From positions 4,521 through 68,520 of the forward strand of contig CBDAQI010000001.1 of assembly GCA_965198945.1 (NCBI GenBank): 64,000 nt of DNA, written 5' to 3'. Shown here one piece after another: positions 1-64,000 of the stretch (positions within the stretch are counted from its first letter, which is position 1; the number at the start of each line of letters is the position of its first letter). Both the position numbers and the translations under genes were made by a program. The stretch is from Thermodesulfobacteriota bacterium. Lineage in GTDB: Bacteria > Desulfobacterota_D > UBA1144 > Nemesobacterales > Mycalebacteriaceae. The notes below the pieces were generated by a model that was given only the letters and a program-made list of their open reading frames with translations, searched no databases and had not been told where the DNA came from.

Positions 1-644
1 TTGCCTCCGGGAAAATCAAGACTTCTTCCCTGAATTGCGCCTTGTATATTCTGTATTGAAATATTGTGCTGACGCATCTTCAGAGGGTCCAGTTCCACCC
101 AGAAAACAGGGTCGCTCAGCCCCGAAGTCGTCAAAGAACCGACACCTTCCAAAAGCCTTATTCTGTCTCTGAGTCTGAGCGCGTAAGACCTCAAAACCAT
201 GGGGTCAATGGAACCTCCCACCGACACGTTTATCAGCGGGAAATTCGGCTCAAGCTCTTCAACAACAGGCACCTCGCTGTCTTCGGGAAGCGTGGAGCGG
301 ATTCGTGAAATGTGTGAATCAATATACTGTGACGCCTTTGCCGGGTCTTCACCGGGACGCAGCTCAATAACAATGGAAGACGAACCCTCTGAAGAAACGG
401 AACTCACCCTTTTCATTCCGGGCAGGTCGCTTATTTCTTCTTCTATGGGAATGGTAACAAGACGTTCAACATCTTCGGGGGTCGCTCCGGGATAGGAAGT
501 TTTGATAGTAACAGTTTCAATGGCCACCGAGGGAAAAGTTTCAAGCGGCAGTGAAAGATAGACAAGGAAGCCCACGGCAATTATGCCAACCATAAGAAGA
601 TTGGCAAATACCGGATTCCTTATTGAAAAACTTATCAGATTCAT
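1..644 (-). CDS. RND efflux transporter, AcrB/CzcA-family permease; 5' portion, gene continues beyond the window
   Basis: Reverse complement of 1-644 opens with ATG (642-644) and translates to MNLISFSIRNPVFANLLMVGIIAVGFLVYLSLPLETFPSVAIETVTIKTSYPGATPEDVERLVT..., a typical RND permease N-terminus. It starts 6 nt after the stop of the membrane-fusion gene upstream. It is absent from the ORF track because it runs off the window edge. Confidence 0.75.
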   Translation of the reverse strand, partial: MNLISFSIRNPVFANLLMVGIIAVGFLVYLSLPLETFPSVAIETVTIKTSYPGATPEDVERLVTIPIEEEISDLPGMKRVSSVSSEGSSSIVIELRPGEDPAKASQYIDSHISRIRSTLPEDSEVPVVEELEPNFPLINVSVGGSIDPMVLRSYALRLRDRIRLLEGVGSLTTSGLSDPVFWVELDPLKMRQHNISIQNIQGAIQGRSLDFPGG

Positions 645-650
645 AAACCA

Positions 651-1787
651 TTAAGAGGCTTTCAAAATCTCCACCGGCTGACCCTCCTGAAGGCCGGAAT
701 TTCCTTCGTTGATTATCAATGCGCCTTGCGGAAAAATTGATACCGGAACAGCCACCGTTTCCGAATCAATCCATACCAAATCGTCCGGAAGATTGACTTT
801 GCGCGACTTGCCTTCCAGAGCCACAAAAACAAAAGGCTTTCCTCTTTCGTAAAGGAGTGAGAGTATCGGGACGCGCACAACATCAAAAAGCTCTCCGGAC
901 TCAATTCTCAAATTGACGAACTCTCCCGACCAGAGCTCTTCATTGAGGTCTTCATCATCAACGGAAACCTCAATAGAATAGGTCGTAGAGCCGTCATCGT
1001 TTTCCCTGCTCACACCTTCCACCATTCCGGGCGCAAGCTGTTTTCCGCTTGAGGCCACATATTCAACAAAAACTTTCGCGCCCCGCTTGGTTCTTTTGGC
1101 GATTGATGAATCAACACCCGCCACAACTTTGTTTATCCGGTTGCCGGTGACTCTGGCAACCGTTTCCCCCTGAATAACCTCCTGTCCGATATCGGGCAGA
1201 ATCTCAGTAACGGTCCCGGCAAGCGAAGAGCGGATTTTAAGCCGGTCGTAATACCACTTCGCCTTCCTGTAGGAAGCCTCAAAAGCCTCAAGTTGTGAAG
1301 ACGCCCTGTCCAAAGCGCTTTTGGACGAATCAAGATCGTCTTTTGAAACCACACCTTTTTCAAAAAGTCTTTTGTATTGTTCGTATTTTCTGCCGGATTC
1401 CTCAAAATCGGACTGCGCGGAATAAAAAAGCCCCTCGGCCTGCCTGAGTTCATAAAGTGTTCCGCTGTCTTCAAGAACCATTATGACTTCGCCTTCGGCG
1501 ACTGCGTCTCCGAGTGATTTGCGCATATCAACCACAAAACCCGAAGCACCTGAAAGAACCTTTACGCTCTGCGCGCCCTCAACCTTCCCCAGAACCGTGT
1601 CATACATTTTCAAATCTTGTGGAACAACCGGAAAAGCCCTTACGGCCAAGGGTTTTTCTTGTATAACTTCGGAAGTCCTTGAGAGAACAAATCTGAAGTA
1701 AAGAAGCAGAACCAGGGCGAGGAAAAGACCTGTTATTAAGAAAAACTTTTTCCATTGAGAGGTAAAGTTTCTGTTTTTCCGTGTCAT
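651..1787 (-). CDS. Efflux RND periplasmic adaptor (HlyD/membrane-fusion protein family)
   Basis: The 391-aa ORF has an N-terminal TM helix and coiled-coil/beta-barrel MFP-like sequence. The ATG at 1787 (MTRKNRNF) is preferred because GAGGT sits 4-5 nt upstream; the longest ORF would start at a TTG at 1826. Forms an operon with the downstream RND pump. Confidence 0.8.
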   Translation of the reverse strand: MTRKNRNFTSQWKKFFLITGLFLALVLLLYFRFVLSRTSEVIQEKPLAVRAFPVVPQDLKMYDTVLGKVEGAQSVKVLSGASGFVVDMRKSLGDAVAEGEVIMVLEDSGTLYELRQAEGLFYSAQSDFEESGRKYEQYKRLFEKGVVSKDDLDSSKSALDRASSQLEAFEASYRKAKWYYDRLKIRSSLAGTVTEILPDIGQEVIQGETVARVTGNRINKVVAGVDSSIAKRTKRGAKVFVEYVASSGKQLAPGMVEGVSRENDDGSTTYSIEVSVDDEDLNEELWSGEFVNLRIESGELFDVVRVPILSLLYERGKPFVFVALEGKSRKVNLPDDLVWIDSETVAVPVSIFPQGALIINEGNSGLQEGQPVEILKAS

Positions 1788-1947
1788 ACAAACCTCAACC
1801 CGGGGCGGGAAAGCAAGTTTGTTCAACCTCCGGGACGCATAAAAGCATTTATTGGATTTTATTACTCTACACTATAAATTAGGGTTGAAATAAGGATTTG
1901 TTTTATTTACAATCGCGGAAACATACATAGTTGACAGGAGGTTTCCT

Positions 1948-2223
1948 ATGACAAAGTCTGACATCGCATCGCATGTTGCCGGCAAGTTTGACATTTCCAA
2001 GAAGGTCGCGGCAGAGATTCTTGATGAACTCGTGAATATAACCTACAAGGAAACTAAGAAATCAAAAGATTTTACTTTTCCGGGTCTTGGCAAATTTGTA
2101 GTTGACAGACGCAAAGCGCGCACGGGTCGTAACCCCGCCACCGGCGAAACCATCAAAATTCCAGCTAAGAAAGTCGTCAAGTTCAAAGTGGCGAAAGCCT
2201 GCAAAGACGCAATAGTCGGTTAA
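1948..2223 (+). CDS. HU family DNA-binding protein
   Basis: 91 aa carrying the HU/IHF signature ...GKFVVDRRKARTGRNPATGETIKIPAKKVVKFK...; GGAGG RBS upstream. Confidence 0.9.
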   Translation: MTKSDIASHVAGKFDISKKVAAEILDELVNITYKETKKSKDFTFPGLGKFVVDRRKARTGRNPATGETIKIPAKKVVKFKVAKACKDAIVG

Positions 2224-2245
2224 ACCGTCTTTTAACAGCAGAAAC

Positions 2246-2282
2246 GAAAAACCGGAATTTTTTTATTACATTCCGGTTTTTC
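2246..2282. terminator. Bidirectional rho-independent terminator between convergent HU and hypothetical genes
   Basis: aaaaaccggaat-ttttttattac-attccggttttt: an 11-bp perfect stem flanked by A and T runs. Confidence 0.6.
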
Positions 2283-2291
2283 GTTTTAGTT

Positions 2292-3080
2292 TTAATTGCC
2301 GGAACTTTCAGGGGATGCGGGAAACAGAAAGAAACTCATTTTTTCTTTCTCGCGCTTTCCAATCCGCTCTGACAACTGCCTGTTTGAATCAAACTTTTCG
2401 CCGTCAGCTCTGCTGAAGCGTATATCAAAGCTCAAACGGCCCTCGTGCGAAAAAGGCCACGGGTCAACCGAGTAAGAGTTCTCACAGACCGCTTTGAGTT
2501 TTATTGTTTTCTCCCCTCCGTTTTCAAGGGGAATGTCTTTTATTTCAAAACTCTCCCATCCGTGACAAAGCACGAGTGAAACTGCGTCTCCAGTCTGGAG
2601 AAGTTTTAATTCTTTCCGAATACGGCCTGAAATAAGCTCCGTGCTTTCCACACCAAGAGTCTTTTTCACCAATTCCTCTATCTCTGCTTTCAGGGCAAGA
2701 GACCAGTCGTTTTGTCCGCGGGACAGCACCCTGTCATTAAATTTTTTGAAATGAAGCGCGATCAGAGCGCTCGCATATGGGTGAGTGCCTATATGCCCGC
2801 CGAATGACTTTCTCCATATTTCAGTCTGTCGGGGCGGGGAGACTTCGGTAAAATCCTCCGGCTCGCCTCCGGGGTTGAGAGAGGGGCTGCCGTCGGTCTC
2901 CCGCCATCCCGAATCGTGCTCGGCAATGGCAAAAAGAAGTTCCGCGGCGGGATCGGGAAAAAAAAATCCGCCGCCCCAGAAACTCATTATCCGGGCGGAA
3001 AGTTTTGCATGGTCGTCCTGTGTGAACAAAAGCCATCCGCCGCCGGATTTTCTGCGAACCATAGAAAGCAAGAATAACAC
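2292..3080 (-). CDS. Hypothetical protein
   Basis: 262-aa ORF with coding-like composition and no recognisable motif. Confidence 0.5.
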   Translation of the reverse strand: MLFLLSMVRRKSGGGWLLFTQDDHAKLSARIMSFWGGGFFFPDPAAELLFAIAEHDSGWRETDGSPSLNPGGEPEDFTEVSPPRQTEIWRKSFGGHIGTHPYASALIALHFKKFNDRVLSRGQNDWSLALKAEIEELVKKTLGVESTELISGRIRKELKLLQTGDAVSLVLCHGWESFEIKDIPLENGGEKTIKLKAVCENSYSVDPWPFSHEGRLSFDIRFSRADGEKFDSNRQLSERIGKREKEKMSFFLFPASPESSGN

Positions 3081-3274
3081 AACATTGGCAAAGTCCAGAG
3101 GCGAAAAGACTTTGCGTAAAAGCGCCCGGATGTTTGAAGGAGATATGAATGGATATTTTCTGAATTAAATGAAAAACGGGGCGATGGGCCGCTTACCGGA
3201 AAATTTGTAAATTCATTATGTAAAAGTCCCCGCAACCCGCCATCTTTTCTCCAGCAACAGGCATAATAGAGAAC

Positions 3275-3910
3275 GTGCCCGAAACCAAAACCGTAAAATC
3301 TTCAGACCCGGACGCCGCGGAAAAAGCCGCGCAAACCGTTCTTGCCGGCGGAATAATCATCTACCCGACCGAAACTCTTTACGGAATCGGCGGACTCGCC
3401 TTAAACCGGCATGTCGCGCAAAGAGTGTCCGACATCAAGAAAAGACCGCCGGACAAACCGCTGCCTGTTCTTGTAAGAGACGAGAAAATGCTCCGCCGCT
3501 ACTTCATAATCACGGAAAAACAGAAGGAGGCCTATAAAAAAATACTGCCGCTGCCCGTTACACTTGTTCTGCGTTTGCGGGAAAAGGGCATATTCCCCCC
3601 GCAGGTGTCTGCGGACGGACTGACCGCGGTCAGAATATCGGGAGGAGATTTTGTCCGCCGTATTTTTGACCTGCTGGACGAGCCGCTTATATCCTCAAGC
3701 GCCAACCCAAGCGGGGAACCGAACCTGCGGACGGGTGCGGCGGCGGCGGAGATTTTCGGCGGCAGGGTTGAACTAATAGTTGATTCCGGTAACCTACGGC
3801 CTTCGGAGGGCTCCGCGATAGTGAGTCTCGCGGACAATACGCCGAAAATTCTGCGTCATGGCGATCTTAAACCGGAACAAATGAGCGAGTTTGTGAAATG
3901 GCTGTCGTAA
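3275..3910 (+). CDS. tsaC: L-threonylcarbamoyladenylate synthase, TsaC/YrdC/Sua5 family
   Basis: Contains the YrdC motif GGIIIYPTETLYGIG... and is about 210 aa. Confidence 0.85.
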   Translation: MPETKTVKSSDPDAAEKAAQTVLAGGIIIYPTETLYGIGGLALNRHVAQRVSDIKKRPPDKPLPVLVRDEKMLRRYFIITEKQKEAYKKILPLPVTLVLRLREKGIFPPQVSADGLTAVRISGGDFVRRIFDLLDEPLISSSANPSGEPNLRTGAAAAEIFGGRVELIVDSGNLRPSEGSAIVSLADNTPKILRHGDLKPEQMSEFVKWLS

Positions 3911-5109
3911 AAGGTTTCCGGGCAATACGTTATAACACCGAAAAAGCGGGTGATCTGTCCGAAATTGTCACACCGCCATATGATGTGATTGATTCCGCAG
4001 GGCAGAAAGCCCTGTATGAAAAACACCCTTTGAATTTTATCAGACTGATTCTTTCAAAAGAACCGGGTGAAAAGCGTTACCGGGATTCCGGAGACACATT
4101 TCAAAAATGGCTGGATGAAAAAATCCTTGAGAGAGATGAAAAACCGTCAATTTACCGCTATTTCCAGAATTTTGAGTTTGGCGGAAAACATTTCACAAGA
4201 AAGGGTTTTATAGCAAGGGTAAAGATAGAGGATTTTGAAAACGGAGTTGTTTTTCCGCATGAAAAAACCTTCAAAAAACACAAAGATGACCGCCTCAGAT
4301 TGACCGAAGCGTGCGGGGCGAACCTCAGTCAGGTTTTTTCAACTTATTCGGATCCCGAAGGGCTTGTTGAAAAAACAATGGAAGATTCCACCGACGAACC
4401 TTTTGCCCGCATAGATTTTGAAGGGGTGAGAAATACGATATGGAAACTGGACGATGAGGAAACACTGCTAAGAATTTCCGCCCTGATGGCGGACAAAAAA
4501 CTTCTGATTGTGGACGGGCATCACCGTTATGAAACGGCCATAAACTACAGAAACATTTGCAGGCTGGACGGAAAAAATCGCGGCGAAGAACATGAATATG
4601 TGATGATGTTTCTCTGCGGAGCCGAAGGGGAGGGACTTCTGGTTGAGCCGACTCACAGGGGGATGAAAAATTTGTGCGGAATTTCCGCGGAAAAAATCGC
4701 TTCGGAACTGAAAAAAGAGTTTCATTGCTCGGAAACAAACGCCGAGAAAACCGATGAGCTACGAAGGAATCAGGTGGTTTTTGTTTATGAAAAAGGCGAA
4801 AAAGCGCTGATTTTTTCCCCGAAAGATAAAGACGAAAATTACCGGACAATGGGCGTTTTTACTTTGCATAATATTGTCATTGATAAAATAATCAATTGTA
4901 AAAACAAGGAAATTATTTTTACAAAATCTCGTGAAGAACTGGTGAATTTTGTAAAAAACGGAGAGTGTGAAGCGGGTTTTATAATGCCAAAACCGCTGAT
5001 AAAAGACGTTATGGACGCGGCGGAGAAAGGTGTCAGAATGCCTCAGAAAACCACTTATTTTTATCCGAAAATTCTTTCGGGCATTGTCATAAACCCCCTC
5101 TGGAACTAA
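3898..5109 (+). CDS. DUF1015 family protein
   Basis: 403 aa; the N-terminus MAVVKGFRAIRYN...VTPPYDVI and the length fit the conserved DUF1015 family. Overlaps the tsaC stop by 13 nt. Confidence 0.65.
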   Translation: MAVVKGFRAIRYNTEKAGDLSEIVTPPYDVIDSAGQKALYEKHPLNFIRLILSKEPGEKRYRDSGDTFQKWLDEKILERDEKPSIYRYFQNFEFGGKHFTRKGFIARVKIEDFENGVVFPHEKTFKKHKDDRLRLTEACGANLSQVFSTYSDPEGLVEKTMEDSTDEPFARIDFEGVRNTIWKLDDEETLLRISALMADKKLLIVDGHHRYETAINYRNICRLDGKNRGEEHEYVMMFLCGAEGEGLLVEPTHRGMKNLCGISAEKIASELKKEFHCSETNAEKTDELRRNQVVFVYEKGEKALIFSPKDKDENYRTMGVFTLHNIVIDKIINCKNKEIIFTKSREELVNFVKNGECEAGFIMPKPLIKDVMDAAEKGVRMPQKTTYFYPKILSGIVINPLWN

Positions 5110-5124
5110 AATACCGGAAGGCTG

Positions 5125-6918
5125 ATGAATACCCGAAACATACGCAACTTTTCAATAATAGCGCATGTGGATCATGGCAAATCCACACTTGCCGACCGCA
5201 TACTTGAGTTCACGGGCACTTTGAGCGAGCGCGAAAAAAAAGACCAGTTTCTTGACCAGATGGAACTTGAACGGGAACGCGGAATAACAATCAAGGCTCA
5301 GGCGGTAAGAATCAATTATAAGGCGGAAGACGGCAATACATACCAATTGAACCTTATAGATACACCGGGGCATGTTGATTTCAGTTATGAAGTCTCCAGA
5401 AGCCTGATGGCGTGTGAGGGCGCTCTCCTTGTGATTGACGCATCCCAGGGTGTTGAGGCTCAGACCGTGGCGCATACATACCTCGCGGCGGATTCAGGTC
5501 TGGAAATCATTCCCGTAATAAACAAAATAGACCTGCCTTCGGCAGAACCCGAGAGGGTGGCGGAAGAAGTTGAGGAAGCGCTTGGAATTGACACAAGCGG
5601 CGCGATTCTCGCAAGCGCAAAGGAGGGAATAGGCATAAGGGAGATACTTGAAGCCGTCATCAAACTAATACCTCCTCCGTCCGGCAAAAGCGGCAATCCT
5701 TTGAAAGCGCTGATTTTTGACAGCTGGTTCAGCTCTTACGAGGGAGTGGCGATGCTCGTCAGGGTTTTTGAAGGAAAACTCAAGGTCGGCGAACAAATCA
5801 AACTGATGTCAACTGGCAAAAACTACACCGTAAAAAAATTGGGGGCATTCAGGCCGGGTCTGACCGAAATGGAGGAATTAAAAACGGGCGAAGTCGGGTT
5901 CGTCACTGCGGCGGTGAGGGAAATTAACGAAGTGCATGTCGGAGATACGATAACGGATGCGGCAAATCCGGTCGCAGAACCCCTTGAGGGATTCAAGGTT
6001 ATGAAACCCGTGGTTTTCTGCGGTCTTTACCCGACAAACACGGGCGACTACGGAAAACTGCGTGAGGCGCTCGAGAAGCTGATTTTGAACGACACATCCT
6101 TTGTCTACGAACCGGAAACCTCAGCCGCGCTCGGTTTCGGATTCCGGTGCGGCTTTCTCGGACTCCTCCATATGGAAATAATAAAAGAAAGACTTGAAAG
6201 GGAGTTTGATCTTGAACTGATTACCACCGCGCCGACGGTAATTTACAAAACCGCGGACATTTCGGGCGAGGAAAAATTTATAGACAATCCGGCCGATTTT
6301 CCCATGGGTGACAGAAAAATATCAGTTGAAGAGCCTTTTGTCATCGTCTCAATTCATACACCCTCAGAGGTGCTCGGACAAATAATAGAGTTGTGCGAGA
6401 CAAGGCGCGGAGTCAAAAAAGACATAAAATATATAACGCCGGAACGTCTTGTTCTGGAATATAATCTGCCGCTTTCGGAAATAGTTTTTGATTTTTACGA
6501 CCGCCTGAAATCCGTTTCGCGCGGTTACGCCTCAATGGACTATGAGCCGTCGGGATACCGGTCTTCAAATCTTACGCGTCTTGATGTTCTGGTCAACGGT
6601 GATCCGGTTGACGCCCTCTCCCTGATAGTGCACAAAGACAAAGCATATGAAAGGGGACGTTATTTAATTGAAAAATTAAAGGAATTAATTCCGCATCAAT
6701 TATACGAAGTGGCGATACAGGCGGCCATAGGCAGCCGCGTAATAGCGCGGGAAACCGTGAGAGCAATGAGAAAAGACGTAACTTCAAAATGCTACGGAGG
6801 AGACGTTACGAGAAAGAGAAAACTTCTTGAAAGACAAAAGGAAGGGAAAAAGCGTCTTAAGCAGGTCGGCAGCGTGGAAATACCTCAGGAAGCGTTTCTG
6901 GCGGTTTTGAAAACTTGA
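5125..6918 (+). CDS. lepA: Elongation factor 4 (LepA)
   Basis: 597 aa with the G1 motif [23 protein letters not shown] and a LepA-specific C-terminal domain. Confidence 0.97.
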
Positions 6919-7007
6919 GTCTATTCGGGAAAAAATCCGCAAAATAAAAATCGGCGGAATTTTCGCCTCCCAATTAAAACGGCCGCCCTCACCGGCGGGA
7001 CGATCCG

Positions 7008-7298
7008 CTACGACACTATTTCCAGAAAATTTCTCCTGGGCTTATTTTCAAGAAAACCGCGAAGTTCGTACAGACTGCCGTTTTCCAAGCGCCATTGATG
7101 GTAATTCTCATAATCCTCTTTTGCTCTCCACCTTTCAACCAGAAACAGCAGGTTCGGGTCTTCTTTATCAATGAAAATTTTTATTTCCTCGCATCCTTCA
7201 AAATTCCTTGTGTCATCAAGGTTTTCGGCAAACCACCGCTTCAATCCCTCAACGGCGCCGGTTTTAATTCTCACTTCCACTATTATTCCAATGCTCAT
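7008..7298 (-). CDS. Antibiotic-biosynthesis-monooxygenase (ABM)/Dabb-like small protein
   Basis: 96 aa, ferredoxin-like ABM-type sequence. Confidence 0.45.
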   Translation of the reverse strand: MSIGIIVEVRIKTGAVEGLKRWFAENLDDTRNFEGCEEIKIFIDKEDPNLLFLVERWRAKEDYENYHQWRLENGSLYELRGFLENKPRRNFLEIVS

Positions 7299-7588
7299 TT
7301 TTTCCTCCCTTTATAGATTTTGTCGGAATGTCCGCTACCGGAAACAAAGGCATATTTGTAAATGCGACCGGGAAACCCGGCCTTAATTTTTAGGGTATGA
7401 CTGCAAAACCGCACTGATATTATAAGCGGAAGCGTTAATCAAGTCCAAATAAAATTGTTAACCCGGAGACGGAAAAACCGCCAATATCGGGACCCGGCAA
7501 ATCTGACAGTCCGGTTCGGTCAAGAAAAATTCTGAACGGTCCGCCGCACGGATTGACAAAATATGATAAGTGCAAGAAAAAAGGAGGG

Positions 7589-9298
7589 TCAGGTGTTTCC
7601 TTTCGGGGTTTTTTCCATCATTTTCCTCATCGGCTCGGTAATAAAATAAGTCGCCGGGCTTATGGCATCAGGGTCGGTTCGGACGTTCACAACATATGGG
7701 TTTTTTGAATTAAACGCATTTTTAAGAGCGCCCTCAAGTTCTCCTAATTTTGACACAAATTCACCCCCTCCTCCCATGGATTCGGCAATTTTATGAAAGG
7801 GAACTTCTCCGAGAACAACTCCGTCAAGCGGCGCCTTTTCACCATATGTAATGCGGATTTGATTTCTTGTCATTCCCCAGGATGAGTCGTTACAAACGAC
7901 AATCACAACAGGCAAATTATGCCTCACCGCGGTTTCAAACTCCATAAAATTCATGCCGAGCGCTCCGTCCCCCGTTATCAATATCACCCTATTTTCCGGA
8001 CGTGCCGCTTTAACGCCGAGCGCAAAAGGAAGCCCCACACCCATACAGCCGAGTGGCCCTCCCTTAATGTATCCGCCCGGAATTTCCACACGGCATGAAA
8101 CGTCTGTCCAGGCCTGACAGTCCCCGCCGTCGGGAATAAAAATCGCCGACGGCGGAGCGGCTTTATTAACCGCCTCAACAAGTGAGACCGGATGAATGGC
8201 GCCTTTCTTTGAAGACGAGTTTTTTGTCCCAAAAAAAATACGAGAGTTTTTAGCGGAAACATTTTTTATCCGCTCCGTCCATTTTTCAAAAACGGGCGGG
8301 GATTTTTTTATTTCACGATTTAATTTTTTCAAAGTCGCACGCACATCCGCGACAACGGGTATATCCGCATTCCTGTTTCTGCCTATTTCCCCCGGCTCTA
8401 TGTCAATCTGGACTATTTTCGCTTTTTTATTGAATGTTTTTCCAAAACCCATAAAAACTCCCGCACGAACGCCCGCAAGCAAAATAAAATCCGCCTTTTC
8501 CGTCGCCTCGGAAAACCCGAAGGGTGAGGACGGACTCGCGGGACCGAAACAAAACGGGGAAGAATCGGGAATAATTCCCCTGCCGAGATGCAGTGTGAAA
8601 AAAGGAGCGCGGACTGTTTTTGAAAGAATTGACAGTTCACTCCCGGCTCCCGAATAAAACGCCCCGCTTCCGGCTATGAAAACCGGTTTTTTCGCGGAGC
8701 GGATATTTTCAGAAATTTTTCTTATTATTTCATCCGAGGGTTCGGGGTTTTGGATTTCAGAAAAATCAGGCTCTTCCGTTTCTCCGGGCGAGCAAAACGG
8801 ATAAAGAACTTCGTAAGACATTCCGAGGTAAACCGGCCCGGGCCTTCCGGTTTTTGCGGCCCGCCATGCATCCGTCACATAGCGCGGAATCCTGGCGGTT
8901 TCATAAACCGTTCTGACCCATTTTGCCACAGGTCGGGCAATTGCCTCCTGGTTAATTTCCTGCAGAGAAAGCCGGTCGTTTTCTTCTATTCCCGACCTGC
9001 CCGAAATTACAACAAGCGGTGAGTTGGCGAGAAATGAAACCGCCATACCCGTAACGGTGTTCGTAAATCCCGGCCCGGCTGTTACGAGACACACCGCGGG
9101 CTCCCCGGTTGAGCGCGCATATGCGTCGGCGGCCATTGCGGCTCCCTGCTCATTGCGGGTGTCCAAAAGGCGTATGCCAAGCTCAGAACAAGCCTTGTAA
9201 ACCGGGTTGATATGTCCGCCGCCGAGAGTGAACACATTTCTCACACCCAGTTTAAAGAGAGTTTCCGCAAGCAAACGTCCTCCCTGTTTGTCTGTCAT
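7589..9298 (-). CDS. Thiamine-pyrophosphate-dependent enzyme (acetolactate synthase large subunit-like family)
   Basis: 569 aa with N-terminal TPP-pyrimidine domain (GGGHINPVY...AAMAADAYAR...LVTAGPGFTN) and C-terminal TPP-binding GDG...N motif. Confidence 0.85.
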   Translation of the reverse strand: MTDKQGGRLLAETLFKLGVRNVFTLGGGHINPVYKACSELGIRLLDTRNEQGAAMAADAYARSTGEPAVCLVTAGPGFTNTVTGMAVSFLANSPLVVISGRSGIEENDRLSLQEINQEAIARPVAKWVRTVYETARIPRYVTDAWRAAKTGRPGPVYLGMSYEVLYPFCSPGETEEPDFSEIQNPEPSDEIIRKISENIRSAKKPVFIAGSGAFYSGAGSELSILSKTVRAPFFTLHLGRGIIPDSSPFCFGPASPSSPFGFSEATEKADFILLAGVRAGVFMGFGKTFNKKAKIVQIDIEPGEIGRNRNADIPVVADVRATLKKLNREIKKSPPVFEKWTERIKNVSAKNSRIFFGTKNSSSKKGAIHPVSLVEAVNKAAPPSAIFIPDGGDCQAWTDVSCRVEIPGGYIKGGPLGCMGVGLPFALGVKAARPENRVILITGDGALGMNFMEFETAVRHNLPVVIVVCNDSSWGMTRNQIRITYGEKAPLDGVVLGEVPFHKIAESMGGGGEFVSKLGELEGALKNAFNSKNPYVVNVRTDPDAISPATYFITEPMRKMMEKTPKGNT

Positions 9299-9352
9299 GA
9301 CAACTATTCTACAGAAACAATCACCGAAAAACCGGAATGTTCAAAAAAGTCG

Positions 9353-9380
9353 TTGAAACAAGAGAAACCGTTCCTATATT
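9353..9380 (+). promoter_or_regulatory. Candidate sigma70-type promoter for hsp20
   Basis: TTGAAA (9353-9358), 16-nt spacer, TATATT (9375-9380), followed by the AGGAGG RBS at 9401-9406. Confidence 0.3.
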
Positions 9381-9414
9381 AAAGTTGCGATCAATAACAA
9401 AGGAGGTGAAAAAA

Positions 9415-9843
9415 ATGAGCGCATTAAGACTTTGGGAGCCATTCAACATGTTCAGAGATTTTGACGACGCGCTTGAAAATTTCGGCGTGTTTCCCTCTGG
9501 CGCAGTTGAAAAGACTTTGAGTCCAAGGGCCGATGTCGCGGAAACGGACAAGGCATATGAAATAACTCTTGAAGTTTCGGGGGTGGAAGGGAAAGACCTG
9601 ACCCTTGAAGTTATGGGAGATGTCCTTACCGTGGGCGGCGAAAAAAAGTTTGAGGAAAAGAAGGAAGGGAAAAACTACTTAACGGTTGAAAGACACTATG
9701 GAAAATTTTCCCGCAGATTCAATCTTCCAGAAAACACGGACACAAAAGGCATTAAAGCCGACAGCAAAAACGGCATACTGACCATAACGGTTCCGAAAAC
9801 TCAGGTTGAAGAGCAAAAACCTCTGAAAATTGAGGTGAACTAG
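9415..9843 (+). CDS. Hsp20/alpha-crystallin family small heat-shock protein
   Basis: AGGAGG sits 8 nt before the ATG at 9415. 142 aa with an alpha-crystallin domain (...GILTITVPK...). The longer ORF starting at 9337 has no RBS. Confidence 0.9.
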   Translation: MSALRLWEPFNMFRDFDDALENFGVFPSGAVEKTLSPRADVAETDKAYEITLEVSGVEGKDLTLEVMGDVLTVGGEKKFEEKKEGKNYLTVERHYGKFSRRFNLPENTDTKGIKADSKNGILTITVPKTQVEEQKPLKIEVN

Positions 9844-9855
9844 GGGTCAAAAAGG

Positions 9856-9897
9856 CACGGGACGGGAAGCCCCCGTTAAAGGGGGCTCCGTCCCTTT
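9856..9897 (+). terminator. Rho-independent terminator after hsp20
   Basis: gggacgggaagcccccgttaaagggggctccgtccc hairpin followed by TTTTT. Confidence 0.65.
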
Positions 9898-10033
9898 TTG
9901 TCTTCCATGGCTCAATTCCTTTCTTTTTTCAAGCCGGGAAATTGAAACGTACCGGTTTGGAAAATCCGGGGATTTTTATCTGCAAATCGGCTTCAGAATA
10001 AGTCCCAAACGTAAACCGGAACTGCTCGATGTT

Positions 10034-10918
10034 TCAAGGCGCTATGCCCAACTGCCTTCTCATCTTCTCGTCGGGCGGACTGTTTTTGTTCCAATAGTCG
10101 GAAATGATTGTCTTTTTCGCCTGCGCCCTGGTTTCAATTTTTTTCGCGGCGGGACCCCACCCACTTTTATAAATCTCGCGCCAGGAAACTATTTTATGCG
10201 GAAAAACGGTCTCAAAATCCATCTCAAAAACCCTTTCACTTTTTGGGAAAAAAAGCGAATAACGGGTGATTGTCTCAGAAGGATTTGAAATTTTCGCATC
10301 CGCCTCCTCAACCCCAAAGCCGGTGTGAAGGAATCTGGTTATCAAAAGACGCGGAAAAATTCTTATCCTTCCGGTCGGAAGTGATTCCGGATTCATACGG
10401 ACAAGGGTCCATATTTCATCCTCAAGAAAAGCGTCCCTAACTTTGAAAGTTCCGTCTCCTTCGTCTTCAAAGTATGAAAAGAACTTCCCGTCGTAGCCGC
10501 GTCTTGAGCGGTTGAGCTGCATAAAAACGTTTCCGCACCACTCCTGGGATGAAAGAGTAACCTTCAGGGGGCGCCGGTCTTTGCCCGAAACCGGGGCGAA
10601 AACCGATGACATGGTTGAATATCTGTAAATACCGGTGTTGAACTTTTTAACAAAATTCAGTTTGAGAATTTTCACGGCATCTTTTCCGGCACGCGAGGGG
10701 TTGTCCAGCTTTATGTGTTTTGAGCGCGAAAAGTCTTCGGTAACAAAAATAAGAACGGCGTATCCGGGATTTTCATTGCCGTAACGCGCCTGACTGAGCT
10801 CGTAGCTGGTAATCTCAGCCTTGCCGGAATACCAGTAGTCTGAAAACTGGTCCGCCGCGACAAAAGACGGCGCGGCAAGAACAGAAAACAGAAAGATTGT
10901 AACAAAGAGCCCTCTCAC
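10034..10918 (-). CDS. Secreted hypothetical protein (signal peptide)
   Basis: 294 aa; the N-terminus MRGLFVTIFLFSVLAAPSFVAA is signal-peptide like. No recognisable catalytic motif. Confidence 0.5.
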   Translation of the reverse strand: MRGLFVTIFLFSVLAAPSFVAADQFSDYWYSGKAEITSYELSQARYGNENPGYAVLIFVTEDFSRSKHIKLDNPSRAGKDAVKILKLNFVKKFNTGIYRYSTMSSVFAPVSGKDRRPLKVTLSSQEWCGNVFMQLNRSRRGYDGKFFSYFEDEGDGTFKVRDAFLEDEIWTLVRMNPESLPTGRIRIFPRLLITRFLHTGFGVEEADAKISNPSETITRYSLFFPKSERVFEMDFETVFPHKIVSWREIYKSGWGPAAKKIETRAQAKKTIISDYWNKNSPPDEKMRRQLGIAP

Positions 10919-11012
10919 GGCCTTTTATTATAACCCGCAAGCGAAATTTCTTGTAATCCGCATGCTTTTTTGTTACATTCTCGCTTCGCTACTTTTGAGG
11001 AAGGGTTGAAAA

Positions 11013-11174
11013 ATGGGAAAACAGGGAAATCGGCTTATGGTCAAAATTAAAAGCACCGAGAGCCACCACATCTACTACACCGAAAAAAACAAAGTGAACA
11101 CGGAAGGCCGTCTTGAAATCAAAAAATTTGATCCGGTCATAAGAAAGCATGTTCTCTACAAGGAGACAAAATAA
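11013..11174 (+). CDS. rpmG: 50S ribosomal protein L33
   Basis: 53 aa, [53 protein letters not shown]. Below the ORF-track length cutoff. Its TAA overlaps the rpmB ATG as TAATG. Confidence 0.85.
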
Positions 11175-11416
11175 TGGCGCGCAGATGCTCAATCACGGGT
11201 AAAAAACCGCTTTCCGGAAACCATGTTTCGCACGCGAATAATAAGGTCAGAAAGCGCCAGTTGCCCAACCTTCAGGAGAAAAGAATTTATGTTCCCGAAC
11301 TTGGCGGTTTTGTAAAAATCAAACTTTCCGCCCGCGCCCTGCGGACAGTTGACAAAAAAGGCCTTCTCCCTTTTCTCAAAAGCGAGGGGTTGTCACTCAA
11401 AGACGTTGTGAGATAG
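11174..11416 (+). CDS. rpmB: 50S ribosomal protein L28
   Basis: 80 aa, [39 protein letters not shown]..., an L28 signature. Confidence 0.9.
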   Translation: MARRCSITGKKPLSGNHVSHANNKVRKRQLPNLQEKRIYVPELGGFVKIKLSARALRTVDKKGLLPFLKSEGLSLKDVVR

Positions 11417-11435
11417 ACAATTTCTTAATGAGCCG

Positions 11436-12452
11436 TTGAATAAACAGCCCGGCCTCTTAAAAAACAAAATCTTTCCGAAAACCGCAAAACTGACTGCGAT
11501 CGTGGCATTTGCTCTTATTCTCACGGCCCGGGACCGGTTGTCGGCGGAGATGAAAACTGTTGAATATTTTGGAATGTGCGACGCTTCGGCCGCGGTGGCA
11601 GTGGGAAACGATATGTTTCTTGCCGCAAATGACGAGGACAATATCCTCAGACTCTACCGCACGAACCAGGGCGGAAAACCGGTACAAAGCTTTAATCTCA
11701 ACCGCTTTTTGAAAATCCCGAAGCGCCGGGAGGCGGACATTGAAGCCGCCGCGCAAGTCGGAAATATCGTTTATTGGATAACATCGCACGGAACAAACAA
11801 AAACGGAAAACCCCGTCCCGGCAGGCGCAGACTGTTTGCAACCGGCATAAAACAGTCCGGCGGAGAGGTTGAAGTCAGGCCAATCGGCGTTCCGCATAAA
11901 AATCTTTTGGAAGCCCTGAAAAAATCCCCGCAACTGAAAAAGTTCGGTTTCGGCACGGCGGCAAAAATTCCACCCAAAAGAGAAGGAGGGCTGAACATTG
12001 AAGGACTTGCGCCCGCCGAAGGTGGAGGTTTGCTGATTGGTTTTCGCAACCCTGCGGCCGGCGAAGATGCTTTGATTGTTCCGCTTGAAAACCCGGAAGA
12101 GGTCATAAATGGAAAAGAAGCGAAACTCGGAGACGCAACCGTCTTGCCGCTCGGAGGCTTCGGAATAAGAGCGATTGAATACCTGTCCGGGCGGCGGGAG
12201 TATCTGATTGTCGCGGGAGCACGGGATGGAAGAGAGGTTTTTCAAATCTACAAATGGGCGGGTTACGGCAGACCCGAACCCGCCGCCAGAATTGACACCA
12301 CCGGTCTGAATCCCGAAGCGGCGGTTTTTTATGCTGAAAAGGGCGGGATGCTCTTTTTGAGTGATGGCGGCTCAAAAAATGTCGCGGGTGAAAAATGCAA
12401 AGACTCTCCGGCATCAAAAAGAAGTTTCCGCGGCATACTCGTTCCATACTGA
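11436..12452 (+). CDS. Secreted hypothetical protein (possibly DUF3616/phytase-like esterase family)
   Basis: 338 aa with a hydrophobic N-terminal segment. The family assignment is from memory only. Confidence 0.5.
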   Translation: MNKQPGLLKNKIFPKTAKLTAIVAFALILTARDRLSAEMKTVEYFGMCDASAAVAVGNDMFLAANDEDNILRLYRTNQGGKPVQSFNLNRFLKIPKRREADIEAAAQVGNIVYWITSHGTNKNGKPRPGRRRLFATGIKQSGGEVEVRPIGVPHKNLLEALKKSPQLKKFGFGTAAKIPPKREGGLNIEGLAPAEGGGLLIGFRNPAAGEDALIVPLENPEEVINGKEAKLGDATVLPLGGFGIRAIEYLSGRREYLIVAGARDGREVFQIYKWAGYGRPEPAARIDTTGLNPEAAVFYAEKGGMLFLSDGGSKNVAGEKCKDSPASKRSFRGILVPY

Positions 12453-12457
12453 AAGCT

Positions 12458-13396
12458 TCACGCGGTCAAATATAAAACCATGGTCGGCAGAACAAGGAAT
12501 GAAATAACTGTTCCGACTGCAACCACCGAGGCGACTTTGTCCGGTTCGGTGCCATATTTTTCCGCAAAAACAAGACAGGTTACGGCCGTTGGCATTGCAC
12601 ACTGCAGAACCATGACTTTTGAAGCAAGCTCCGAAACGGCAAAAAAAGGAACAAGGACGAGCGCGCTGACAAATCCGAGAGCTATGCGGGAACACCCGAA
12701 AAGCGACGAAACCCAAAAGCCCGATACCGAAAGCTCCGAAAGCCGGTATCCCAGAATAAACATCATTCCCGGAACCGCTATGTCTCCCAGAAGAGAGACC
12801 GACCTGCTGATAAAAAGCGGCAATTCATACCCTCCGAAGTTTATCCACATGCCCCCGACAGCCGAGTAGATCAGCGGCAATTTGAAAATCTCGTAGATCG
12901 CGCCGCGAGGGCTCACAAGAGACACCCCGAGAGTGTAGTGAAGAAGGGCCATCGCCACCATGCAGACGACGGCAATCTGAAAGCCCTCTTGGCCGAAAGC
13001 GAACAGCATCAGCGGCAGCCCCATATTGCCGTTGTTGGCAAAAATCATCGTGGGAAGATAGACCGGACGCGGAAGTTTGAGAATCCTGGTCAGCAAAAGA
13101 CCGAAAACGAGACACACTGCGGAAACACAGACAAAAAATCCGAAAATCCGCGCCACGAAATCAAAATTCATGGGCGGTGAGGAAAAAGAGGAAAAAATCA
13201 GACACGGAGCGGCCACATAAAGAACAAGGTCGTTAATCGGAGAAACCTCAACGCGCTTGATTTTTCCGAACAGAAAACCCGCCCCGACTATCAGAAAAAC
13301 GGGAAGCACCACATTGGCAATACCCGTGTCGGCTATCGCCACGGTGAACGGGAAGTGAAAACCCGGCACTACAACCTCACCACGCAGGAGCCCCAT
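12458..13396 (-). CDS. AEC (auxin efflux carrier) family transporter
   Basis: 312 aa, about 10 TM helices, AEC-like architecture. The start is uncertain: the ATG at 13396 overlaps fabH by 28 nt, and an alternative GTG lies at 13342. Confidence 0.75.
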   Translation of the reverse strand: MGLLRGEVVVPGFHFPFTVAIADTGIANVVLPVFLIVGAGFLFGKIKRVEVSPINDLVLYVAAPCLIFSSFSSPPMNFDFVARIFGFFVCVSAVCLVFGLLLTRILKLPRPVYLPTMIFANNGNMGLPLMLFAFGQEGFQIAVVCMVAMALLHYTLGVSLVSPRGAIYEIFKLPLIYSAVGGMWINFGGYELPLFISRSVSLLGDIAVPGMMFILGYRLSELSVSGFWVSSLFGCSRIALGFVSALVLVPFFAVSELASKVMVLQCAMPTAVTCLVFAEKYGTEPDKVASVVAVGTVISFLVLPTMVLYLTA

Positions 13397-14355
13397 GTAA
13401 AACCGGCCCCAAACGCAGTGAGAAGCAGTGTGCTCCCCTCCGAAACCGCGCCCTCCCGAAGCGCCTCGTGCAGAGCGATTGGAATGGAAGCCGAAGACGT
13501 GTTTCCGTATTTGTCAAGATTGACCAGCACTTTTTCGGAGGGAAAATTCATCTTTTTTCTTGTTGCCTCAATAATTCTGTAATTAGCCTGGTGCGGAATA
13601 AAAAGATCTATTTCCTCATGGGTGATTCCCGCAAGTCTCACGGCCTCTTCCGAAGCGGTTTCCATTGCTTTTACCGCCACCTTGAAAACCTCGTTACCCT
13701 CCATTTTAAGAAAATGACTGCGGTCACGGACGCTCTGTTCGCTTGCGGGTATCCGTGAACCGCCCCCGGGCATATAAAGAAGTTTCCAGTTGTCACCATC
13801 GGAACCCATTTGAGAGGAGAGAATTCCCGGAGCATCGGATTTCTGCAGAACCGCCGCTCCGGCACCGTCTCCGAAAAGAACGCAGGTTGCCCTGTCTTTA
13901 TAGTCCACAACCTTTGAAAGGGACTCCACTCCGACGGCAAGAACCGTTTGGCAGCGACCCGAATCTATCATGTCTCTTGCCATGTGAAGAGCGTAGAGAA
14001 AACCCGAACAGCCCGCGAGAATGTCAAAGGAATAAGCATTTTCCGCTTTCAGCCTGCTTTGCAGAATGCATGCGGTTGAAGGAAAAAGGTAGTCGGGTGT
14101 GACTGTTGCCACCACAATGGCGTCAATTCTGTCCGAAGAAACACCCGCGGCTTCAAGAGCCTGACGCGCGGCTTCAAACCCCATGTCCGAAGACGCCTCA
14201 TCATCCCTCGTTATTCTTCTCTGCCTTATGCCGGTTCTCGTAACTATCCACTCATCGCTTGTGTCAACAATTTTTTCAATATCGCTGTTGGTAAGGACCT
14301 TTTCGGGGGAATAGGACCCTATTCCGGTGATTTTTACAAAACCCATCTCCGCCAT
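13369..14355 (-). CDS. fabH: 3-oxoacyl-ACP synthase III
   Basis: 328 aa with the KAS III pattern (...ILAGCSGFLYAL...; C-terminal GAGFTWGS). Confidence 0.93.
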   Translation of the reverse strand: MAEMGFVKITGIGSYSPEKVLTNSDIEKIVDTSDEWIVTRTGIRQRRITRDDEASSDMGFEAARQALEAAGVSSDRIDAIVVATVTPDYLFPSTACILQSRLKAENAYSFDILAGCSGFLYALHMARDMIDSGRCQTVLAVGVESLSKVVDYKDRATCVLFGDGAGAAVLQKSDAPGILSSQMGSDGDNWKLLYMPGGGSRIPASEQSVRDRSHFLKMEGNEVFKVAVKAMETASEEAVRLAGITHEEIDLFIPHQANYRIIEATRKKMNFPSEKVLVNLDKYGNTSSASIPIALHEALREGAVSEGSTLLLTAFGAGFTWGSCVVRL

Positions 14356-14374
14356 TATTATTTCAAAAAAGGAG

Positions 14375-14842
14375 TTATGTCAAACTGAACCGCCCCGAAC
14401 GGCGAAGGGCGCTCATTATACGGAGTCTTTCATTCTCATCAAACTGAACGGCAAACCCCGCAACAGGCTCATCACCTGAGGAGAAAAACCACATTTCAGT
14501 TTCTTGTGAAGAACTGAGAAATTTTAAACTCTCCAAATCAGTGCCGGAATCCAGCGAGAAAAAATACTCATGTCTTACGGAAAAACTTTTTTGGCCTTCA
14601 ATAAAAATCACCGCACAAACGGCCGGAAACTCTTCTTTATCAATAAAATCAAAAGTAAAACGCACAGCCGGCTCAAAATCTCCGGTCAATAAAAGCGCAA
14701 GCGCGCCGTCCTTAACAGCAAAAACAACGCTGTTTTCACTCAAGAACGCAAAACACCCGGAATCCATGATGGAAAGGGCCATCCGCTTCTCAGAGTCAAT
14801 TTCAAGACCGGAAACAGTCCGTATTTTCACACTTCTTTTCAC
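14375..14842 (-). CDS. Hypothetical protein upstream of fabH
   Basis: 155-aa ORF in operon position. Not confidently YceD/DUF177, because no C-terminal Cys pairs are seen. Confidence 0.4.
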   Translation of the reverse strand: MKRSVKIRTVSGLEIDSEKRMALSIMDSGCFAFLSENSVVFAVKDGALALLLTGDFEPAVRFTFDFIDKEEFPAVCAVIFIEGQKSFSVRHEYFFSLDSGTDLESLKFLSSSQETEMWFFSSGDEPVAGFAVQFDENERLRIMSALRRSGRFSLT

Positions 14843-15015
14843 TATTTCTCAAAAAACCGTTTTAGAAGTTACCTTTTGGAAAGCTGTTGTAAAACCCTGG
14901 AAAATCATTTTTTATTTTCTCCTTCCGGCAATAAATAAGGATTTTGTTGAAGTTGAGGGAAAATAAGTAAAGTATTGACCCTTTCCCCAATATCATTGTA
15001 AGATAATCGTTACAG

Positions 15016-15186
15016 ATGTATAATTTAGTTTTAATAGCGGTGGTTGTCCTGATCATTGTTGCCGTTCTCTACATTGCAAAGGGCAAGGAAGGCGGAGGCG
15101 GAGATCAGACCGATGACAGCCCCAAGCCGCCCGAAAGCAAAAGCACGGGAAACGAACAGGACGCTTTTCGCGCCCCCAAATCCTGA
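15016..15186 (+). CDS. Possible small membrane protein (56 aa)
   Basis: MYNLVLIAVVVLIIVAVLYIAKGKEGGGGDQTDDSPKPPESKSTGNEQDAFRAPKS: one TM helix plus a charged tail, in an otherwise empty 380-nt gap between minus-strand genes. Confidence 0.25.
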   Translation: MYNLVLIAVVVLIIVAVLYIAKGKEGGGGDQTDDSPKPPESKSTGNEQDAFRAPKS

Positions 15187-15221
15187 ACCGGACCGGCGCA
15201 GTGCCCGCACGGAGATCTAAT

Positions 15222-16142
15222 TCAGGACCGGCTTGTCAGTTTGAGGGCTTGGTGTGCGCTCCGGTTTTTACCGAAAAATTCCGGGTGGATGATTGCGGTG
15301 AGGACATCAATTCCTTCCGCTATGCGGGGCGAAGGCCTCGTAAAGTGTGAGTTTGAATCAACCGCATAGACTTCTCCTTTTTCAACCGCCGGAAGAGAGC
15401 TCCATTGCGGGATAGCGGAAAGCCGTGCGGATTCTTCAACCGTTTTCTGAATTCCGAAACCGCACGGCATCAAAACCACTTTTTCCGGAGCAAAGTCCGT
15501 GATTTCATCCCACGAAACCCTCCGTGATTTTTCTCCGGTTTTACCAAGACCATTCTTTCCGCCGGCCGTTTCAACCATTTCGGGAATCCAATGACCCGCC
15601 GTATAAGGGGGATCCAACCACTCCATGCAGAAAACGCGAGGAAGTTTTCCTTTTCTCTGAGAGACTTCTCTCACACTGTCAATTCTTTCACGGAGAATTT
15701 GAACCAGTTTGTCAGCGCGTGATGATGTCCCGGTCAAATCGCCGACCTGTTTTATAGTGTCAAAAACACCCTCAATATCGTGCGGGTCAAGAACCGCAAC
15801 TTCGGGACTTGAGTTAACCGCATCGGCGATTTCAAAAACGGCATCGCCGTCCATGGCGCAGACACTGCAAATTCCCTGAGTCAGAATCAAGTCGGGCTTG
15901 AGCAAACGCAGTCTCTCAATATCAGCTTTGAAAACCGGCTCGCGCATCAGGGCGCTTTCCCGAATCCTAAATTCTATCTCGGCGCTTGAAAGTCCAGCGT
16001 CAATCAGGCTAAAAACAATTCGCGGTTTGCTCCTGACTTCGGCCGGATAGTCGCACCCGTCGGTCACTCCCACAAGTGAATCCGCAAGGCCGAGGGCACA
16101 GACAATCTCCGTGGCGGACGGAAGAAACGAGCATATTCTCAT
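15222..16142 (-). CDS. ABC-transporter substrate-binding protein, BtuF/TroA-like (cobalamin/siderophore-binding fold)
   Basis: 306 aa; MRICSFLPSATEIVCALGLADSLVGVTDGCDYP... is typical of BtuF-like binding proteins. No obvious signal peptide. Confidence 0.65.
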   Translation of the reverse strand: MRICSFLPSATEIVCALGLADSLVGVTDGCDYPAEVRSKPRIVFSLIDAGLSSAEIEFRIRESALMREPVFKADIERLRLLKPDLILTQGICSVCAMDGDAVFEIADAVNSSPEVAVLDPHDIEGVFDTIKQVGDLTGTSSRADKLVQILRERIDSVREVSQRKGKLPRVFCMEWLDPPYTAGHWIPEMVETAGGKNGLGKTGEKSRRVSWDEITDFAPEKVVLMPCGFGIQKTVEESARLSAIPQWSSLPAVEKGEVYAVDSNSHFTRPSPRIAEGIDVLTAIIHPEFFGKNRSAHQALKLTSRS

Positions 16143-16149
16143 AAATCAC

Positions 16150-17175
16150 CTACTTGAAAGAAGGTATGACCTCGGAGCCGAAAAGCTCAATGCAGCGCGA
16201 AGTCTCCTCCGGAGGAGCCTGGGGAAATATCATCCGGCAGGCTATGTTTTTGATGCCGGTCTCGCGGCGGTATTTCTCAATTTCCGTCGCACAATGGTCC
16301 GGGGTTCCTATCATAAAGCGGTTCTCGGCCATATGTTCAAGCAGCGGGTCGTCCGGCCCTTTGACCTGTTCGCCCCTTATGAAAATTTTGATTCCGAGAG
16401 TCATGTAGAACTTATACATATTGATTATGTATTTTTCGCCGCCCTCAAGCGCGCCTTTTTTGCCGCCGCTGACAAAAGTTTCTCTGAGAAGAACATGCTC
16501 AACGCGGGAAGGATCGTGTCCGGCTTCCTCCGCAGCCGCGTTATACCAGCCGAGTGTGTCGCGTATCATGTCCAGAGTGCGCCCGGGACCTATCAGGAGC
16601 GGGTATAGGAGACGCCCGGCTCTTTTAACTGCAGGTTCCTCAAAAGATCCGATGTAAAGGGGGATATGCGGCTTCTGGACGGGTTTGGGCGTAACCTCAA
16701 CGTTTTCGCAGTTAAATCTTTTGCCCTTGTATGAAAATTGTCCCTTTTCCCAGGACTTAAGCAGAATTTCCATACCTTCTTCAATAAGCGACGGGCGGTT
16801 TCTGATTGACAGACCGAAACCGTCAAACTCTTCTTTCCGGTATCCGATTGCAACGCCGAGATCAAATCTGCCGCCGGATATGTTGTCAACCACGGCCGCG
16901 TCCTCGGCAATGCGCAGAGGATTGTGAAGCGGCAGAATCAGCGCGGCGGTTCCTATGCGTATGGTTTTTGTAACCGCAGCCATCGCAGCCGCCATTGAAA
17001 GAGGAGACGGGCAGTATCCGTCTTCAAGAAAATGGTGTTCCGAAAGCCAAACGGAATCAAACCCCGCCTTCTCGGCAAGCCGAGTCTGCTCAAGCGCAGA
17101 CTCGTAGAGCCGCCGATGGTCGGCATCCACATCGGCATGGGTTTGCATACTGAAAAGTCCGACTCCGAATTTCAT
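16150..17175 (-). CDS. LLM-class (luciferase-like) flavin/F420-dependent oxidoreductase
   Basis: 341 aa; GFDSVWLSEHHF and TIM-barrel LLM-family features. Confidence 0.85.
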   Translation of the reverse strand: MKFGVGLFSMQTHADVDADHRRLYESALEQTRLAEKAGFDSVWLSEHHFLEDGYCPSPLSMAAAMAAVTKTIRIGTAALILPLHNPLRIAEDAAVVDNISGGRFDLGVAIGYRKEEFDGFGLSIRNRPSLIEEGMEILLKSWEKGQFSYKGKRFNCENVEVTPKPVQKPHIPLYIGSFEEPAVKRAGRLLYPLLIGPGRTLDMIRDTLGWYNAAAEEAGHDPSRVEHVLLRETFVSGGKKGALEGGEKYIINMYKFYMTLGIKIFIRGEQVKGPDDPLLEHMAENRFMIGTPDHCATEIEKYRRETGIKNIACRMIFPQAPPEETSRCIELFGSEVIPSFK

Positions 17176-17238
17176 TTTTGACGCCCTCCGGTTTTTGCTG
17201 ATAATATGTTAACACAATAAGGTAACAGAGGTTCACCC

Positions 17239-18300
17239 ATGGCACAGACTATCAAATTCGGGCTTTCAGCACCCATGCCCGGAGCGGACGCCGCCGGACT
17301 CCTTGAATTTTCAAAAAAAGCGGACAAGCTCGGTTTTGACACTATCTGGTATCCGGACCACACGGTTTTTGTGGCTCCGGGAGCGACGGCGCCCGAGGCA
17401 TGGACAATAGCTTCGGCGGCGGCGGGAATTACATCAAACATACAGCTCGGAACGGTTTCAGATCCTCACAAAATATATCCCTCAACATTCGCCCAGCGGC
17501 TTGCCACAATTGACCATCTTTCCAAAGGAAGGGTTACAATCGCAATGGGAGTGGGCGAATCAATGAACCTTGACGCCTACGGCATTCCGTGGAACAAGCC
17601 TTTCACAAGAATGAAAGAAGCGGTTGAGGTTATGCAGTTGCTTTGGAAAAACGACGAGCACAGCCCTGTCAACTACAATGGCGAGTTCTTCAAGCTGCAG
17701 GACGCATTCTTGCAAATGCGGCCTTTTGAGCGCGACAGAATTCCCGTTTATTTCGCCACTCACACACCCAAGGGTCTTGCACTCACCGGGAAGGTTGGAG
17801 ACGGCTGGCTGCCTATTGATTTGAACCCGTCGCTTTACGAAAAATATCTGGGGGAAATACACTCGGCCGCAGACGGTGCCGGAAGAGACAGAGACGAGAT
17901 TGACCCCGCCCTGTGGGTTTTCACCTCACTTGGAGAAAATGATGATGAAGCATACAAAGCGATTGAGCCGTTCAAGTATGTGCTGATTATGCAGGAACAG
18001 TTGGAGGCGGCGGGTTACGATGTGAAAATTCCCGATGAATACAAGGGGCTGAACTACTTCAACATAGTCCCTCAAGACACTGAGGGCAGGGCAAAATTCC
18101 GCGAAATCGGGCGGTTTTTCCCGCGCGAGGCCATTATGGACTTCACAATCACCGGTTCAAAAGATGACTGCATAAAAAGGATTGAAAATTTTATAGACAA
18201 GGGCGTGAGAAATTTTGTGCTTTTCTACCGTTTCAGCCCCGACCCCGAAAAAGCGCTTGAAACCTACGCGAAGGAGATAATTCCTTATTTTAAAGGCTGA
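17239..18300 (+). CDS. LLM-class flavin/F420-dependent oxidoreductase (methylene-H4MPT reductase-like)
   Basis: 353 aa; ...GFDTIWYPDHT...MGVGESMN..., LLM family. Divergently transcribed from the other LLM gene. Confidence 0.85.
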   Translation: MAQTIKFGLSAPMPGADAAGLLEFSKKADKLGFDTIWYPDHTVFVAPGATAPEAWTIASAAAGITSNIQLGTVSDPHKIYPSTFAQRLATIDHLSKGRVTIAMGVGESMNLDAYGIPWNKPFTRMKEAVEVMQLLWKNDEHSPVNYNGEFFKLQDAFLQMRPFERDRIPVYFATHTPKGLALTGKVGDGWLPIDLNPSLYEKYLGEIHSAADGAGRDRDEIDPALWVFTSLGENDDEAYKAIEPFKYVLIMQEQLEAAGYDVKIPDEYKGLNYFNIVPQDTEGRAKFREIGRFFPREAIMDFTITGSKDDCIKRIENFIDKGVRNFVLFYRFSPDPEKALETYAKEIIPYFKG

Positions 18301-18714
18301 TTACCGTGAGAATGTGGTGATTCAATCCCGCCCTTTTGTGCAGAAAACACTTGCTCGGCGAGCATGTGGAGATGCATATGTTCGCCGGAACGATTAAAAA
18401 GGGAATAAGCACAAAAGGTTATGAAGAAACCGGACTTGTTGACCTGTCCAAAATCCGTATCCGACATGACAAAATAGCAAAAGAGATGCAGCGCAGGGGT
18501 ATGAATCACAAATCGCCCGACCCTATAGGATCAGGCGGATGGATTGACATAAAAGCGAATATGCAAAGTGTGCGCCGAACGGCAGAAGGATTTGCGTCAA
18601 GTTTGACGGGAAAATACAATAAAAGGGTTTGTGTTTATTCTACTTTCAACAAAACAAACAAATAGATAGCAAAACACTTTTTACTATCTATCTCTCACTT
18701 GAATAGATACTAAA

Positions 18715-19874
18715 TCGCCATTGTAGTATACATCTTGGAAATCAATATATAGCAATCGGAAAAACACTTCCCCAACCGGAGAGATATGGCGCATTTATAC
18801 CAGAAAGCGCATGTGATATTGAGTTTCAGTTTACACCTGAAACTGTAAAAAAAGCGCATGATACTGCTCTTGCAGTTGGCAAATTGGATGGAATCAGTCG
18901 GTTGCTGCCCGACATAGATTTTTTCCTTTTGATGTATATCCGCAAGGACGCCACCTCTTCAAGCAATATTGAGGGAACCAAAGCAACGCTGATTGAAAGC
19001 ATTGAGCAGGAAGCAAAGGTATCAAGTGAACTCCCCCGATGATGTTTCGGACATCACTTAGTATATAAAAGCGATGAACAAGGGTTTTGAAAACCTGGAG
19101 CAGATTCCAGTCAGCAATCGTTTCATACGGCTTCTACACAAGGAACTTATGGAGGGCGGAAGGGAGTCTCACTATTCGGACCCCGGAAACTTCCGCACCT
19201 CGCAGAACTGGATAGGAGGCAAATCTCTGCGGGAGGCAAGTTTTGTGCCGCCGCCACCGTCCGAAGTGCTGAGAGCAATGGGAGATCTGGAGAAATTCAT
19301 ACACAGGCGGGACAACATTCTGCCAATAATCAAGGCGGGAATTATCCACTCTCACTTTGAGACGATACATCCCTTTCTTGACGGAAACGGCAGAACGGGA
19401 AGGTTGCTGATAACCTTTTTCCTGAACAAGGAGGGTTTGCTGGAAAAACCCATTTTGTTTCTTTCCTCATTTTTTATAGAACACCGCCAATATTATTACG
19501 ACTGTTTAATATCGTATCATAATGGCGATTATACAAAGTGGATTGATTTCTTTTTGAACGGCGTTACCGAGACCGCAAATAAGTCAATAAAAACCGCAAA
19601 CAAAATCGTGGGAATACGCGAGCGGGATATGAAAAAGATTTCCGGCCTGTCAAAAAGAGCATCCCAAACGGCTTTGAAAATATATCCAAATCTTTTTGCA
19701 TTGCCGATTGTCAATACTACAAAAATAATGGAGTGGGGCGGTCTGACCCGCGCCGGAGCACAGAGTGTTGTGAACCGCTTCATTAAAATGGACATCCTAA
19801 AATCCAGAGACCCGGATAAAACCTACGGACGGTCTTATGTGTATGAGGAGTATTTGAGGGTTTTTGCGAATTGA
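18715..19874 (+). pseudogene. fic: Fic/Doc-family gene remnant: the N-terminal region is separated from the Fic core ORF by an in-frame stop and a frame discontinuity
   Basis: ORF 19074-19874 carries the Fic motif IHPFLDGNGRTGRLL. Upstream, without a start codon, frame A (18715-19032) encodes the Fic N-terminal signature ...LDGISRLLPDIDFFLLMYIRKDATSSSNIEGTKATLIESIEQEAKVSSELPR*. The next segment (PDDVSDIT-TAG-YIKAMNKGF...) has an in-frame TAG 15 nt before the ATG at 19074. Between the two segments the frame apparently changes at a C5 run. The sequence line covering 19021-19080 displayed only 5 ten-base blocks to me, so exact coordinates of the frame change there are uncertain by up to 10 nt. 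Confidence 0.6.
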
Positions 19875-20003
19875 AATACATTTATTGTGGGAAAGAAGAA
19901 AATGAAAGTAATTGAAGAAAATATATTGACTTGCAGAAGTTGCGGCTTAACCGACTGGCAAAGGCGTTTTATGGTAAAATCATTTTTCAACACGGGGAAT
20001 GTA

Positions 20004-20745
20004 TGGAAATGAATAAAGCATTAAGTCTTTTTCCAAACAGTTACAGGAGCAAAATAGAAATATCTCAAGGCAACTGTTTCTCTCTGATTCAAAAGATGGA
20101 AGACAACTGTGTTGACTTGATAGCAACAGACCCTCCTTATGAAATAAATTTTGAGGATAACTATTGGGACAAACCAAACACTCTGAACTGGGACTATTTG
20201 GCAAAAGAATTTAAAAGAGTTTTAAAACCCAATGGGGCTTTAATAATTTTTCAGGGTTGGTCTCAAGTCTGTGAAACCAAAGCAGTGTTGGACAAACATT
20301 TTCTTTTAAAAACTGGATTATTTATGACAGAATTAAGGGGAGAGGGGCAAAAACAAACGTAGTCTCAACCCGGGAAGACATCCTTTGGTATGTGGCAGAT
20401 GAAAAAGACTACACTTTTCACAAAATAGACTCCGCCATTAAGAAAAAAACGGGCGGAATGGGAAGAAAAAACGGCAGCATTTACAGAGCACTTTCAAACG
20501 TTTGGACTGACGTTCCTCCTTTAGTTCCGTGGGGAGAAGAAAAAGTTCCACACCCGACACAAAAACCCATTTTTATTATGAAACGAATAATAGAAATATT
20601 TTCCAACGAAAACGACCTTGTTTTAGACCCCTTCATAGGCAGTGGAACAACCGCTCTTGCATGCAAAGAAACAAACAGAAACTGTGTGGGTTTTGAATTA
20701 GACGAAAACTATTACCGACTTTGCCAGAAAAGATTCAATGATTGA
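20004..20745 (+). pseudogene. Beta-class DNA (N6-adenine/N4-cytosine) methyltransferase, DPPY motif; split by a 1-nt frame change
   Basis: ORF 19931-20362 has motif IV DLIATDPPYEI. ORF 20392-20745 has motif I LDPFIGSGTTALAC...GFELDENYY. The second frame is open back to 20275 and encodes SFKNWIIYDRIKGRGAKTNVVSTREDILWYVADEKDY..., the expected continuation. The frame change lies in the T/A runs at about 20298-20314. The likely start is the ATG at 20004 (MEMNKAL), downstream of an extended -10 TGgTAAAAT. Confidence 0.65.
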
Positions 20746-21004
20746 CAAGTTTAGAATAGGCATGACAAAATTACGAAAGAAATGTAGCGGCAGGGGGAAT
20801 GAAAAACAAATCCGCCGTTGGATAACGCCAAAGGCCTCTGGATTCAAATAAAAGCCGACTTGAAAGAGTTAAAACGTAGATCCAAGGATTGAGAGTTATA
20901 AAAACACGGATAAGTGTTGCATTGAAAGTTACTATACGGATATAATACAGAGTTGTTCAAGTCTTCTTAAGGAATTACCATTCTGATTCGCAGAGTCAGG
21001 AAGA

Positions 21005-22143
21005 ATGTTCAAAGAAATAACACTTCCTGTAGAGTCACTCTCAAACGCAGATAAAAACCTCGTCCAGCAGTTCAATCAGTACTTCAAAACTGATGACGTA
21101 AAGATTGTTCCTAACGGAAAATCCATTGAAGTCCAATTAAGGCAGGTTGACTTCTCTTTGATGGAGAAAGTTGTAGCCGACTTGACAGAATCAGCAAAAG
21201 ACAACAACCCGCTTACCATAACATTGGATGCCATAAGAAACATTAAAAGTTACAGTTTGAAGGGGAAAAAAAGGATTTATGTCGGCTATAACAAAGAAAG
21301 AAAAGTAAAAAACCGTGCCGAGAAGGAAAAACAAAGAGGTAAATATTTCTACGCAAAAGGGCATTCTTTCAAGAAAACAAACAACAAAGTGCCCAAGGAG
21401 TTTGTTGATAAAATTGTCTGCGGAGACAGTGAAAAAATTTTATCAGAAATTCCGGACAACTGCGTTGATATGGTATTGACTTCACCACCTTACAATTTTG
21501 GACTTAACTACAACAACAATAAAAATGACGAACACGACTGGAGAGAATATTTTGAAAAACTTTTTAAAGTTTTTGACCAGTGCGTAAGGGTTCTAAAATA
21601 TGGCGGAAGAATAATAGTTAATGTTCAACCGCTCTTTTCCGACTATATTCCAAGCCATCACATAATCAGTAAATACTTCATGGATAAAAAACTGATATGG
21701 AAGGGGGAAGTCATGTGGGAAAAGAATAACTACAACTGTAAATATACCGCCTGGGGAAGCTGGAAAAGTCCAAGCAATCCCTACCTGAAATACACATGGG
21801 AGTTTATAGAGATATTTTGCAAAGGAGATATGAAAAAGTCGGGAAACTCAAAAAATATAGATATTAGCGCTGACGAATTCAAAAAATGGGTCGTAGGCAA
21901 ATGGTCTGTCGCACCCGAACGTAAAATGAAGCAATATGGACATCCCGCCATGTTTCCCGAAGAAATAGCGAACCGCGCAATAAAACTGTTCAGTTTTAAA
22001 GGTGATTTAATACTTGATCCGTTCAATGGCGCGGGAACTACCACAACAGTTGCAAAAAAACTAGTCGTTCCTATCTGGGCGTAGATATTTCAAAAGATTA
22101 TTGTAAAACTGCAGAAAAAAGAGCAAGAGAGATTCTTTTATGA
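21005..22143 (+). pseudogene. Beta-class N4-cytosine/N6-adenine DNA methyltransferase (SPPY motif) with a ~130-aa N-terminal extension; C-terminus frameshifted at an A7 tract
   Basis: Motif IV VLTSPPYNFG and motif I LDPFNGAGTTTTVAKK. The ORF stops at 22084. An 8th A in the A7 run (22054-22060) would restore ...VAKKTSRSYLGVDISKDYCKTAEKRAREILL* ending at TGA 22141-22143, which is the canonical MTase C-terminus. Confidence 0.65.
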
Positions 22144-22808
22144 GTAAAGTGGGCTTCTCTCCTGAAGTTGAAAAAATCTTGGATGAAATCATAGAGGAAT
22201 ATGACCGCATTTTTCAAAATGTTCAGGGCAAAGCTCTGCAAGACTCAGAAAACAGGGCTTATGGTGGCGTAATCAGGTCTACAGTAGGCGGTTTCGTAGA
22301 ATGGATGACAAAACGCTTGGTTGTAGCTACATGGCTCACACTTGGCCAAAATCAAACTTCACTTAACTTCAAGAGCGGAAAATATAAACTCCCAATACTT
22401 CAACAATATGTTGACAATATAGAAATTCCAGAGGTTAAAAAACAAATCCAAGACAACATCGGCGACTACACCTACGGAATAGGACAAGATGTCCATGTTT
22501 ATGAAGAAGACGATTTTATTCTTTCAATTGAGTGCAAAGCGTATGCAGAAAACGCAATGCTAAAAAGAATCATTGTAGATTGCTGGTTTCTTCAAAAATT
22601 ATTTCCAACTTTGAAATTCGCTCTTATCCAACTGGAAAGCCAATTAACGGGAGATTATCACGAGTTAAATGAAATAACTTTTGGAAGCAAATCATCTCAT
22701 ACAATAATGTCTTATTTCGATGTTGATTTAAAGATAATAACACTGCTCAAGGGAGCGCGAAAAGTGAAAGAGCCAATACACAAATCAAGATTTTATAAAA
22801 CCTTATAA
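22140..22808 (+). CDS. Candidate type II restriction endonuclease (PD-(D/E)XK-like motif)
   Basis: The 222-aa ORF overlaps the restored MTase stop as ATGA. GIGQDVHVYEEDDFILSIECKAY fits a D...(D/E)xK nuclease core. Position and coupling match an R-M operon. There is no family-level recognition. Confidence 0.45.
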   Translation: MSKVGFSPEVEKILDEIIEEYDRIFQNVQGKALQDSENRAYGGVIRSTVGGFVEWMTKRLVVATWLTLGQNQTSLNFKSGKYKLPILQQYVDNIEIPEVKKQIQDNIGDYTYGIGQDVHVYEEDDFILSIECKAYAENAMLKRIIVDCWFLQKLFPTLKFALIQLESQLTGDYHELNEITFGSKSSHTIMSYFDVDLKIITLLKGARKVKEPIHKSRFYKTL

Positions 22809-22895
22809 AAGGATAGTTTGAAAAATGCAGTCAGGCAATTAACAGAATTAATTGAGTAGATTATTAATGTAAAACAATTTCTAACCGCTGATTGC

Positions 22896-23387
22896 TCACT
22901 CCCCTTCCAGCACAACAAGCACCGCGCCGCCTTCAACCGCGTCGCCTTCTTTTACTTTAATTTCTTTGATTTTTCCGGCCACGGACGCTTTTAATTCGCT
23001 TTCCATTTTCATCGCTTCAACAACAATCACACCCTCGTCGGTTTTGACCGAATCGCCTTCTTTTTTGAGTATTTTCACAACCCTGCTCGGCATCGGAGAG
23101 GAAATCTGCAAACCGCCGCCCTCTCCACCCGCAGACGATTCCCTTCCGGTGATTGATTCAAACTCATACAGTGTCCCTTCACAGAACACCTGAATTTTTT
23201 TGCCTTTTTTCACCACCCCGGCCGTAAAAGAGCCGTTCTTTTCGCAAACTATTGAAACAAGAGCGGGGTCAAGTCTTGCAAAGTCAACCTCTGAGGAAAA
23301 ATCGTCCGTCTCAACAACGGCGCGGCCGTCCTTATCTTCAATATTGACGCGAAACCTTTCATCACCGAGTTTAAGAATGTATTTCAC
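22896..23387 (-). CDS. Biotin carboxyl carrier protein (biotin/lipoyl attachment domain)
   Basis: C-terminal EAMKM biotinylation motif. The GTG at 23387 overlaps the accC stop as TAGTG; the longest ORF would start at the ATG at 23447. Confidence 0.8.
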   Translation of the reverse strand: MKYILKLGDERFRVNIEDKDGRAVVETDDFSSEVDFARLDPALVSIVCEKNGSFTAGVVKKGKKIQVFCEGTLYEFESITGRESSAGGEGGGLQISSPMPSRVVKILKKEGDSVKTDEGVIVVEAMKMESELKASVAGKIKEIKVKEGDAVEGGAVLVVLEGE

Positions 23388-24898
23388 TAGCCGCCACCCT
23401 CGTATCCGCCCCTTAAAACGCCCGCTCTGCGGGAAAAACTCTTCCAACCGGAAGCCGCCTTCAGTTTGCCGGTTTCCTGTTTCTCAACGGAACCCCCAAA
23501 ATGAAGCGCAAGAGCGGCGGCAACAGCCGCTTTTTGGCTGCCTTCCCGTCCGGCACTGAGGAGCTCCGGATGCCTGTCTATAAATCCCGTGTCTATTTCG
23601 GCTTTCATAAACTCCTCATTGCGCATAACGCGAATAAGGAAACCGATATTGGTTTTTGTGCCAAGAACCATGTATTCGCCAAGTGCGGCGGCCATTTTGT
23701 TTATCGCCTGTTCGCGCGTCTCAGCCCATACGGCAAGCTTTGAAAGCATCGGGTCATAAAACGATGTAACTTCGCAACCGCTGAAAATAGCCGAATCATC
23801 CCTGATACCGGGGCCGTCGGGCGTCTTCACATAATAAATCGGTCCGGGAGCCGGAAGAAAATTCATCTCCGGATCCTCGGCGTATATTCTGCATTCAACT
23901 GCATGACCGTTCAATTTTAGGTCTGACTGCTTGAACGGAAGTTTTTCACCGGCCGCTATCCTTATCATCCATTTTACGATGTCAAAACCCGTTACCATCT
24001 CAGTTACCGGATGCTCAACCTGTATGCGCGTGTTCATCTCAAGAAAATAGAAGTCCTGCTCCGCATCCATTATGAACTCAACGGTTCCGGCGCCCTTGTA
24101 TGAAACCGCTTTGGATATGTTCACGGCCACCTCGCCCATTTTTTTGCGCGTTGAGGCCGAAATAAATCCCGAAGGCGCCTCTTCTATAACCTTCTGGTGC
24201 CTGCGCTGAATTGAACATTCGCGCTCAAAAAGATGCAAAACATTGCCGTGTCCGTCCGCGATGATCTGAATTTCAATATGGCGAGGCTTTTGAACGAAAC
24301 GCTCTATGAAAACCGAATCGTCTCCAAAAGCCGAAAGCGCCTCGCTTTTTGCCATCCTGAGCGAGCTTTCAAACTCCGCCGGGTCGTGAACAAGGCGCAT
24401 TCCCTTTCCACCGCCGCCCGCAGACGCTTTTATCATAAGCGGATAGCCAATCTCTCCCGCCACATTCTTGGCCTCACTGTCGCTCACGGCCCCTTTGGAG
24501 CCCGGAACAAGCGGAACTTTGGCTTTTACGGCTATGTTTCTCGCGGTGATTTTGTCTCCCATCTGACTGATGGTTTCAGCCGAAGGCCCTATGAAAACTA
24601 TTCCCGCCTTCTCACACGCACGGGCAAAATCCTCTTTTTCGGAGAGAAAACCGAAACCGGGATGAACGGCTTCAGCGCCCGTTTTTTTACAGACGTCTAT
24701 TATTTTTTCAATAACAAGGTAGCTTTCAGCCGGTTTTGAGCCGCCTATATGAACGGCTTCATCGGCAAGAGCAACGTGCATTGCCCCTCTGTCGGCATCC
24801 GAGTAGACGGCAACCGTGGCGATTTTCATCTCACGGCAGGCTCTTATTATCCTTACCGCTATCTCACCTCTGTTTGCTACCAGTATTTTGCCGAACAT
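23387..24898 (-). CDS. accC: Biotin carboxylase subunit of an acyl-CoA carboxylase
   Basis: 503 aa; MFGKILVANRGEIAVRIIRA... ATP-grasp biotin carboxylase. Confidence 0.95.
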   Translation of the reverse strand: MFGKILVANRGEIAVRIIRACREMKIATVAVYSDADRGAMHVALADEAVHIGGSKPAESYLVIEKIIDVCKKTGAEAVHPGFGFLSEKEDFARACEKAGIVFIGPSAETISQMGDKITARNIAVKAKVPLVPGSKGAVSDSEAKNVAGEIGYPLMIKASAGGGGKGMRLVHDPAEFESSLRMAKSEALSAFGDDSVFIERFVQKPRHIEIQIIADGHGNVLHLFERECSIQRRHQKVIEEAPSGFISASTRKKMGEVAVNISKAVSYKGAGTVEFIMDAEQDFYFLEMNTRIQVEHPVTEMVTGFDIVKWMIRIAAGEKLPFKQSDLKLNGHAVECRIYAEDPEMNFLPAPGPIYYVKTPDGPGIRDDSAIFSGCEVTSFYDPMLSKLAVWAETREQAINKMAAALGEYMVLGTKTNIGFLIRVMRNEEFMKAEIDTGFIDRHPELLSAGREGSQKAAVAAALALHFGGSVEKQETGKLKAASGWKSFSRRAGVLRGGYEGGG

Positions 24899-24919
24899 CT
24901 GTCGCCGCCTGCTTTAGAA

Positions 24920-26488
24920 TTAAAGAGGAATGTTTCCATGCTTTCTCGGCGGGTTTGATTTCCTCTTCCCCTCAAGCACTTTGAAAGCAGAAACAACGCT
25001 TTTCCTCGTATCTTCGGGCATTATTATACGGTCAATAAACCCCAGCTCCGCCGCACGGTAGGGGTTGGCGAAGTTCTGTTTGTATTCTTCAGTCAGTTTC
25101 GCCCTTTCAGCATCAGGGTCTTTTGCTTCGGCAATCTGAGAGCGGGAAATTATGTTCACAGCTCCCTCCGAACCCATAACGGCAATTTCCGCGCCGGGAT
25201 ATGAAAGGTTTATGTCTCCCCTGATGTGTTTGGAAGACATAACATCATATGCTCCGCCATATGCTTTTCTGGTTATAACCGTTACTCTCGGCACCGTTGC
25301 CTCGCAGTAGGCATAAAGAAGTTTGGCGCCGTGCCTTATGATTCCGCCCCACTCCTGATTTGTTCCGGGAAGAAAACCGGGAACATCAACAAGCGTGAGA
25401 AGCGGTATGTTGAAGCAGTCGCAAAATCTCACAAATCTCGCCGCTTTCACAGACGCATCTATGTCAAGACAGCCCGCGAGAACCATGGGCTGGTTGCCCA
25501 CAACACCGACAACCTTGCCGTCCACCCGCGCAAAACCGACAACCATGTTTTTGCCGTAATGTTCATGGACTTCAAACAAGTATGAATCGTCAACAATCCT
25601 CTTTACCACTTCTTTCATGTCATATGGTTTGTTCGGATTTTCGGGAATGATGTCCGCAATTTCCCCGGTCGGGCGGTCTGTGGGGTCATCGTTTTCAGCT
25701 TCGGGCGGATCATCCATATTGTTTGAAGGCAGAAATGAGAGGAGTTCCTTTATTATTTCAATTGAATCTTCATCATCTGCAGCGGCAAAGTGCGCGACTC
25801 CGCTCTGCGAATTGTGAACCATTGCGCCACCAAGGCCTTCGGAGCTGACTTCTTCGTGCGTTACGGCTTTTATGACATCCGGCCCCGTTATGAACATGTA
25901 GCTTGTGTCTTTTGACATGAGGATAAAGTCTGTCATCGCTGGTGAATAGACCGCCCCTCCGGCGCAGGGGCCCATAATGGCGGAGATTTGCGGAACAACG
26001 CCCGAGGCGAGCGCGTTCCTCTGGAAAATCTCCCCGTATCCCGCGAGAGACTCCACGCCCTCCTGTATTCTCGCTCCGCCCGAATCGTTAAGGCCTATTA
26101 CCGGGGCTCCGGTTTCAACCGCCATATCCATAATTTTGCAGATCTTTCTGCCATGAACCATTCCGAGCGAGCCGCCGAAGACGGTAAAATCCTGCGCGAA
26201 AACAAAAATCTTTCTTCCGTTCACGGTTCCGTATCCTGTAACCACTCCGTCTCCGAGAAATTTTTTGTCTTCCATTCCGAAGTCTTTGCATCTGTGGACT
26301 ACAAACTTGTCCACTTCTTCAAAGCTCCCTTTGTCAAGAAGAAGGTCTATGCGTTCGCGGGCGGTCAGTTTTCCGTTTTCATGCTGCCGCTTGATTCGCG
26401 CCTTGCCGCCGCCAAGTTCGGCTTCGCTTTCTTTCTGCTGAAGTATTTTGACGGTTTCTTTGATATCTTTTGAGTCTTTTTCGCTCAT
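24920..26488 (-). CDS. Acyl-CoA carboxylase carboxyltransferase subunit (PccB/AccD5/methylmalonyl-CoA carboxyltransferase family)
   Basis: 522 aa with two crotonase-fold CT domains, PccB-like. Confidence 0.9.
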
Positions 26489-26563
26489 TGATTCAATGTC
26501 CGATGGAGAAAATACGGAAATTGACTATACCAAAACCGGCGGGCGGGCGCAAGCCGGATGGGG

Positions 26564-26773
26564 TTATGACCAGACGAGCGAGAGGTCTCGTTGCGAAGAC
26601 ACGCAATCTTTCAGATACAGATTGATAAGACTTTGGTAGGGGATGCCCTTTTCTTCCGCAAGTTTCTTAAAATAGGCGACTGTATCCTCATCCAGACGGA
26701 TTGTAATTTGTTTCTTTAGCCGTTTGGCGTAATGGTTCTTTCTGGACTTTGAGAAATCGTAGTTTTTACGCAT
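26564..26773 (-). CDS. brnA: BrnA antitoxin (CopG/RHH-like, COG3514)
   Basis: MRKNYDFSKSRKNHYAKRLKKQITIRLDEDTVAYFKKLAEEKGIPYQSLINLYLKD. Overlaps the brnT stop by 8 nt. The longer ORF to 26890 is probably spurious. Confidence 0.7.
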   Translation of the reverse strand: MRKNYDFSKSRKNHYAKRLKKQITIRLDEDTVAYFKKLAEEKGIPYQSLINLYLKDCVSSQRDLSLVWS

Positions 26774-27062
26774 TGATATACTCCTCATACTGCTTTTTCT
26801 CCCGTGAGTTCGCCTTGCGGGCTGAAATAATGCGGATGGTGTTTCCGTTACTCTCGCAGTGACAAACCACGAGCAGACGCAATCTGTCACTCACTCCTAT
26901 CATAACAAAACTCTCCTCTCCTTTTTCAGAGTGGTCGGGGTCTCTGATGATTCGCGCAAACTCGTCATTAAAAACCGAGCGGGTTTTTTCAAAAGAAACA
27001 CGGTGTTTTTTCCTATTTGACACATTTTTCTTCGCATCCCACTCAAAGCTAATGCCTTGCAT
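26766..27062 (-). CDS. brnT: BrnT toxin (DUF497 ribonuclease, COG2929)
   Basis: 98 aa; MQGISFEWDAKKNVSNRKKHRVSFEKTRSVFNDEF...VMIGVSDRLRLLVVCHCESNGNTIRIISARKA, a BrnT signature. Confidence 0.75.
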   Translation of the reverse strand: MQGISFEWDAKKNVSNRKKHRVSFEKTRSVFNDEFARIIRDPDHSEKGEESFVMIGVSDRLRLLVVCHCESNGNTIRIISARKANSREKKQYEEYINA

Positions 27063-27162
27063 TGTTATTTTGTAATTACAATGTAAAGATTTGTCAAGAG
27101 CAATGCAAAGGCTTTATGAACGGAAGGTTTAAGCGGAGAGACGAGTTGACCGGCGCAAGCGG

Positions 27163-27903
27163 TCAGGGATTATTGGTTTGCATCAGTCGGGGCTTTTGCT
27201 CCCGAAACCAGTTGTAAAAGCGTTCCGCATCCGAAAACAGCGGCGGATTTGCGCTCCGTTGAAGATAACCATTTTTGACACGAAGTCCGCCCCATTTCTC
27301 CAAAAGCGGTTTTGTGACGCGGTAGGAGTGTTTTCTGAATTCGCCGATTGGTATGTATTTGGCGAGGCGGCCGGACTTTTCCCGCTTACCCCTTACAACA
27401 ATGTCTGTCGGCTCCGGCGGAGAGTTGCGTGTGTGGGCGTTTTCATCCCATCTTGACTGCGGAATATTATCCGCACGAACAATTTCTTTCACAGTCAGCA
27501 AACCGATGAGTGCGTAGACGAGTTTGTCGTCCGTTACGGATTTAAGTCCCGCAAAGAAAACTACCATATCGTTTTCTTCAAAAGTCTGAAGATATTTGCC
27601 TCTTTTTTCCGTGTCGCCGTAGGTAAGGTTTTCAAAATCGGGATCAAGGTGCATACACTCGTCGGCCAGATTTCCGGGAAGGAAAACTTCGCAACCGTTG
27701 CGCTCTGAAAAACCCGCGAGCGCGGGAACTATCGTATCAGCGTAGCATTTTTCCATTCCGGCAACATTGGCGACCTTTGTCTGCTTTATAGGCACATAGA
27801 CGAAGTCGCCCGTCTCAGGATTGCACGGAGCGTTCCAGTTGCCCGAACTTGCGGTTTGGTCAATTCCGACACGGATCAGTATTGCTTTCATTCCGGCTGA
27901 CAC
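27163..27903 (-). CDS. Hypothetical protein, paralog B of an uncharacterised Cys-containing pair
   Basis: 246 aa. Shares ILIRVGID...GNWNAPCNPETGDFVYVPI and ...GLKSV...KLVYALIGLLTVKEIV blocks with the adjacent upstream protein. Confidence 0.55.
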   Translation of the reverse strand: MSAGMKAILIRVGIDQTASSGNWNAPCNPETGDFVYVPIKQTKVANVAGMEKCYADTIVPALAGFSERNGCEVFLPGNLADECMHLDPDFENLTYGDTEKRGKYLQTFEENDMVVFFAGLKSVTDDKLVYALIGLLTVKEIVRADNIPQSRWDENAHTRNSPPEPTDIVVRGKREKSGRLAKYIPIGEFRKHSYRVTKPLLEKWGGLRVKNGYLQRSANPPLFSDAERFYNWFREQKPRLMQTNNP

Positions 27904-28535
27904 TGCATTACGGCATTGTCTTCCGCTTCGTTACACTTTTTGCTCTTTTCCAAATGAATTGGGTTGCCGTGCCTGCCGCAGCCGTATTCTTTCAATATGC
28001 ACTCTATGTATTTTTTCAGTTTTTGATAATTCTCCGCCTTATTCTGATGTGAGCGTGTCAATTTTTCGTAAATATCCCCTATTTTCTCTATTTGAGTTTT
28101 TTTATTGCTATCGCCAAAATACGCGAAGCAATTACTGACAAGACAAAATGCCCTGTTGTATTCTTCTGGTTCACCCAGATCGGTTTCAAGTTTTTCTGCG
28201 GAATGATACTGAGCGTTATTTCTGAATTTATATTTTTTACCTGTCCATTCATAAATACAGTCAGGGCGATTCCAATACTCGCTTCCCGATGAATAGTAAT
28301 CCTTTCCACTAATAACTTTCTCAACCCGCATAACATAAATCAAGCGGTCTTTTAATTCTGCTACGGACTTGCCGCCCACTCCAATAATCCAATTACCCTT
28401 TTCTGCTGTTGTGCGTATTTTGGGTTTGCAAATGCACAGCGAAATCAACCCATCTTCAACACAAGGCGCACCGCCGTTATCGCAAGTCAATTTATAAATA
28501 AAAATTTTCGATTCTATCGTGTCCATTGTTCCCAC
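27888..28535 (-). CDS. Hypothetical Cys-rich protein, paralog A of an uncharacterised pair
   Basis: 215 aa; KIFIYKLTCDNGGAPCVEDGLISLCICKP...GGKSVAELKDRLIYVMRVEKVI. The C-terminal half is AT-rich and Lys-rich. Overlaps the coaE stop; an alternative start is at 28526. Confidence 0.55.
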   Translation of the reverse strand: MGTMDTIESKIFIYKLTCDNGGAPCVEDGLISLCICKPKIRTTAEKGNWIIGVGGKSVAELKDRLIYVMRVEKVISGKDYYSSGSEYWNRPDCIYEWTGKKYKFRNNAQYHSAEKLETDLGEPEEYNRAFCLVSNCFAYFGDSNKKTQIEKIGDIYEKLTRSHQNKAENYQKLKKYIECILKEYGCGRHGNPIHLEKSKKCNEAEDNAVMQCQPE

Positions 28536-29119
28536 AACTCCTCAACATTCTCTCTCAATTCTTCCAAGCCGCCCGAATTATCAATCACAAAATCATAGTC
28601 AGGATTGCGTCCTTCCTGCGCTTTGAGACGTCTTTTCGCTTCCGCTCTGTCAAAATCGTCCCGCTTTGTCATTCTTTCAATCTTTTTTTCATCACTTGCA
28701 TCCACAAGAACAAGGTGGTCTATTACCTCGCCCAGCGCGCCTCCGCGAGAAAGAAGCGCAGCCTCTATCACAACCGCTTTCGCACCCTCCACAGAAGCCT
28801 TTTCCGCACGGGCGATTATCTCATCCCTTATTTCCGAGTGCGTTATGGCTTCAAGCGCCTTTCTTTTTTTCGCGTCCGAAAAAACCTCCACGCCCAGTTT
28901 TTCCCTGTCTATTTTCCCGTCCGCGCCAATAACTCCGGAGCCGAACTCCCGCAATATTCTTTCAAACGCGGGCTTTCCCGGTTTTGTAATAAAACGCGAA
29001 ACCTCATCGGCGTCTATAACCTCGGCGCCAAGTTCTGAAAACATCCCCGCAACAGTGGATTTGCCTGAACACACATTTCCGCAGAGCCCCAAAATCACAG
29101 TCCGACCACCCGCACTCAC
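28514..29119 (-). CDS. coaE: Dephospho-CoA kinase
   Basis: 201 aa; P-loop GLCGNVCSGKSTVAGMF...VIDADEV, CoaE family. Confidence 0.85.
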   Translation of the reverse strand: MSAGGRTVILGLCGNVCSGKSTVAGMFSELGAEVIDADEVSRFITKPGKPAFERILREFGSGVIGADGKIDREKLGVEVFSDAKKRKALEAITHSEIRDEIIARAEKASVEGAKAVVIEAALLSRGGALGEVIDHLVLVDASDEKKIERMTKRDDFDRAEAKRRLKAQEGRNPDYDFVIDNSGGLEELRENVEELWEQWTR

Positions 29120-29122
29120 AGT

Positions 29123-30553
29123 TCAGTCTCCCGACTTTATAATGCGCACCGCGTTTTCAATACGGCAAACCGTCTTCTCCCTTCCGAGAGCGGCTATAAC
29201 CTCATAAATACCAGGGCTTTCGGTCTTTCCCGTAAGCGCGACGCGCAGCGGCTGCGCCATCTGCTTCATTTTCAATCCGGTTTCTTCGGTAATAGCCGAA
29301 AAAGCGGGCTTGAGTCCCTCAGGGTCAAACCGGGTATCTTCGGCGGAAAGAGCGGGCAAAACCACCTCAAGAGCAGAAAGCGTCTCGCCGTTGATGAACT
29401 TTTCTTTCGCCTCTTTGTCAAATGCCACAACTTCACGGAACAAAAAAGCGCTTTTTTCCGCCATTTCAACAATCGTCTCAGCCCTTTGCCTGAGAAGTTC
29501 AAACGCTTTTTCCGCATCCCGCCCGGAAACATCAAATCCCATTTCGGAAAGAGCTTCCCGAAGCGGCGTAACCACTTCACTTTTACACTCACGAATATGA
29601 ATACCGCTTACCCAGCGCATCTTTTTCTCGTCAAAATTTGACGGCGAAATTCCGAGCCCCTTTGTGTCAAATTTTTCAATCAGCTCTTCCATGGTGAAAA
29701 TTTCCTCATCACCGTGCGACCACCCAAGCCGCGCAATATAATTTGCAAGAGCGGAAGGAAGAATCCCTTTCTTGCGGAACGCCTCAACCGAAACCGCCCC
29801 GTGCCTTTTGCTGAGCTTTGAGCCGTCCGGAGCGAGAATTACCGGAAGGTGAACGAAAGAGGGAATGGAAAATCCGAGCGCTTTGAGGAGCAATATCTGC
29901 TTCGGTGTGTTCACGAGATGCTCATCTCCTCTTATTACATGGGTTATGCCCGAAAGCGCGTCATCTATGGCGGAGGCAAAATTGTAAGTCGGCATACCGT
30001 CTGAGCGGAGAATGACAAAATCTTCTATGTCCTCCTCTGAAAACACCATTTCGCCGCGAAGCAGGTCGTTAAAAACAATCCCGTTTGAGAAATCCCCGGA
30101 CTGGCCGCCGAAACCGTGAGGCACTGCAAATCTCACCGCAAAAGGGGCGCCGTCTCTTTTCCCGCGCTCTGCCCATTCTCTTCTGTAGCGGAAGCGGAAG
30201 TGGCCGCCGCCGTCTCGCACGGCTTCTCTCTCGCGCTCAATGTCTTCGGGAGTCATATAACACCTGAACGCTTTGCCGGACGAAAGAAGTTTCTCCACAT
30301 ACTCTGAGTAAAGACCAAGGCGGGCGGATTGGCGAATGGGCTCTGCGTCCCAGTCAATCCCAAGCCATTTCAGGGAGTTTTTTATCTCTGAAAGAGACTC
30401 GTCGGTTGACCGCTCCGTGTCGGTGTCTTCTATGCGCAGAACAAATTCGCCTTTGTTGTGACGGGCGAAAAGCCAGTTAAAAAGGGCGGTTCTGGCTCCA
30501 CCTATGTGCAGAGAGCCGGTCGGACTGGGGGCAAATCTGGTTTTTACGCTCAT
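29123..30553 (-). CDS. gltX: Glutamyl-tRNA synthetase
   Basis: 476 aa; FAPSPTGSLHIGGARTALFNWLFAR (HIGH motif), KLSKR (KMSKS motif). Confidence 0.95.
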   Translation of the reverse strand: MSVKTRFAPSPTGSLHIGGARTALFNWLFARHNKGEFVLRIEDTDTERSTDESLSEIKNSLKWLGIDWDAEPIRQSARLGLYSEYVEKLLSSGKAFRCYMTPEDIEREREAVRDGGGHFRFRYRREWAERGKRDGAPFAVRFAVPHGFGGQSGDFSNGIVFNDLLRGEMVFSEEDIEDFVILRSDGMPTYNFASAIDDALSGITHVIRGDEHLVNTPKQILLLKALGFSIPSFVHLPVILAPDGSKLSKRHGAVSVEAFRKKGILPSALANYIARLGWSHGDEEIFTMEELIEKFDTKGLGISPSNFDEKKMRWVSGIHIRECKSEVVTPLREALSEMGFDVSGRDAEKAFELLRQRAETIVEMAEKSAFLFREVVAFDKEAKEKFINGETLSALEVVLPALSAEDTRFDPEGLKPAFSAITEETGLKMKQMAQPLRVALTGKTESPGIYEVIAALGREKTVCRIENAVRIIKSGD

Positions 30554-30792
30554 CAGGAACCATCAAGACCGCCTTGCCGGGCAAGTTCTTCCAATTCATT
30601 AAAACCGCCGATAAGTTCGCCGTCTTTGAGAATAATCGGAACGGTTCTCCATTTGTATTGTTCAGAGACTCTGATCCTCTCCTCGGGGCTTTGTGTAAGA
30701 TCTATCTCCTCGTATTTGAGACCTTTGGAATTAAACAATTTTTTTGATGCGATGCAGTAGGGACATGTTCCGGTTGTGTAGATTGTAAACAT
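30553..30792 (-). CDS. Glutaredoxin
   Basis: 79 aa; active-site CPYC and a Grx fold (...TVPIILKDGELIGGF). Confidence 0.85.
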   Translation of the reverse strand: MFTIYTTGTCPYCIASKKLFNSKGLKYEEIDLTQSPEERIRVSEQYKWRTVPIILKDGELIGGFNELEELARQGGLDGS

Positions 30793-30921
30793 TTTCGGTA
30801 TTTCACCTCCGGGAAAGTATGAGAGAAAATATACTTGGCTTTCCGCAAGCGTGAAAGTATGTTGTTATCCGCCGCATCAGAATAAGAGAAAGCAAAACTC
30901 CGGCAAAATAAGGAATACAAA

Positions 30922-32046
30922 TTGACCCAGAAAAAGCTTACAAAACTTTCGCCGCCCGAGCGGATTCTGATGGGACCCGGTCCCAGCAATGTCAGCGGGG
31001 CTGTCTATGAAGCTCTTTCAACGCCGATTATCGGTCATCTTGACCCGGACTTTCTCGCCATGATGGATGAAACGGGAGAAATGCTGCGAGCGGTTTTCCA
31101 AACCCGCAACCGGCTCACAATCCCGATGTCCGGCACGGGAAGTTCGGGAATGGAAACGGCTTTTGTCAACACTATTGACCCCGGAGACACCGTTTTAATA
31201 GGTGTGAACGGGGTTTTCGGGGAAAGAATGTGCGATGTCGCATCCCGCTGCGGAGCCAGAACCGTCCGAGTGGAGGCGGGGTGGGGAGACATCATAGAAC
31301 CGGACGCCTTTATATCGGCGCTCAAACAAAACCCCGAAGCAAAGGTCGCCGCAATCGTTCACGCAGAAACCTCAACCGGCGTGCGCCAACCCCTTGAGGA
31401 GATTGGGAAATACACGGAACGGACAGACACGATTTTCCTTGTGGACGCGGTAACATCACTTGCCGGATGCGAGTTGAGGGTTGATGACTGGGGGGTGGAC
31501 ATCTGCTACAGCGGAACACAGAAGTGCCTGAGTGTTCCACCGGGAATATCGCCCTTAACCTTCAGCAAAAAAGCCGAAAGAGCTCTTTTCTCAAAGAAAG
31601 ACAAGGTTCAGAGCTGGTATCTGGATCTCTCAATGATATGCAAATACTGGGGAGACGAAAGGGTTTATCACCACACCGCTCCGGTTTCAATGCTTTTCGC
31701 TTTAAGGGAAGGGCTCCGGATTGTCCTTGAGGAAGGACTGAAAGAACGTTTTGAAAGACACGAAAAATTCGGAAAACTGCTCTCCGGCAAACTCACGGAA
31801 CTTGGATTCAAACCCTTCGCACGTGAGGGATACAGACTTCCGATGCTGGCCTCCGTTTTTCTGCCGAAAGGAATGCCGGATGCGGAAACAAGGAAGACTC
31901 TGCTGAACAAACACAAAATGGAAGTGGGACCGGGGCTCGGGGAAACAAAAGGGAAAATCTGGAGAATAGGCCTCATGGGAGAGAGTTGCTCACTTGAAAA
32001 TATTGACAGGCTTGCGGACGCTCTGATGGATGTGAAAAGAGTTTGA
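30922..32046 (+). CDS. Class V aminotransferase (serine-pyruvate/alanine-glyoxylate aminotransferase-like)
   Basis: 374 aa; class-V fold with a PLP-lysine region (SGTQKCL). Confidence 0.85.
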   Translation: MTQKKLTKLSPPERILMGPGPSNVSGAVYEALSTPIIGHLDPDFLAMMDETGEMLRAVFQTRNRLTIPMSGTGSSGMETAFVNTIDPGDTVLIGVNGVFGERMCDVASRCGARTVRVEAGWGDIIEPDAFISALKQNPEAKVAAIVHAETSTGVRQPLEEIGKYTERTDTIFLVDAVTSLAGCELRVDDWGVDICYSGTQKCLSVPPGISPLTFSKKAERALFSKKDKVQSWYLDLSMICKYWGDERVYHHTAPVSMLFALREGLRIVLEEGLKERFERHEKFGKLLSGKLTELGFKPFAREGYRLPMLASVFLPKGMPDAETRKTLLNKHKMEVGPGLGETKGKIWRIGLMGESCSLENIDRLADALMDVKRV

Positions 32047-32108
32047 ACACAAGGTTGTGGTTTGACTTGCACCGGTGTTTCGTTATAATGGCAGGCCTGT
32101 GATTCGGC

Positions 32109-32537
32109 ATGAAAACCTACGTTGAAAAGGCGAATAAAAAAGACAGAGAGTGGCAAGTAGTTGACGCGCAAGGGAAAACGCTCGGGCGGCTTGCAACAAA
32201 ACTCGCCACGATTCTGCGCGGCAAAAACAAACCCAACTTCACCCCCCATGCGGATACCGGGGACTTTATTGTCGTTGTCAACGCCTCCAAAGTTCAAATG
32301 ACCGGGAAAAAACTCACAGACAAAATGTATTACAGGCACAGTGGTTATCCGGGCGGGCTGAAATCCGTTTCGGCGCAGGAGTTGCAGTCCGGAAAACCGG
32401 AGGAAATACTGAGAAAAGCCGTGTGGGGAATGCTTCCGAAGAACAAATCACAGAATAAACTCATAAAAAGGCTTAAAGTTTACGCGGGAGAGTCTCACCC
32501 GCACTCCGCGCAAAACCCCAAACCTGCGGAATTCTAA
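32109..32537 (+). CDS. rplM: 50S ribosomal protein L13
   Basis: 142 aa; [30 protein letters not shown]... Confidence 0.95.
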
Positions 32538-32557
32538 TCCCGCTGAGGAAAAAGAAA

Positions 32558-32959
32558 ATGGCTGTCAGCGAAACAAACATATCCAACGGAACGGGAAGAA
32601 GAAAAAATTCAGTGGCCTCCGTATGGGTAAAGCCCGGCACGGGTAAAATCACCGTTAACAAAAGGGAGATGAAAGAATACTTTCCGCGCCGGACATGGCA
32701 GATAAAAATCAATGAGCCTCTTGAGGTAACAAAATCCGAAGGTCTGTTTGACATCTCGGTCAACGTCAGAGGAGGCGGTCTGACGGGTCAGGCGGGCTCC
32801 ATCTGCCACGGTCTTGCCAGAGCGCTTTTGAAGCACGATGAGACCTTGAGAAAAAAACTGAAATCCGCCGGACTTTTAAGGCGGGACTCGCGCATGGTGG
32901 AAAGCAAAAAATACGGCAGGAAGAAAGCGCGCCGCGGACAGCAGTTCTCAAAGAGGTAA
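32558..32959 (+). CDS. rpsI: 30S ribosomal protein S9
   Basis: 133 aa; ...[24 protein letters not shown]...[12 protein letters not shown]. Confidence 0.95.
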
Positions 32960-32964
32960 TCTAT

Positions 32965-34308
32965 TTGGCCTCAAAAAAGCCGGGCAAAGCCGAAAAAGCA
33001 AGACAAATCCCCCCTCCGGAAGGCAAACTGGGCGTTCTTCTTCCGGGCATCAGCGGTGCGGTAAGCACTACCTTCATAGTCGGCGTTGAGTCTTTCAAAA
33101 AAGGAGCCGGCGAGCCCATCGGGTCTCTTACACAGATGGGAACCATACGCCTCGGCAAAAGAACCGAGGGCAAAAGTCCCAAAATCAAAGATCTTTTTCC
33201 GCTAACCGATTTGGAAGATATGGTATTCGGCGGCTGGGATATTTCTCCGGAAACCTGCCACGAGGCCTCAATCCGGGCCGGTGTTCTGAATAAGGCGACA
33301 CTTGATGAAGTAAAAGAGGAAACAAACTCCATCAAACCGATGAAAGCGGTTTTCAACAAAAAATATGTGAAAAATCTTTCCGGCACAAACGTAAAAAAAG
33401 GCAAAACAAAAATGGATCTTGCCGAGCAGCTGATTGACGACATTGCGGAATTCAAAAAGACAAACAACCTCAAACGGGCCGTGATGGTCTGGTGCGGAAG
33501 CACCGAAACCTACATAAAAGAATCAGAGGTTCACGGCTCCGTCGCAAACTTTGAGCGGGGGCTCAAAGAAAATCACCCTGGTATAGCACCGAGTATGATA
33601 TACGCATATGCGGCGATAAAATCCGGTGTCCCATATGCCAACGGCGCTCCGAACCTGTCGGCCGATATTCCGGCCCTCGTCTCGCTTGCAAAAAAACATA
33701 AAGTTCCAATTTGCGGAAAAGATTTCAAAACGGGGCAGACACTGATGAAAACCATAATCGCTCCGGGCTTGAAAGCCAGAATGCTGGGCCTTAACGGTTG
33801 GTTTTCAACCAACATACTCGGAAACAGAGACGGTGAGGTTCTTGATGACCCGGGCTCTTTCAAAACAAAGGAAGAAAGCAAACTGAGCGTGCTTGAATAC
33901 ATACTTCAGCCCCAACTGCATCCGGAACTCTACTCTGACTACTATCACAAGGTCAGAATAAACTATTATCCGCCGCGCGGAGATGAAAAAGAAGCATGGG
34001 ACAACATAGACATATTCGGGTGGCTGGGCTACCCGATGCAGATAAAAATAAACTTCCTGTGCCGCGACAGTATACTCGCCGCTCCGGTTGTGCTTGATCT
34101 TGTCATTTTTCTTGACCTCGCACGGAGAGCCGGAATGAAAGGAATTCAGGAATGGCTTTCATTCTATTTCAAAAGCCCCATGGTCGCCCCGGGGCTTTAC
34201 CCCGAACACGATGTTTTCATACAGCTTACCAAACTGAAAAATACTCTCCGGCACATTGCCGGCGAAGAACAGATAACCCATCTCGGACTTGAGTATTATG
34301 AGAAGTAA
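32965..34308 (+). CDS. myo-Inositol-1-phosphate synthase family protein
   Basis: 447 aa. Counterparts of the four MIPS motifs are present (LLPGISGAVSTT; VWCGSTETY; ANGAPNLSADIPAL; STNILGNRDG). Confidence 0.8.
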   Translation: MASKKPGKAEKARQIPPPEGKLGVLLPGISGAVSTTFIVGVESFKKGAGEPIGSLTQMGTIRLGKRTEGKSPKIKDLFPLTDLEDMVFGGWDISPETCHEASIRAGVLNKATLDEVKEETNSIKPMKAVFNKKYVKNLSGTNVKKGKTKMDLAEQLIDDIAEFKKTNNLKRAVMVWCGSTETYIKESEVHGSVANFERGLKENHPGIAPSMIYAYAAIKSGVPYANGAPNLSADIPALVSLAKKHKVPICGKDFKTGQTLMKTIIAPGLKARMLGLNGWFSTNILGNRDGEVLDDPGSFKTKEESKLSVLEYILQPQLHPELYSDYYHKVRINYYPPRGDEKEAWDNIDIFGWLGYPMQIKINFLCRDSILAAPVVLDLVIFLDLARRAGMKGIQEWLSFYFKSPMVAPGLYPEHDVFIQLTKLKNTLRHIAGEEQITHLGLEYYEK

Positions 34309-34367
34309 GCTTGAAAGCCCGCGAAACTTCAGGAATCAGAAAACCGGATAAAGCTTCACGAACGGGG

Positions 34368-35003
34368 TCAAAAATTGTATTCCAGTTTTGTCCCCACGCT
34401 TACACTGATAACACTGTCAAGATCACTTCTACTCTCCAAGATTGAGTAAGAAAGCTGTGATTGCACACCTATTCTGGCTTTTTCCGATACGGAGACAGCA
34501 AATCCCAATTTGCCAATCAAGGGTATGGTAGTGCTCCTGCCAATATCGTCCGCAACATCGTAAAGATTTATTCCTGTTCCCGCTCCGAAAGAGAACTCTG
34601 CAGATTGATTCCCGGTCTTTACAAGAGCTATTACAGGCAGAAGCAAATGGTGAAAAGTACCACCGTCAAATTTAAGCCCAAAGTTTTGACCCAACGTACT
34701 GGCTTTGAATTCCAGATCATAAAAGCCAATTGTCCATCTTGGCGCAAACTCCACGGCTAAAGAACTTTCTTCGAAAAAAACCCCGAACTTGGGCTCTATA
34801 AAGAAACCGTTTTCTTTTATTTCGAGATTGCTGATAGTTACTCCTGAAACTGTTATCTGGCCTTTTATGTCGGCATTCTGGTAGGAATAACCGGAACTTA
34901 AACTAAATTAGCGTTTTGAGTCTGCTGTCTGCGCATTGGAAACGCTGAAAGGGAAACCCGCTAATAATATGACAAAAACAAAGAGAATTGAAAATCTTCT
35001 CAT
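34368..35003 (-). pseudogene. Outer-membrane beta-barrel protein gene interrupted by an in-frame TAA at codon 32
   Basis: ATG at 35003 with signal peptide MRRFSILFVFVILLAGFPFSVSNAQTADSKR, then TAA (34908-34910), then the same frame continues FSLSSGYSYQNADIKGQ... to the C-terminal ...GTKLEYNF (an aromatic OMP terminus). Confidence 0.5.
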
Positions 35004-35263
35004 CTTAAACCTCCGTTAATTTGGACTTGCCCGGGATTTAAGGTGCCAGGCCTTGTCCACACTAAACGAAGGTTTTAAGTGTTCCCGCTTATTTCCCAGC
35101 GGAAGAAATCAGTCTTCCACCATAGCCGGGTCTTTTATTTAGCAGGGGACCCGACAAGGGTCTCCTCCGTCTAACGTGGACACAAAAATATAAACCAGAA
35201 AATACTGACAAGTCAACTCTTATTGGAATCAACCGGAAAGGCCTTTCCCGGGCACCGAGACGG

Positions 35264-36520
35264 TCAGTTTCTCATAAAACTGTAAAGGTGCTCTCCGATT
35301 TCGGAGTTTTTCAGTTTGTTGAGGGAGTGTTTTTCAATCTGCCTTATGCGCTCGCGGGTCAGGTCAAACATCTTTCCGATCTCGTCAAGAGTGAAAGTGC
35401 CGCTCTCGTCTATTCCGAAGCGAAGTTTGATTATCTTTTCCTCACGCTCGTTCAGATGCTGTTTGAGCGCCTCACGCAGTTTCTCGGAAAGTGCGTTTTT
35501 GGCAATGACGAAATCGGGGATTGAATCCTCCTGATCGGGAACCGAATCAAGCAGAGTCGCATTTTTGCCCTCAAGAATTGGAGTGTCCAGGCTGATCGCG
35601 TCATTTGTGGAGTTCAGAATCCTCTTTACAACCTCAATCGTTATGCCGGATTCAAGAGATATTTCCTCCGGTGTCGGTTTTCTGTCAGTGGTTTTGGAGA
35701 GTTTGGCAACTGTCTTATAGACCCGGTTCGCCTGCTCAAGAAGGTAAACGGGAACCTTAATGGTTCTGGTCTGGCCTTGAAGAGCCCTGAGTATCGCCTG
35801 GTGTATCCACCACGAAGCATATGTTGAAAACTTGTATCCTTTTGTGTGGTCAAACCTCTCAACCGCTCTCATCAGACCGAGATTTCCTTCCTGAATCAAA
35901 TCGGGCAGGGAAAGACCCCTGTTCGTATACCTTCTTGATATTGTTATGACAAGCCTCAGGTTTGCCTTAACAAATTTCTGCTTCATCCTTTGGGCTTTTC
36001 TCTCCTGCGAAATCCGCGCCAGTTTCCTGAAAACCTCTATTCTGCTTTCATATGCGTCTTTCCTCTCACTGCTTCTGGCCAGTTTTCTCTTTTTTTCCAG
36101 CCGTTCAATTTTTGAAACCACACCATATGCTTTGTCCGGCTTTCTGTATTTTATGTCCGTATCTTCGGCGGCGGCCTCGTATTTCTTTATCTTGGATGAA
36201 ATCTCAACTTCCTGCTTCGCCGTAAACAAATCCTCCGAAGACATATCCTTGAAATAAACATAGAGAAGCCTCATGTTTTCATCGGGATTAAAATCTCCCT
36301 TTTTCTTCTTGATATTTGATTCTTCGGCTAAAACCTGAGCCGGCGGCTCGGAAAACTCATCTTCACGAGAAACAAGCGCGGCTTCTTCGCCGGATGCCGC
36401 ACCAAGCCCGAACTCCTTTTCGCCCTCGGGAACGGAATAATTATCGTTCTCAGTCCCTTCCTCTTTCAAAAAGTCAACACTCAGTTTTTTCTCTTTTTTA
36501 GCCATAGAGCAACCTCTCAA
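35264..36520 (-). CDS. rpoD: RNA polymerase sigma-70 family factor (RpoD-like, regions 1.2-4)
   Basis: 418 aa; ...LIQEGNLGLMRAVERFDHTKGYKFSTYASWWIHQAILRAL... and region 4 ...LDEIGKMFDLTRERIRQIEKHSLNKL. Confidence 0.9.
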   Translation of the reverse strand: MRGCSMAKKEKKLSVDFLKEEGTENDNYSVPEGEKEFGLGAASGEEAALVSREDEFSEPPAQVLAEESNIKKKKGDFNPDENMRLLYVYFKDMSSEDLFTAKQEVEISSKIKKYEAAAEDTDIKYRKPDKAYGVVSKIERLEKKRKLARSSERKDAYESRIEVFRKLARISQERKAQRMKQKFVKANLRLVITISRRYTNRGLSLPDLIQEGNLGLMRAVERFDHTKGYKFSTYASWWIHQAILRALQGQTRTIKVPVYLLEQANRVYKTVAKLSKTTDRKPTPEEISLESGITIEVVKRILNSTNDAISLDTPILEGKNATLLDSVPDQEDSIPDFVIAKNALSEKLREALKQHLNEREEKIIKLRFGIDESGTFTLDEIGKMFDLTRERIRQIEKHSLNKLKNSEIGEHLYSFMRN

Positions 36521-36565
36521 CGAAGATCTGATTTACAAGGTAAAACAAGTTTCAATAGCCGAATA

Positions 36566-37174
<609 letters not shown>

Positions 37175-37280
37175 CTGTTAAACCTCCCGGCAAAATTGTA
37201 AAAAGCCTACTCTTACCGAGATGGTAATCTACCACAAAGAATTCCAAGATTAAACAGGAAAAGTTGCGCCCGGCATTGCG

Positions 37281-38687
37281 CTAATCCTCCCGCAAATTTT
37301 GCAAAATGCCCGCCAACGGCTCTTCCAGTGTTATTCTGAGATTTTTCTCCCCTTTGACCGCCTTATGAAGATCGCTGAACGCCACGCCGCCCGTCCATAT
37401 TATTTCGCCCCCGCACACAAAAATTGGCAGCCGCTTTCTGAGAAAAGACGGTATTTTCCTGTCAGAAAAAATTGACTTGATTTTCTTTGTTCCATCCATA
37501 CCGAGAGGGATGGTTCTGTCTCCGGGTCTGAAATTTCTGACCTCAATCGGGAATTCGGTTTTTTCAAGAGAAAAATGTCCGACATGGCTCCTGCCCCAGA
37601 GCGATGTATCATAAGTTTTTTCAAAATGCGCGACAATTCCTCCCGGCAGAGAGAGGCTCTCTTCGCCTCGCACGGTCATGCTGTAGTCTTCCACCGGCAC
37701 ACCCGCACTCCTCAGACAGAAAACACCGTGACTTTTCTCCATGGTTATGCCGAACGGAAGACTCACGGCGCCGGAAGCTTTGCGCGACATCAAAAGCAAG
37801 TCCATTTCCTCAAGATGTGAGAACTCCAGCCTTTCAATACCGCCTTTAATCATTGCATATAAACGCCTCAAAAGCTCGGAGCGCACGGCTCTATGAAGAT
37901 TCACGCATGCGGAAACCGAACCGGCAATAAAATCCCCGGACCGGTCTTGAAAAAAAATCCGTCCCAGAGCTTTTTCCGCCTTGAGAGAAATATACGAAGA
38001 CTGACTGCCCGCAGTGTCGGCAAGCCTGTTAAGAGCTGACTTTATTTGAGGATTAAAAGTTTCAAGCACGGGCAGAACCTGCTTTCTGATTCTGTTTCTC
38101 GTAAAAACCGTCAGCTCGTTGCTGCTGTCCTCAACCCATTTTTCCCCTTTATTTTCAAGATACTCAATAATTTGCCGGCGGCGGACTGCTATAAAAGGCC
38201 TTATCAAACTGCCGGAGCGCGGATTTATTGAAGAGATGCCCGAAACTCCGCTTCCGCGCACTATCCTCATCAGAACAGTCTCCGCTCTGTCGTCCATTGT
38301 GTGAGCTGTGGCTATCCTTTCGGCGCCGGTTTTTTCGCAAATTTCACGGAAAAACCGGTATCTGAGTTCCCTCGCGCCGTGTTCTATTGAAAGCCCGTTT
38401 CTTTTTGAAAACTCTTCGGTGTCACAGGAACGGATCTCAAGCGGCAAACCGAGTCTTCCGCACAGTTCAGACACAAACCCGGCGTCCCGTTCGGACTCGC
38501 TTCCGCGCAAATTGTGATTGAAATGGCAGACAAAAATTTCAGGCGCAAATTCATCAAGCTCTTTGAGGGCATGAAGAAGTGCGACGGAGTCCGCGCCGCC
38601 CGAAACTCCGACAACAACCCTCATGCCCGAGCGCGGCAGCATGTCAAACTCTCTCAGAGCGCTTATCAGATTTTCTTGCAGACTCAA
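37281..38687 (-). CDS. tilS: tRNA(Ile)-lysidine synthetase
   Basis: 468 aa; PP-loop VGVSGGADSVALLH, TilS-length C-terminal domains. Confidence 0.88.
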   Translation of the reverse strand: MSLQENLISALREFDMLPRSGMRVVVGVSGGADSVALLHALKELDEFAPEIFVCHFNHNLRGSESERDAGFVSELCGRLGLPLEIRSCDTEEFSKRNGLSIEHGARELRYRFFREICEKTGAERIATAHTMDDRAETVLMRIVRGSGVSGISSINPRSGSLIRPFIAVRRRQIIEYLENKGEKWVEDSSNELTVFTRNRIRKQVLPVLETFNPQIKSALNRLADTAGSQSSYISLKAEKALGRIFFQDRSGDFIAGSVSACVNLHRAVRSELLRRLYAMIKGGIERLEFSHLEEMDLLLMSRKASGAVSLPFGITMEKSHGVFCLRSAGVPVEDYSMTVRGEESLSLPGGIVAHFEKTYDTSLWGRSHVGHFSLEKTEFPIEVRNFRPGDRTIPLGMDGTKKIKSIFSDRKIPSFLRKRLPIFVCGGEIIWTGGVAFSDLHKAVKGEKNLRITLEEPLAGILQNLRED

Positions 38688-39331
38688 ACCTTTGGCGAAG
38701 AAGAGGAAATTCCTCCGGAAATAATCACATTAAAAGCCTGCTCAACGGTGAGCGGAATTTCTATGACTTTGGACTCCGGAACCATTAGATAAAAGCCGCT
38801 TGTGGGGTTTGGTGTCGTCGGCAGAAAAATATTCACAAGAGTTTCTTCAAGCACGTTATGCCCCTCGCCGGGTTTCATCTTTCCCATTACAAAACCTATT
38901 GAATAAATACCCTCCCTTGGATATTCAAAAATCACGACCCCGTTGCCCTGCCGAATACCGGAAGTGCCGAACAGGGTCCCCAGAATCTGTTTGGAGGCGT
39001 TGTAGGCCGTTCTGACAACGGGTATTGAGAGTATGATTGATTCGGCAAAGCTTACAAGACGGTTGCCGATTATGTTCCTCGCCACATACCCCGCGAGCAC
39101 GACAAGAAAAACCGTACAGAAAATTCCTATCGAGAAAGAAATCAGTTGAAAAACCCATTCGGGAAAAGAGTAGTCGGTAACCAGATATTCAAGCACTCTT
39201 GAAGGCACGGCAATTACAAGTGAGTAAATCCACAAAGAGATTGTATAAACAAAAAAAATGGCGAGGCCGAAAGGGACAATTACCGCGAGCCCCGTTAAAA
39301 AACCTTTTCTGAGCCAGTTAAAAAAACGCAT
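38684..39331 (-). CDS. DUF502 family membrane protein
   Basis: 215 aa; MRFFNWLRKGFLTGLAVIVPFGLAIFF... with two N-terminal TM helices, typical of DUF502. Confidence 0.8.
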   Translation of the reverse strand: MRFFNWLRKGFLTGLAVIVPFGLAIFFVYTISLWIYSLVIAVPSRVLEYLVTDYSFPEWVFQLISFSIGIFCTVFLVVLAGYVARNIIGNRLVSFAESIILSIPVVRTAYNASKQILGTLFGTSGIRQGNGVVIFEYPREGIYSIGFVMGKMKPGEGHNVLEETLVNIFLPTTPNPTSGFYLMVPESKVIEIPLTVEQAFNVIISGGISSSSPKV

Positions 39332-39333
39332 AA

Positions 39334-39624
39334 TCAGTCCTTTTTGTAATTTGTCTGTTCCCGCAAAGTTCTGCTGGGCTTGAAAACAACCTCATTTCTT
39401 GAGGGAATTTTTATAATTTCCCCGGTCGCCGGATTTCTGCCTTTTCTGGGTTTTCTTTTTTTTACATACAGGCTCCCGAAACGATGCAACTTCACCCAAT
39501 CACCCTTTTGAAGGGATTTTTTCAGGGTGTCAAAAAAATATTCCACAATGTCGGCGGACTCTCTTTTTGAAAACCCGAGTTTTTTGTGTATTAAATCAGC
39601 AATTTCTTTTTTTGTAACAGCCAC
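39334..39624 (-). CDS. ihfA: Integration host factor/HU family protein (IHF alpha-like, downstream of pheT)
   Basis: 96 aa; ...RKPRKGRNPATGEIIKIPSRNEVVFKPSRTL... In the conserved pheT-ihfA arrangement. Confidence 0.75.
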   Translation of the reverse strand: MAVTKKEIADLIHKKLGFSKRESADIVEYFFDTLKKSLQKGDWVKLHRFGSLYVKKRKPRKGRNPATGEIIKIPSRNEVVFKPSRTLREQTNYKKD

Positions 39625-39628
39625 TTTT

Positions 39629-42055
39629 TTATCTTATTTGAGCGCCGAAAGAATCACCGAGTGTTCGCACGGCTTTTTTCCAAACCGAGTTCGCCTCTTC
39701 ATCGGTGAGAGTTTTCTCAGCGGAACGCAAAACAATTGAAATTCCGACACTCTTCATGTCATCCCCCATGGATTTATCCTCAAAAAGATCAAAAATCCAC
39801 ACATTTTCAATAAGTGGGCTAACACTTTTGACACCGGATATTATATTTCCGACTTCCAGATTTTTTTTCACAATAAAAGCCACATCGCGCCTGAGCGAAG
39901 GAAACCTGGGCAAAGCTGAAAAAACCGGTCCGCCCCCATCACGGCAGGAATAAAGTCTGCCCAAATTCAGCTCAAGAGCAACCGGACGTTTAAGGTCAAA
40001 CACCGTGGCGGCTTCCGGATGTATTTCACCGATGTATCCGAGTTTTATCCCGTCTCCGAAAATAATACTCGCACTTTTTCCGGGGTGAAAATAATTTTTT
40101 TCCGAACCGGGCTCAAAAACCACCGCAGAGCGGAAAGAATCATCACCCCCGGAAAAAATATTCAAAAATTTTTCAAACAAACCCTTCATATCAAAAAAAT
40201 CAAAACTTCCGCCGCTCCATAAATCCGGCAGACCGTCTCCCGCGGCAACGGCCGAAAAAACTTTTTCCTCAACGGGCAGCCGGCCTTTGCCTTTGGGGTA
40301 AAATACTCTGCCCGATTCAAAAATTCTCGCTGCGCCGCACTGTCTGGAAAGATTGAATTTCAAATTTCTCATCAACCCCGCAAGCAGAGTGCCTCTCATG
40401 ACGGAAATATCCGCTGAAATTGGGTTGAGAATTTCAAGCATTTCTCCGGAATTAAAAACCCTGAGAAATTCCGGGTTGTCAAACCCGTAGTTGACGGCCT
40501 CTGAAAAACCGTTCAGAACAAAAACGCTTTTTATTAAATTCTCCCCGTCCGTGCGGCCGTTTATTTTCCGCTCAAGCATGCCGACGCTCGGTTCGGTTTT
40601 CGGTATGCTGTTGTATCCGATAAGCCGGGCAACTTCCTCAATCACATCGGCGGGGCGCGTAACATCCGCCCTAAAGGTGGGAATTTTCAGAGAAACGTCC
40701 CCATCACCCGGGTCCGACACCTCAAAGCCCAGAGAAGCCAGAAGCCTTAAGACCTCCTTTCTGTCGCGTGAAGTCCCGAGAGTTTTCCATATTTTTTCAA
40801 GCGATACCCTTAGCTCGCAAGGCTTTATTTCCGTCGGGTAAACATCCGCAACTCCACGCAACCGGGAGCCTCCGGCAACCGACTTTATCAGAGAAGCAGC
40901 CCTTGTCAGAGCAGGAATCGCGGCCGCAGGGTCAACCCCTCTTTCAAATCTGTATGAAGACTCGGACGAAAGTTTCAGACGCTTGGAAGTTCTCCTTACG
41001 GATGAGGGACTGAAACACGCAGCCTCAAGCAGAATTTTTTCTGTCTTCACACTGACTGAGGAACTCTCCGCTCCCATCACGCCGGCAATTGCCAGCACAC
41101 CCTCAGAATCCGCTATCACAAGGTTTTCGGGGGTCAGGTCATAACTTTGAGAGTCAAGAGCCGTAACAGACTCGCCGGTATTTGCGTTTCTTACCGCAAG
41201 GCCGTCACTGACAAGGTCTGAATCAAACGCGTGAAGAGGCTGACCGAATTCAAGAAGCACAAGGTTTGTAACGTCAACAACGTTGTTTACGGGCCTGATT
41301 CCACAGGCTGAAAGACGCGCCCGCAACCACAGCGGCGACTCTGCCACACTGACACCGTCCACAATTCCGCAACAGTAGCGCAGACAGCCTTTTTCATTTT
41401 CCAAGCTAACCTTGACAGCGTCCCGTGCGGCTTGGGAGCTCGTATCATCAACGCCCGGCTTTTGAAGAAGAGGCGGAATTTTCAAAACCCCGCCGGTTGC
41501 GACTGCGATTTCCCGCGCTATTCCAATTACGCTAAGGCAGTCAGGTCTGTTGGGTGTAACGACCACTTCAATAACAACATCTTCAAAATCCGGAATTTCG
41601 GTAAGCGGTGTTCCCGCCGCAATGAAATCCGGCAGTATCATAATTCCGTCGGACTTGGCGGAAAAAAGCCCGATTTCCTGTTCCGAGCAAAGCATTCCGC
41701 CGGATTCACATCCGCGTATTTTGGAGCGTTTGATAGTGATTCCGTCGGGGAAAACAGCCGTTTGAGGCAACTTTGCCCCCGGAAGCGCGAGAACGACCAT
41801 ATCGCCCGTTTTCATGTTTGTCGCTCCGCAGACAATTTCGTGTGTTTCTCCGCCGTCAGTAACGGAACACAGAGACAGACGGTCTGCGTTTGGATGGGCC
41901 CTCACGCTCTCCACTTTTGCAGACACAATTTTATCGTGTGTAAGATGTGTGATTGATTCCACTTCAAGACCCGCCATCGTAAGCGTTTCTCCAAGCTCTT
42001 GTGGAGAAAGGTCAAAATCCACATACTCTTTAAGCCACTTTATGGTTACTTTCAT
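39629..42055 (-). CDS. pheT: Phenylalanyl-tRNA synthetase beta subunit
   Basis: 808 aa with tRNA-binding, B3/4, B5 and FDX-ACB domain order; MKVTIKWLKEYVDFDLSPQEL. Confidence 0.95.
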   Translation of the reverse strand: MKVTIKWLKEYVDFDLSPQELGETLTMAGLEVESITHLTHDKIVSAKVESVRAHPNADRLSLCSVTDGGETHEIVCGATNMKTGDMVVLALPGAKLPQTAVFPDGITIKRSKIRGCESGGMLCSEQEIGLFSAKSDGIMILPDFIAAGTPLTEIPDFEDVVIEVVVTPNRPDCLSVIGIAREIAVATGGVLKIPPLLQKPGVDDTSSQAARDAVKVSLENEKGCLRYCCGIVDGVSVAESPLWLRARLSACGIRPVNNVVDVTNLVLLEFGQPLHAFDSDLVSDGLAVRNANTGESVTALDSQSYDLTPENLVIADSEGVLAIAGVMGAESSSVSVKTEKILLEAACFSPSSVRRTSKRLKLSSESSYRFERGVDPAAAIPALTRAASLIKSVAGGSRLRGVADVYPTEIKPCELRVSLEKIWKTLGTSRDRKEVLRLLASLGFEVSDPGDGDVSLKIPTFRADVTRPADVIEEVARLIGYNSIPKTEPSVGMLERKINGRTDGENLIKSVFVLNGFSEAVNYGFDNPEFLRVFNSGEMLEILNPISADISVMRGTLLAGLMRNLKFNLSRQCGAARIFESGRVFYPKGKGRLPVEEKVFSAVAAGDGLPDLWSGGSFDFFDMKGLFEKFLNIFSGGDDSFRSAVVFEPGSEKNYFHPGKSASIIFGDGIKLGYIGEIHPEAATVFDLKRPVALELNLGRLYSCRDGGGPVFSALPRFPSLRRDVAFIVKKNLEVGNIISGVKSVSPLIENVWIFDLFEDKSMGDDMKSVGISIVLRSAEKTLTDEEANSVWKKAVRTLGDSFGAQIR

Positions 42056-42130
42056 ATCAAAATCTCTTCACCGGAACTGATATGGTATTCTAAAGCAGCT
42101 TAAATAGAAATCAAATAATACCGGACACTT

Positions 42131-43273
42131 ATGACGAAACAGACCCCCCGAAACATGACGAACAATCTGTCGCGCCTGATAGCGGAAGATGTAAAAAAAC
42201 AGGGCGCCATCACTTTTGAAAGATTTATGGATATTGCCCTTTACCATGAGGAGCTCGGATACTACTCAAGCGGGCGGGCGCAAATAGGCAAAAAGGGTGA
42301 TTTCTACACAAGCCCGGCAGTGGGCAGCTCCTTCGGAAAGACTCTTGCAAGGGTCGTTAGCCGCCTGAAAAAGCTGATGGAGAGGCAGAACTGTATAACC
42401 GTTCTGGAAGTGGGAGGCGGGCAAGGATGGCTCGCGTTTGATATTCTTTCCGAGCTTGCAAGAACTGACCCCGAAACTTACGGCTTGGTTGAGTATATAC
42501 TGCTTGACCGTTGCAACCCTCAACAATGCGCGGTTACGGGAAAGCATAAAAACTTCCGCAGAGTGAAAAATTTTGATGAGATAGTGGCGCCGTTAACAGG
42601 AATTATTCTTTCAAATGAGTTATTTGACGCCATTCCTTTTCATCGGCTCATATTTAGAAACGGGGAAATAAGGGAGATTTTCGTTTCTTGCGGCGAGTAT
42701 GGGTTCGTGGAAACCGAAGCCGCGCCTTCAAGCGGAAAACTGGCCGAATACTTTGACAGGTGCGGGGGGGTGGAGAAAATGGGATTTGTTGAAGGACAGC
42801 AGTTTGAGGTCTGCCCCGGCGCCGCCAAACTGCTGAAACAGATGGCGGACGCCATGAAAAAAGGGATAATTCTGACAATAGACTACGGTTTGCGGACAGA
42901 AGAGCTTTTCAGTCCGGAGAGATACAACGGCACTTTCAAGTGTCTATCAGAACACAAAATCAGCGAATCTCCATATCAGAAAATCGGCGAACAGGACATA
43001 ACAGCCCATGTTGACTTTGGAAATCTTGAAAGCACGGGAGAGGCGTCAGGTCTTGCAACTCTTAAATACACAACACAGGGTCAATTCCTGCTTGACTGGG
43101 GAATAATGAAAATTGCCGAAAGAAATCTACAGGAGATACCAGCCATCAAAAACCTGTTTATGCCCTCAATGATGGGAAACAGATTCCGAGCTTTGATGCA
43201 GGTCAAAAACTCAGACGAACTGAAGGAGAGTTTTTATCCCGAAAGCCCGTTAAAAATTTCATTCGGTCTATAA
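42131..43273 (+). CDS. SAM-dependent methyltransferase, DUF185/MidA (NDUFAF7-like) family
   Basis: 380 aa; ITFERFMDIALYHEELGYYSS...DFYTSP...LEVGGGQG. Confidence 0.8.
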   Translation: MTKQTPRNMTNNLSRLIAEDVKKQGAITFERFMDIALYHEELGYYSSGRAQIGKKGDFYTSPAVGSSFGKTLARVVSRLKKLMERQNCITVLEVGGGQGWLAFDILSELARTDPETYGLVEYILLDRCNPQQCAVTGKHKNFRRVKNFDEIVAPLTGIILSNELFDAIPFHRLIFRNGEIREIFVSCGEYGFVETEAAPSSGKLAEYFDRCGGVEKMGFVEGQQFEVCPGAAKLLKQMADAMKKGIILTIDYGLRTEELFSPERYNGTFKCLSEHKISESPYQKIGEQDITAHVDFGNLESTGEASGLATLKYTTQGQFLLDWGIMKIAERNLQEIPAIKNLFMPSMMGNRFRALMQVKNSDELKESFYPESPLKISFGL

Positions 43274-43360
43274 GACAAGGTCAATACACCCGCTTCTTTA
43301 CTTGACACACATACATCACCGCCGTTACAGTAAAAAATCTGAAACTCCGAGGTTAATCAA

Positions 43361-44044
43361 ATGACTGACTCTATATACAAAAACAACATCGGCCCTGAGA
43401 TGGGCAAATTCAAAGAAACAAACCCCGAAATGCTTGAATCATGGATGGCTTATCACGACAGCGTATTTAATGACGGGGCTCTGTCCGTTAAGGAAAAGCA
43501 GCTTATAGCCGTTGCGGTCGCACATATAACATCCTGCCCTTACTGCATAAGGTCAAGAGTCAACGCTTCACTCAAAGCCGGAGCGACGGACAAAGAGATT
43601 GTTGAGGTTATTTATGTTGCAATGCGTCTTGCCATGGGCGCGCCCTACGCCTTCTCAAGCATAGCGTTTGAGGCATGGGACCATCTTGAACAGAGTGTTC
43701 CGCTCTCTGAAGGACACTTTTTCAAAAAAGACATAGCTCACGAAATCAACTTCTTCAAAGAAGAAAGCGGGGACATAGCCGCGCCGTTTGGAAACTTCCA
43801 CAAGAAAACTTTTGAAGACGGAGCTCTCACAAAGAAATTTAAACGCGGTATCGTGGCGCTTGCCTGTGCCCTGACTACAAAATGCCCCTACTGCATAAGA
43901 TCCTGCGTCAAAGACGGGAAAGCGGACGGTGTAACATCAAAACAGATAGCCGAAGCCGTAAACGTTGCAATGGTTATGACCGCCGGAGCCTGCTGGGCGC
44001 ATTCTTCAATAGCAATGGAAACAATAGCAAAAGCGGAAAAATAA
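43361..44044 (+). CDS. Tandem carboxymuconolactone decarboxylase (AhpD-like) domain protein
   Basis: 227 aa with two repeats, each carrying an AhpD-type CxxC motif (CPYCI...). Confidence 0.75.
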   Translation: MTDSIYKNNIGPEMGKFKETNPEMLESWMAYHDSVFNDGALSVKEKQLIAVAVAHITSCPYCIRSRVNASLKAGATDKEIVEVIYVAMRLAMGAPYAFSSIAFEAWDHLEQSVPLSEGHFFKKDIAHEINFFKEESGDIAAPFGNFHKKTFEDGALTKKFKRGIVALACALTTKCPYCIRSCVKDGKADGVTSKQIAEAVNVAMVMTAGACWAHSSIAMETIAKAEK

Positions 44045-44056
44045 GTTCATCGCCTT

Positions 44057-45451
44057 TTGACAACGCCCTCATACACAGCGGCGGATGACACCATATCCGC
44101 AATTTCCACACCGCCCGGCAAGGGTGGAATCTGCGTAATACGCATAAGCGGAAAAAAATCTCTTTCAGTAATAAGACGACTGTTTATGTTTCACGGGAAA
44201 CATCGCGATTTTGAACCGCGAATAATGTATGCCGGGAACATAATTAACCCCGAAAACAAAACCGTTCTGGACAGCGCAATGTGCGTTTTTATGAAGGCGC
44301 CCCATTCATATACCGGAGAGGATTCCGCTGAAATTCACTGCCACGGCGGCACCGCATGCTCCGGAAAAGTGATGGAGTTGACTCTGAAACGAGGATGCAG
44401 ACCCGCAAAACCCGGAGAGTTCACCCAGAGGGCTTTTATGAACGGGAAAATGGATCTTGCACAGGCACAGGCGGTTGCAGACATAATCAACGCGCAAAGT
44501 GAACTTGGGCTCAAACAGGCGGGACTTCAACTGTCCGGCGGACTTTCCGACAGAATAAACGAAACAAAAAAGCAGTTGGTTGAAATTTTCGCGGAAATTG
44601 AAACGCGAATAGATTTTCCGGAAGAAGAAACAGGAGACATATCAACAAGTCTAATGAGACAAACCGCTGAAAACGTCCTCAGGGAACTGAAATCGCTGCT
44701 TTCCACATATACGTCGGGAAGTCTAATACGCGAAGGAGCGGGAGTCGCAATAGTAGGAAAGCCGAATGTGGGCAAATCAAGTCTTATGAACGCGATTCTC
44801 GGCAGAGAACGCGCCATAACAAGCAAAGAACCCGGAACGACAAGAGACTATATTGAGGAACAGATATCCATAGAAGGCATCACTGTCAGGCTTACCGATA
44901 CGGCCGGAATCAGAAACGCCCGGAATGAGGCCGAAAAAGCGGGAATTAAAATGGCAAAAGACAGAGCTCTTGGAGCTGACATGCAAATTCTGGTAATTGA
45001 TGGAAGTATTCCGCTTTCCGAAGAAGAAGTTGGGATGGTTGAAAATTCGGAGAAAAACACCATCCTCGTCATAAACAAGTCAGATTTGGCCGGAAAAAAC
45101 ATAAAAAGCATACAAAACAGGTTTGAGATGCGCGAAACGGCTCTCACATCGGCGAAAACAGGTGAGGGGATTCAAATTTTGAAAGGGAAAATAGGAAAAA
45201 CACTTATGGAAAACACCAAACCCATGGAAACCAACGAGGCGGCTTTGACCTGCCTCCGGCACAAAGAGGCGGTTGAAAAAGCTCTCCTGGACGTAAAAGA
45301 GTTTTTAAGCCTCCTGAACGGAAAAGAGTCGCCTGAAATACTGTCAATAAAGGCCAGAGAAGCAATCGATTCACTTGGCGAGATAACGGGCGAAACCACA
45401 ACCGAAGAGATACTCGGTGTCATTTTCGGAAAGTTTTGCATAGGAAAATAG
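44057..45451 (+). CDS. mnmE: tRNA modification GTPase MnmE
   Basis: 464 aa; G-domain GKPNVGKSSLMN and the C-terminal CIGK motif. Confidence 0.95.
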   Translation: MTTPSYTAADDTISAISTPPGKGGICVIRISGKKSLSVIRRLFMFHGKHRDFEPRIMYAGNIINPENKTVLDSAMCVFMKAPHSYTGEDSAEIHCHGGTACSGKVMELTLKRGCRPAKPGEFTQRAFMNGKMDLAQAQAVADIINAQSELGLKQAGLQLSGGLSDRINETKKQLVEIFAEIETRIDFPEEETGDISTSLMRQTAENVLRELKSLLSTYTSGSLIREGAGVAIVGKPNVGKSSLMNAILGRERAITSKEPGTTRDYIEEQISIEGITVRLTDTAGIRNARNEAEKAGIKMAKDRALGADMQILVIDGSIPLSEEEVGMVENSEKNTILVINKSDLAGKNIKSIQNRFEMRETALTSAKTGEGIQILKGKIGKTLMENTKPMETNEAALTCLRHKEAVEKALLDVKEFLSLLNGKESPEILSIKAREAIDSLGEITGETTTEEILGVIFGKFCIGK

Positions 45452-45711
45452 GAGAATTACAAAGGAGAGCTGACAATAATTCCCGTAATTTTTATAAAAA
45501 TTGGGTCCGCCGAAGCAAAATGTTATTTTATACAGGGTTCCCGATAACGGTTTCCAATTTGTCCGTTAGTTTGGCTTGGATCGTGCCAACGGGAACCCTT
45601 TATAAGCCCCTTTGTTTCATGTGAAACATAACGGCCAGTGCCAAATCATTTTTCCACACTTATACACAAAGATGTGGAATATATGTTGACAACGATAGGG
45701 TCAGGTCTTGT

Positions 45712-46560
45712 TTAATACCACATAAAAGCCTGATATAAAAGATTTTTCAAACAAAGATAGGAAGTGTGAACGGATGTGGAAAAATCAAGGGTCAAGTCTT
45801 GAAATTGAATGTTTTCAACAGGAACAATTCCTGAAACAGAGTTGGTGGCAAAAACAAATTCCATCCGCGCTATTTCCCGCTCCTGAAGGGAAAGTTCCGA
45901 CACCGAAAAGCCGGCTTTTGATGCAATATCTATCAAGATTTCCCTTGTTATGCCGGGAAGTATGCCGCAATCTGGAGGGGGGGTGAAAATATCCGTGCCG
46001 TGCCCGAAGAAGATATTGCGGCATGTTGTCTCCACGGGGGCGGCGTCCGCATCGGGCAAAAGAGCGTCGTCAAAACCTCTTTTTTCCGCTTCCCTCATTG
46101 ATAATATATTTTCAAGATAATTAAGGGATTTTATTCCGGAGAGAGGAGAATAACGTCTTGAATATCCGTTTTGCAGAAAAATAATTTTCAAGGGTTTGAC
46201 GGAAAAATTATCAGAAAATTCAGTGACGGAAATTATAATTTGAAAAGAATCGGGTTTTGCAAAAAAGGGCGCCGGGAGACCTCCTGAAACAAGGCATATT
46301 TTCACGACACAGTCGGGAAAGCCCGAATTTTCGGCGGATTTAATTATCTCCCCGGTTATTTCTCCGCCGTCGGAAATGGGTATTTCCAGAACGGCCGCGC
46401 CATGTAAAATTCTTTTAATATGCTTTTCCAGAAAAACGGGTCTAAATCCCCTCCATCTCATTGTTTCAAAAACCCCGTCTCCGTAGAAAAATCCTCTCGG
46501 AAAAATTCCGTTAATGTCCGCGACTTTTTTCCCGCCGATATAGATGACCTGATTTTTCAC
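45712..46560 (-). CDS. pabC: Class IV aminotransferase-fold protein, probable aminodeoxychorismate lyase
   Basis: 282 aa, fold-type IV PLP enzyme, immediately downstream of pabB in an operon. Confidence 0.7.
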   Translation of the reverse strand: MKNQVIYIGGKKVADINGIFPRGFFYGDGVFETMRWRGFRPVFLEKHIKRILHGAAVLEIPISDGGEITGEIIKSAENSGFPDCVVKICLVSGGLPAPFFAKPDSFQIIISVTEFSDNFSVKPLKIIFLQNGYSRRYSPLSGIKSLNYLENILSMREAEKRGFDDALLPDADAAPVETTCRNIFFGHGTDIFTPPPDCGILPGITREILIDIASKAGFSVSELSLQEREIARMEFVFATNSVSGIVPVENIQFQDLTLDFSTSVHTSYLCLKNLLYQAFMWY

Positions 46561-46569
46561 AAAAACGAA

Positions 46570-47826
46570 TTAGTTCCCCGCCGCAATGGCATTTTTGAGA
46601 GCTTCAAGTTTGAGAGCCGTTTCCCGGAATTCTTTTTCCGGATCCGAATTCCACACTATTCCCGCTCCGCTCCAACAGACCGCATTTTCCCGACAGATAC
46701 GCAGACATCTTATTGAAACACTGAGACGGAAATTTCCGTCCGGATAAAAAATTCCCGCCGCGCCGCAATAAGGGCCTCTTGAATGAGACTCAAGCGAATC
46801 AATAATTTCAAGAGCTTTTGTTTTCGGAGCTCCGGTTACGGAGCCGGGAGGAAAAGTTTTTTCCATTATTTCACAAAGTGAAATATTTTTTCTGAGAGTT
46901 CCGCATATTTCCGATTCCATGTGAAAAAGCGTTTTATATGATTTGACATTAAATATCTTCTTTGTTTTGACGCTTGAGGGGGAACATATTCTGCTCAAAT
47001 CATTTCTCATTAGATCAGTTATCATAAGAATTTCCGCCCTCTCTTTCCGATTGGCCGACAGGGATTGTTTTATACGGGAATCCTGCAGACTATTTATTCC
47101 GCGCTTCGCCGTTCCTTTTATAGGATGTGAAACTATCTCCTTTCCGGTTTTTTCAAGAAAAAGTTCCATTGACCCGCTTATAAACTGAAATTCTCCGAAA
47201 TCCATATAGGAGGCAAACGGAACCGGTTGGGAATTAAAAAGACGCAAAAATAAATTCAGAGGCTCGTCCGGATTCGGAATTTTCCACGCCTCGGATATGT
47301 TAACCTGGTATACGTCACCTTTTTCTATGTGTGATTTTATTTTCCTCACATTTTCCAGAAATCTTTTTTCAGATGAGCTGAAATCGGCTGCAATATCAGG
47401 AGCCGGTTTTTCAAGGCGATTGCGGTTTCTTTCTGAAAAAGTTTTTTCCGCCGGAAATTTATTTGAAAAACTCACCGATTTTTCATCGTAGAAGTGAAAA
47501 TTAAGAAACGTGGGCGAAAAACCCGCTTTTTTATTTTCACATATTTTTTTTTTCAGACTCCTTCCGTCATGGGTTTTTTGCAGATATTCATATGAAAAAA
47601 ATCCCACGGCAAAATATCCTTCGGAAGTTTTTTTTTCTATTTCGCGGACCGGGTCGCCGCTTATTTTACGAGTTTTTTCACCGTCGGAAATTACCGTGCC
47701 GTAAATACCGGATGAAAGTGTGAATCGGGGTTTTGAGAAAATTATACAACCGCCGGAGCTCTTTCCAAGCCAGCCGCCCCCGGAGTCAAGAAGAAGAGCG
47801 GACGGAAATTCATCTCCCGTTGTCAT
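46570..47826 (-). CDS. pabB: Aminodeoxychorismate synthase component I (chorismate-binding enzyme)
   Basis: 418 aa; ...GDVYQVNIS...; ...PPGSVTGAPK...; ...RGPYCGAAG..., the TrpE/PabB family. Confidence 0.85.
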   Translation of the reverse strand: MTTGDEFPSALLLDSGGGWLGKSSGGCIIFSKPRFTLSSGIYGTVISDGEKTRKISGDPVREIEKKTSEGYFAVGFFSYEYLQKTHDGRSLKKKICENKKAGFSPTFLNFHFYDEKSVSFSNKFPAEKTFSERNRNRLEKPAPDIAADFSSSEKRFLENVRKIKSHIEKGDVYQVNISEAWKIPNPDEPLNLFLRLFNSQPVPFASYMDFGEFQFISGSMELFLEKTGKEIVSHPIKGTAKRGINSLQDSRIKQSLSANRKERAEILMITDLMRNDLSRICSPSSVKTKKIFNVKSYKTLFHMESEICGTLRKNISLCEIMEKTFPPGSVTGAPKTKALEIIDSLESHSRGPYCGAAGIFYPDGNFRLSVSIRCLRICRENAVCWSGAGIVWNSDPEKEFRETALKLEALKNAIAAGN

Positions 47827-47840
47827 GGCCTGAAAACCGT

Positions 47841-49847
47841 CTACCGGGAATCTGTTTTATCAACCGAATCTCTGAGAATTTCCGCGACATCCTTTACCCG
47901 TATGTCATCTGATTTGCCCCTGAATTTTGCCGCATCCTCAAACATGGTATTACAAAAATAGCATGCGGTGGCAAGCGTGTCAGGCTTGAGCTGTTCGGCT
48001 TCTTCAAACCTGTTCCAGTTCACTCTCGGCGCCTCTTCCTCCATCCATATCTTTCCGCCGCCCGCGCCGCAGCAGAAACTGTTTCGCCCCGAACGTTTCA
48101 TCTCAACAAGGTCTACGCCCGATATGGATTTGAGAATTTCCCTCGGTGAATCATAGATTTTGTTGTATCTGCCTATGTAGCAGGAGTCGTGGTATGTGAT
48201 TTTCTCCGAAACCCCTCCGTTCGGTGTGAGTTTGCCCTGTTTTACAAGTTCCAGCAGAAAATCGGTGTGGTGAACCACTTCATACTCGCCGCCGAACTGC
48301 GGATACTCATTCTTTATCGTGTTGAAGCAGTGCGGACAGTTGGTGAGGATCTTCTTCACCTTCAAATCGTTCATTTTCTCCACATTTTGAGACGCAAGTT
48401 CCTGATAAAGAGCCTCCTCACCGAGGCGTCTGGCCGGGTCGCCGCTACAGGTCTCTGAAGGCCCCATGACGGCAAAGTCCACTCCCGCCTTTGCAAGAAG
48501 CTCCACAACCGCCTTTGAAACCTCCTGGCCGCGCGGGTCAAAAGCGCCGAAACACCCCATCCAGTAAACCACATCAACGGGCTCCGCGTTTTCAAGATCT
48601 TTTCCGAGAACCCTCACCCCCTGGATGCCGGAGAGCCAGGAGGCTCTTTCCGAGTCATTAAATCCCCACGGGTTTCCGTGAGTCTGAAGTTTCTGCAAGG
48701 TGCGAGTCGCCGTCCCGGTCAGCTTGCCTTCAAGGGTCAGATACCTTCTCATTTCCACAATTTTGCCCATCTGGTCTATGAACAGCGGGCACTGTTCAAC
48801 ACAGGCGTTGCAAGTTGTGCAAGCCCAGAGCTCATCAGATGTTATCCATTCGGGCGAAGCAAGCTCCGCGCCCTCGCCCGCGGGAATTTTCCCGTCAGCG
48901 ATTTCCTTGCCTTCGCTTGAAACATAGTGCCTGAGTTTGACAACAACATCGCGCGGAGAAAGCACCTTCTCGGTATTCCATGCGGGGCAGTTGTCAGTAC
49001 ACCTGCCGCATTCGGTGCAGGTGTAGGAATCCATAAGGTCTTTCCAGCTGAAATCCTCTATTTTTGCCGCGCCGAAATGGTCAAGGTCTTCGGGAATATC
49101 CTCAAAATCTATCTTCGCAAGCGCGCCCCGGGGTTTCAGATTCTGAAAAAAAACATTGAGCGCGGCCGTGAAAACATGGCTGTGCTTTGAATAGGGAAGA
49201 TAGTTGAGAAACCCGAGAAGTATCAGAACATGGAACCACCAGAAAAACTCGCGCCAAAAGACCTGACCCCCTTCGGACATAGTGGCAAAAAGACCGGCAA
49301 ACAGGCTTGAGACCGGGAGAAACTCTGCGGGAGCGCCGCCGAGCGCTATTTTCGCTCCGGTGTATAGAAACGCTGTCATAACAAGGCCGAAAATAAGCCC
49401 GAGAACAACCACGGCGTCCGGGCCGTTTACTTCTCTTTTTTTGCCGAAAGTGAGTCGGTTGACAACTCCCATGCACAGCGCCAAAATAACAAGCGCCTGG
49501 GTTATGTCCAGCACATATTCGTAGTAATCATGTCCGACTCCGGGAATGAGTTTGAATTCCGTTTCGGGGAAAAAAAGACCGCCTACAAAAATTTCAAAAG
49601 TGCCTATGGAGATAATCAGAAATCCCCAGAAAATCATAAAATGCTCAATTCCCGCAAATGTGTAGTTCTGCCAAAGTCTCCGCTGTCCGAAAACATATAT
49701 AAAAACACGTTTTACCCTCTCCCCGATTTGGTCAAGGCGGTTGTCCTCCTTTTTTCCCAGCCGCAGAAGGCGTATGAGGTTGTAGATGTTGTAAAAGAAA
49801 AAACCGAAAGAGGCCACTAGAAGAACAGTCATTATAAGCGGTTTCAT
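47841..49847 (-). CDS. Membrane-anchored Fe-S oxidoreductase (HdrD/DsrK/GlpC-like: N-terminal TM domain, two 4Fe-4S motifs, CCG domains)
   Basis: 668 aa with about 6 N-terminal TM helices, CTECGRCTDNCPA and CTTCNACVEQCPL, and Cys-rich CCG regions (CFG...CCGAGGG). Confidence 0.8.
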   Translation of the reverse strand: MKPLIMTVLLVASFGFFFYNIYNLIRLLRLGKKEDNRLDQIGERVKRVFIYVFGQRRLWQNYTFAGIEHFMIFWGFLIISIGTFEIFVGGLFFPETEFKLIPGVGHDYYEYVLDITQALVILALCMGVVNRLTFGKKREVNGPDAVVVLGLIFGLVMTAFLYTGAKIALGGAPAEFLPVSSLFAGLFATMSEGGQVFWREFFWWFHVLILLGFLNYLPYSKHSHVFTAALNVFFQNLKPRGALAKIDFEDIPEDLDHFGAAKIEDFSWKDLMDSYTCTECGRCTDNCPAWNTEKVLSPRDVVVKLRHYVSSEGKEIADGKIPAGEGAELASPEWITSDELWACTTCNACVEQCPLFIDQMGKIVEMRRYLTLEGKLTGTATRTLQKLQTHGNPWGFNDSERASWLSGIQGVRVLGKDLENAEPVDVVYWMGCFGAFDPRGQEVSKAVVELLAKAGVDFAVMGPSETCSGDPARRLGEEALYQELASQNVEKMNDLKVKKILTNCPHCFNTIKNEYPQFGGEYEVVHHTDFLLELVKQGKLTPNGGVSEKITYHDSCYIGRYNKIYDSPREILKSISGVDLVEMKRSGRNSFCCGAGGGKIWMEEEAPRVNWNRFEEAEQLKPDTLATACYFCNTMFEDAAKFRGKSDDIRVKDVAEILRDSVDKTDSR

Positions 49848-50002
49848 ATTTTCCTCCGGTGTTTATCGTATAAGGAGAAGAACTCCGTAACATTATACTA
49901 AATAGGCGCGGGGAAAGGTCAAGAATACAAAATGCAGTGTCTTTTCATCAGAATTAAAACAAGATGGCCGCTAAAACCCGAAACAATAAGGCCGAGGAAG
50001 TG

Positions 50003-51553
50003 TTAAACTCCGTCCCGGACACGTTCTTCTTTTCGGGTTCTGCGGAGCTTGAGGCGGTTAAGAGCATTTACAAACGCCTTCGCACTTGCGACTATTATGT
50101 CCGTGTCTGAGCCCCTGCCGCGTGAAAAAACTCCGGCTTTCTCATCCGTTATACGGACTGTAACCTCGCCCTGGGCGTCAGTGCCCCCGGTTATGGAGGA
50201 GATTCTGTATGTTTCAAGCCTCGGATACTCTCCGGTCGCCTTTTTAATCGCCTTGTAAGCCGCATCCACCGGACCGCCGCCCCGTTCGGAAGCGGAAATT
50301 TTCTTCCCGCCGGCAAGAAGGCGCACAGTCGCCCCCGGAACCACACACGAACCGCCCGTGAACTCTACATCAAGAAGTTCGTAGTAGTCGGATGAACCCA
50401 TAAACTCTTCGCTTATAAGAGCCTCTATATCTTCGTCAAAAACATACTTTTTTTTGTCGGCGAGGTCTTTGAATTTTTTGAATGCCTCCTCAAACTGAGA
50501 CTCGTCAAGATCATATCCGAACTCGTTGAGCCGGTCCCTGAACGCATGTCTGCCCGAATGCTTGCCGAGAACTATGGAGTTTGATGATATGCCCACATCT
50601 TCGGGCTTCATAATCTCATATGTAATTCTGTCATTCAAAACGCCCGCCTGATGTATTCCCGCCTCATGAGCAAAAGCGTTTGCGCCCACAACGGCTTTGT
50701 TCGGCTGAACGGCGACTCCCGTGGTCTGAGACACAACCCTGCTTGTGGAATATATCTGCTCAGTGCAAATCCCGGTTTTCCAGGGATTTTTGTCTCCCCT
50801 GACCCTTATCGCCATAACTATCTCTTCAAGAGAAGCGTTTCCGGCTCTCTCCCCGAGGCCGTTTATCGTGCATTCCACCTGACGCGCTCCGTTTGCAATC
50901 GCGGCGAGGGAATTGGCAACGGCAAGTCCCAGATCGTTATGGCAGTGAACGCTCAAAATAATTCCGTCCAGACCGTCAACCCTTTGCCTCAGGGTTCTGA
51001 TAATCTCTGAAAATTCTTCCGGAACCGTATAGCCGACCGTATCGGGAATGTTGATTGTTGAGGCGCCGGACTCTATTGCGAGAGAGACAACCCGGCAGAG
51101 ATAGTCAATATCGGTGCGGGTGGCGTCTTCACAGGAAAACTCAACATTTGAAGTGAATCTGCTCGCATACTCAACAGACTCCGAGGCAATCCGCGCGACC
51201 TCTTCGCGCGATTTTCCCAGTTTGTGTTTAAGATGGATGTCCGAGGTTGCGATGAAGGTGTGTATGCGGGGATTTTCCGCGTTTTTTACGGCTTCCCATC
51301 CGCGGTCTATGTCATGTTTTGAAGCCCTGCAGAGAGCGGCAATCTCACAGCCTCTGATTTTTTCCGCTATTTCCCGCACCGAGATAAAATCCTCCCCGGA
51401 AGAAACCGGGAAACCCGCTTCTATGACATCAACCCCCAGGCGTTCAAGCTGATAGGCCACCCGCAGTTTCTGCGAAGCGGTCATTCCGCATCCGGGAGCC
51501 TGTTCTCCGTCTCTGAGTGTCGTGTCAAATATTTTCACATAGTCGGGCCGCAT
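50003..51553 (-). CDS. leuA: 2-isopropylmalate synthase
   Basis: 516 aa; MRPDYVKIFDTTLRDGEQAPG... plus a C-terminal LeuA dimerisation/regulatory domain. Confidence 0.88.
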   Translation of the reverse strand: MRPDYVKIFDTTLRDGEQAPGCGMTASQKLRVAYQLERLGVDVIEAGFPVSSGEDFISVREIAEKIRGCEIAALCRASKHDIDRGWEAVKNAENPRIHTFIATSDIHLKHKLGKSREEVARIASESVEYASRFTSNVEFSCEDATRTDIDYLCRVVSLAIESGASTINIPDTVGYTVPEEFSEIIRTLRQRVDGLDGIILSVHCHNDLGLAVANSLAAIANGARQVECTINGLGERAGNASLEEIVMAIRVRGDKNPWKTGICTEQIYSTSRVVSQTTGVAVQPNKAVVGANAFAHEAGIHQAGVLNDRITYEIMKPEDVGISSNSIVLGKHSGRHAFRDRLNEFGYDLDESQFEEAFKKFKDLADKKKYVFDEDIEALISEEFMGSSDYYELLDVEFTGGSCVVPGATVRLLAGGKKISASERGGGPVDAAYKAIKKATGEYPRLETYRISSITGGTDAQGEVTVRITDEKAGVFSRGRGSDTDIIVASAKAFVNALNRLKLRRTRKEERVRDGV

Positions 51554-51575
51554 TTTGACTTTACACCGCGCCGAT

Positions 51576-51649
51576 TGGCTGGGGGACTGGGATTCGAACC
51601 CAGACTAACGGTTCCAGAGACCGCGGTACTGCCGTTATACTATCCCCCA
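51576..51649 (-). tRNA. tRNA-Gln (anticodon CTG)
   Basis: The minus-strand sequence TGGGGGAT-AGTATAACGGCAGTAC-C-GCGGT-CTCTGGA-ACCGT-TAGT-CTGGGTTCGAATCCCAG-TCCCCCAGCCA folds as a cloverleaf. The U1-A72 pair and UGGGG...CCCCAGCCA ends are as in E. coli tRNA-Gln. CCA is encoded. Confidence 0.85.
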
Positions 51650-51736
51650 TTCGGCGGGGTTAATACTACATAAACCGCCGGCAATTTGAACAGTCTCACG
51701 GCAGGAAGTAAACTCCGGTGCTGAAACACCCGGAAA

Positions 51737-53710
51737 ATGCAAATGATTAAAACCGTTTTCTCCACAGCCGTTGCGACTCTCATTTTATGCGCCGTCCACA
51801 CTGCCGCCTGCAAAGCGCAAAACACCGGAGACGGAAATTCTCTGAAAAAACTCAAGCTCGCCCGCAAAGAGACCTTACGCTCGGAAAACCCCGAAAAGGC
51901 TCTCTCTCTTCTCTACAATACGGAAAATGAGGTTCCCGAACTCAAAGAGTACGTTTTTTTCATCAGAGGCGAAGCGCTTGAAAAACTGTCAAACCCTCTT
52001 GCGGCTGACATGTACCGGATTGCGTCGGATTCGGAAGCGCTGAGAACCAAAGCGCTTGAAAAACAGGCGGAGTCTCTTGAAAAAAACGGGCTGTGGACTG
52101 AGGCGGGAAAGACATACAAAACCCTGCTTGATTATAAGGACGCCAAGCGCAAAAGCTTCTATTTGAAAAAAATGGCTGAAATATCAGAGAAAAGAGGCAA
52201 TACCGCAAAAGCGGCGGAGATTTGGGAATCACTCTGGGAAAATTATCCGGCAAGCGATTTTTCGGAAGAAGCGCCGGGAAAAATTACCGCGCTCACGGGA
52301 AAATTCTCCCCTTCGGAAAAGGTGCGGCGGCAAAGAGCGGAAAGGCTGTTTTCACTGGGAAAATGCGTAAGCGCACTCGCCGCATATAAAACACTGCCCG
52401 TAACTCCGCAAAGCAACATTGAACGGGCCGTATGTATGCGCAGAACGGGGAGAAAAAACCGTGAGACGCTCGAAAGGGCCCTGCTTTTACTGCAAAACTC
52501 ACGGTCGGCCGAAGGGATATATGTAAAAGGAACCTTGCTTGAGTCAATGGCGAAAATTTCCGGTGACAAAAAAGAAAAATCGGATCTGTTTCTGAAAGCC
52601 AGACGCGTTTTCAAGTCGGTTAACACATCTTTTCCGGGTTCTGAATGGGCTGGCAAGGCTCTTCTGAAAGAGCAGAAAATCGCACTGAAGCTCGGCAAAA
52701 CCGACAGGGCTGAGAGAGTATATACTCTGATAAAAAAATCCCACCCCGGAAAAAGAGCTGATACGGCTTGGAATCTGGGCTGGTTTTACTACAAAAATGG
52801 CGAATATGAAAAAGCGGGGCGGATATTTTCCGAAAACAGCAGACCTGTGAATTCAATGCTCGCCGGACAGTTCCCATACTGGAGAGCGAAAATTTTTGAA
52901 AAAGCCGGCAAAAACGGGGAGTCAACAAAACTGTTTCAAGAAACCGCCGAGCGAAAAAACTTCAGTTACTACTCCTTTCTCGCATCTGAAAAAACCGGTC
53001 ATAAGAGAAGTTTCTCAAAGTCCGCAAAAACAAAACGGAACCCGGAGGAGAGCCCCGCAATAGCAAGGGCGCGGCTTTTGCTTGATGCGAGTTTTGACTC
53101 ATGGGCGGAAAAGGAAGCCGAAATTGCGTCCAAATCACATCCGGTTGCGGCATGTGAAATACTCACCGCCACAAAAAACTTTCATTCATGCATAAAAATT
53201 GCCGGAAACTATCCTCCGCCCGAAGAAGCGCGTTTTGCATTTCCACAAGGATTTGAGAAACAAATCGGGGCGTCCTGTGCCGCAAACGGGCTGGATGAAA
53301 ATCTTGTTTATTCTCTCATACGGGAGGAAAGCAGGTTCAAAACAGACGCCGTCTCGCCCGCGCCCGCTTTTGGTCTCATGCAACTCATCCTGCCGACCGC
53401 AAAAGAAGTCGCGGGGAAAACCGGTGAGAAAGAAATAACACGGAAGAAACTTTTTCTGCCGGAAGTAAACATCAAACTCGGCTGCCATTATCTGGCCTCA
53501 ATGCTGAAAAGATTCAAAAACAACCCCGTGCTGGCGCTTTCGGCCTACAACGCGGGCCCGTCAAGAGCGAAAAGGTGGTCGGGAGAATTCAAAAACCTTG
53601 AGCGGGACGAATTCACCGAAGAAATTCCGTTCAGGGAAACCAGAAACTACGTCAGACGCATATTCAGAAGCTACGGAGCGTATAGGGCCGTCTACGGCTC
53701 CGACGGTTGA
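51737..53710 (+). CDS. Soluble lytic murein transglycosylase (TPR-like superhelical domain plus SLT domain)
   Basis: 657 aa with a signal peptide and a C-terminal SLT motif (...EESRF...GLMQL...AYNAGP). Confidence 0.85.
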   Translation: MQMIKTVFSTAVATLILCAVHTAACKAQNTGDGNSLKKLKLARKETLRSENPEKALSLLYNTENEVPELKEYVFFIRGEALEKLSNPLAADMYRIASDSEALRTKALEKQAESLEKNGLWTEAGKTYKTLLDYKDAKRKSFYLKKMAEISEKRGNTAKAAEIWESLWENYPASDFSEEAPGKITALTGKFSPSEKVRRQRAERLFSLGKCVSALAAYKTLPVTPQSNIERAVCMRRTGRKNRETLERALLLLQNSRSAEGIYVKGTLLESMAKISGDKKEKSDLFLKARRVFKSVNTSFPGSEWAGKALLKEQKIALKLGKTDRAERVYTLIKKSHPGKRADTAWNLGWFYYKNGEYEKAGRIFSENSRPVNSMLAGQFPYWRAKIFEKAGKNGESTKLFQETAERKNFSYYSFLASEKTGHKRSFSKSAKTKRNPEESPAIARARLLLDASFDSWAEKEAEIASKSHPVAACEILTATKNFHSCIKIAGNYPPPEEARFAFPQGFEKQIGASCAANGLDENLVYSLIREESRFKTDAVSPAPAFGLMQLILPTAKEVAGKTGEKEITRKKLFLPEVNIKLGCHYLASMLKRFKNNPVLALSAYNAGPSRAKRWSGEFKNLERDEFTEEIPFRETRNYVRRIFRSYGAYRAVYGSDG

Positions 53711-54336
53711 AATTCGGCGAAGTTTTTCAAAATTTTCAAGCCCGCACCGGAGCTCTTTTCGGGATGAAACTGGCAGGCAAAAACATTGTTTTTTGCCACC
53801 GCCGCGGCAAATCTCACCCCGTGCTCGGTTTCAGCGGCGATTATTGAATCGTCATCAGAGTCAACACGGAAAGAGTGCGCGAAGTAGAACCAGTTCTCAT
53901 CACTAATTCCACTGAAAAGCGGAGAAGGCTTTTTCAAACAAACCCGGTTCCAGCCCATATGCGGAATTTTAAGCCCCGGCAAACCGGACGGAAACCTTCG
54001 CACCCGACCTCTGAAAATTCCAAGCCCCGGCTCGCCGGGGCTTTCATCACTGTGTTCAAAAAGAATCTGAAGTCCGAGACACATTCCAAGATACGGCCTG
54101 CCGCTGTCTATAAAATCCCGAATCGCTCCCGCGGCGCCGGTTTCTTTCAGAGACTGGGAACAGTCACCAAAAGCGGCGACGCCGGGAAAAACAAGGCGTT
54201 CTGACCCCTCTATGCTTTTCGCATCTGAGATTGCTCTGACTTTGAAGCCGAGAAACCTGAAAGCGTTAAGGACACTTTGCTGGTTTCCCATTCCATAGTC
54301 AAAAACGGTTACTTCCCCGCCGCCGGGTGAGTTCAT
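53692..54336 (-). CDS. hisH: Imidazole glycerol phosphate synthase, glutamine amidotransferase subunit
   Basis: 214 aa; class-I GATase GMCLGLQIL...FHPEKS. Confidence 0.92.
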   Translation of the reverse strand: MNSPGGGEVTVFDYGMGNQQSVLNAFRFLGFKVRAISDAKSIEGSERLVFPGVAAFGDCSQSLKETGAAGAIRDFIDSGRPYLGMCLGLQILFEHSDESPGEPGLGIFRGRVRRFPSGLPGLKIPHMGWNRVCLKKPSPLFSGISDENWFYFAHSFRVDSDDDSIIAAETEHGVRFAAAVAKNNVFACQFHPEKSSGAGLKILKNFAEFQPSEP

Positions 54337-54926
54337 AACGCGCCCTTTGTCGAGGGAATATCGCCATAGCGATTGTCAATGGCCGTTGCGAGGTCAAACG
54401 CGCGTCCGCATGATTTGAACATCGCCTCAATGTTGTGGTGCAGATTTTCTCCGCATTCAAGACGTATGTGCAGGTTGCAGCCCATGTTGTTTGAGAGTGA
54501 TTTGAAAAACTCACGGGCAAGTTCCGAATCAAAATCTCCCACCTTGGATTTGGGCATATCGGCATTGAACACAAGGCAGGGTCTTCCGCTTATGTCAACC
54601 GCGGTGAAAACAAGCGTGTCTTCAAACGGAACATATGAGTGCGCAAAGCGGACTATGCTTTTTTTCTCTCCGAGCGCTTCTCTGAAAGCGTTTCCGAGCG
54701 CTATGCCGACATCTTCAACCGTGTGATGGAAATCAACCTCGGTGTCGCCGATGGCTTTTATTTTAAGGTCAAAACAGCCGTGACGCGCAAACTGACACAG
54801 CATATGATCAAAAAACGGTATCCCGGTCTTAATATCAAACACACCGGCGCCGTCAACGTTCAAATCAACGCTGACTTTAACTTCATTGGTTTTTCTCTCA
54901 AAACTCGCTTTTCTTTCCGCAACCAT
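54333..54926 (-). CDS. hisB: Imidazoleglycerol-phosphate dehydratase
   Basis: 197 aa; ...RKTNEVKVSVDLNVDG...DTEVDFHHTVEDVGIALG... Confidence 0.93.
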   Translation of the reverse strand: MVAERKASFERKTNEVKVSVDLNVDGAGVFDIKTGIPFFDHMLCQFARHGCFDLKIKAIGDTEVDFHHTVEDVGIALGNAFREALGEKKSIVRFAHSYVPFEDTLVFTAVDISGRPCLVFNADMPKSKVGDFDSELAREFFKSLSNNMGCNLHIRLECGENLHHNIEAMFKSCGRAFDLATAIDNRYGDIPSTKGAL

Positions 54927-55029
54927 ATTGACCGCAATTAAATGAAAAATTCACACTTCCTGAACGTGAGGAAATTAGCTTAAGGTGAGACATTCAATTC
55001 TTACTCAATTTTAACACGGAGGCAGAAAA

Positions 55030-56763
55030 GTGAAACAGTTTTTGAAACTCTTGGGAGTATTTACGGTTTTAGTCCAGACTCTTGCGGCAACACAAAATTC
55101 ATGGGCACAGGAACAGCCCGCAGTGGTAAGATGCGAACTGCCGGATTGTAAAGTTACGCCAATTTTTACCGTGGGAGAAAGCATAGGTCAAAGCAACTAT
55201 ATGCCTCCGGGCCGGCTTGACGGCACCGGCGCATATAAACTGAATAAAAACACCGTCCGCGTTTTTGTAAACCACGAGATTTCCAGAAATGATTCCACCG
55301 GCTCCAACTATAAAAGGGGAGATAGAACGGGCGTCTTTGAACTTGAAGGGGCGCGTGTTTCCTATTTTGATTTCAACATGGAAACTCTCAAAGTCTTGGA
55401 CTCGGGAGTCGCCTTTTCAACAATCTACAACGCATCGGGCAATCCTGTTTCCGATAACAGTTTTTTACCGGTCAACTCACGAAATTACGGCTTTGACAAA
55501 TTTTGTTCGGCGAACTTGTTTGAGCCATTCCGGTTCGGACGGGGGCGGGGGTTTGTGGACCGCATCTTTATGACAAACGAAGAATCTTCATTGGGTCCCG
55601 GAGGAGCTTTCTGGGCTCTTAATCCGGAAGACCGCAGTCTGTGGCACGTATCAGCACTGGGACGCGGGAAATGGGAAAGCAGCACGCAGCTGGACACCGG
55701 ATCACCCGATAAGGTGGCTCTGATACTTTCAGATGATGAGTCTCCGTATGATGTGGACAGTGACGGGATAAGGGAATTGGCGCCCCTATACCTCTATGTG
55801 GGCATAAAAGATAAAAGCCCCGACGCCGACTTTCTTGCAAGAAACGGCCTGAGAAATGGAAAAATCTATGTCTGGGTCGCAGACAACAAATCAAAAAATC
55901 CGTCTGATTTCAGAGGCAAAGGGTCGCTGAGCGGCCGTTGGATGGAACTGGATACATCCGGAGGAACACCATCTGAAAACGGCGGTTCAGGTTTTGACGA
56001 ATATGGCAATCCGGGCCAGGTAAAACTCTGAAAAAGAGCCGAAGAAATCGGAGCGTTCGGCTTTTCACGACCCGAAGATGTGGCGACAAATCCCGAAAAC
56101 GGAAGGGAAGCCGTGCTTGCCTCAACCGGCAGTTCAAAACTCGGCAGCAACGCCGACAGAGTGGGCACCCTATACACAATTAAAACCGACTTTAGAAAAA
56201 TGACCGGCACATTAAAAATAGTCTACGACGGTGACATGGATCCAAGCAGAAGACTGCGCAGCCCCGACAATCTTGACTGGACTGACGACGGATGGATTTA
56301 TGTGCAGGAAGACATGGCCGCGGACACGGACGATGACGGCAGACCCATTTTCGGCGCCGGTGCGGCAAATCCTTATGAGGCAAGCATTGTGCGGATAAAT
56401 CCGGAAAACGGGGAAATTCAGCGCGTAGCGGAGATTGACCGAACTGCGGTATTGGACCCGAGCACCTTTGGAACCGCTTTTGACCGGTATGATGGGAAGG
56501 CGGGCAAATGGGAGACCTCCGGCATTTTGGATGTTTCAACCCTGTTCGGCAGGAAAAAAGGAACACTGTTCATTTTAGATGTGCGTGCCCACGGCATTAA
56601 AAACCAGAATGATCTCAATGGCGATTCCGAAATAGACGATGAAGGTCTTGTTGAGGGGGGTCAGTTGCTGTTCCTCGACCTTTCTGCCGACCGCAGCGCA
56701 GGCCGGGGTTCTGCCGGAAAACTCACAAACCTTCCCGGAAGCCGTGGACAACGCCTGCCGTAA
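55030..56763 (+). pseudogene. phoX: PhoX/DUF839-family secreted phosphatase interrupted by a single in-frame TGA (56029-56031); pseudogene, sequencing error or recoded codon
   Basis: ORFs 55030-56031 (with signal peptide) and 56080-56763 are in the same frame. Reading through the TGA gives ...GNPGQVKL-TGA-KRAEEIGAFGFSRPEDVATNPENG.... The C-terminal half has PhoX hallmarks (SPDNLDWTDDGWIYVQED; TLFILDVRAHG). Confidence 0.55.
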
Positions 56764-57155
56764 CTTGAAACATAGAAGGCGCAGCGCAACTCTTTGAACG
56801 ACACGGAAACCGCTGAAAATACTGCCGCCATGCTCACAAAATGACGAAATCAGCGGAGAGGCGCAAAAAACTTCACAATGAAAAGGGGTGAGCTCTTTGG
56901 GGCGGTCGGAGCAGAAATATGGTTTTCAAATATACTGAAATCGGAGACCTGACATAATTGGATAGAAACCACTGTCGTATTGGGCAAAGGCGGCTTTGAA
57001 CCTCCGCATCACATATGAAGCAGAGGTTAAAGAGCTACTGAGCTCATACTCAATGACCGCAAAATTTGGTATTAATCTGTGAAAGCGTCTTTTTAAGAAA
57101 CCGTGTAGACAGACCGAGCAATGAGGTTTCAAAGCATGACGCGCCGCAACCGGCC

Positions 57156-57189
57156 TTACAACAGGCCGTTTTCAACAAAGCTGTAGTGG
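57156..57189 (-). repeat. Copy A of a ~35-bp direct repeat (equals the last 10 codons plus stop of radC)
   Basis: acaaca-gg-CCGTTTTCAACAAAGCTGTAGTGG (24/24 core) matches 59723-59754. On the minus strand it encodes HYSFVENGLL* as at the real radC end. Confidence 0.7.
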
Positions 57190-57305
57190 CCATGCCGATA
57201 TCTTCAACGGTGTGATGGAAATCAACCTCGGCGTCGCCGTCAACGTTCAAATCAACGCTGACTTTAACTTCATTGGTTTTTCTCTCAAAACTCGCTTTTC
57301 TTTCC
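57190..57305 (-). pseudogene. Partial duplicate of the hisB 5' coding region (two blocks with an internal deletion; start codon lost)
   Basis: 57190-57236 matches hisB 54702-54748 with 3 mismatches. 57236-57302 is identical to hisB 54850-54916 (67/67). Sequence diverges exactly at the start-codon position. Confidence 0.7.
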
Positions 57306-57704
57306 GGAGGTATTGCCAGAAAACTTAACGGAATTGTGGGGATAGGGCAATAACGCTGGAACCTCTAAAACCTATTTTCTGTAATTCCGTATTTGACATA
57401 CAGACTCGCTCCTTATTACCGTTTTAGGGTGGAACCGAGTTGCCAAATCTCTGTGAATGCAAAAATCCACGGAAAATAAAAGGAGGTTTAGATAAACAAC
57501 AATGGCTTCATACTATGGCGTTTTTTATTTGTATATCAGTTATGACAGTTTCACTTATTGGAATATATTCACTTCTGTTTAGGGTTCATCAATGGATAAT
57601 AAACTGTTTCAAATGCTTTAAGGATATTTTGAACCTAAGAATATTAATAGTTCTGTACGTTGCTAATTTATACGAATTTCTAAAACAAAAAAGCTACAAG
57701 GTCT

Positions 57705-59075
57705 TCACATTTTATAAATTAGCATGAAACCATTGAATTGAACTGCTTCAGATACTGACTCATTTACTTCCGTATCTTTATCATAGTAGTTAAACTGATG
57801 GTATGGTGATTCCAAATCAGTTTTCATCCAATGAAGTTTTTTGTTGTCAGTTCCAATTTTTTCAAAGTAATTTTTGGCATATTGCGGAAGAACGGCGCCA
57901 TCAGAGTGGATCATCAATGTTGGTTTTTTGAGGTCTGCGGCCGTTGACATAGGATCCGCCGTTAACCAATCTTCCCAGGAGATTACGGCAAATTCTTTAT
58001 TACTCCACTCCGGTACTGCACCACGATCAGAGTTGAGATAATAGTCATAAGGACCGTACATTGCGGCAGAGGGATCTTCGGTAGAAATAGTCGGGATATA
58101 TTGAACTAGACCGTTTTCAGCATAATCTCTTTTTGCTTTTTTGGCCGCACTCAATTTTTCATTTACTCCTTCTTCTCCGCCGTAAAAGAGTTTAACGGCT
58201 TCGGCGTCATGAAGCCAAGCGGCAACTGTAACAACCGATTGGATTCTATTATCTTCTGCGGTTGCCATAAGAGTATACATCCCACCTGCGCAAACCCCGA
58301 AGGCTCCAATCCTTGAATCATCTACCTCAGATACGGTTTCTAAGAAAGAAACGGCATTTTTAATGTCTTCCTTTTTAAGACTCGGACTCTCATAATATCT
58401 CGGTTCTCCTTCACTTTCCCCATAATTCCTGAAGTCGAAAGCTAGCGTAATGAAGCCTTCGTTGGCAAGTTTTTCTGCATATAAACCCGCCATTTGTTCT
58501 TTTACCGTAGTCCAACTGCCCGACACTACAATAGCGGGATATTTTCTTGACTTGTCAAAGTTAGGGGGAAAAAACATATTGCCTACAAGATTAGCGCCTT
58601 CGCTATTAAAATTGATTTTCTTCATTTGTATATGTTTATCCTCCATTTTTATTTTATTCAGCAAACCAAAACCACGTGCAGCCACTATGGGATTGAATAT
58701 TTCAACATACTCGGTAATCAAACCCTGATCATTGAATTTGAAAGTTGAATAGTATTGATTCTCATATAGTCGTGCGCTATTCTTTAACCTGATTTTACCT
58801 TTATATTTAACGTAAACAATATTAGGATCTTCCATGGCATAAATTTCTTCAATTGGGAACTCCATTCCATCAAAATTGGAAAAGACGGGCGCCCAATAAT
58901 TTCGTATTTCCTCTCTGCCAACTGCGCCGCCGGAAAATATCCCCGATGCGTAAGGATTGATTTGTTCAGCATTATGGGCGAATAGAGATGCCAAAACCTC
59001 CACATTTTCACTTTCCAACGCCTTGAAAAACTTTTTGGCCGTTTCTTTATTTTTAATCGATTTGTCTTTATTCAT
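57705..59075 (-). CDS. Fusion protein: N-terminal SnoaL/NTF2-like domain plus C-terminal alpha/beta hydrolase (dienelactone-hydrolase-like)
   Basis: 456 aa, low-GC gene. The C-terminal region has alpha/beta-hydrolase features (GVCAGG nucleophile-elbow-like; ...HSDGA...). Confidence 0.65.
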   Translation of the reverse strand: MNKDKSIKNKETAKKFFKALESENVEVLASLFAHNAEQINPYASGIFSGGAVGREEIRNYWAPVFSNFDGMEFPIEEIYAMEDPNIVYVKYKGKIRLKNSARLYENQYYSTFKFNDQGLITEYVEIFNPIVAARGFGLLNKIKMEDKHIQMKKINFNSEGANLVGNMFFPPNFDKSRKYPAIVVSGSWTTVKEQMAGLYAEKLANEGFITLAFDFRNYGESEGEPRYYESPSLKKEDIKNAVSFLETVSEVDDSRIGAFGVCAGGMYTLMATAEDNRIQSVVTVAAWLHDAEAVKLFYGGEEGVNEKLSAAKKAKRDYAENGLVQYIPTISTEDPSAAMYGPYDYYLNSDRGAVPEWSNKEFAVISWEDWLTADPMSTAADLKKPTLMIHSDGAVLPQYAKNYFEKIGTDNKKLHWMKTDLESPYHQFNYYDKDTEVNESVSEAVQFNGFMLIYKM

Positions 59076-59117
59076 ATGGATTTCTATTTTAAAATTTTCT
59101 GATTCTTTTTGTCGCCT

Positions 59118-59585
59118 CTATTCTGAGTTGAGCAATCTCTTTATTGCCTTCTCCGATAGTAATGTATTTCCATGCTGATATTTGAAATTAAATTTCATTG
59201 ATGAAATTTTCCAATTATCCGAACCATCTTTTATCAAATCAAAGTCGTAAGTTCCGACCACTACCCATAGGCTGGCTTCATTATCTTTTAAATGGTGACT
59301 TGCCGTTCCATAACACGACAAATATGCAGCATCCCCTCGGTAGGAGACCTGGAAATTACCTAATTGGTGGTGGGTGGCATCAAAACCGGGAAGAATACCC
59401 TTCCATGAGGCGATAATTTGTTTGGCTGACATTTTAGCTGCTGGTCTACCATTCATGGATGAATAGTCTAAACTAACTTTTGAGTTAAACGACTTTTCTA
59501 CAACATCCCAATCACGATTATCCGTGGCTACAAACATATTAATAACCACATCTTTGGGCGATTTCGTGTTCCGTGCATTATTCAT
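59118..59585 (-). CDS. SnoaL-like/NTF2-family protein
   Basis: 155 aa, low GC, NTF2-like cone-fold sequence pattern. Confidence 0.6.
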   Translation of the reverse strand: MNNARNTKSPKDVVINMFVATDNRDWDVVEKSFNSKVSLDYSSMNGRPAAKMSAKQIIASWKGILPGFDATHHQLGNFQVSYRGDAAYLSCYGTASHHLKDNEASLWVVVGTYDFDLIKDGSDNWKISSMKFNFKYQHGNTLLSEKAIKRLLNSE

Positions 59586-59720
59586 ATGAACTAAAAATCT
59601 GCAAATCCACTCTTTAAGCGACTGTTTTCTACTTTCAGATGTTTCAATAAATTGTTGAAAAATTCTCCGGGGTTTACGGGCTTTTTTTCCAAACTCAAAT
59701 CACAGAGATTAACAACATTC

Positions 59721-60074
59721 TCACAACAACCCGTTTTCAACAAAGCTGTAGTGGTCGTTGGAACAGACACTTATATGGTCAACAAGCCGTATGTCAAGTG
59801 ATTTGCAGATTCGGGCAAGTTCTTCGGTTATTTCTTTGTCGCTCTCAGACGGCTGAGGGTGGCCGCTCGGATGGTTGTGAACGACAATGATTCCCGAGCA
59901 TTTTTTCAGATCAATAGCCTTTTTCACCACATCTCTTATGTTCATACTGACGCTTCCGACCGAGCCTTCCGACACAACCTCGTGCTTGAGAAACTGGTTT
60001 TTTGTGTTGACAAAAACCAGAACCATAAACTCCCTGCTTTCCCTGCCTATTCTTGATTTGCAAAAATCTATCAC
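59721..60074 (-). CDS. radC: RadC-family JAB/MPN domain protein (C-terminal half of RadC)
   Basis: 117 aa with the JAMM motif ...IIVVHNHPSGHPQPSESD.... Its last 35 nt are copy B of the direct repeat. Confidence 0.85.
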   Translation of the reverse strand: MIDFCKSRIGRESREFMVLVFVNTKNQFLKHEVVSEGSVGSVSMNIRDVVKKAIDLKKCSGIIVVHNHPSGHPQPSESDKEITEELARICKSLDIRLVDHISVCSNDHYSFVENGLL

Positions 60075-60412
60075 CGACCGGGGGAAGTGAGGTAGTCTCC
60101 GGACTCAATTTTTGTCTCCATATAACGCCAGTTCATTTCTTTTATCAGGGTTATGAAAGCGGCCGTGATATCTCCTATGCCCGCAACTTTTGTCAACTCA
60201 TCGGCGGGAGCGTCCATAACGGCTGACAATGAACCGAATCTGGCAAGCAGATTTTTTGCCGCCGGTTTCACATCCCCGCGCGGCACGGAATAAGTAAGGA
60301 GCAGTTCCAGAGCCTCGTAGTCGGCAAACGAGACAAGCCCCTCAGTGAGAAACCTGTTTCTGAGACGTTTTCTGTGACCCGCGTAGTGAGGAATTTCCCT
60401 TTCGCCGCTCAT
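60071..60412 (-). CDS. RadC N-terminal (helix-hairpin-helix) domain ORF, overlapping the JAB ORF as ATGA
   Basis: 113 aa; ...YEALELLLTY...AKNLLARFGSL..., the RadC N-terminal region. Standard RadC has both halves in one polypeptide. Confidence 0.65.
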   Translation of the reverse strand: MSGEREIPHYAGHRKRLRNRFLTEGLVSFADYEALELLLTYSVPRGDVKPAAKNLLARFGSLSAVMDAPADELTKVAGIGDITAAFITLIKEMNWRYMETKIESGDYLTSPGR

Positions 60413-60472
60413 CGGGCGGTAGTTTAACTTCAGTGTGTGGAAAAAAAACTATTTTTCCGTAACACTTGTGAG

Positions 60473-61132
60473 ATGAGAGCGGTTCTTGTCCCCATAAAAA
60501 GATTTTCAGACGCAAACGAGAGGCTTTGCAAGGTGCTTTCTCCGGCCGAGCGCAAGGGGCTCGCGCGCGTGATGCTTGAGGATGTTTTGTCAAACATATC
60601 TCTTTGCAAACGGGCGGACGCGGTCTTCCTCGTAACCGCGGAAGAGGAGGCAATGCAAATGGGAAGCCGTCTGGGAATGGAGATAATCACCGAAGAAGCG
60701 CAGCAAAGCGAGAGCTCATCCGTTGATTTTGCGATGAAAAAGTGCCGCGAAACGGGAGCGGAATCGCTGCTTGTGGTTCCGGGAGACATACCGGGCGCGC
60801 GGGCCCGGGAGTTTGACGCCGTGATTGAAAAGGACGACGGCGGAAAGCGTGTGGTGATAGTTCCTTCCCGCGACGGGACGGGAACAAACGCTCTCATGAT
60901 GAGGCCCGTGGGAGTTATTTCTCCCAGTTTCGGTGAAAACAGTTTTTTCAGGCATAAGGATATGGCGCTCGGACTCGGACTCGGTTTTTCCTCGCTCACG
61001 CTCTCCGGGATAGGTCTTGACATAGACGGCCCGCAAGATTTGGAAATTTTTATGAGCACGGGCGCCGGCACAAAAACCCACGAATATCTGGGTCGCCTCG
61101 GAATGGAGAACAAAACCGGGAAAACGGCCTGA
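60473..61132 (+). CDS. cofC: 2-phospho-L-lactate guanylyltransferase (F420 biosynthesis, CofC/FbiD)
   Basis: MRAVLVPIKRFSDANERL...LARVMLEDVL...VPGDIP, a CofC signature. The internal ATG at 60473 is preferred over the ORF start at 60437. Confidence 0.75.
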   Translation: MRAVLVPIKRFSDANERLCKVLSPAERKGLARVMLEDVLSNISLCKRADAVFLVTAEEEAMQMGSRLGMEIITEEAQQSESSSVDFAMKKCRETGAESLLVVPGDIPGARAREFDAVIEKDDGGKRVVIVPSRDGTGTNALMMRPVGVISPSFGENSFFRHKDMALGLGLGFSSLTLSGIGLDIDGPQDLEIFMSTGAGTKTHEYLGRLGMENKTGKTA

Positions 61133-61134
61133 TT

Positions 61135-62019
61135 ATGGGATTTGAGCTGAACTTTCTCGGTCTTGAAGGCCCGGATGCGGACTTTGAAAAATCCAAAGTC
61201 GTAATCCTCCCCGTTCCATATGAAAGAACTGTGTCTTTCCGCGGAGGCTGCTCGCGGGGGCCGGGAGCAATACTGGAAGCGTCGCGTGCGATTGAGCTTT
61301 ACGATGACGAACTGCTCTGCTGTCCGTCAGACTCCGGCATACACACCCACGGTGAGCTTGAGTGTGAAATCAATCCCGGGGAAATGGTCAAAAGTGTCAA
61401 AGAGACCTGCCGGGGGCTGGCAAAAAAGGGGAAATTTGTCATCACTGTCGGAGGAGAACACTCGGTCACGGCCGGAGCATTTGCCGCGCAAAAGGAGATT
61501 CATTCTAAACTGTCCGTTCTTTCAATAGATGCGCACTGCGACCTAAGAGACAGTTATCAAGGCTCAAGATTCAGTCACGCCTGCGTGATGAGAAGGGTTC
61601 TTGAAACTGGAGCTGCGGTGGTGGTGGCCGGCGTGAGAAGTATGTCCGCCGAAGAGGCTGAGTTTGCACGGACTAGCAAAGACCTGTTCATTTTCAGGGC
61701 AGACGATATCGCAGGGCTCAAAAGCCGGAAAGACATGGCCCGCATTGTGGAAAAACTCGGCCAAAAAGTCTATTTGAGCATTGATGTTGACGGCCTTGAC
61801 CCCTCAATCATGCCATCGGTGGGAACACCTGAGCCGGGAGGACTGGGCTGGCCGGAAACCACCGCCCTGATACGGGAGGTTTTCGGCATGCGCAATGTGG
61901 TCGGGATGGATATTGTGGAACTTTCACCGATACCGGGAATCTGCGCTCCCGATTTTACCGCGGCAAAACTCATCTACAAAGCCATAGGATACAAATTCCG
62001 CTCCCCGTCAAAACCTTGA
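61135..62019 (+). CDS. speB: Agmatinase (arginase/ureohydrolase family)
   Basis: 294 aa; ...GGEHSVT...; ...SIDAHCDLRD...; ...SIDVDGLDPS..., the Mn-binding motifs. Confidence 0.88.
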   Translation: MGFELNFLGLEGPDADFEKSKVVILPVPYERTVSFRGGCSRGPGAILEASRAIELYDDELLCCPSDSGIHTHGELECEINPGEMVKSVKETCRGLAKKGKFVITVGGEHSVTAGAFAAQKEIHSKLSVLSIDAHCDLRDSYQGSRFSHACVMRRVLETGAAVVVAGVRSMSAEEAEFARTSKDLFIFRADDIAGLKSRKDMARIVEKLGQKVYLSIDVDGLDPSIMPSVGTPEPGGLGWPETTALIREVFGMRNVVGMDIVELSPIPGICAPDFTAAKLIYKAIGYKFRSPSKP

Positions 62020-62069
62020 TAAAACTCAGGCTGGTGTGGTAGAATCCGCCTTCACAGCAAGAGCAATCG

Positions 62070-62141
62070 GGCGGCGTAGCTCAGAGGCAGAGCAGGGCTC
62101 TCATAAGGCCCCCGTCGGAGGTTCGAGTCCTCCCGCCGCCA
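62070..62141 (+). tRNA. tRNA-Met (anticodon CAT), elongator-type; could alternatively be tRNA-Ile2 (lysidine)
   Basis: GGCGGCG-TA-GCTC-AGAGGCA-GAGC-A-GGGCT-CTCATAA-GGCCC-CCGTC-GGAGG-TTCGAGT-CCTCC-CGCCGCC-A. Positions 1-72 are G-C paired, so this is not an initiator. CCA is not encoded. Confidence 0.85.
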
Positions 62142-62151
62142 GAAACAGAGG

Positions 62152-62553
62152 TTACTCTTCCTTTTCAAAACTCAGAGAAGCGGAGTTTATGCAATACCTC
62201 ATCCCTGTCGTCTCAGAGGGGCCGTCGGGAAAAACATGACCAAGATGGGCATCGCATTTTGAACACAATACCTCCGTTCTGCTCATTCCCGCAGAGTCGT
62301 CACTTTCAGTTTTAACGTTGCTGCCGCCGGCCGGGCTGTCAAAGCTGGGCCACCCGGTTCCGGAATTAAACTTTGCCTCGGAACTGAAAAGATTCTGACC
62401 GCAGCAGACGCAGACATACATCCCTTTTTCCTTATGGTCGTTGAACTTACCGGTAAATGGTCTCTCCGTTCCCTTCTTGCGGGTCACGGCGAACTGCTCT
62501 TCGGTCAGTTCGGCTTTCCATTCTTTTTCAGTTTTTTTTATCTTGCCGGACAT
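62152..62553 (-). CDS. msrB: Peptide-methionine (R)-S-oxide reductase
   Basis: 133 aa with two CxxC pairs and the RYCINSASL active-site region. Confidence 0.93.
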
Positions 62554-62605
62554 GGTAACAAACTAACAAATTCAAAAATCATGTCAAAACCGTTTGAATC
62601 CGTCT

Positions 62606-63448
62606 CTATTTACTGAAAAGCGCTTTGCCGGAGCGCCCGCGCTCAAGGATTTTCGTGAGTTTTTCCGTATCGCGGGATTTGACGGCGGCGGCGGTTTCGG
62701 CAACGGACTCTGAAAAGCTCTCCAGCGCTTCAAGAACCGGACTTGAGTTCCGGATGAGTATTTCCGCCCACATCGCGGGGTCGCTCATGGCTATTCTCGT
62801 CGTATCTCTGAGCCCGCCGCCTGAAAGAGACAGAGCGTCGGCGCTGCCCGAACAAGCGGATGCGGCAACTGAAGCAAGCGAATAGGCGCAGACATGAGGC
62901 AAATGGCTTATAAATGCAAACACGCGGTCGTGTTCTTCGGGGGACATTCCGAAGATGTTCGCGCCCGTTTTTCTCCACATATCTTTAACCTTGCCTGAAG
63001 ATTTGTCGTCTCCGCCGGTTATTATCAGGGGGTTTCCGTCAAATATGCCCGTCTTATAGCTTCGGGCGCCGTGCTTTTCATCTCCCGCAATCGGATGTGC
63101 GGGAACAAAACCGACTCCCTCGGGCAGAATCCGGCTCATCAGCTCGCAAACCGGAACCTTAACACTTGCCACATCCGTCACAACAACTCCCGGGCGCGCA
63201 ACCGCAAAAAAAGCGCGCGCAACCGCCTCCATGGAGCCAACCGGGACGGCAAGCACACAGACGTCCACACCGGAGCGAACACCGGACGGATCGTTCAGTC
63301 CTATGTCAATGAGACCTTTTGAAATACAGTTGGCAACCGAATCAGGGTTGCTGTCAACGCCGGTAATCTCAGACGCGATTCCCCTCTCCTTCAAATCAGC
63401 GCAAAGAGACGCGCCTATCTTGCCGAGCCCTATGACCGCAACTTTCAT
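62606..63448 (-). CDS. tyrA: Prephenate/arogenate dehydrogenase
   Basis: 280 aa; N-terminal Rossmann MKVAVIGLGKIGASL and a TyrA catalytic region. Confidence 0.88.
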   Translation of the reverse strand: MKVAVIGLGKIGASLCADLKERGIASEITGVDSNPDSVANCISKGLIDIGLNDPSGVRSGVDVCVLAVPVGSMEAVARAFFAVARPGVVVTDVASVKVPVCELMSRILPEGVGFVPAHPIAGDEKHGARSYKTGIFDGNPLIITGGDDKSSGKVKDMWRKTGANIFGMSPEEHDRVFAFISHLPHVCAYSLASVAASACSGSADALSLSGGGLRDTTRIAMSDPAMWAEILIRNSSPVLEALESFSESVAETAAAVKSRDTEKLTKILERGRSGKALFSK

Positions 63449-64000
63449 GTTTTTCTCACCTTCTCAAGAGCCCGGATAAACGCCCTGTTCTGCCGTTCAT
63501 CGCCGACAGTAACTCTTATGTGGTTGTCAAGCCCGTAAGCGGAGACCGGGCGGACTATAACGCCTTCACGCAGGAGCAGCTCGTAGACACGGGAGGAGTT
63601 CTCTCCCAAATCTGCGAGGACAAAGTTCGCCCTCGAGTCCGTGCGCGTTATTCCCATGGAGTCAAGCCGGGATGAAATATATTCAACACCCTCAAGGTTC
63701 GCTTTGCGCGAAAGAGCACAGTGGCGCGAGTCCTCAAGAGCCGCGGCCGCGGCCTTCTGGGCAAGAGAGTTCACATTAAAAGGCTCCCTCGCACGGTTCA
63801 AAAGAGCCGCCACTTCTTCGGAAGCAACCGCATATCCTATCCTTGTTCCGGCAAGTCCGTAGATTTTTGAAAACGTTCTGACGGTTATAAGCCCCGGCCT
63901 TGATGATTGGTAGTCAAGCGTGTCCGGGTAAAGAGGGTCATCCACATACTCAAAATAGGCTTCGTCAACAACAATGACAACGTCTTCGGGAACTTTGCCG
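63445..64000 (-). CDS. hisC: Histidinol-phosphate/aromatic aminotransferase (class II), 3' portion; gene continues beyond the window
   Basis: ...TFSKIYGLAGTRIGYAV..., the PLP-lysine region of HisC-type aminotransferases. Overlaps the tyrA start by 4 nt. Confidence 0.85.
   Translation of the reverse strand, partial: GKVPEDVVIVVDEAYFEYVDDPLYPDTLDYQSSRPGLITVRTFSKIYGLAGTRIGYAVASEEVAALLNRAREPFNVNSLAQKAAAAALEDSRHCALSRKANLEGVEYISSRLDSMGITRTDSRANFVLADLGENSSRVYELLLREGVIVRPVSAYGLDNHIRVTVGDERQNRAFIRALEKVRKT

What the first reader, a model, noticed from the sequence alone, without database searches (positions are those of the whole stretch)
18660..22870. Low-GC island carrying a degraded fic gene and a two-methyltransferase restriction-modification module
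Between the LLM oxidoreductase gene (ends 18300) and the BCCP gene (ends 22896) the composition drops well below the ~50% GC of the flanks. All four genes there are classic mobile or defence cargo: a Fic/Doc protein, a DPPY beta-class MTase, an SPPY beta-class MTase with a 130-aa N-terminal extension, and a 222-aa protein with a D...ECK (PD-(D/E)XK-like) core that is ATGA-coupled to the second MTase. No integrase, transposase or tRNA lies at the borders, so the insertion mechanism is not evident. Two MTases with one nuclease suggests either a system recognising an asymmetric site or one orphan MTase.
Basis: partly seen in the sequence, partly recalled or inferred. Interest (0 to 1): 0.6.

Follow-up and report, generated by a model that had tools for sequence, protein, structure and literature searches.

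The report
Decayed restriction-modification relics in a defence hotspot
This low-GC stretch is one allele of a variable defence-gene hotspot in a small-genome Dadabacteria lineage. It is a patchwork of two restriction-modification systems and a Fic gene in which every gene is broken, so it is an ordinary gene graveyard, not a working two-methylase system.

Summary
The low-GC island is real: GC 0.39 against 0.48 for the rest of the window (z -4.8), tetranucleotide z 7.7. The gene families were named correctly.

All six coding remnants carry disabling lesions:
- Pyr_excise: nonsense codon plus a 20-nt deletion.
- Fic: start region deleted, +1 frameshift, TAG.
- DPPY methylase M1: -1 frameshift.
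- SPPY methylase M2: -1 frameshift in an A7 run.
- The 222-aa nuclease: AAA->TAA, which removes its last helix.
- A SIR2-like gene: only its last 30 bp remain.

The two methylases belong to different systems. M2 plus the nuclease is a self-contained two-gene cassette found in unrelated contexts. In relatives, M1 has its own 188-aa nuclease partner, which is cut off here.

Related Dadabacteria genomes carry different cargo at the same site: this cassette, McrBC, Fic, a SIR2-like gene, or a Bpu10I-type nuclease. One genome has an empty site with 8 bp between the Pyr_excise and BCCP stop codons.

The window allele is a mosaic. It is joined inside Pyr_excise codon 53, which gives a ~130-bp direct duplication. 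No integrase, transposase or tRNA is nearby. Recombination between hotspot alleles explains it best.

dN/dS of 0.04-0.18 says the inactivation is recent. Sequencing error cannot be fully excluded for the two methylase frameshifts.

Verdict: ordinary, a new member of a known kind.

The parts
17239..18300 (+). Left conserved flank: luciferase-like monooxygenase (LLM) gene
   Evidence: PF00296, E 1.9e-57. 90-92% aa identity to L001, L006-L008 and L046.
18306..18665 (+). Pyr_excise pseudogene, copy A. This is a backbone gene of the subclade: intact and ATGA-coupled to LLM in L001, L008 and L046. Lesions: GGA->TGA at 18318-20 (codon 5), a 20-nt deletion at 18560/18561 that shifts the frame, and about 12 nt of smaller deletions.
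   Evidence: PF03013, E 1.1e-9. DNA alignment to L001. tblastn covers aa 1-99.
18754..19874 (+). Fic pseudogene (Fic_N + Fic, active-site motif HPFLDGNGRTGR). The start region is deleted (14+6 nt near 18745-54). One extra C in the C5 run 19033-37 shifts the frame. CAG->TAG at 19059-61.
   Evidence: Pfam and NCBIfam. Alignment to the intact 381-aa L006 orthologue: 80% aa, 77% nt.
20003..20745 (+). M1: beta-class DPPY DNA methyltransferase pseudogene. One T is missing from the run 20299-20302 (T4 here, T5 in the orthologue), which splits the gene into two ORFs.
   Evidence: PF01555 hits on both halves. The restored 247-aa protein is 73% identical over 99% of its length to intact P0121. Two tblastn segments fall in different frames. 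DNA alignment to L042.
20736..20758 (+). Possible remnant of the first ~8 codons of M1's partner nuclease (MIDKFRIG against MSDEFKQG in L043). It ends at the recombination junction 20758/20759.
   Evidence: Sequence comparison only. This is weak evidence. No other trace of the 188-aa gene is in the window.
20759..20887 (+). Pyr_excise 3' fragment, copy B (codons 53-98, with stops and a frameshift). It forms a direct repeat with 18465-18600.
   Evidence: The blastn match to L001 runs colinearly from Pyr_excise codon 53 into M2. Repeat families D2 and D4 have spacing 2296-2299. Alignment. tblastn E 6e-8.
20888..21004 (+). Native Pyr_excise-to-M2 spacer, colinear with L001, L046 and L061
21005..22143 (+). 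M2: beta-class SPPY DNA methyltransferase pseudogene with a conserved N-terminal extension. One base is missing at the A7 run 22054-60. This gives a premature TAG at 22082-84 and removes the segment after motif I. Restoring one A recovers ...AKKTSRSYLGVDISKDYCKTAEKRAREILL*, whose stop overlaps the nuclease ATG.
   Evidence: PF01555, E 1e-31. PADLOC MTase_II, E 5e-66. Alignment to L001 M2. 85% identity to P0242 up to the frameshift.
22140..22859 (+). R: type II restriction endonuclease pseudogene (PD-(D/E)XK; D117, E131, K133). AAA->TAA at 22806-08 ends the ORF at 222 aa. The remaining 17 codons (KDSLKNAVRQLTELIE*) are still readable in frame.
   Evidence: PADLOC REase_II PDLC03499, E 1.2e-68. 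495 homologues of 233-245 aa. Alignments. The P0002 model (pLDDT 95) has helix 224-238. Best fold matches are BbvCI, Bse634I and SgrAI.
22866..22895 (+). Last ~30 bp of a SIR2-like gene that is intact in L001 (365 aa). The rest, about 1.07 kb, is deleted here.
   Evidence: blastn: window 22866-... matches L001 9791-..., and the L001 ORF 8723-9820 ends at 9820. SIR2 hits for the L001 protein are weak (PADLOC E 2.8e-7; Pfam SIR2_2 below its cut-off).
22896..23447 (-). Right conserved flank: biotin carboxyl carrier protein gene, followed by the biotin carboxylase and carboxyltransferase genes
   Evidence: PF00364. 76-84% aa identity to relatives.

Best explanation
The stretch is one allele of an integrase-less variable defence hotspot. 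The hotspot lies between the convergent 3' ends of a Pyr_excise gene and the BCCP gene in a subclade of Candidatus Dadabacteria, close to Ca. Mycalebacterium, with genomes of about 1.4-1.5 Mb.

This allele is a mosaic of two cargo sets:
- Left part: Pyr_excise, Fic and M1. It comes from an allele of the L042/L006 type, in which M1 is followed by its own small nuclease and then McrBC.
- Right part: Pyr_excise codon 53 onward, M2, the 240-aa nuclease and a SIR2-like gene. It comes from an allele of the L001 type.

The two parts are joined at 20758/20759. The junction falls about 8 codons into M1's partner nuclease and at codon 53 of the resident Pyr_excise. This left a ~130-bp direct duplication and an orphan M1.

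Inferred mechanism: homologous pairing in the shared LLM/Pyr_excise flank plus one illegitimate joint. This is homology-facilitated illegitimate recombination, the same outcome as 'insertion with long target duplication'. No recombinase gene is needed.

When intact, M2+R worked as a standard type II system. The methylase and nuclease are translationally coupled through an ATGA overlap. M2 is probably an N4-cytosine methylase, judging from its SPPY motif. R is presumably a homodimeric PD-(D/E)XK nuclease with a BbvCI/Bse634I-like fold. The recognition site is unknown.

In this genome nothing works. Every gene has at least one disabling lesion, and the SIR2-like gene is deleted. The lesions are recent.

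Shown: the lesions, the mosaic, the hotspot and the empty site. Inferred: the recombination route, the base specificity, and that loss of the nuclease's last helix inactivates it.
For: Lesions, each defined against an intact orthologue.

Hotspot alleles:
- L001: Pyr_excise, M2, R, SIR2-like.
- L006: Fic, McrB, McrC. L008: Pyr_excise, a different Fic, McrBC. L007: decayed fragments.
- L042: Fic 3' end, M1, nuclease-like ORF, McrBC, BCCP.
- L061: M2 plus a Bpu10I-family nuclease.
- L046: empty site with 8 bp between the stop codons.

In all subclade alleles the interval has GC 0.36-0.42 against flanks of 0.51-0.53. More distant Dadabacteria have ordinary-GC genes there.

The M2+R cassette occurs alone in unrelated contexts, L002-L005.

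Junction and duplication. SIR2-like remnant.

Recent inactivation:
- dN/dS is 0.057 for M2, 0.18 for R, 0.04-0.09 for Fic and 0.04 for Pyr_excise. Housekeeping genes give 0.05-0.09.
- There is no excess of amino-acid change on the window branch: R 9 against 7; M2 13 against 14 after removing the mis-framed tail.
- All 28 invariant nuclease residues are retained.

Frameshifts are not a general feature of this assembly. There are 576 homopolymers of 5 or more bases outside the island, including T10, T9 and 13 runs of 8 or more. They lie in a sequence tiled by long ORFs with no obvious split genes. Inside the island, 3 of 52 runs carry a frameshift.

Literature: R-M genes insert with long target duplications and substitute for one another at one locus (Furuta et al. 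2010, PMC2853133).
Against: - All three 1-nt frameshifts (C5, T4, A7) sit in homopolymers. Several related genomes look like long-read MAGs, and the sequencing platform of this window is unknown.
- For M1 and M2 the frameshift is the only lesion, so an assembly error would make them intact.
- The nuclease has only one lesion, 17 codons from its end. Whether the truncated protein is inactive is not known.
- The duplicated Pyr_excise copies are only about 60-80% identical. Their origin therefore cannot be rooted (donor against resident).
- The putative 8-codon nuclease remnant is weak evidence.
- The R core is 92-95% identical to L001 while the flanks are about 80-83%. The history therefore includes further exchange that the simple two-parent model does not capture.
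Confidence: 0.75

Rival explanations
1. The R-M module is still functional. The single-base frameshifts in M2 (and M1) are homopolymer sequencing or assembly errors, and the nuclease lacking its last 17 residues is still active. On this view only Fic and Pyr_excise are dead.
For: - The M1 and M2 lesions are single-base length changes in T4 and A7 runs.
- dN/dS is as low as for housekeeping genes, and there is no excess change on the window branch.
- All invariant nuclease residues are retained.
Against: - 55 runs of 7 or more bases and 13 runs of 8 or more lie outside the island with no visible frameshift in long ORFs.
- The neighbouring lesions cannot be homopolymer errors: three nonsense substitutions, a 20-nt deletion, a 14+6-nt deletion and a 1.07-kb deletion.
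- The lost helix 224-238 is predicted with high confidence, and L238 is nearly invariant.
- Other subclade alleles are also decaying: L007, and Pyr_excise in L061.
Confidence: 0.12
2. One reading: a single recently inserted island carrying one R-M system with two methylases and one nuclease, which recognises an asymmetric site.
For: - A DPPY methylase and an SPPY methylase lie on the same strand upstream of one nuclease gene.
- The nuclease's best fold match is BbvCI, an enzyme for an asymmetric site.
Against: - M1 is absent from all five other M2+R loci.
- M1 has its own nuclease-like partner in L042-L045.
- A Pyr_excise fragment and a recombination junction separate M1 from M2.
- The pieces are shared with relatives at about 77-85% nt identity, similar to the flanks, so the island is not recent.
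- There is only one nuclease gene, whereas BbvCI and Bpu10I need two subunits. That point rests on established knowledge, not on a test here.
Confidence: 0.03
3. Phase variation. The A7 run in M2 is a slippery tract that switches the methylase (and, through lost coupling, the nuclease) on and off, and the window caught the OFF state.
For: - The frameshift lies exactly in an A7 run that is A5-G-A in L001, so the tract lengthened in this lineage.
- The lesion is young.
Against: - A7-A8 is short for a contingency tract.
- The nuclease is independently truncated, and every neighbouring gene is dead.
- No population data are available.
- The tract is not conserved in orthologues.
Confidence: 0.05

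Closest known systems
Type II restriction-modification systems with a beta-class (PF01555) N4/N6 methyltransferase and a PD-(D/E)XK endonuclease. The structural neighbours of the nuclease are BbvCI, Bse634I/Cfr10I and SgrAI.
   Same: - Two-gene M-then-R cassette with an ATGA overlap in orthologues.
- Motif order: IV (SPPY), then TRD, then motif I (DPFNGAGTT).
- The nuclease has a D...ECK catalytic core.
- The cassette is low-GC and mobile between unrelated genomes.
   Different: - Both genes are broken here.
- The nuclease family has no Pfam, NCBIfam or PDB sequence match. It is recognised only by a PADLOC/REBASE-derived model.
- The methylase carries a conserved ~135-aa N-terminal domain with no fold match.
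- The recognition site is unknown.
Bpu10I/BbvCI restriction endonuclease family (PF09549)
   Same: - BbvCI subunits are the best fold match (probability 1.0, TM 0.45-0.5).
- In L061, a methylase about 85% identical to window M2 is paired with a genuine PF09549 nuclease at the same locus.
- The ECK(A/T)Y...ML motif aligns between the two nuclease families.
   Different: - There is no Pfam hit even at E 10, and hhalign probability is only 7.7%.
- There is a single nuclease gene rather than two subunits.
- The methylase is beta-class with SPPY, unlike the C5 methylases of BbvCI/Bpu10I. That point is from memory.
R-M 'insertion with long target duplication' and allelic substitution of R-M genes (Furuta, Abe, Kobayashi 2010, PMC2853133)
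   Same: - The insert is flanked by a long (~130 bp) direct duplication of sequence that is single-copy in related genomes.
- No mobility genes are present.
- The insert is low-GC.
- Different R-M or defence genes substitute for each other at one locus.
   Different: - The insert carries Fic and a methylase, but at most 8 codons of the nuclease.
- The repeats are only about 60-80% identical, against over 90% in the published cases.
- The duplication is better explained by recombination between two alleles that both carried Pyr_excise.
Defence islands and chromosomal defence hotspots between conserved core genes
   Same: - Conserved flanks with variable cargo: type II R-M, McrBC, SIR2-like, Fic.
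- An empty site exists in one relative.
- The compositional deviation is consistent across alleles.
   Different: - The hotspot is restricted to one small-genome Dadabacteria subclade.
- No integrase or tRNA is present.
- Several alleles, including this one, are decaying rather than active.

Membership tests
Type II R-M system (M2 + R) | Methyltransferase with AdoMet motif I (FxGxG) and catalytic motif IV ((D/N/S)PP(Y/F)) | tested here: met
   TSPPYNFG and DPFNGAGTT are present. PF01555 E 1e-31. PADLOC MTase_II E 5e-66.
Type II R-M system (M2 + R) | Adjacent endonuclease with a nuclease catalytic core | tested here: met
   PADLOC REase_II E 1.2e-68. D117/E131/K133 are invariant. Fold matches to BbvCI, Bse634I and SgrAI.
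Type II R-M system (M2 + R) | Both genes intact and expressible | tested here: not met
   M2 has a -1 frameshift at 22054-60 and stops at 22082-84. R has a TAA at 22806-08, 17 codons early.
Type II R-M system (M2 + R) | Sequence-specific methylation and cleavage | not testable with these tools
   REBASE is not available. k-mer avoidance analysis did not single out a site.
Beta-class N6/N4 DNA methyltransferase | Motif IV lies N-terminal of motif I, with the target-recognition region between them | tested here: met
   M1: DPPY at about residue 45 and DPFIGSGTT at about residue 207. M2: SPPY at about residue 160 and DPFNGAGTT at about residue 338.
Two-methylase R-M system for an asymmetric site | Both methylases co-occur with the nuclease in related systems | tested here: not met
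   M1 is absent from L001-L005 and L061. M1 is paired with a different nuclease-like ORF in L042-L045.
Fic/Doc family | Fic domain with the HxFx(D/E)GNGRxxR motif | tested here: met
   HPFLDGNGRTGR is present. PF02661 E 2.6e-21 and Fic_N E 2.8e-10.
Fic/Doc family | Intact reading frame | tested here: not met
   Start region deleted, +1 in the C5 run 19033-37, TAG at 19059-61, all relative to the intact L006 orthologue.
Pyr_excise (PF03013, T4 endonuclease V-like glycosylase) | Pfam match above the gathering score, with an intact N-terminus | tested here: not met
   The Pfam score of 39 bits exceeds the cut-off of 23. But codon 5 is TGA and a 20-nt deletion shifts the frame.
Chromosomal defence hotspot | Conserved flanks, different cargo in related genomes, and an empty site | tested here: met
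   L001, L006, L007, L008, L042 and L061 carry different cargo. L046 is empty, with 8 bp between the stop codons.
Insertion with long target duplication (criteria of PMC2853133) | Insert contains both R and M homologues | tested here: not met
   The insert has Fic and M1. At most 8 codons of the partner nuclease remain.
Insertion with long target duplication (criteria of PMC2853133) | Insert under 20 kb, flanked by a direct duplication over 30 bp that is single-copy in the comparison genome | tested here: met
   The insert is about 2.2 kb. 18465-18600 and 20759-20887 both align to one Pyr_excise segment of L001 and L046.
Bpu10I restriction endonuclease family (PF09549) | Sequence match to the family profile | tested here: not met
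   No Pfam hit for P0002 at E up to 10. hhalign probability is 7.7%. Only the fold is similar.
Phase-variable methyltransferase | Repeat tract within the ORF whose length varies within the population | tested here: inconclusive
   An A7 run sits at the frameshift. No read or population data are available, and the tract is absent in orthologues.

The most novel reading that the evidence does not exclude
The hotspot exchanges cargo between co-existing Dadabacteria lineages without any recombinase. On this reading it uses the shared LLM/Pyr_excise and BCCP flanks as homology arms, and incoming R-M systems are 'disarmed' on entry or on exit.

Three observations fit:
- M1's nuclease is cut off exactly at the junction.
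- The R240 nuclease is truncated while its sequence is otherwise pristine.
- In L061, a methylase about 85% identical to window M2 is paired with an unrelated-by-sequence Bpu10I-type nuclease.

That would make this a natural series showing how a methylase is kept while nucleases are swapped or shed. It would also identify an uncharacterised single-gene relative of BbvCI/Bpu10I (about 500 members; no Pfam model, no solved structure).
Probability: 0.2. Interest if true: 0.4.

Novelty: new member of a known kind. Interest (0 to 1): 0.25.

Why it matters
It matters mainly as a correction. A stretch that reads like a working two-methylase R-M island is a set of pseudogenes from two different systems. 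Annotating it as active defence, or inferring an asymmetric recognition site from it, would be wrong.

It also gives a compact, well-resolved example of gain, swapping and decay of defence genes at one integrase-free hotspot. The example comes from an uncultured, small-genome lineage and includes an empty site and a defined recombination junction.

Two minor leads follow. First, the 240-aa nuclease family has no Pfam model and no solved structure, and it has a BbvCI-like fold. Second, closely related methylases (about 85% identical) are paired with two different nucleases in sister genomes.

Tried and rejected
- **Recognition site from k-mer avoidance.** TCGA, GTAC, CTAG, GATC and GGCC are strongly depleted in the whole subclade, whether or not the cassette is present. 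CTNAG-type sites are only mildly depleted. No assignment was possible.
- **Sequence search of the nuclease.** PDB, Pfam and NCBIfam gave nothing.
- **N-terminal extension of M2.** The model has pLDDT 86: a small alpha/beta fold plus a conserved basic stretch. The best PDB fold hit has E 0.05 (Pcc1-like), which is not significant. There is no HTH, so a C-protein-like regulator role is not supported.
- **Rooting the two Pyr_excise copies** as donor or resident. The sequences are too short and too diverged.
- **Exact-protein look-ups** of the window's nuclease and LLM, to find the source contig or a sister strain. Neither is on record.
- **tRNA, Rfam and promoter/terminator scans.** Nothing informative.
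- **TGA as a sense codon.** Rejected: the flanking LLM gene ends in TGA, and the orthologue has GGA at the Pyr_excise position.
- **My first reconstruction of the M1 frameshift** placed it in the A5 run. Comparison with L042 moved it to the T-run at 20299-20302.

Full report
**Observation**

The compositional drop is real. Window 18301-22895 has GC 0.3915 against 0.479 for the rest. No other 4.6-kb window falls below 0.432, so z = -4.8. Its tetranucleotide profile is the most deviant in the window, z = 7.7. The flanks are a luciferase-like monooxygenase gene ending at 18300 and, on the minus strand, BCCP, biotin carboxylase and carboxyltransferase genes starting at 22896. No tRNA lies nearer than 51.6 kb. 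There is no Rfam match, and no integrase or transposase domain in the neighbouring genes.

**What is encoded**

All features are on the plus strand:
- Fic (Fic_N + Fic) at about 18754-19874.
- A DPPY beta-class methyltransferase, M1, at 20003-20745.
- An SPPY beta-class methyltransferase, M2, at 21005-22143. It has an N-terminal extension that is conserved across thousands of homologues.
- A 222-aa ORF at 22140-22808.

The 222-aa ORF matches a PADLOC type II restriction enzyme model at E 1.2e-68. It belongs to a family of about 500 proteins of 233-245 aa. D117, E131, C132 and K133 are invariant in that family. A model of the intact homologue P0002 has pLDDT 95. Its best structural matches are the type II enzymes BbvCI, Bse634I and SgrAI. 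The family has no Pfam, NCBIfam or PDB sequence match.

**Every gene is broken**

Each lesion was defined against an intact orthologue from a related genome.
- **Pyr_excise:** GGA->TGA at codon 5 (18318-20), a 20-nt deletion at 18560/61 and about 12 nt of smaller deletions, relative to L001.
- **Fic:** the start region is lost (14+6 nt), there is an extra C in the C5 run 19033-37, and CAG->TAG at 19059-61, relative to the intact 381-aa L006 gene.
- **M1:** one T is missing from the run 20299-302, relative to L042. The restored 247-aa protein is 73% identical over 99% of its length to the intact Dadabacteria protein P0121.
- **M2:** one base is missing at the A7 run 22054-60, which gives a stop at 22082-84. 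Adding one A restores ...AKKTSRSYLGVDISKDYCKTAEKRAREILL*, colinear with orthologues. Only then does the ATGA overlap with the nuclease start exist.
- **Nuclease:** AAA->TAA at 22806-08. The next 17 codons still read KDSLKNAVRQLTELIE* and match homologue C-termini. They correspond to the confidently predicted helix 224-238.
- **SIR2-like gene:** 22866-22895 is the last 30 bp of a 365-aa SIR2-like gene that is intact in L001. About 1.07 kb has been deleted.

**Are the frameshifts real?**

All three 1-nt frameshifts lie in homopolymers, so sequencing error must be considered. Against it, the rest of the window holds 576 homopolymers of 5 or more bases, 55 of 7 or more and 13 of 8 or more, up to T10. 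That sequence is tiled by long ORFs with no visible split genes. Inside the island, 3 of 52 such runs carry a frameshift. The neighbouring nonsense substitutions and multi-base deletions cannot be homopolymer errors. I rate the methylase frameshifts as real at about 85%. Error is not excluded, because the frameshift is the only lesion in each methylase.

**Two systems, not one**

M2 plus the 240-aa nuclease occurs as a two-gene, ATGA-coupled unit in five other loci, four of them in unrelated neighbourhoods. None of them has M1 (L001-L005).

In L042-L045 the M1 orthologue is preceded by the 3' end of a Fic gene that is 87-89% identical to window 19824-19876. It is followed by an overlapping 179-188-aa ORF with a weak type II nuclease match (E 5e-8), and then by McrB, McrC and BCCP.

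In the window, that partner is absent except perhaps for its first 8 codons (20736-20758). This last point is weak evidence.

**The locus is a hotspot**

The organism belongs to Candidatus Dadabacteria. The nearest genomes have about 91-92% LLM identity and are 1.4-1.5 Mb. One neighbour is annotated Ca. Mycalebacterium.

In this subclade the same interval holds different cargo in each genome:
- L001: Pyr_excise, M2, R, SIR2-like.
- L006: Fic, McrB, McrC.
- L008: Pyr_excise, a different Fic, McrBC, an aspartyl protease.
- L007: Fic fragments and a McrC tail.
- L042: Fic, M1, nuclease-like ORF, McrBC.
- L061: an internally deleted Pyr_excise, M2 (85% aa identity), and a genuine Bpu10I-family nuclease (PF09549, E 9e-27).
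- L046: nothing. Intact Pyr_excise and BCCP are separated by 8 bp.

The occupied intervals have GC 0.36-0.42 against flanks of 0.51-0.53. More distant Dadabacteria (about 70% LLM identity) have ordinary-GC genes there.

But the empty site and the allelic diversity show that the region is accessory.

**Mosaic and junction**

Against L001, homology runs from the left flank to 18560. It then restarts at 20759, in Pyr_excise codon 53, and continues colinearly through the spacer, M2 and R. The window therefore has a full Pyr_excise (copy A) and a second 3' fragment (copy B, 20759-20887; tblastn E 6e-8). Together they form a ~130-bp direct repeat around Fic-M1.

The simplest route is recombination between two alleles. 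An L042-type allele (LLM, Pyr_excise, Fic, M1, nuclease...) and an L001-type allele (LLM, Pyr_excise, M2, R, SIR2-like) paired in the shared left flank. One illegitimate joint formed at 20758/20759.

This gives the same outcome as the 'insertion with long target duplication' described for R-M genes. It also fits the allelic substitution of R-M genes reported in that paper (PMC2853133). One of that paper's criteria, that both R and M lie in the insert, is not met. This route is inferred, not shown. The two copies are too short and too diverged to root.

**Age of the lesions**

- dN/dS against orthologues is 0.057 for M2, 0.18 for R, 0.04-0.09 for Fic and 0.04 for Pyr_excise. Housekeeping genes give 0.05-0.09.
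- A relative-rate test with outgroups shows no excess change on the window branch. R gives 9 against 7. M2 gives 13 against 14 once my mis-framed tail is discounted.
- All 28 invariant nuclease residues are retained.

The genes were therefore under selection for nearly all of their history and died recently.

The nuclease core is 92-95% identical to L001 at the DNA level, whereas the flanks are about 80-83%. This suggests that part of the cassette was exchanged between lineages after they split.

For an R-M pair, the nuclease has to fail no later than the methylase. That predicts that loss of helix 224-238 inactivates it. This is inference.

**What led nowhere**

- The recognition site could not be inferred. 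Several 4-bp palindromes (TCGA, GTAC, CTAG, GATC, GGCC) are strongly avoided in the whole subclade regardless of cargo.
- The M2 N-terminal domain has no significant fold match and no HTH.

**Verdict**

This is a decayed, mosaic allele of a defence hotspot. That makes it a new member of a known kind, of modest interest.

Noticed in passing
whole window outside 18301-22895; also L001, L006-L008, L042: Host DNA strongly avoids several 4-bp palindromes: TCGA 15 observed against 121 expected, GTAC 13/75, CTAG 6/31, GATC 69/165, GGCC 166/272. The same holds in the close subclade but not in more distant Dadabacteria (L009, L011, L016, L020). This suggests long exposure of this lineage to many 4-cutter R-M systems.
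   Followed up: partly
L061 685-2662 (Ca. Mycalebacterium sp. contig): At the same locus, a methylase 85% identical to window M2 is paired with a Bpu10I-family nuclease (282 aa, PF09549) instead of the 240-aa nuclease. This is a nuclease swap next to closely related methylases (about 85% identical). The two nucleases share only an ECK(A/T)Y...ML motif and a BbvCI-like fold.
   Followed up: partly
window 26564-27062 (-): A BrnT-like toxin ORF (98 aa, FEWD...KHRVSF) and an overlapping RHH/BrnA-like antitoxin ORF. The segment 26555-27164 is absent from L061. The genes were identified by eye only; no HMM was run.
   Followed up: no
window 27163-28535 (-): Nmad3 (PF18754) and Nmad2 (PF18753) 'nucleotide modification associated' genes lie between the carboxyltransferase gene and coaE. 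The Nmad2 segment (27886-28519, GC about 0.39) is missing in L061. This is a second small variable spot.
   Followed up: partly
L007 11400-12720; L061 545-680: Other subclade alleles are also decaying. L007 has a frameshifted Fic and only the tail of McrC. L061 has Pyr_excise reduced to its first 5 codons fused to its 3' end.
   Followed up: partly
window 21005-21409 (M2 residues 1-135): The N-terminal extension of the M2 family is a small alpha/beta domain followed by an invariant basic stretch (R90, E98, K100, R104, K107, R111, Y116). It has no significant PDB fold match, and its function is unknown.
   Followed up: yes
window 22400-22770 against L001: The nuclease core is 92-95% identical to L001 at the DNA level (pS 0.27). 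M2 and the housekeeping flanks are about 80-85% identical (pS 0.5-0.6). This points to a more recent exchange of this part of the cassette.
   Followed up: partly
window 57000-60450: A second low-GC stretch (about 0.39) encodes SnoaL-domain and alpha/beta-hydrolase proteins and several short minus-strand ORFs (59118-60448). It was not checked for pseudogenes.
   Followed up: no

Follow-up and report, generated by a model that had tools for sequence, protein, structure and literature searches.

In the 64,000-nucleotide stretch of DNA analysed here (the window), two consecutive genes of the minus strand raise the question of whether they form a genuinely undescribed system, as the original prediction put it, in which an enzyme and its inactive paralogue would act next to a toxin-antitoxin (TA) module. 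The prediction described two minus-strand open reading frames of 215 and 246 aa overlapping by 16 nt, in agreement with the ORF list, where the frames 27888..28535 (215 aa) and 27163..27903 (246 aa) both open with GTG. Start codons were nevertheless chosen from homologues, with exact database matches of 212 and 242 aa, and most N-termini in the alignments of the two families fall at about the same positions. The upstream gene, which belongs to the Nmad2 family, was thus placed at 27888..28526 (212 aa from the ATG at 28526; alternative GTG start at 28535), and the downstream gene, of the Nmad3 family, at 27163..27891 (242 aa from the ATG at 27891; alternative GTG start at 27903). With these starts, the gene overlap becomes a 4-nt ATGA at 27888..27891 on the minus strand, in which, from the DNA and the homologue N-termini, the Nmad2 stop codon TGA (27890-27888) runs into the Nmad3 start codon ATG (27891-27889). 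Such an overlap suggests translational coupling of the two genes.

On the minus strand, the genes are arranged in the order grx, gltX, coaE, Nmad2, Nmad3, a gap of 100 nt, BrnT, BrnA, and the acetyl/propionyl-CoA carboxylase (ACC) genes. The 3' end of coaE, whose product matches Pfam CoaE, overlaps the start of Nmad2 by 13 nt (28514..28526, minus strand), the coaE stop codon TAG being read from the DNA at 28516-28514. Because these stop and start codons overlap, co-transcription of the pair with coaE is likely in this lineage. The TA module, which spans 26564..27062 on the minus strand, 100 nt downstream of Nmad3, consists of a BrnT toxin gene (26766-27062; Pfam BrnT_toxin, E = 2.1e-24) and a BrnA antitoxin gene (26564-26773; Pfam BrnA_antitoxin, E = 6.2e-10). 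A scan for promoters and terminators returned a number of sites not above chance.

The two proteins had been described as members of an unknown family, which proved wrong, since both lie far above the Pfam gathering thresholds. The upstream protein matched Nmad2 (PF18753) with 105.5 bits (E = 3.4e-30; threshold 26.1) in an alignment of near full length (residues 9-197 on model positions 2-198 of 200), and the downstream protein matched Nmad3 (PF18754) with 75.7 bits (E = 5.8e-21; threshold 27), a match that, in the close homologues as well, covers only model positions 1-188 of 247. The two names stand for "nucleotide modification associated domains" and, to our knowledge, no function has been experimentally tested for either of these catalogued families. 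Every protein returned by the homologue searches carried an Nmad2 or an Nmad3 domain, some close homologues are publicly named "Nmad3 family putative nucleotide modification protein", and the nearest relatives were found in Candidatus Mycalebacterium and Dadabacteria. Searches of NCBIfam and of PDB sequences with both proteins gave nothing useful, a PADLOC v2.0.0 search gave no match at E ≤ 1 for either, and PHROGs contained one partial Nmad3 match, to a family of unknown function. The only match among TA families, to TscA (E = 0.096), is noise, and a toxin or antitoxin nature of these proteins was accordingly not upheld. Judged by the profile scores, the window proteins are ordinary members of Nmad2 and Nmad3, and we regard the identity and architecture of the pair as very nearly certain.

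Alignment with 40 homologues showed that the window Nmad2, which is of the GGAPC subtype, keeps the motifs D-x-G-G-A-P-C, C-K-P-x-I-R, R-P-D-C-I-Y, and Y-H. The residues D16, G18, A20, P21, C22, C33 (in C-K-P-x-I-R), R38, R87, D89, C90, Y92, and H108 are invariant in the family, and C198 is nearly so. The window Nmad3 retains 46 of the 46 invariant alignment columns, including HLDPDF, YGD, NAHTR, SGR, and QRS; the family-invariant motifs are R7, D11, W19, H81-L-D-P-D-F86, Y91-G-D93, N151-A-H-T-R155, S173-G-R175, Y190-R191, W200-G201, and R212-S213.

The AF2 models were confident for both proteins (pLDDT 93.8 for Nmad3 and 88.3 for Nmad2) and, in a fold search, both could be superposed on solved members of the PUA-like pseudo-barrel class, YqfB, an N4-acetylcytidine (ac4C) amidohydrolase of ASCH fold, being among the matches. 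Nmad2 and Nmad3 are predicted with high confidence to be PUA-like beta-barrels of the EVE/YTH/ASCH/McrB-N type. Searches with the Pfam models EVE, YTH, ASCH, and PUA returned no match at E ≤ 1 for either protein. Characterised proteins use the PUA-like fold to hold a modified base that has been flipped out; in enzymes of the ASCH type, the fold processes the base as well. The earlier guess at a nucleotide-modifying enzyme fits both the family names and this reader fold.

The paralogy proposed for the pair was not borne out by sequence comparison. Pairwise BLASTP of Nmad2 against Nmad3 found no significant homology (E = 13), and a profile-profile comparison of 40-sequence alignments by hhalign reached a probability of 4% (E = 0.01) over 25 columns, a stretch that covers only the GD-hhh-G...LhY block. 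The three collinear blocks on which the proposal relied are thus not significant by sequence, and the identical KSV of block 2 is conserved in neither family. Within each of the two families, the D...APC and GD-hhh-G...LhY motifs are conserved, and blocks 1 and 3 lie on equivalent core strands of the two AF2 models (block 1, E3-7 and E21-24 versus E8-13 and E22-24; block 3, E109-118 and E124-139 versus E46-51 and E62-73). Since these strands are equivalent in models of the same fold, a distant superfamily-level relationship is plausible, and this structural part of the proposal stands. As modelled, Nmad2 and Nmad3 are ancient, separate families that belong to one fold class and not the products of a recent duplication. 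A large set of polar residues is invariant in each family, and the two sets differ, so that neither protein resembles an inactive copy, contrary to the idea of an enzyme paired with its inactive paralogue.

The distribution of the pair was analysed in other genomes. With each species represented by one genome, a pattern scan detected Nmad3 in 202 genomes, patchily distributed over many phyla; among those that the record titles name are Poribacteria, Thermodesulfobacteriota, Gamma-, Beta-, and Alphaproteobacteria, Acidobacteriota, Planctomycetota, Verrucomicrobiota, Myxococcota, and Chloroflexi. With 1,043 of the 1.84 billion clusters formed at 50% identity, the family is a small one. Of 85 non-duplicate Nmad3 loci, 71 have one of three partner genes adjacent on the same strand, namely Nmad2 or a member of two further families, named X (~158 aa) and C (~210 aa) here, neither of which matched any Pfam model. 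Nmad2 lies directly beside Nmad3, in either order, in 25 loci, X in 15, and C in 32, five of these 32 being fusions of C to Nmad3. No partner was detected in the remaining 14 loci, which are nested within partnered clades of the Nmad3 tree, and partner type largely follows this tree. The three partners have a pattern in common (a beta-strand, a D-P or D-x-G loop, Cys, Arg, and then hhhGhGG), and hhalign found a weak N-terminal similarity between X and Nmad2 (33% probability over 45 columns). Nmad3 is the constant core, and its three Cys-containing partners, Nmad2 among them, exclude one another almost completely; no further gene is linked to the module with any consistency.

Natural fusions of Nmad2 and Nmad3 were found in both orders, with Nmad2 first in L009 and P0258 and Nmad3 first in P0260, which links the two proteins. 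Distances within the two families also co-vary over the paired loci (Mantel r = 0.47, a value reached in 0 of 2000 permutations). No nuclease or other effector was fused to the module, no nuclease was a recurrent neighbour in the 85 loci, and 10 long homologues contained no Pfam domain besides Nmad2. Together, Nmad2 and Nmad3 are a conserved, self-contained two-component genetic module. One gene may nevertheless occur without the other (Nmad3 in the 14 loci without a partner, Nmad2 in locus L093), so that a heteromer is not obligatory.

The position between coaE and the ACC carboxyltransferase gene was compared among close relatives. This slot holds Nmad2-Nmad3-BrnTA in the window, an Nmad2 of a different subtype followed by X and Nmad3 in L083, X-Nmad3 in L086, Nmad3 alone in L001, and Nmad2 alone in L093. 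These five cassette states reflect rapid turnover at one site. The arrangement in which the cassette is appended to gltX-coaE also occurs in L083, L086, and L093, and a further locus, L091, has an Nmad2-Nmad3 pair beside an ACC carboxyltransferase gene in a different arrangement. As a family-wide partner, coaE was rejected; its linkage is lineage-specific, and the operon with coaE that had been predicted is thus likely here but is not a family feature. BrnTA was likewise rejected as a partner of the module, and the TA module as its functional context, because BrnT recurs in only one of 85 other Nmad3 loci and BrnTA is not present in the closest relatives (L001, L083, L086, and L093).

A different genomic link emerged from the same loci. 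Ten of about 83 Nmad3 loci lie on the same strand inside or beside type I restriction-modification (R-M) operons (hsdM/hsdR); they come from unrelated phyla and include all three partner types. Families of type I REase, MTase, and S subunits were the top PADLOC matches among the 293 nearest neighbours, and type I R-M genes were the only recurrent neighbours family-wide. We infer that the frequency of this adjacency is well above chance. Partly in line with the prediction, the family thus has a non-random link to defence loci, but it is type I R-M operons rather than TA modules that provide it. About 88% of the loci are not beside recognisable defence genes, and the window copy lies neither inside nor beside a type I R-M, BREX, or DISARM operon.

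A search of phage genomes by tblastn returned nothing for either protein, a fold search in BFVD gave nothing significant, and IMG/VR contained one locus. A phage origin of Nmad2 and Nmad3 was thus rejected, the genes being essentially absent from phages. Distant Nmad2 genes on plasmids adjoin TIR genes, in operons of the types TIR-Nmad2-MazG-UDG and TIR-Nmad2-kinase-radical SAM.

The pair was also compared with known systems. PUA-like readers comprise EVE proteins (PH1033, THYN1, VcaM4I), YTH proteins (YTHDC1, Mmi1), ASCH proteins, and the N-terminal domain of McrB; Nmad3 is about 100 residues larger than these, and its invariant His/Asp/Arg motifs are peculiar to it. In VcaM4I and McrBC, a nuclease or GTPase is attached to the reader, whereas Nmad2 and Nmad3 have none, and more generally modification-dependent restriction enzymes have a nuclease or NTPase effector, fused or adjacent, while the window pair is without either. 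YqfB and EOLA1, N4-acetylcytidine amidohydrolases of ASCH fold, have the PUA-like fold in common with Nmad2 and Nmad3 and possess catalytic residues; catalysis in these two enzymes provides a precedent for a reader fold working as a modified-base enzyme.

A second comparison concerns defence genes. Some defence genes, PrrC for example, are embedded in type I R-M operons, and one study (bioRxiv 10.1101/2024.01.29.577857) has used such "guilt by embedding" to nominate defence candidates. Similarly, about 12% of Nmad3 modules lie on the same strand between or beside hsdM and hsdR; the window copy is outside R-M. DS-4 is an E. coli operon of thymidylate synthase (TS), dNMP kinase, 5-hmdU DNA kinase, TIR, and Nmad2 genes for which, as a whole, anti-phage protection was experimentally shown (DefensePredictor, PMC13092281). 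Its Nmad2 is 29% identical to that of the window and is of the APNPF rather than the GGAPC subtype. DS-4 has no Nmad3 and, conversely, the window pair is without TS, dNMP kinase, 5-hmdU DNA kinase, and TIR; its neighbours (gltX, coaE, BrnT/A, and the ACC genes) do not make up a DS-4-type operon.

We give slightly better than even chances to the view that the pair is a conserved two-component PUA-like module that recognises modified bases and has a conflict-related accessory role. The functional reading of the pair is tentative, and we hold it to be somewhat less likely than an even chance. According to this reading, Nmad2 and Nmad3 would form a heteromer that recognises a modified base or nucleotide, whether this occurs in DNA, in RNA, or in the nucleotide pool. 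The invariant His/Asp/Arg set of Nmad3 (HLDPDF, YGD, NAHTR, SGR, and QRS) may serve in ligand or metal binding and perhaps in hydrolysis, and C22, C33, C90, and H108 of Nmad2, with the nearly invariant C198, may form a structural metal site. Biologically, the pair would play an accessory, conflict-related part as a restriction or anti-phage auxiliary, rather than a housekeeping one; it is probably auxiliary to restriction.

Several observations bear on this last point from either side. The R-M loci, the patchy distribution, the turnover of the slot, the Nmad2 of DS-4, and the TIR-linked plasmid Nmad2 genes count for a conflict role. The co-transcription of the window pair with housekeeping genes counts against such a role, as do the empty PADLOC and NCBIfam searches and the roughly 88% of loci that lie away from recognisable defence genes; the missing PUA-clan profile match speaks against the reading as a whole. 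A defence role in particular is weakened by the lack of an effector domain, which leaves no obvious executioner.

A somewhat unlikely variant of the conflict-related reading is that Nmad3 and its interchangeable Cys-rich partner form a system made of PUA-like proteins only, which would act on modified nucleic acid by catalysis in the reader fold, with no separate nuclease. It could be an eraser, a glycosylase, or a modification-dependent cleaver and might, for example, read and remove a hypermodification of phage DNA and thus back up type I restriction.

The other explanations assign the pair to metabolism, to a known pathway, or to the neighbouring TA module. A housekeeping pair, in which an ASCH-type hydrolase expressed with coaE would take as its substrate either modified nucleosides or nucleotides released by RNA turnover or a nucleotide related to CoA, would fit the overlap with coaE, the location that the pair occupies, in the window and in relatives, between gltX-coaE and the ACC genes, and the differently arranged L091 pair beside the ACC carboxyltransferase gene. 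It would also fit a haloarchaeal homologue found near cmk and cbf5, the lack of an effector domain, the presence of ASCH-fold enzymes such as YqfB among the fold matches, and the near absence of the genes from phages. However, the family is rare and patchy over phyla, it has no conserved metabolic neighbour outside one lineage, close relatives differ both in whether they have it and in the type of partner, and some of its loci lie within type I R-M operons, all of which makes a housekeeping function unlikely.

Distinctly improbable, in our view, is a part in a DNA-base hypermodification pathway like DS-4, together with a thymidylate-synthase-like enzyme, nucleotide kinases, and a 5-hmdU DNA kinase. 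The Nmad family names derive from such contexts, plasmid TIR-Nmad2 operons occur with MazG and UDG or with a kinase and radical SAM gene, and the DS-4 operon with its Nmad2 does protect E. coli (PMC13092281), but the partner genes are missing from the window and do not recur at the 85 Nmad3 loci, DS-4 itself contains no Nmad3, and the GGAPC-type Nmad2 of the window is, as noted, only remotely similar to the DS-4 protein. The model from which the analysis started, in which a recently duplicated enzyme/inactive-paralogue pair works with BrnT/BrnA as a toxin-immunity or defence module, is now largely refuted and highly improbable. The genes are indeed adjacent, they encode the same fold, and a TA module lies 100 nt downstream; against this stand the lack of detectable sequence paralogy, the separation into ancient families with their own invariant residues, and BrnTA, which is absent from relatives and whose BrnT recurs in only one of 85 other loci.

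The pair thus consists of new members of the known families Nmad2 and Nmad3 and not of a genuinely undescribed system; its architecture is common within the family and is not categorically new. Literature searches for Nmad2 and Nmad3 returned unrelated acronyms and DefensePredictor only. Relative to this searchable literature, the assignment of the PUA-like fold, the organisation as an Nmad3 core with interchangeable partners, and the link to type I R-M are new here. A role in nucleic-acid modification or against phages is a reasonable proposal for the Nmad2-Nmad3 pair, though an unproven one, and the analysis makes the function of the pair testable by providing a fold, a minimal unit (Nmad3 and one partner), residues, and a type I R-M context. 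If Nmad3 were catalytic, the PUA-like reader fold would gain an enzymatic or immune role that is new for it; if the pair were a housekeeping sanitiser of modified nucleotides, it would add modestly to what is known of nucleotide salvage.

Finally, the upstream gene had been described as Cys-rich, with at least 12 Cys, and AT-rich. We counted 11 Cys in the Nmad2 protein. The C-terminal tail of this protein aligns with other Nmad2 proteins, and a candidate explanation of the tail as the remnant of a fusion to X was rejected for this reason. The low GC content was confirmed, with a GC of 0.397 and a GC3 of 0.413 for the Nmad2 gene versus about 0.50 and about 0.53, respectively, for Nmad3 and the flanking genes.

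Two protein families, named C and X, were found as partners of Nmad3 (PF18754), and neither had a match in Pfam. Family C is a domain of approximately 210 aa with the motifs R.DPfwEfGSFG.TgCH and G.RlAFaQGG, and was encoded immediately 3′ of Nmad3 in 32 of the 85 non-duplicate Nmad3 loci, either as a separate gene, such as that at 8707-9417 of locus L017, or fused to Nmad3, as in L016, L025, L026 (C at 2444-3088), L034, and L039; about 30 further loci carry C besides L017 and L026. Family X is a Cys-rich protein of about 158 aa with the consensus IYkRTH.gDP..G.FG..DCMg.vR...AVIGvGG...WiGI...GPlVtFdHF, and showed weak profile similarity to Nmad2 (PF18753) in the N-terminal region. Its gene adjoins Nmad3 in 15/85 loci, namely L036 (8719-9219), the close-relative loci L083 (7540-8016) and L086 (7543-8016), and 12 others.

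One Nmad3 can also be accompanied by two Nmad2 subtypes, distinguished by their motifs as GGAPC and SPNPF. In L009 (7419-9457), Nmad3 is fused to an SPNPF-type Nmad2 and followed by a separate GGAPC-type Nmad2, the subtype present in the window, and in L083 (6845-8729) the order is SPNPF-type Nmad2, X, and Nmad3. The gene make-up of these two loci points to an equivalence of X with the GGAPC-type Nmad2, and to a role of the SPNPF-type Nmad2 as an additional, third component. The latter is of the same type as the Nmad2 of the E. coli defence operon DS-4.

Single genomes can harbor two Nmad3 modules that differ in make-up, as observed for L004 and L009 (OZ244044.1) and for L027 and L030 (assembly CBDAMS01). 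In one of these genomes, the Acidiferrales MAG, type I R-M genes adjoin both copies of the Nmad3 module. Nmad2 was apparently frameshifted in L071 (8666-9354) and apparently only a fragment in L057 (6501-6707), each time alongside an intact Nmad3, which is consistent with a decay of the partner gene in some lineages.

CoA-related genes recur near the Nmad pair, in different gene orders, in L091 as well as in the window. In L091 (5013-7806), a GGAPC-type Nmad2, 53% identical to that of the window in an alignment of 40 homologues, precedes the beginning of an Nmad3 gene, and the pair again lies immediately 3′ of an acetyl/propionyl-CoA carboxylase (ACC) carboxyltransferase gene. Unlike in the window, the gene order there is a tyrS-like gene, an Fe-S assembly gene, and ACC.

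In the window, an AT-rich island (19000-22808, GC 0.35-0.40) is bordered on one side by the minus-strand BCCP gene (22896-23447) and on the other by the gene of a luciferase-like monooxygenase (17239-18300). It contains a Fic gene (19074-19874), two separate segments of an N6/N4 DNA methyltransferase (19931-20362; 21005-22084), and a 222-aa ORF of unknown kind (22140-22808). In relatives, the matching slot holds RE_Bpu10I and a methyltransferase in L001, McrBC in L083, and GmrSD, Fic, and Pyr_excise in L086. The island looks like a lineage-specific defence hotspot, approximately 4 kb from the Nmad cassette. Directly downstream of Nmad3, a BrnT/BrnA type II toxin-antitoxin pair (26564-27062) was found in none of the close relatives examined; the most probable start codon of BrnA, ATG 26773, gives an 8-nt overlap with the BrnT stop.

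Finally, distant Nmad2 genes were observed in two plasmid operons, resembling predicted systems in the DefensePredictor supplement: TIR-Nmad2-MazG-like NTP pyrophosphohydrolase-uracil-DNA glycosylase on Beijerinckia pBIND01 (L087), and TIR-Nmad2-nucleotide kinase-radical SAM in Parabacteroides (L088). Integrases adjoin both operons, and a toxin-antitoxin module also adjoins the former.

Follow-up and report, generated by a model that had tools for sequence, protein, structure and literature searches.

The interval between radC and hisB in the window, the 64-kb stretch of DNA that was analysed, is read as a composite scar of rearrangement that seems to serve no function itself, and the most likely route to it, with a probability of about 0.65 for this reading, is the integration of a circular DNA from a related strain by a single crossover. 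Along the reading direction of radC, the order is radC with its own 3' end (repeat copy B), a low-GC gene, native spacer, a dead hisB 5' end, a joint at 57188/57189, an orphaned radC 3' end (copy A), a second non-ancestral block (block 2) and an intact hisB.

The ancestral arrangement was deduced from nine close relatives (L001 and L083-L090; Candidatus Dadabacteria), which were gathered, along with their contigs, by a RadC protein search and whose RadC proteins are 73-87% identical to that of the window. All nine share the order cofC(-), radC, hisB, hisH, slt(-). Their radC-hisB gap measures 16-278 bp, compared with 4.8 kb in the window, and the radC tail and the hisB head, each present twice in the window, are single-copy in every one of them. 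This shows that ancestrally radC lay directly upstream of hisB, which was followed by hisH. The first-pass annotation had considered that related genomes might display the window's configuration as the ancestral one; it was found in 0 of the 9, radC adjoining hisB in all. In L001 coordinates the window reads 1-1601, cargo, 1644-1955, 2056-2105, 1568-1602, block 2 and 1886 onward, an order characteristic of direct duplication of 1568-2105, the new joint being 2105|1568. In a hisB-based scan of genome contigs, the relatives among the matches listed were at most 67% identical and labelled Dadabacteria or Thermodesulfobacteriota; among these listed matches the cofC-hisB gap is variable.

Because the duplicated segment spans the radC tail to hisB, a 35-bp direct repeat in the window is most likely its radC-tail end and a 220-bp hisB repeat its opposite end. 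The 35-bp repeat (57155-57189, copy A; 59720-59754, copy B; both minus strand) is identical at 32 of 35 positions. Copy B comprises the last 10 codons of the resident radC, the stop codon and one nucleotide, and copy A, here termed radC', is an orphan radC end. An identical 24-nt core, CCGTTTTCAACAAAGCTGTAGTGG, occupies 57166-57189 and 59731-59754; at up to 3 mismatches it has exactly 2 matches in the 64-kb window and none in 100 shuffles. A third copy of the repeat was found neither within the window (up to 3 mismatches) nor at the far end of block 2. The first-pass annotation had described this core, had read HYSFVENGLL-stop on the minus strand of both copies, and had taken copy B as the true RadC C-terminus, at the end of the JAB ORF 59721-60074, and copy A as the orphan; all of this was recovered. 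The three differences between the copies are all silent (GGC/GGG, CTG/TTG, TAA/TGA). Since 17 of the 99 possible single-base changes in the copy A stretch are silent, three out of three has a P of ~0.005; for the 2 differences specific to copy A, both silent, P is ~0.03. Such a pattern, which rests on three sites, is as expected if copy A originated from another functional radC allele.

At 57188/57189, hisB is joined at nt ~227 to a point in radC that lies 35 nt ahead of the end of the stop codon; this novel illegitimate joint was read directly and from alignments. Judged by its sequence, it marks where the two copies of a direct duplication, from radC -35 to hisB nt ~227, meet head to tail. 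The duplicated radC tail (35 nt) and hisB head (220 nt, with a 102-bp deletion in one copy) have the same order and the same orientation. The overlap at the joint is 1 nt (G), which is compatible with end-joining and indicates no specific pathway. Scans of a metagenome DNA collection for the joint, and for a motif of the spacer that L001 shares, gave no match; as L001 itself was not recovered from that collection, this negative carries no weight.

Upstream of the joint lies hisB' (57189-57313, minus strand), a pseudogene fragment that comprises codons 1 to ~76 of the original hisB 5' end and is recognised by Pfam IGPD in ORF 57050-57250 (E=2e-5). Its start codon has been lost (ATG to ATA at 57311-57313), a 102-bp in-frame deletion flanked by two CGCCG repeats has occurred at 57239/57240, and three non-synonymous changes specific to the fragment fall within the otherwise invariant DTEVDFHHTVEDVGIA motif. 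The adjoining DNA (57314-57659, minus strand) is the ancestral radC-hisB intergenic region, as determined by blastn (L001 1644-1747 against 57659-57560, 72%; L001 1768-1955 against 57425-57237, 84%) and by global alignment with L001 (181/231 = 78%). The AT-rich spacer at 57305-57704, which the first-pass annotation had assigned to an integrated cargo, is thus in large part native. Its view that the hisB fragment is chromosomal rather than foreign agrees with the finding of an original hisB 5' end together with native upstream spacer. It had also described the fragment as two blocks beside copy A: the second is indeed 67/67 identical to the real hisB (57240-57306 against 54853-54919), and the first carries 4 mismatches, not 3 (57189-57239 against 54700-54750, 47/51). 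These hisB differences, 0/67 versus 4/51, are marginally uneven (P ~0.04, an estimate), a distribution that gene conversion could explain equally well. In total, 7 of 153 aligned positions differ between the duplicated radC-tail and hisB stretches, and this divergence, the lost start codon, the 102-bp deletion and the three amino-acid changes in an invariant motif make it doubtful that the duplication is recent, as had been proposed.

The working hisB, by contrast with hisB', encodes an intact IGPD of 197 aa (54333-54926, minus strand; Pfam IGPD E=2e-61; 93% protein identity to L001 HisB), and its positions 54700-54919 form the second copy of the duplicated 5' segment. Codons 1-3 (ATG GTT GCG) and the DNA upstream differ abruptly from hisB': 5 of the first 9 nucleotides differ and the upstream sequence is unalignable, after which 67 nt are identical, which places a breakpoint at codon 3. 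The N-terminus, MVAERKAS, resembles MAAERKAS, a genuine allele present in L085. The original head of hisB is hisB', and the working gene is the one with the new leader; one complete, predicted functional hisB has been retained.

The interiors of the two duplicated segments are shown to be different: the upstream one holds the cargo and the native spacer, the downstream one a PhoX-like block that takes up all the space between the radC' stop and the hisB start. The cargo (block 1, 57660-59719, minus strand) is 2060 bp of low-GC foreign DNA with a GC of 0.38 and a GC3 of 0.36-0.38, as opposed to a GC3 of 0.51-0.59 in the flanking genes. It carries one three-domain gene (Pfam SnoaL_4, SnoaL_2, alpha/beta hydrolase), which an in-frame TAG (59118-59120) leaves as two ORFs, 59118-59585 and 57705-59075. 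The first-pass annotation had rightly regarded this DNA as low in GC and foreign but had counted two genes; the homologs are single genes, among them the 621-aa protein P0002, which aligns end to end at 64% identity, with the TAG falling in an interdomain linker. Homologs that bear names are from Bacteroidota, and the P0002 contig has Por_Secre_tail and SprB genes. A plasmid search yielded one match, 63% identical, on a 615-kb replicon of Aureibacter tunicatorum (Bacteroidota), which agrees with the donor phylum and names no vehicle. The gene is of Bacteroidota type. The cargo is absent from all nine relatives, was inserted directly after the radC stop, outside the coding region, and its junctions are no more than 41 bp apart in ancestral (L001) coordinates.

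Block 2 (54927-57154, plus strand; 2228 bp), which lies just outside the coordinates treated in the first-pass annotation, has a host-like GC of 0.49 and is likewise absent from 9 of 9 relatives. Its PhoX/DUF839-like gene (55030-56763) is interrupted by a TGA at 56029-56031, where the best homolog, P0246 (named alkaline phosphatase PhoX, 57% identical), has Trp. Sensitive local alignment revealed no remnants of the ancestral spacer above shuffled controls in the flanks of block 2 or of the cargo, and no viral contigs carrying the cargo gene or the PhoX-like gene were found. The resident radC (59721-60412, minus strand) is split into ORFs 60071-60412 (HhH/UPF0758_N) and 59721-60074 (JAB; Pfam RadC, E=6e-34) by a 1-nt deletion at ~60078-60084, in a C-run of the coding strand. 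In an alignment with L001, L083 and L085 this single-base gap occurs only in the window, and RadC is intact (229-246 aa) in all nine relatives. A disabling mutation is thus present in radC as well as in both acquired genes, that of the cargo and the PhoX-like one.

A plausible sequence of events would begin in a related strain with the order radC, PhoX block, hisB, from which a fragment may have been circularised by end-joining of hisB nt ~227 to radC -35. The circle would then have integrated, in the manner of a Campbell insertion, by one homologous crossover within the 5' part of hisB, on a chromosome already equipped with the cargo, the latter having presumably come by a separate, recombinase-independent insertion. 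Integration would have doubled 220 bp of hisB. The remainder of the gene would thereby have acquired the incoming head, intact and with a start codon of its own, and the displaced original head would have decayed afterwards. That single-crossover integration of circularised DNA leaves duplications of 109-950 bp of the homologous locus has been shown experimentally (PMC3240628). From the silent differences of copy A, the breakpoint at codon 3 and the hisB-like N-terminus we infer that the incoming DNA probably came from a distinct circular donor molecule. Counting against this route, the presumed donor order radC, PhoX block, hisB was not found, the best PhoX-like homolog being 57% identical and the genomic context of another, P0307 (labelled Thermodesulfobacteriota), being unrelated to radC/hisB; nor was the recipient order radC, cargo, spacer, hisB found in the nine relatives.

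A tandem duplication in situ, from radC -35 to hisB +227, through illegitimate sister-strand exchange in an ancestor with the L001-like order radC, spacer, hisB, would likewise yield the head-to-tail joint and both repeats; cargo would later have entered the first copy, and in the second, independently, the PhoX block would have taken the place of the whole spacer and of the initial hisB codons. No unsampled donor strain is required, and the 67/67 stretch agrees with formerly identical copies. What makes this course rather unlikely is that it takes at least three events, among them a clean replacement of everything between the radC' stop and hisB codon 3, which must leave no remnant of the spacer and must by chance supply an in-frame start and a hisB-like N-terminus; moreover, changes that are all silent are unexpected in copy A if it is a dead fragment. 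An assembly artefact, in which the assembly strung together the radC-hisB intervals of two co-existing strains or took a Bacteroidota fragment into the contig, is very improbable. The source is a metagenome-derived contig of 393 kb, identical repeats of 24 and 67 nt could confuse an assembly graph, and one frameshift falls in a homopolymer run. Yet the overlap at the joint is 1 nt, too short for any k-mer or read overlap to have created it; the upstream copy of hisB has decayed to a pseudogene, so that a path swap at the 67-nt repeat would not give two functional haplotypes; and the cargo junctions lie as close together in ancestral coordinates as those of a true insertion.

The first-pass annotation had interpreted the 35-bp repeat as an att duplication. 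According to this model, an attB that overlaps the 3' end of radC was the target of site-specific integration by a mobile element, which doubled a 35-bp att core and whose integrase was lost afterwards. Foreign low-GC DNA does lie between direct copies of a conserved gene's 3' end, both foreign blocks start 1-2 nt from a radC stop codon, and Tn554-family elements of Firmicutes are known to target radC. A homology boundary at the stop codon would be anticipated in any event because non-coding DNA diverges faster. The repeats enclose ~470 bp of native spacer (~347 bp) and hisB 5' DNA in native order, and the junction of copy A with hisB coding sequence is foreseen by no att model. On the other side of copy A is a second non-ancestral block of 2.2 kb, the anatomy of a duplication joint rather than of attL/attR. 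Comparison with relatives, which had been suggested as a means of defining attL and attR, likewise spoke against the model: deletion of 57189-59753 leaves radC, block 2 and hisB, a configuration that matches none of the nine, and it takes away native DNA as well, both the spacer and the hisB 5' end. The earlier observation that no integrase remains holds true, since 54927-59719 holds no ORFs of substantial size besides the PhoX-like and SnoaL/hydrolase genes. Neither the ORFs nor Pfam nor PHROG searches disclosed a recombinase, excisionase, transposase or other mobility gene in 54927-59719, and the model is left with neither a third repeat copy nor terminal inverted repeats, none of which occur at the block boundaries. 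Such an integration event is therefore hardly credible. No Rfam or PHROG families were found, and matches in a promoter/terminator consensus scan equalled chance expectation.

Two specific elements were rejected. Tn554 carries tnpA/B/C, has its insertion site inside radC and is not known to create a long target duplication. For a Tn554-family transposon (att554), tnpA, tnpB and tnpC were not found, and the insertion follows the radC stop instead of lying inside radC. For an IS element or composite transposon, neither terminal inverted repeats at the block boundaries nor a transposase ORF were found.

Of the known systems, the locus may be compared most directly with Campbell-type integrants, such as those of suicide plasmids and the lacZ duplications of 109-950 bp formed in E. 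coli conjugation (PMC3240628). As in these, an insert lies between direct repeats of a chromosomal segment some hundreds of bp long, the interrupted gene survives intact in one copy, an illegitimate closure joint lies inside the insert and no site-specific recombinase is needed. Unlike these, the locus is natural and belongs to an uncultured Dadabacteria-like genome, its circle and donor are presumed, and its copies have diverged, one of them to the point of decay.

Homology-facilitated illegitimate recombination, as outlined in PMC5361080 (citing de Vries & Wackernagel 2002, Prudhomme et al. 2002), may also resemble the locus in the capture of foreign or allelic DNA beside a conserved gene through homology on one side and an illegitimate joint on the other. 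At the locus the homology lies in hisB and the overlap at the joint is 1 nt. For the classic experiments, overlaps of ~3-10 nt are reported. The orphan arrays at T6SS effector-immunity and Rhs loci are proposed in PMC5361080 to stem from such recombination, and displaced remnants of a former gene end persist there as they do here. The difference is that the locus is a duplication rather than a displacement or deletion and has one orphan end, not an array.

Islands made by integrases, with attL/attR repeats at a gene or tRNA 3' end and including Tn554-family insertions in radC (att554; staphylococci, enterococci), resemble the locus in that a direct repeat from the radC 3' end brackets foreign DNA. 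The 3' end of a conserved gene as target and a compositionally foreign insert are both present at the locus, and the relatives carry a single copy of the repeat, as would be the case for such islands. The locus differs in having no recombinase, in bracketing DNA that is partly native and in the fusion of the second repeat copy to hisB. RecA-independent tandem segmental duplication, through illegitimate or microhomology-mediated exchange, shares with the locus a head-to-tail joint with minimal microhomology, the direct order of the copies and a later microhomology-mediated deletion in one copy (102 bp, CGCCG repeats); a simple duplication does not predict wholly different interiors.

The locus is an instance of ordinary genome decay and flux, a small, clean example of known processes that raises no new question. 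It carries a caution, since low-GC DNA set between direct copies of a gene's 3' end looks like an att duplication, and here the relatives reveal the repeat as one end of a segmental duplication joint. A broader and distinctly doubtful suggestion is that the radC-hisB (or cofC-hisB) gap, near the replication origin, is a recombinase-independent hotspot of gene capture in Dadabacteria that operates by homology-anchored or single-crossover recombination. If so, it would have captured foreign genes such as the Bacteroidota-type hydrolase and the PhoX-like phosphatase here and defence-like ATPase modules in more distant relatives, and orphan radC tails and hisB heads would pile up as at Rhs/T6SS loci. 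For this uncultured Dadabacteria-like genome, the locus records two gene acquisitions across phyla, apparently accomplished without a dedicated recombinase, both of whose genes are already decaying, and it shows how hisB, an essential gene of biosynthesis, can outlast damage to its 5' end through a replacement head.

Copies A (57155-57189) and B (59720-59754) of the 35-nt repeat agree at 32 of 35 nt, including a 24-nt identical core that has exactly two matches in the 64-kb window when up to three mismatches are allowed and none in 100 shuffles. On the minus strand both copies encode HYSFVENGLL-stop, the C-terminus of RadC. The ORF of the RadC JAB domain (59721-60074; Pfam RadC, E=6e-34) terminates in copy B; copy A is the end of no ORF. 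The observations of the first-pass annotation are confirmed, including its description of copy B as the real radC end and of copy A as an orphan. The three differences between the copies are all silent (GGC/GGG, CTG/TTG, TAA/TGA). Silent changes make up 17 of the 99 possible in this stretch, which gives P ~0.005 for three out of three and P ~0.03 if only the two differences specific to copy A are considered. radC is itself split into an HhH ORF (60071-60412) and the JAB ORF by a 1-nt deletion at ~60078-60084, in a C/G homopolymer, relative to the related contigs L001, L083 and L085; either the gene is a true pseudogene, or the homopolymer was misread in sequencing.

The ancestral order of the locus is revealed by nine contigs of related genomes. 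L001, a 3.9-kb JGI contig whose hisB is a >90%-identical cluster mate of the window hisB, has the order cofC(-), radC (230 aa, intact), a 278-bp spacer, hisB, hisH, slt(-). A RadC search added relatives at 73-80% identity, some named Candidatus Dadabacteria or Candidatus Mycalebacterium, and the eight of their contigs that were compared (L083-L090) all have the same gene order, with just 16-94 bp separating radC from hisB, within a conserved block from dnaA and dnaN to radC, hisB, hisH, slt and leuA. Since these contigs share the radC-hisB order, the two genes were ancestrally adjacent; in the window they lie 4.8 kb apart. In L083-L085 (1-4000) dnaA and dnaN are located ~7-9 kb upstream of radC, which probably places the rearranged locus near the origin of replication; the window stops within hisC (~63445-64000), short of that region. 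In more distant Dadabacteria-like contigs (L008 5276-10000, L013 7709-10000, L012 8510-10000) the cofC-hisB gap measures 1.2-4.7 kb, and tblastn with the L001 RadC found no radC in it. Accessory genes occupy the gap instead: that of L008 holds an HTH_17 protein, a 925-aa AAA_23/AAA_21 ATPase and a Schlafen/AlbA_2 + HATPase_c_4 protein, and that of L013 an AAA_21/AAA_15 ATPase and a DUF4276 protein; the region upstream of hisB thus appears to vary across the phylum.

A blastn comparison of L001 with the window, followed in the direction of radC transcription, dissects the rearrangement. L001 1-1601 matches window 61319-59720, which comprises cofC and radC to its stop and ends in copy B. The cargo (59719-57660, 2060 bp) is without L001 counterpart and is followed by matches to L001 1644-1747 (window 57659-57560, 72% identity), 1768-1955 (57425-57237, 84% identity) and 2056-2105 (57238-57189). 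The path then jumps back to L001 1568-1602 (57188-57154), which is copy A, enters a second block without L001 counterpart (block 2, 57154-54927, 2228 bp) and resumes at L001 1886-3867 (54919-52938) with hisB from codon 3, hisH and slt. The segment between the repeats, previously read as cargo with an AT-rich spacer, is thus foreign only in its cargo after radC; the spacer is native radC-hisB intergenic DNA, 78% identical to that of L001. The window and L001 have this long AT-rich spacer in common (window 57314-57659, L001 1603-1878; ~280-350 bp, GC 0.35-0.42), against 16-94 bp in the other relatives. It has no Rfam match and may itself be an older insertion in this sub-lineage.

The hisB fragment adjoining copy A (57189-57313, minus strand) is likewise native, as had been proposed. 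It matches hisB at 47/51 positions (57189-57239 against 54700-54750) and 67/67 positions (57240-57306 against 54853-54919), and it is the original hisB 5' end with its native upstream region still attached. Judged by its sequence the fragment is dead: it begins with ATA instead of the ATG start codon of L001, 102 bp have been lost between two CGCCG repeats, and the otherwise invariant motif DTEVDFHHTVEDVGIA carries T to A, V to I and I to M changes absent from every relative. The working hisB (197 aa; Pfam IGPD, E=2e-61) differs from the fragment in its leader and in codons 1-3 (ATG GTT GCG versus ATA CCT CCG) and is then identical over 67 nt, an abrupt breakpoint at codon 3. Its N-terminus reads MVAERKAS, that of the L085 hisB MAAERKAS.

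At 57188/57189 hisB breaks off at nt ~227 and the sequence continues, across a single shared G, in radC at 35 nt from the end of the radC stop codon. A direct duplication of the segment radC -35 to hisB +227 would produce just such a head-to-tail junction. This duplicated segment has the 35-nt repeat at one end and the 220-nt hisB repeat at the other, and the locus contains a duplication with an illegitimate joint. The earlier proposal of att duplication by site-specific integration at the radC 3' end is not supported: it fails the tests that define such an integration, and copy A is half of the duplication joint. Searches of ORFs, Pfam, PHROG and block boundaries revealed no recombinase, transposase or terminal inverted repeats in either block, and no viral contigs with relatives of either block were found.

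The foreign nature of the cargo, already part of the first-pass reading, is supported by composition and homology. GC between the repeats is 0.29-0.44 in 300-nt windows, against ~0.50-0.55 on either side, and cargo GC3 is 0.36-0.38, against 0.51-0.59 for radC, hisB, hisH, cofC and slt. Pfam detects SnoaL_4, SnoaL_2 and alpha/beta hydrolase domains, and the closest homologues are single proteins of ~620 aa, the nearest 72% identical when the window's own entry is set aside. The homologue P0002 (621 aa) aligns end to end at 64% identity, with a lone in-frame TAG (59118-59120) in the interdomain linker of the window gene; an ATG 14 codons downstream could allow two separate products. Named homologues belong to Bacteroidota, genes characteristic of this phylum, Por_Secre_tail and SprB, occur on the P0002 contig, and the GC of the cargo matches such a donor (0.37 for the L002 gene). 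At the cargo-spacer boundary a perfect 12-nt inverted repeat (57661-57672/57713-57724; TGCTAATTTATA/TATAAATTAGCA) straddles the hydrolase stop codon. GTTGTT occurs on both sides of the left cargo junction (59707-59730), in the last radC codons (GGGTTGTTGTGA) and ~10 nt downstream at the first cargo bases (AATGTTGTTAA), at most a hint of microhomology used in the insertion, or chance.

Block 2 has a host-like GC of 0.49 and contains a PhoX/DUF839-like gene (55030-56763) whose best homologue is only 57% identical. A TGA (56029-56031), which probably arose from TGG by nonsense mutation, breaks its reading frame where that homologue has Trp (NLW versus KL*). A separate protein recorded for the source contig corresponds to the N-terminal 333 aa. 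With the radC deletion, the cargo TAG and this TGA, all three dispensable genes of the interval are disrupted; hisB, hisH and cofC are intact.

We favor an origin in which a related strain supplied a DNA fragment that circularised and then integrated by a single crossover (Campbell-type integration). In this donor the PhoX block would have lain between radC and hisB; a junction of hisB +227 with radC -35 would have closed the circle, and recombination would have taken place within the hisB head. One such event would account for the two repeats, the joint, the intact state of the downstream hisB and its genuine-looking alternative N-terminus, the exclusively silent differences between copies A and B, and the clean lack of spacer DNA beside block 2, in whose flanks local alignment found no ancestral spacer traces. 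Such integrations have been shown in E. coli to leave 109-950 bp of the homologous locus in duplicate (PMC3240628), and related captures anchored by homology have been put forward to explain the orphan arrays of T6SS and Rhs loci (PMC5361080). The main rival, plausible though less likely, is tandem duplication in situ followed by two separate insertions; it requires more steps, among them the chance gain of an in-frame start by hisB. An assembly artefact is improbable: an overlap of 1 nt at the joint is too short to produce a spurious connection in the graph, the upstream hisB copy has evolved as a pseudogene and does not represent a second functional haplotype, and both cargo junctions lie ≤41 bp apart in ancestral coordinates.

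A second low-GC island (19000-22900; GC down to 0.37 in 2-kb windows) appears unrelated to the radC-hisB scar. Judged by eye, its ORFs resemble genes for a Fic/DOC-like protein (19074-19874), a DNA methyltransferase split in two (19931-20362 and 20392-20745), a second methyltransferase (21005-22084) and a possible restriction-enzyme partner (22140-22808).

What remains at the radC-hisB locus is an unremarkable but clearly legible trace of horizontal acquisition combined with illegitimate or homologous recombination. A distance of 4.8 kb now separates hisB-hisH from radC, and their transcription presumably must start in the 103 bp between hisB and the divergent PhoX-like gene, where a consensus scan, within chance expectation, gave no promoter site. 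Recombination between the hisB repeats would place the dead ATA start on hisB and should be selected against; recombination between the 24-nt cores could remove the cargo together with the spacer and the hisB fragment.
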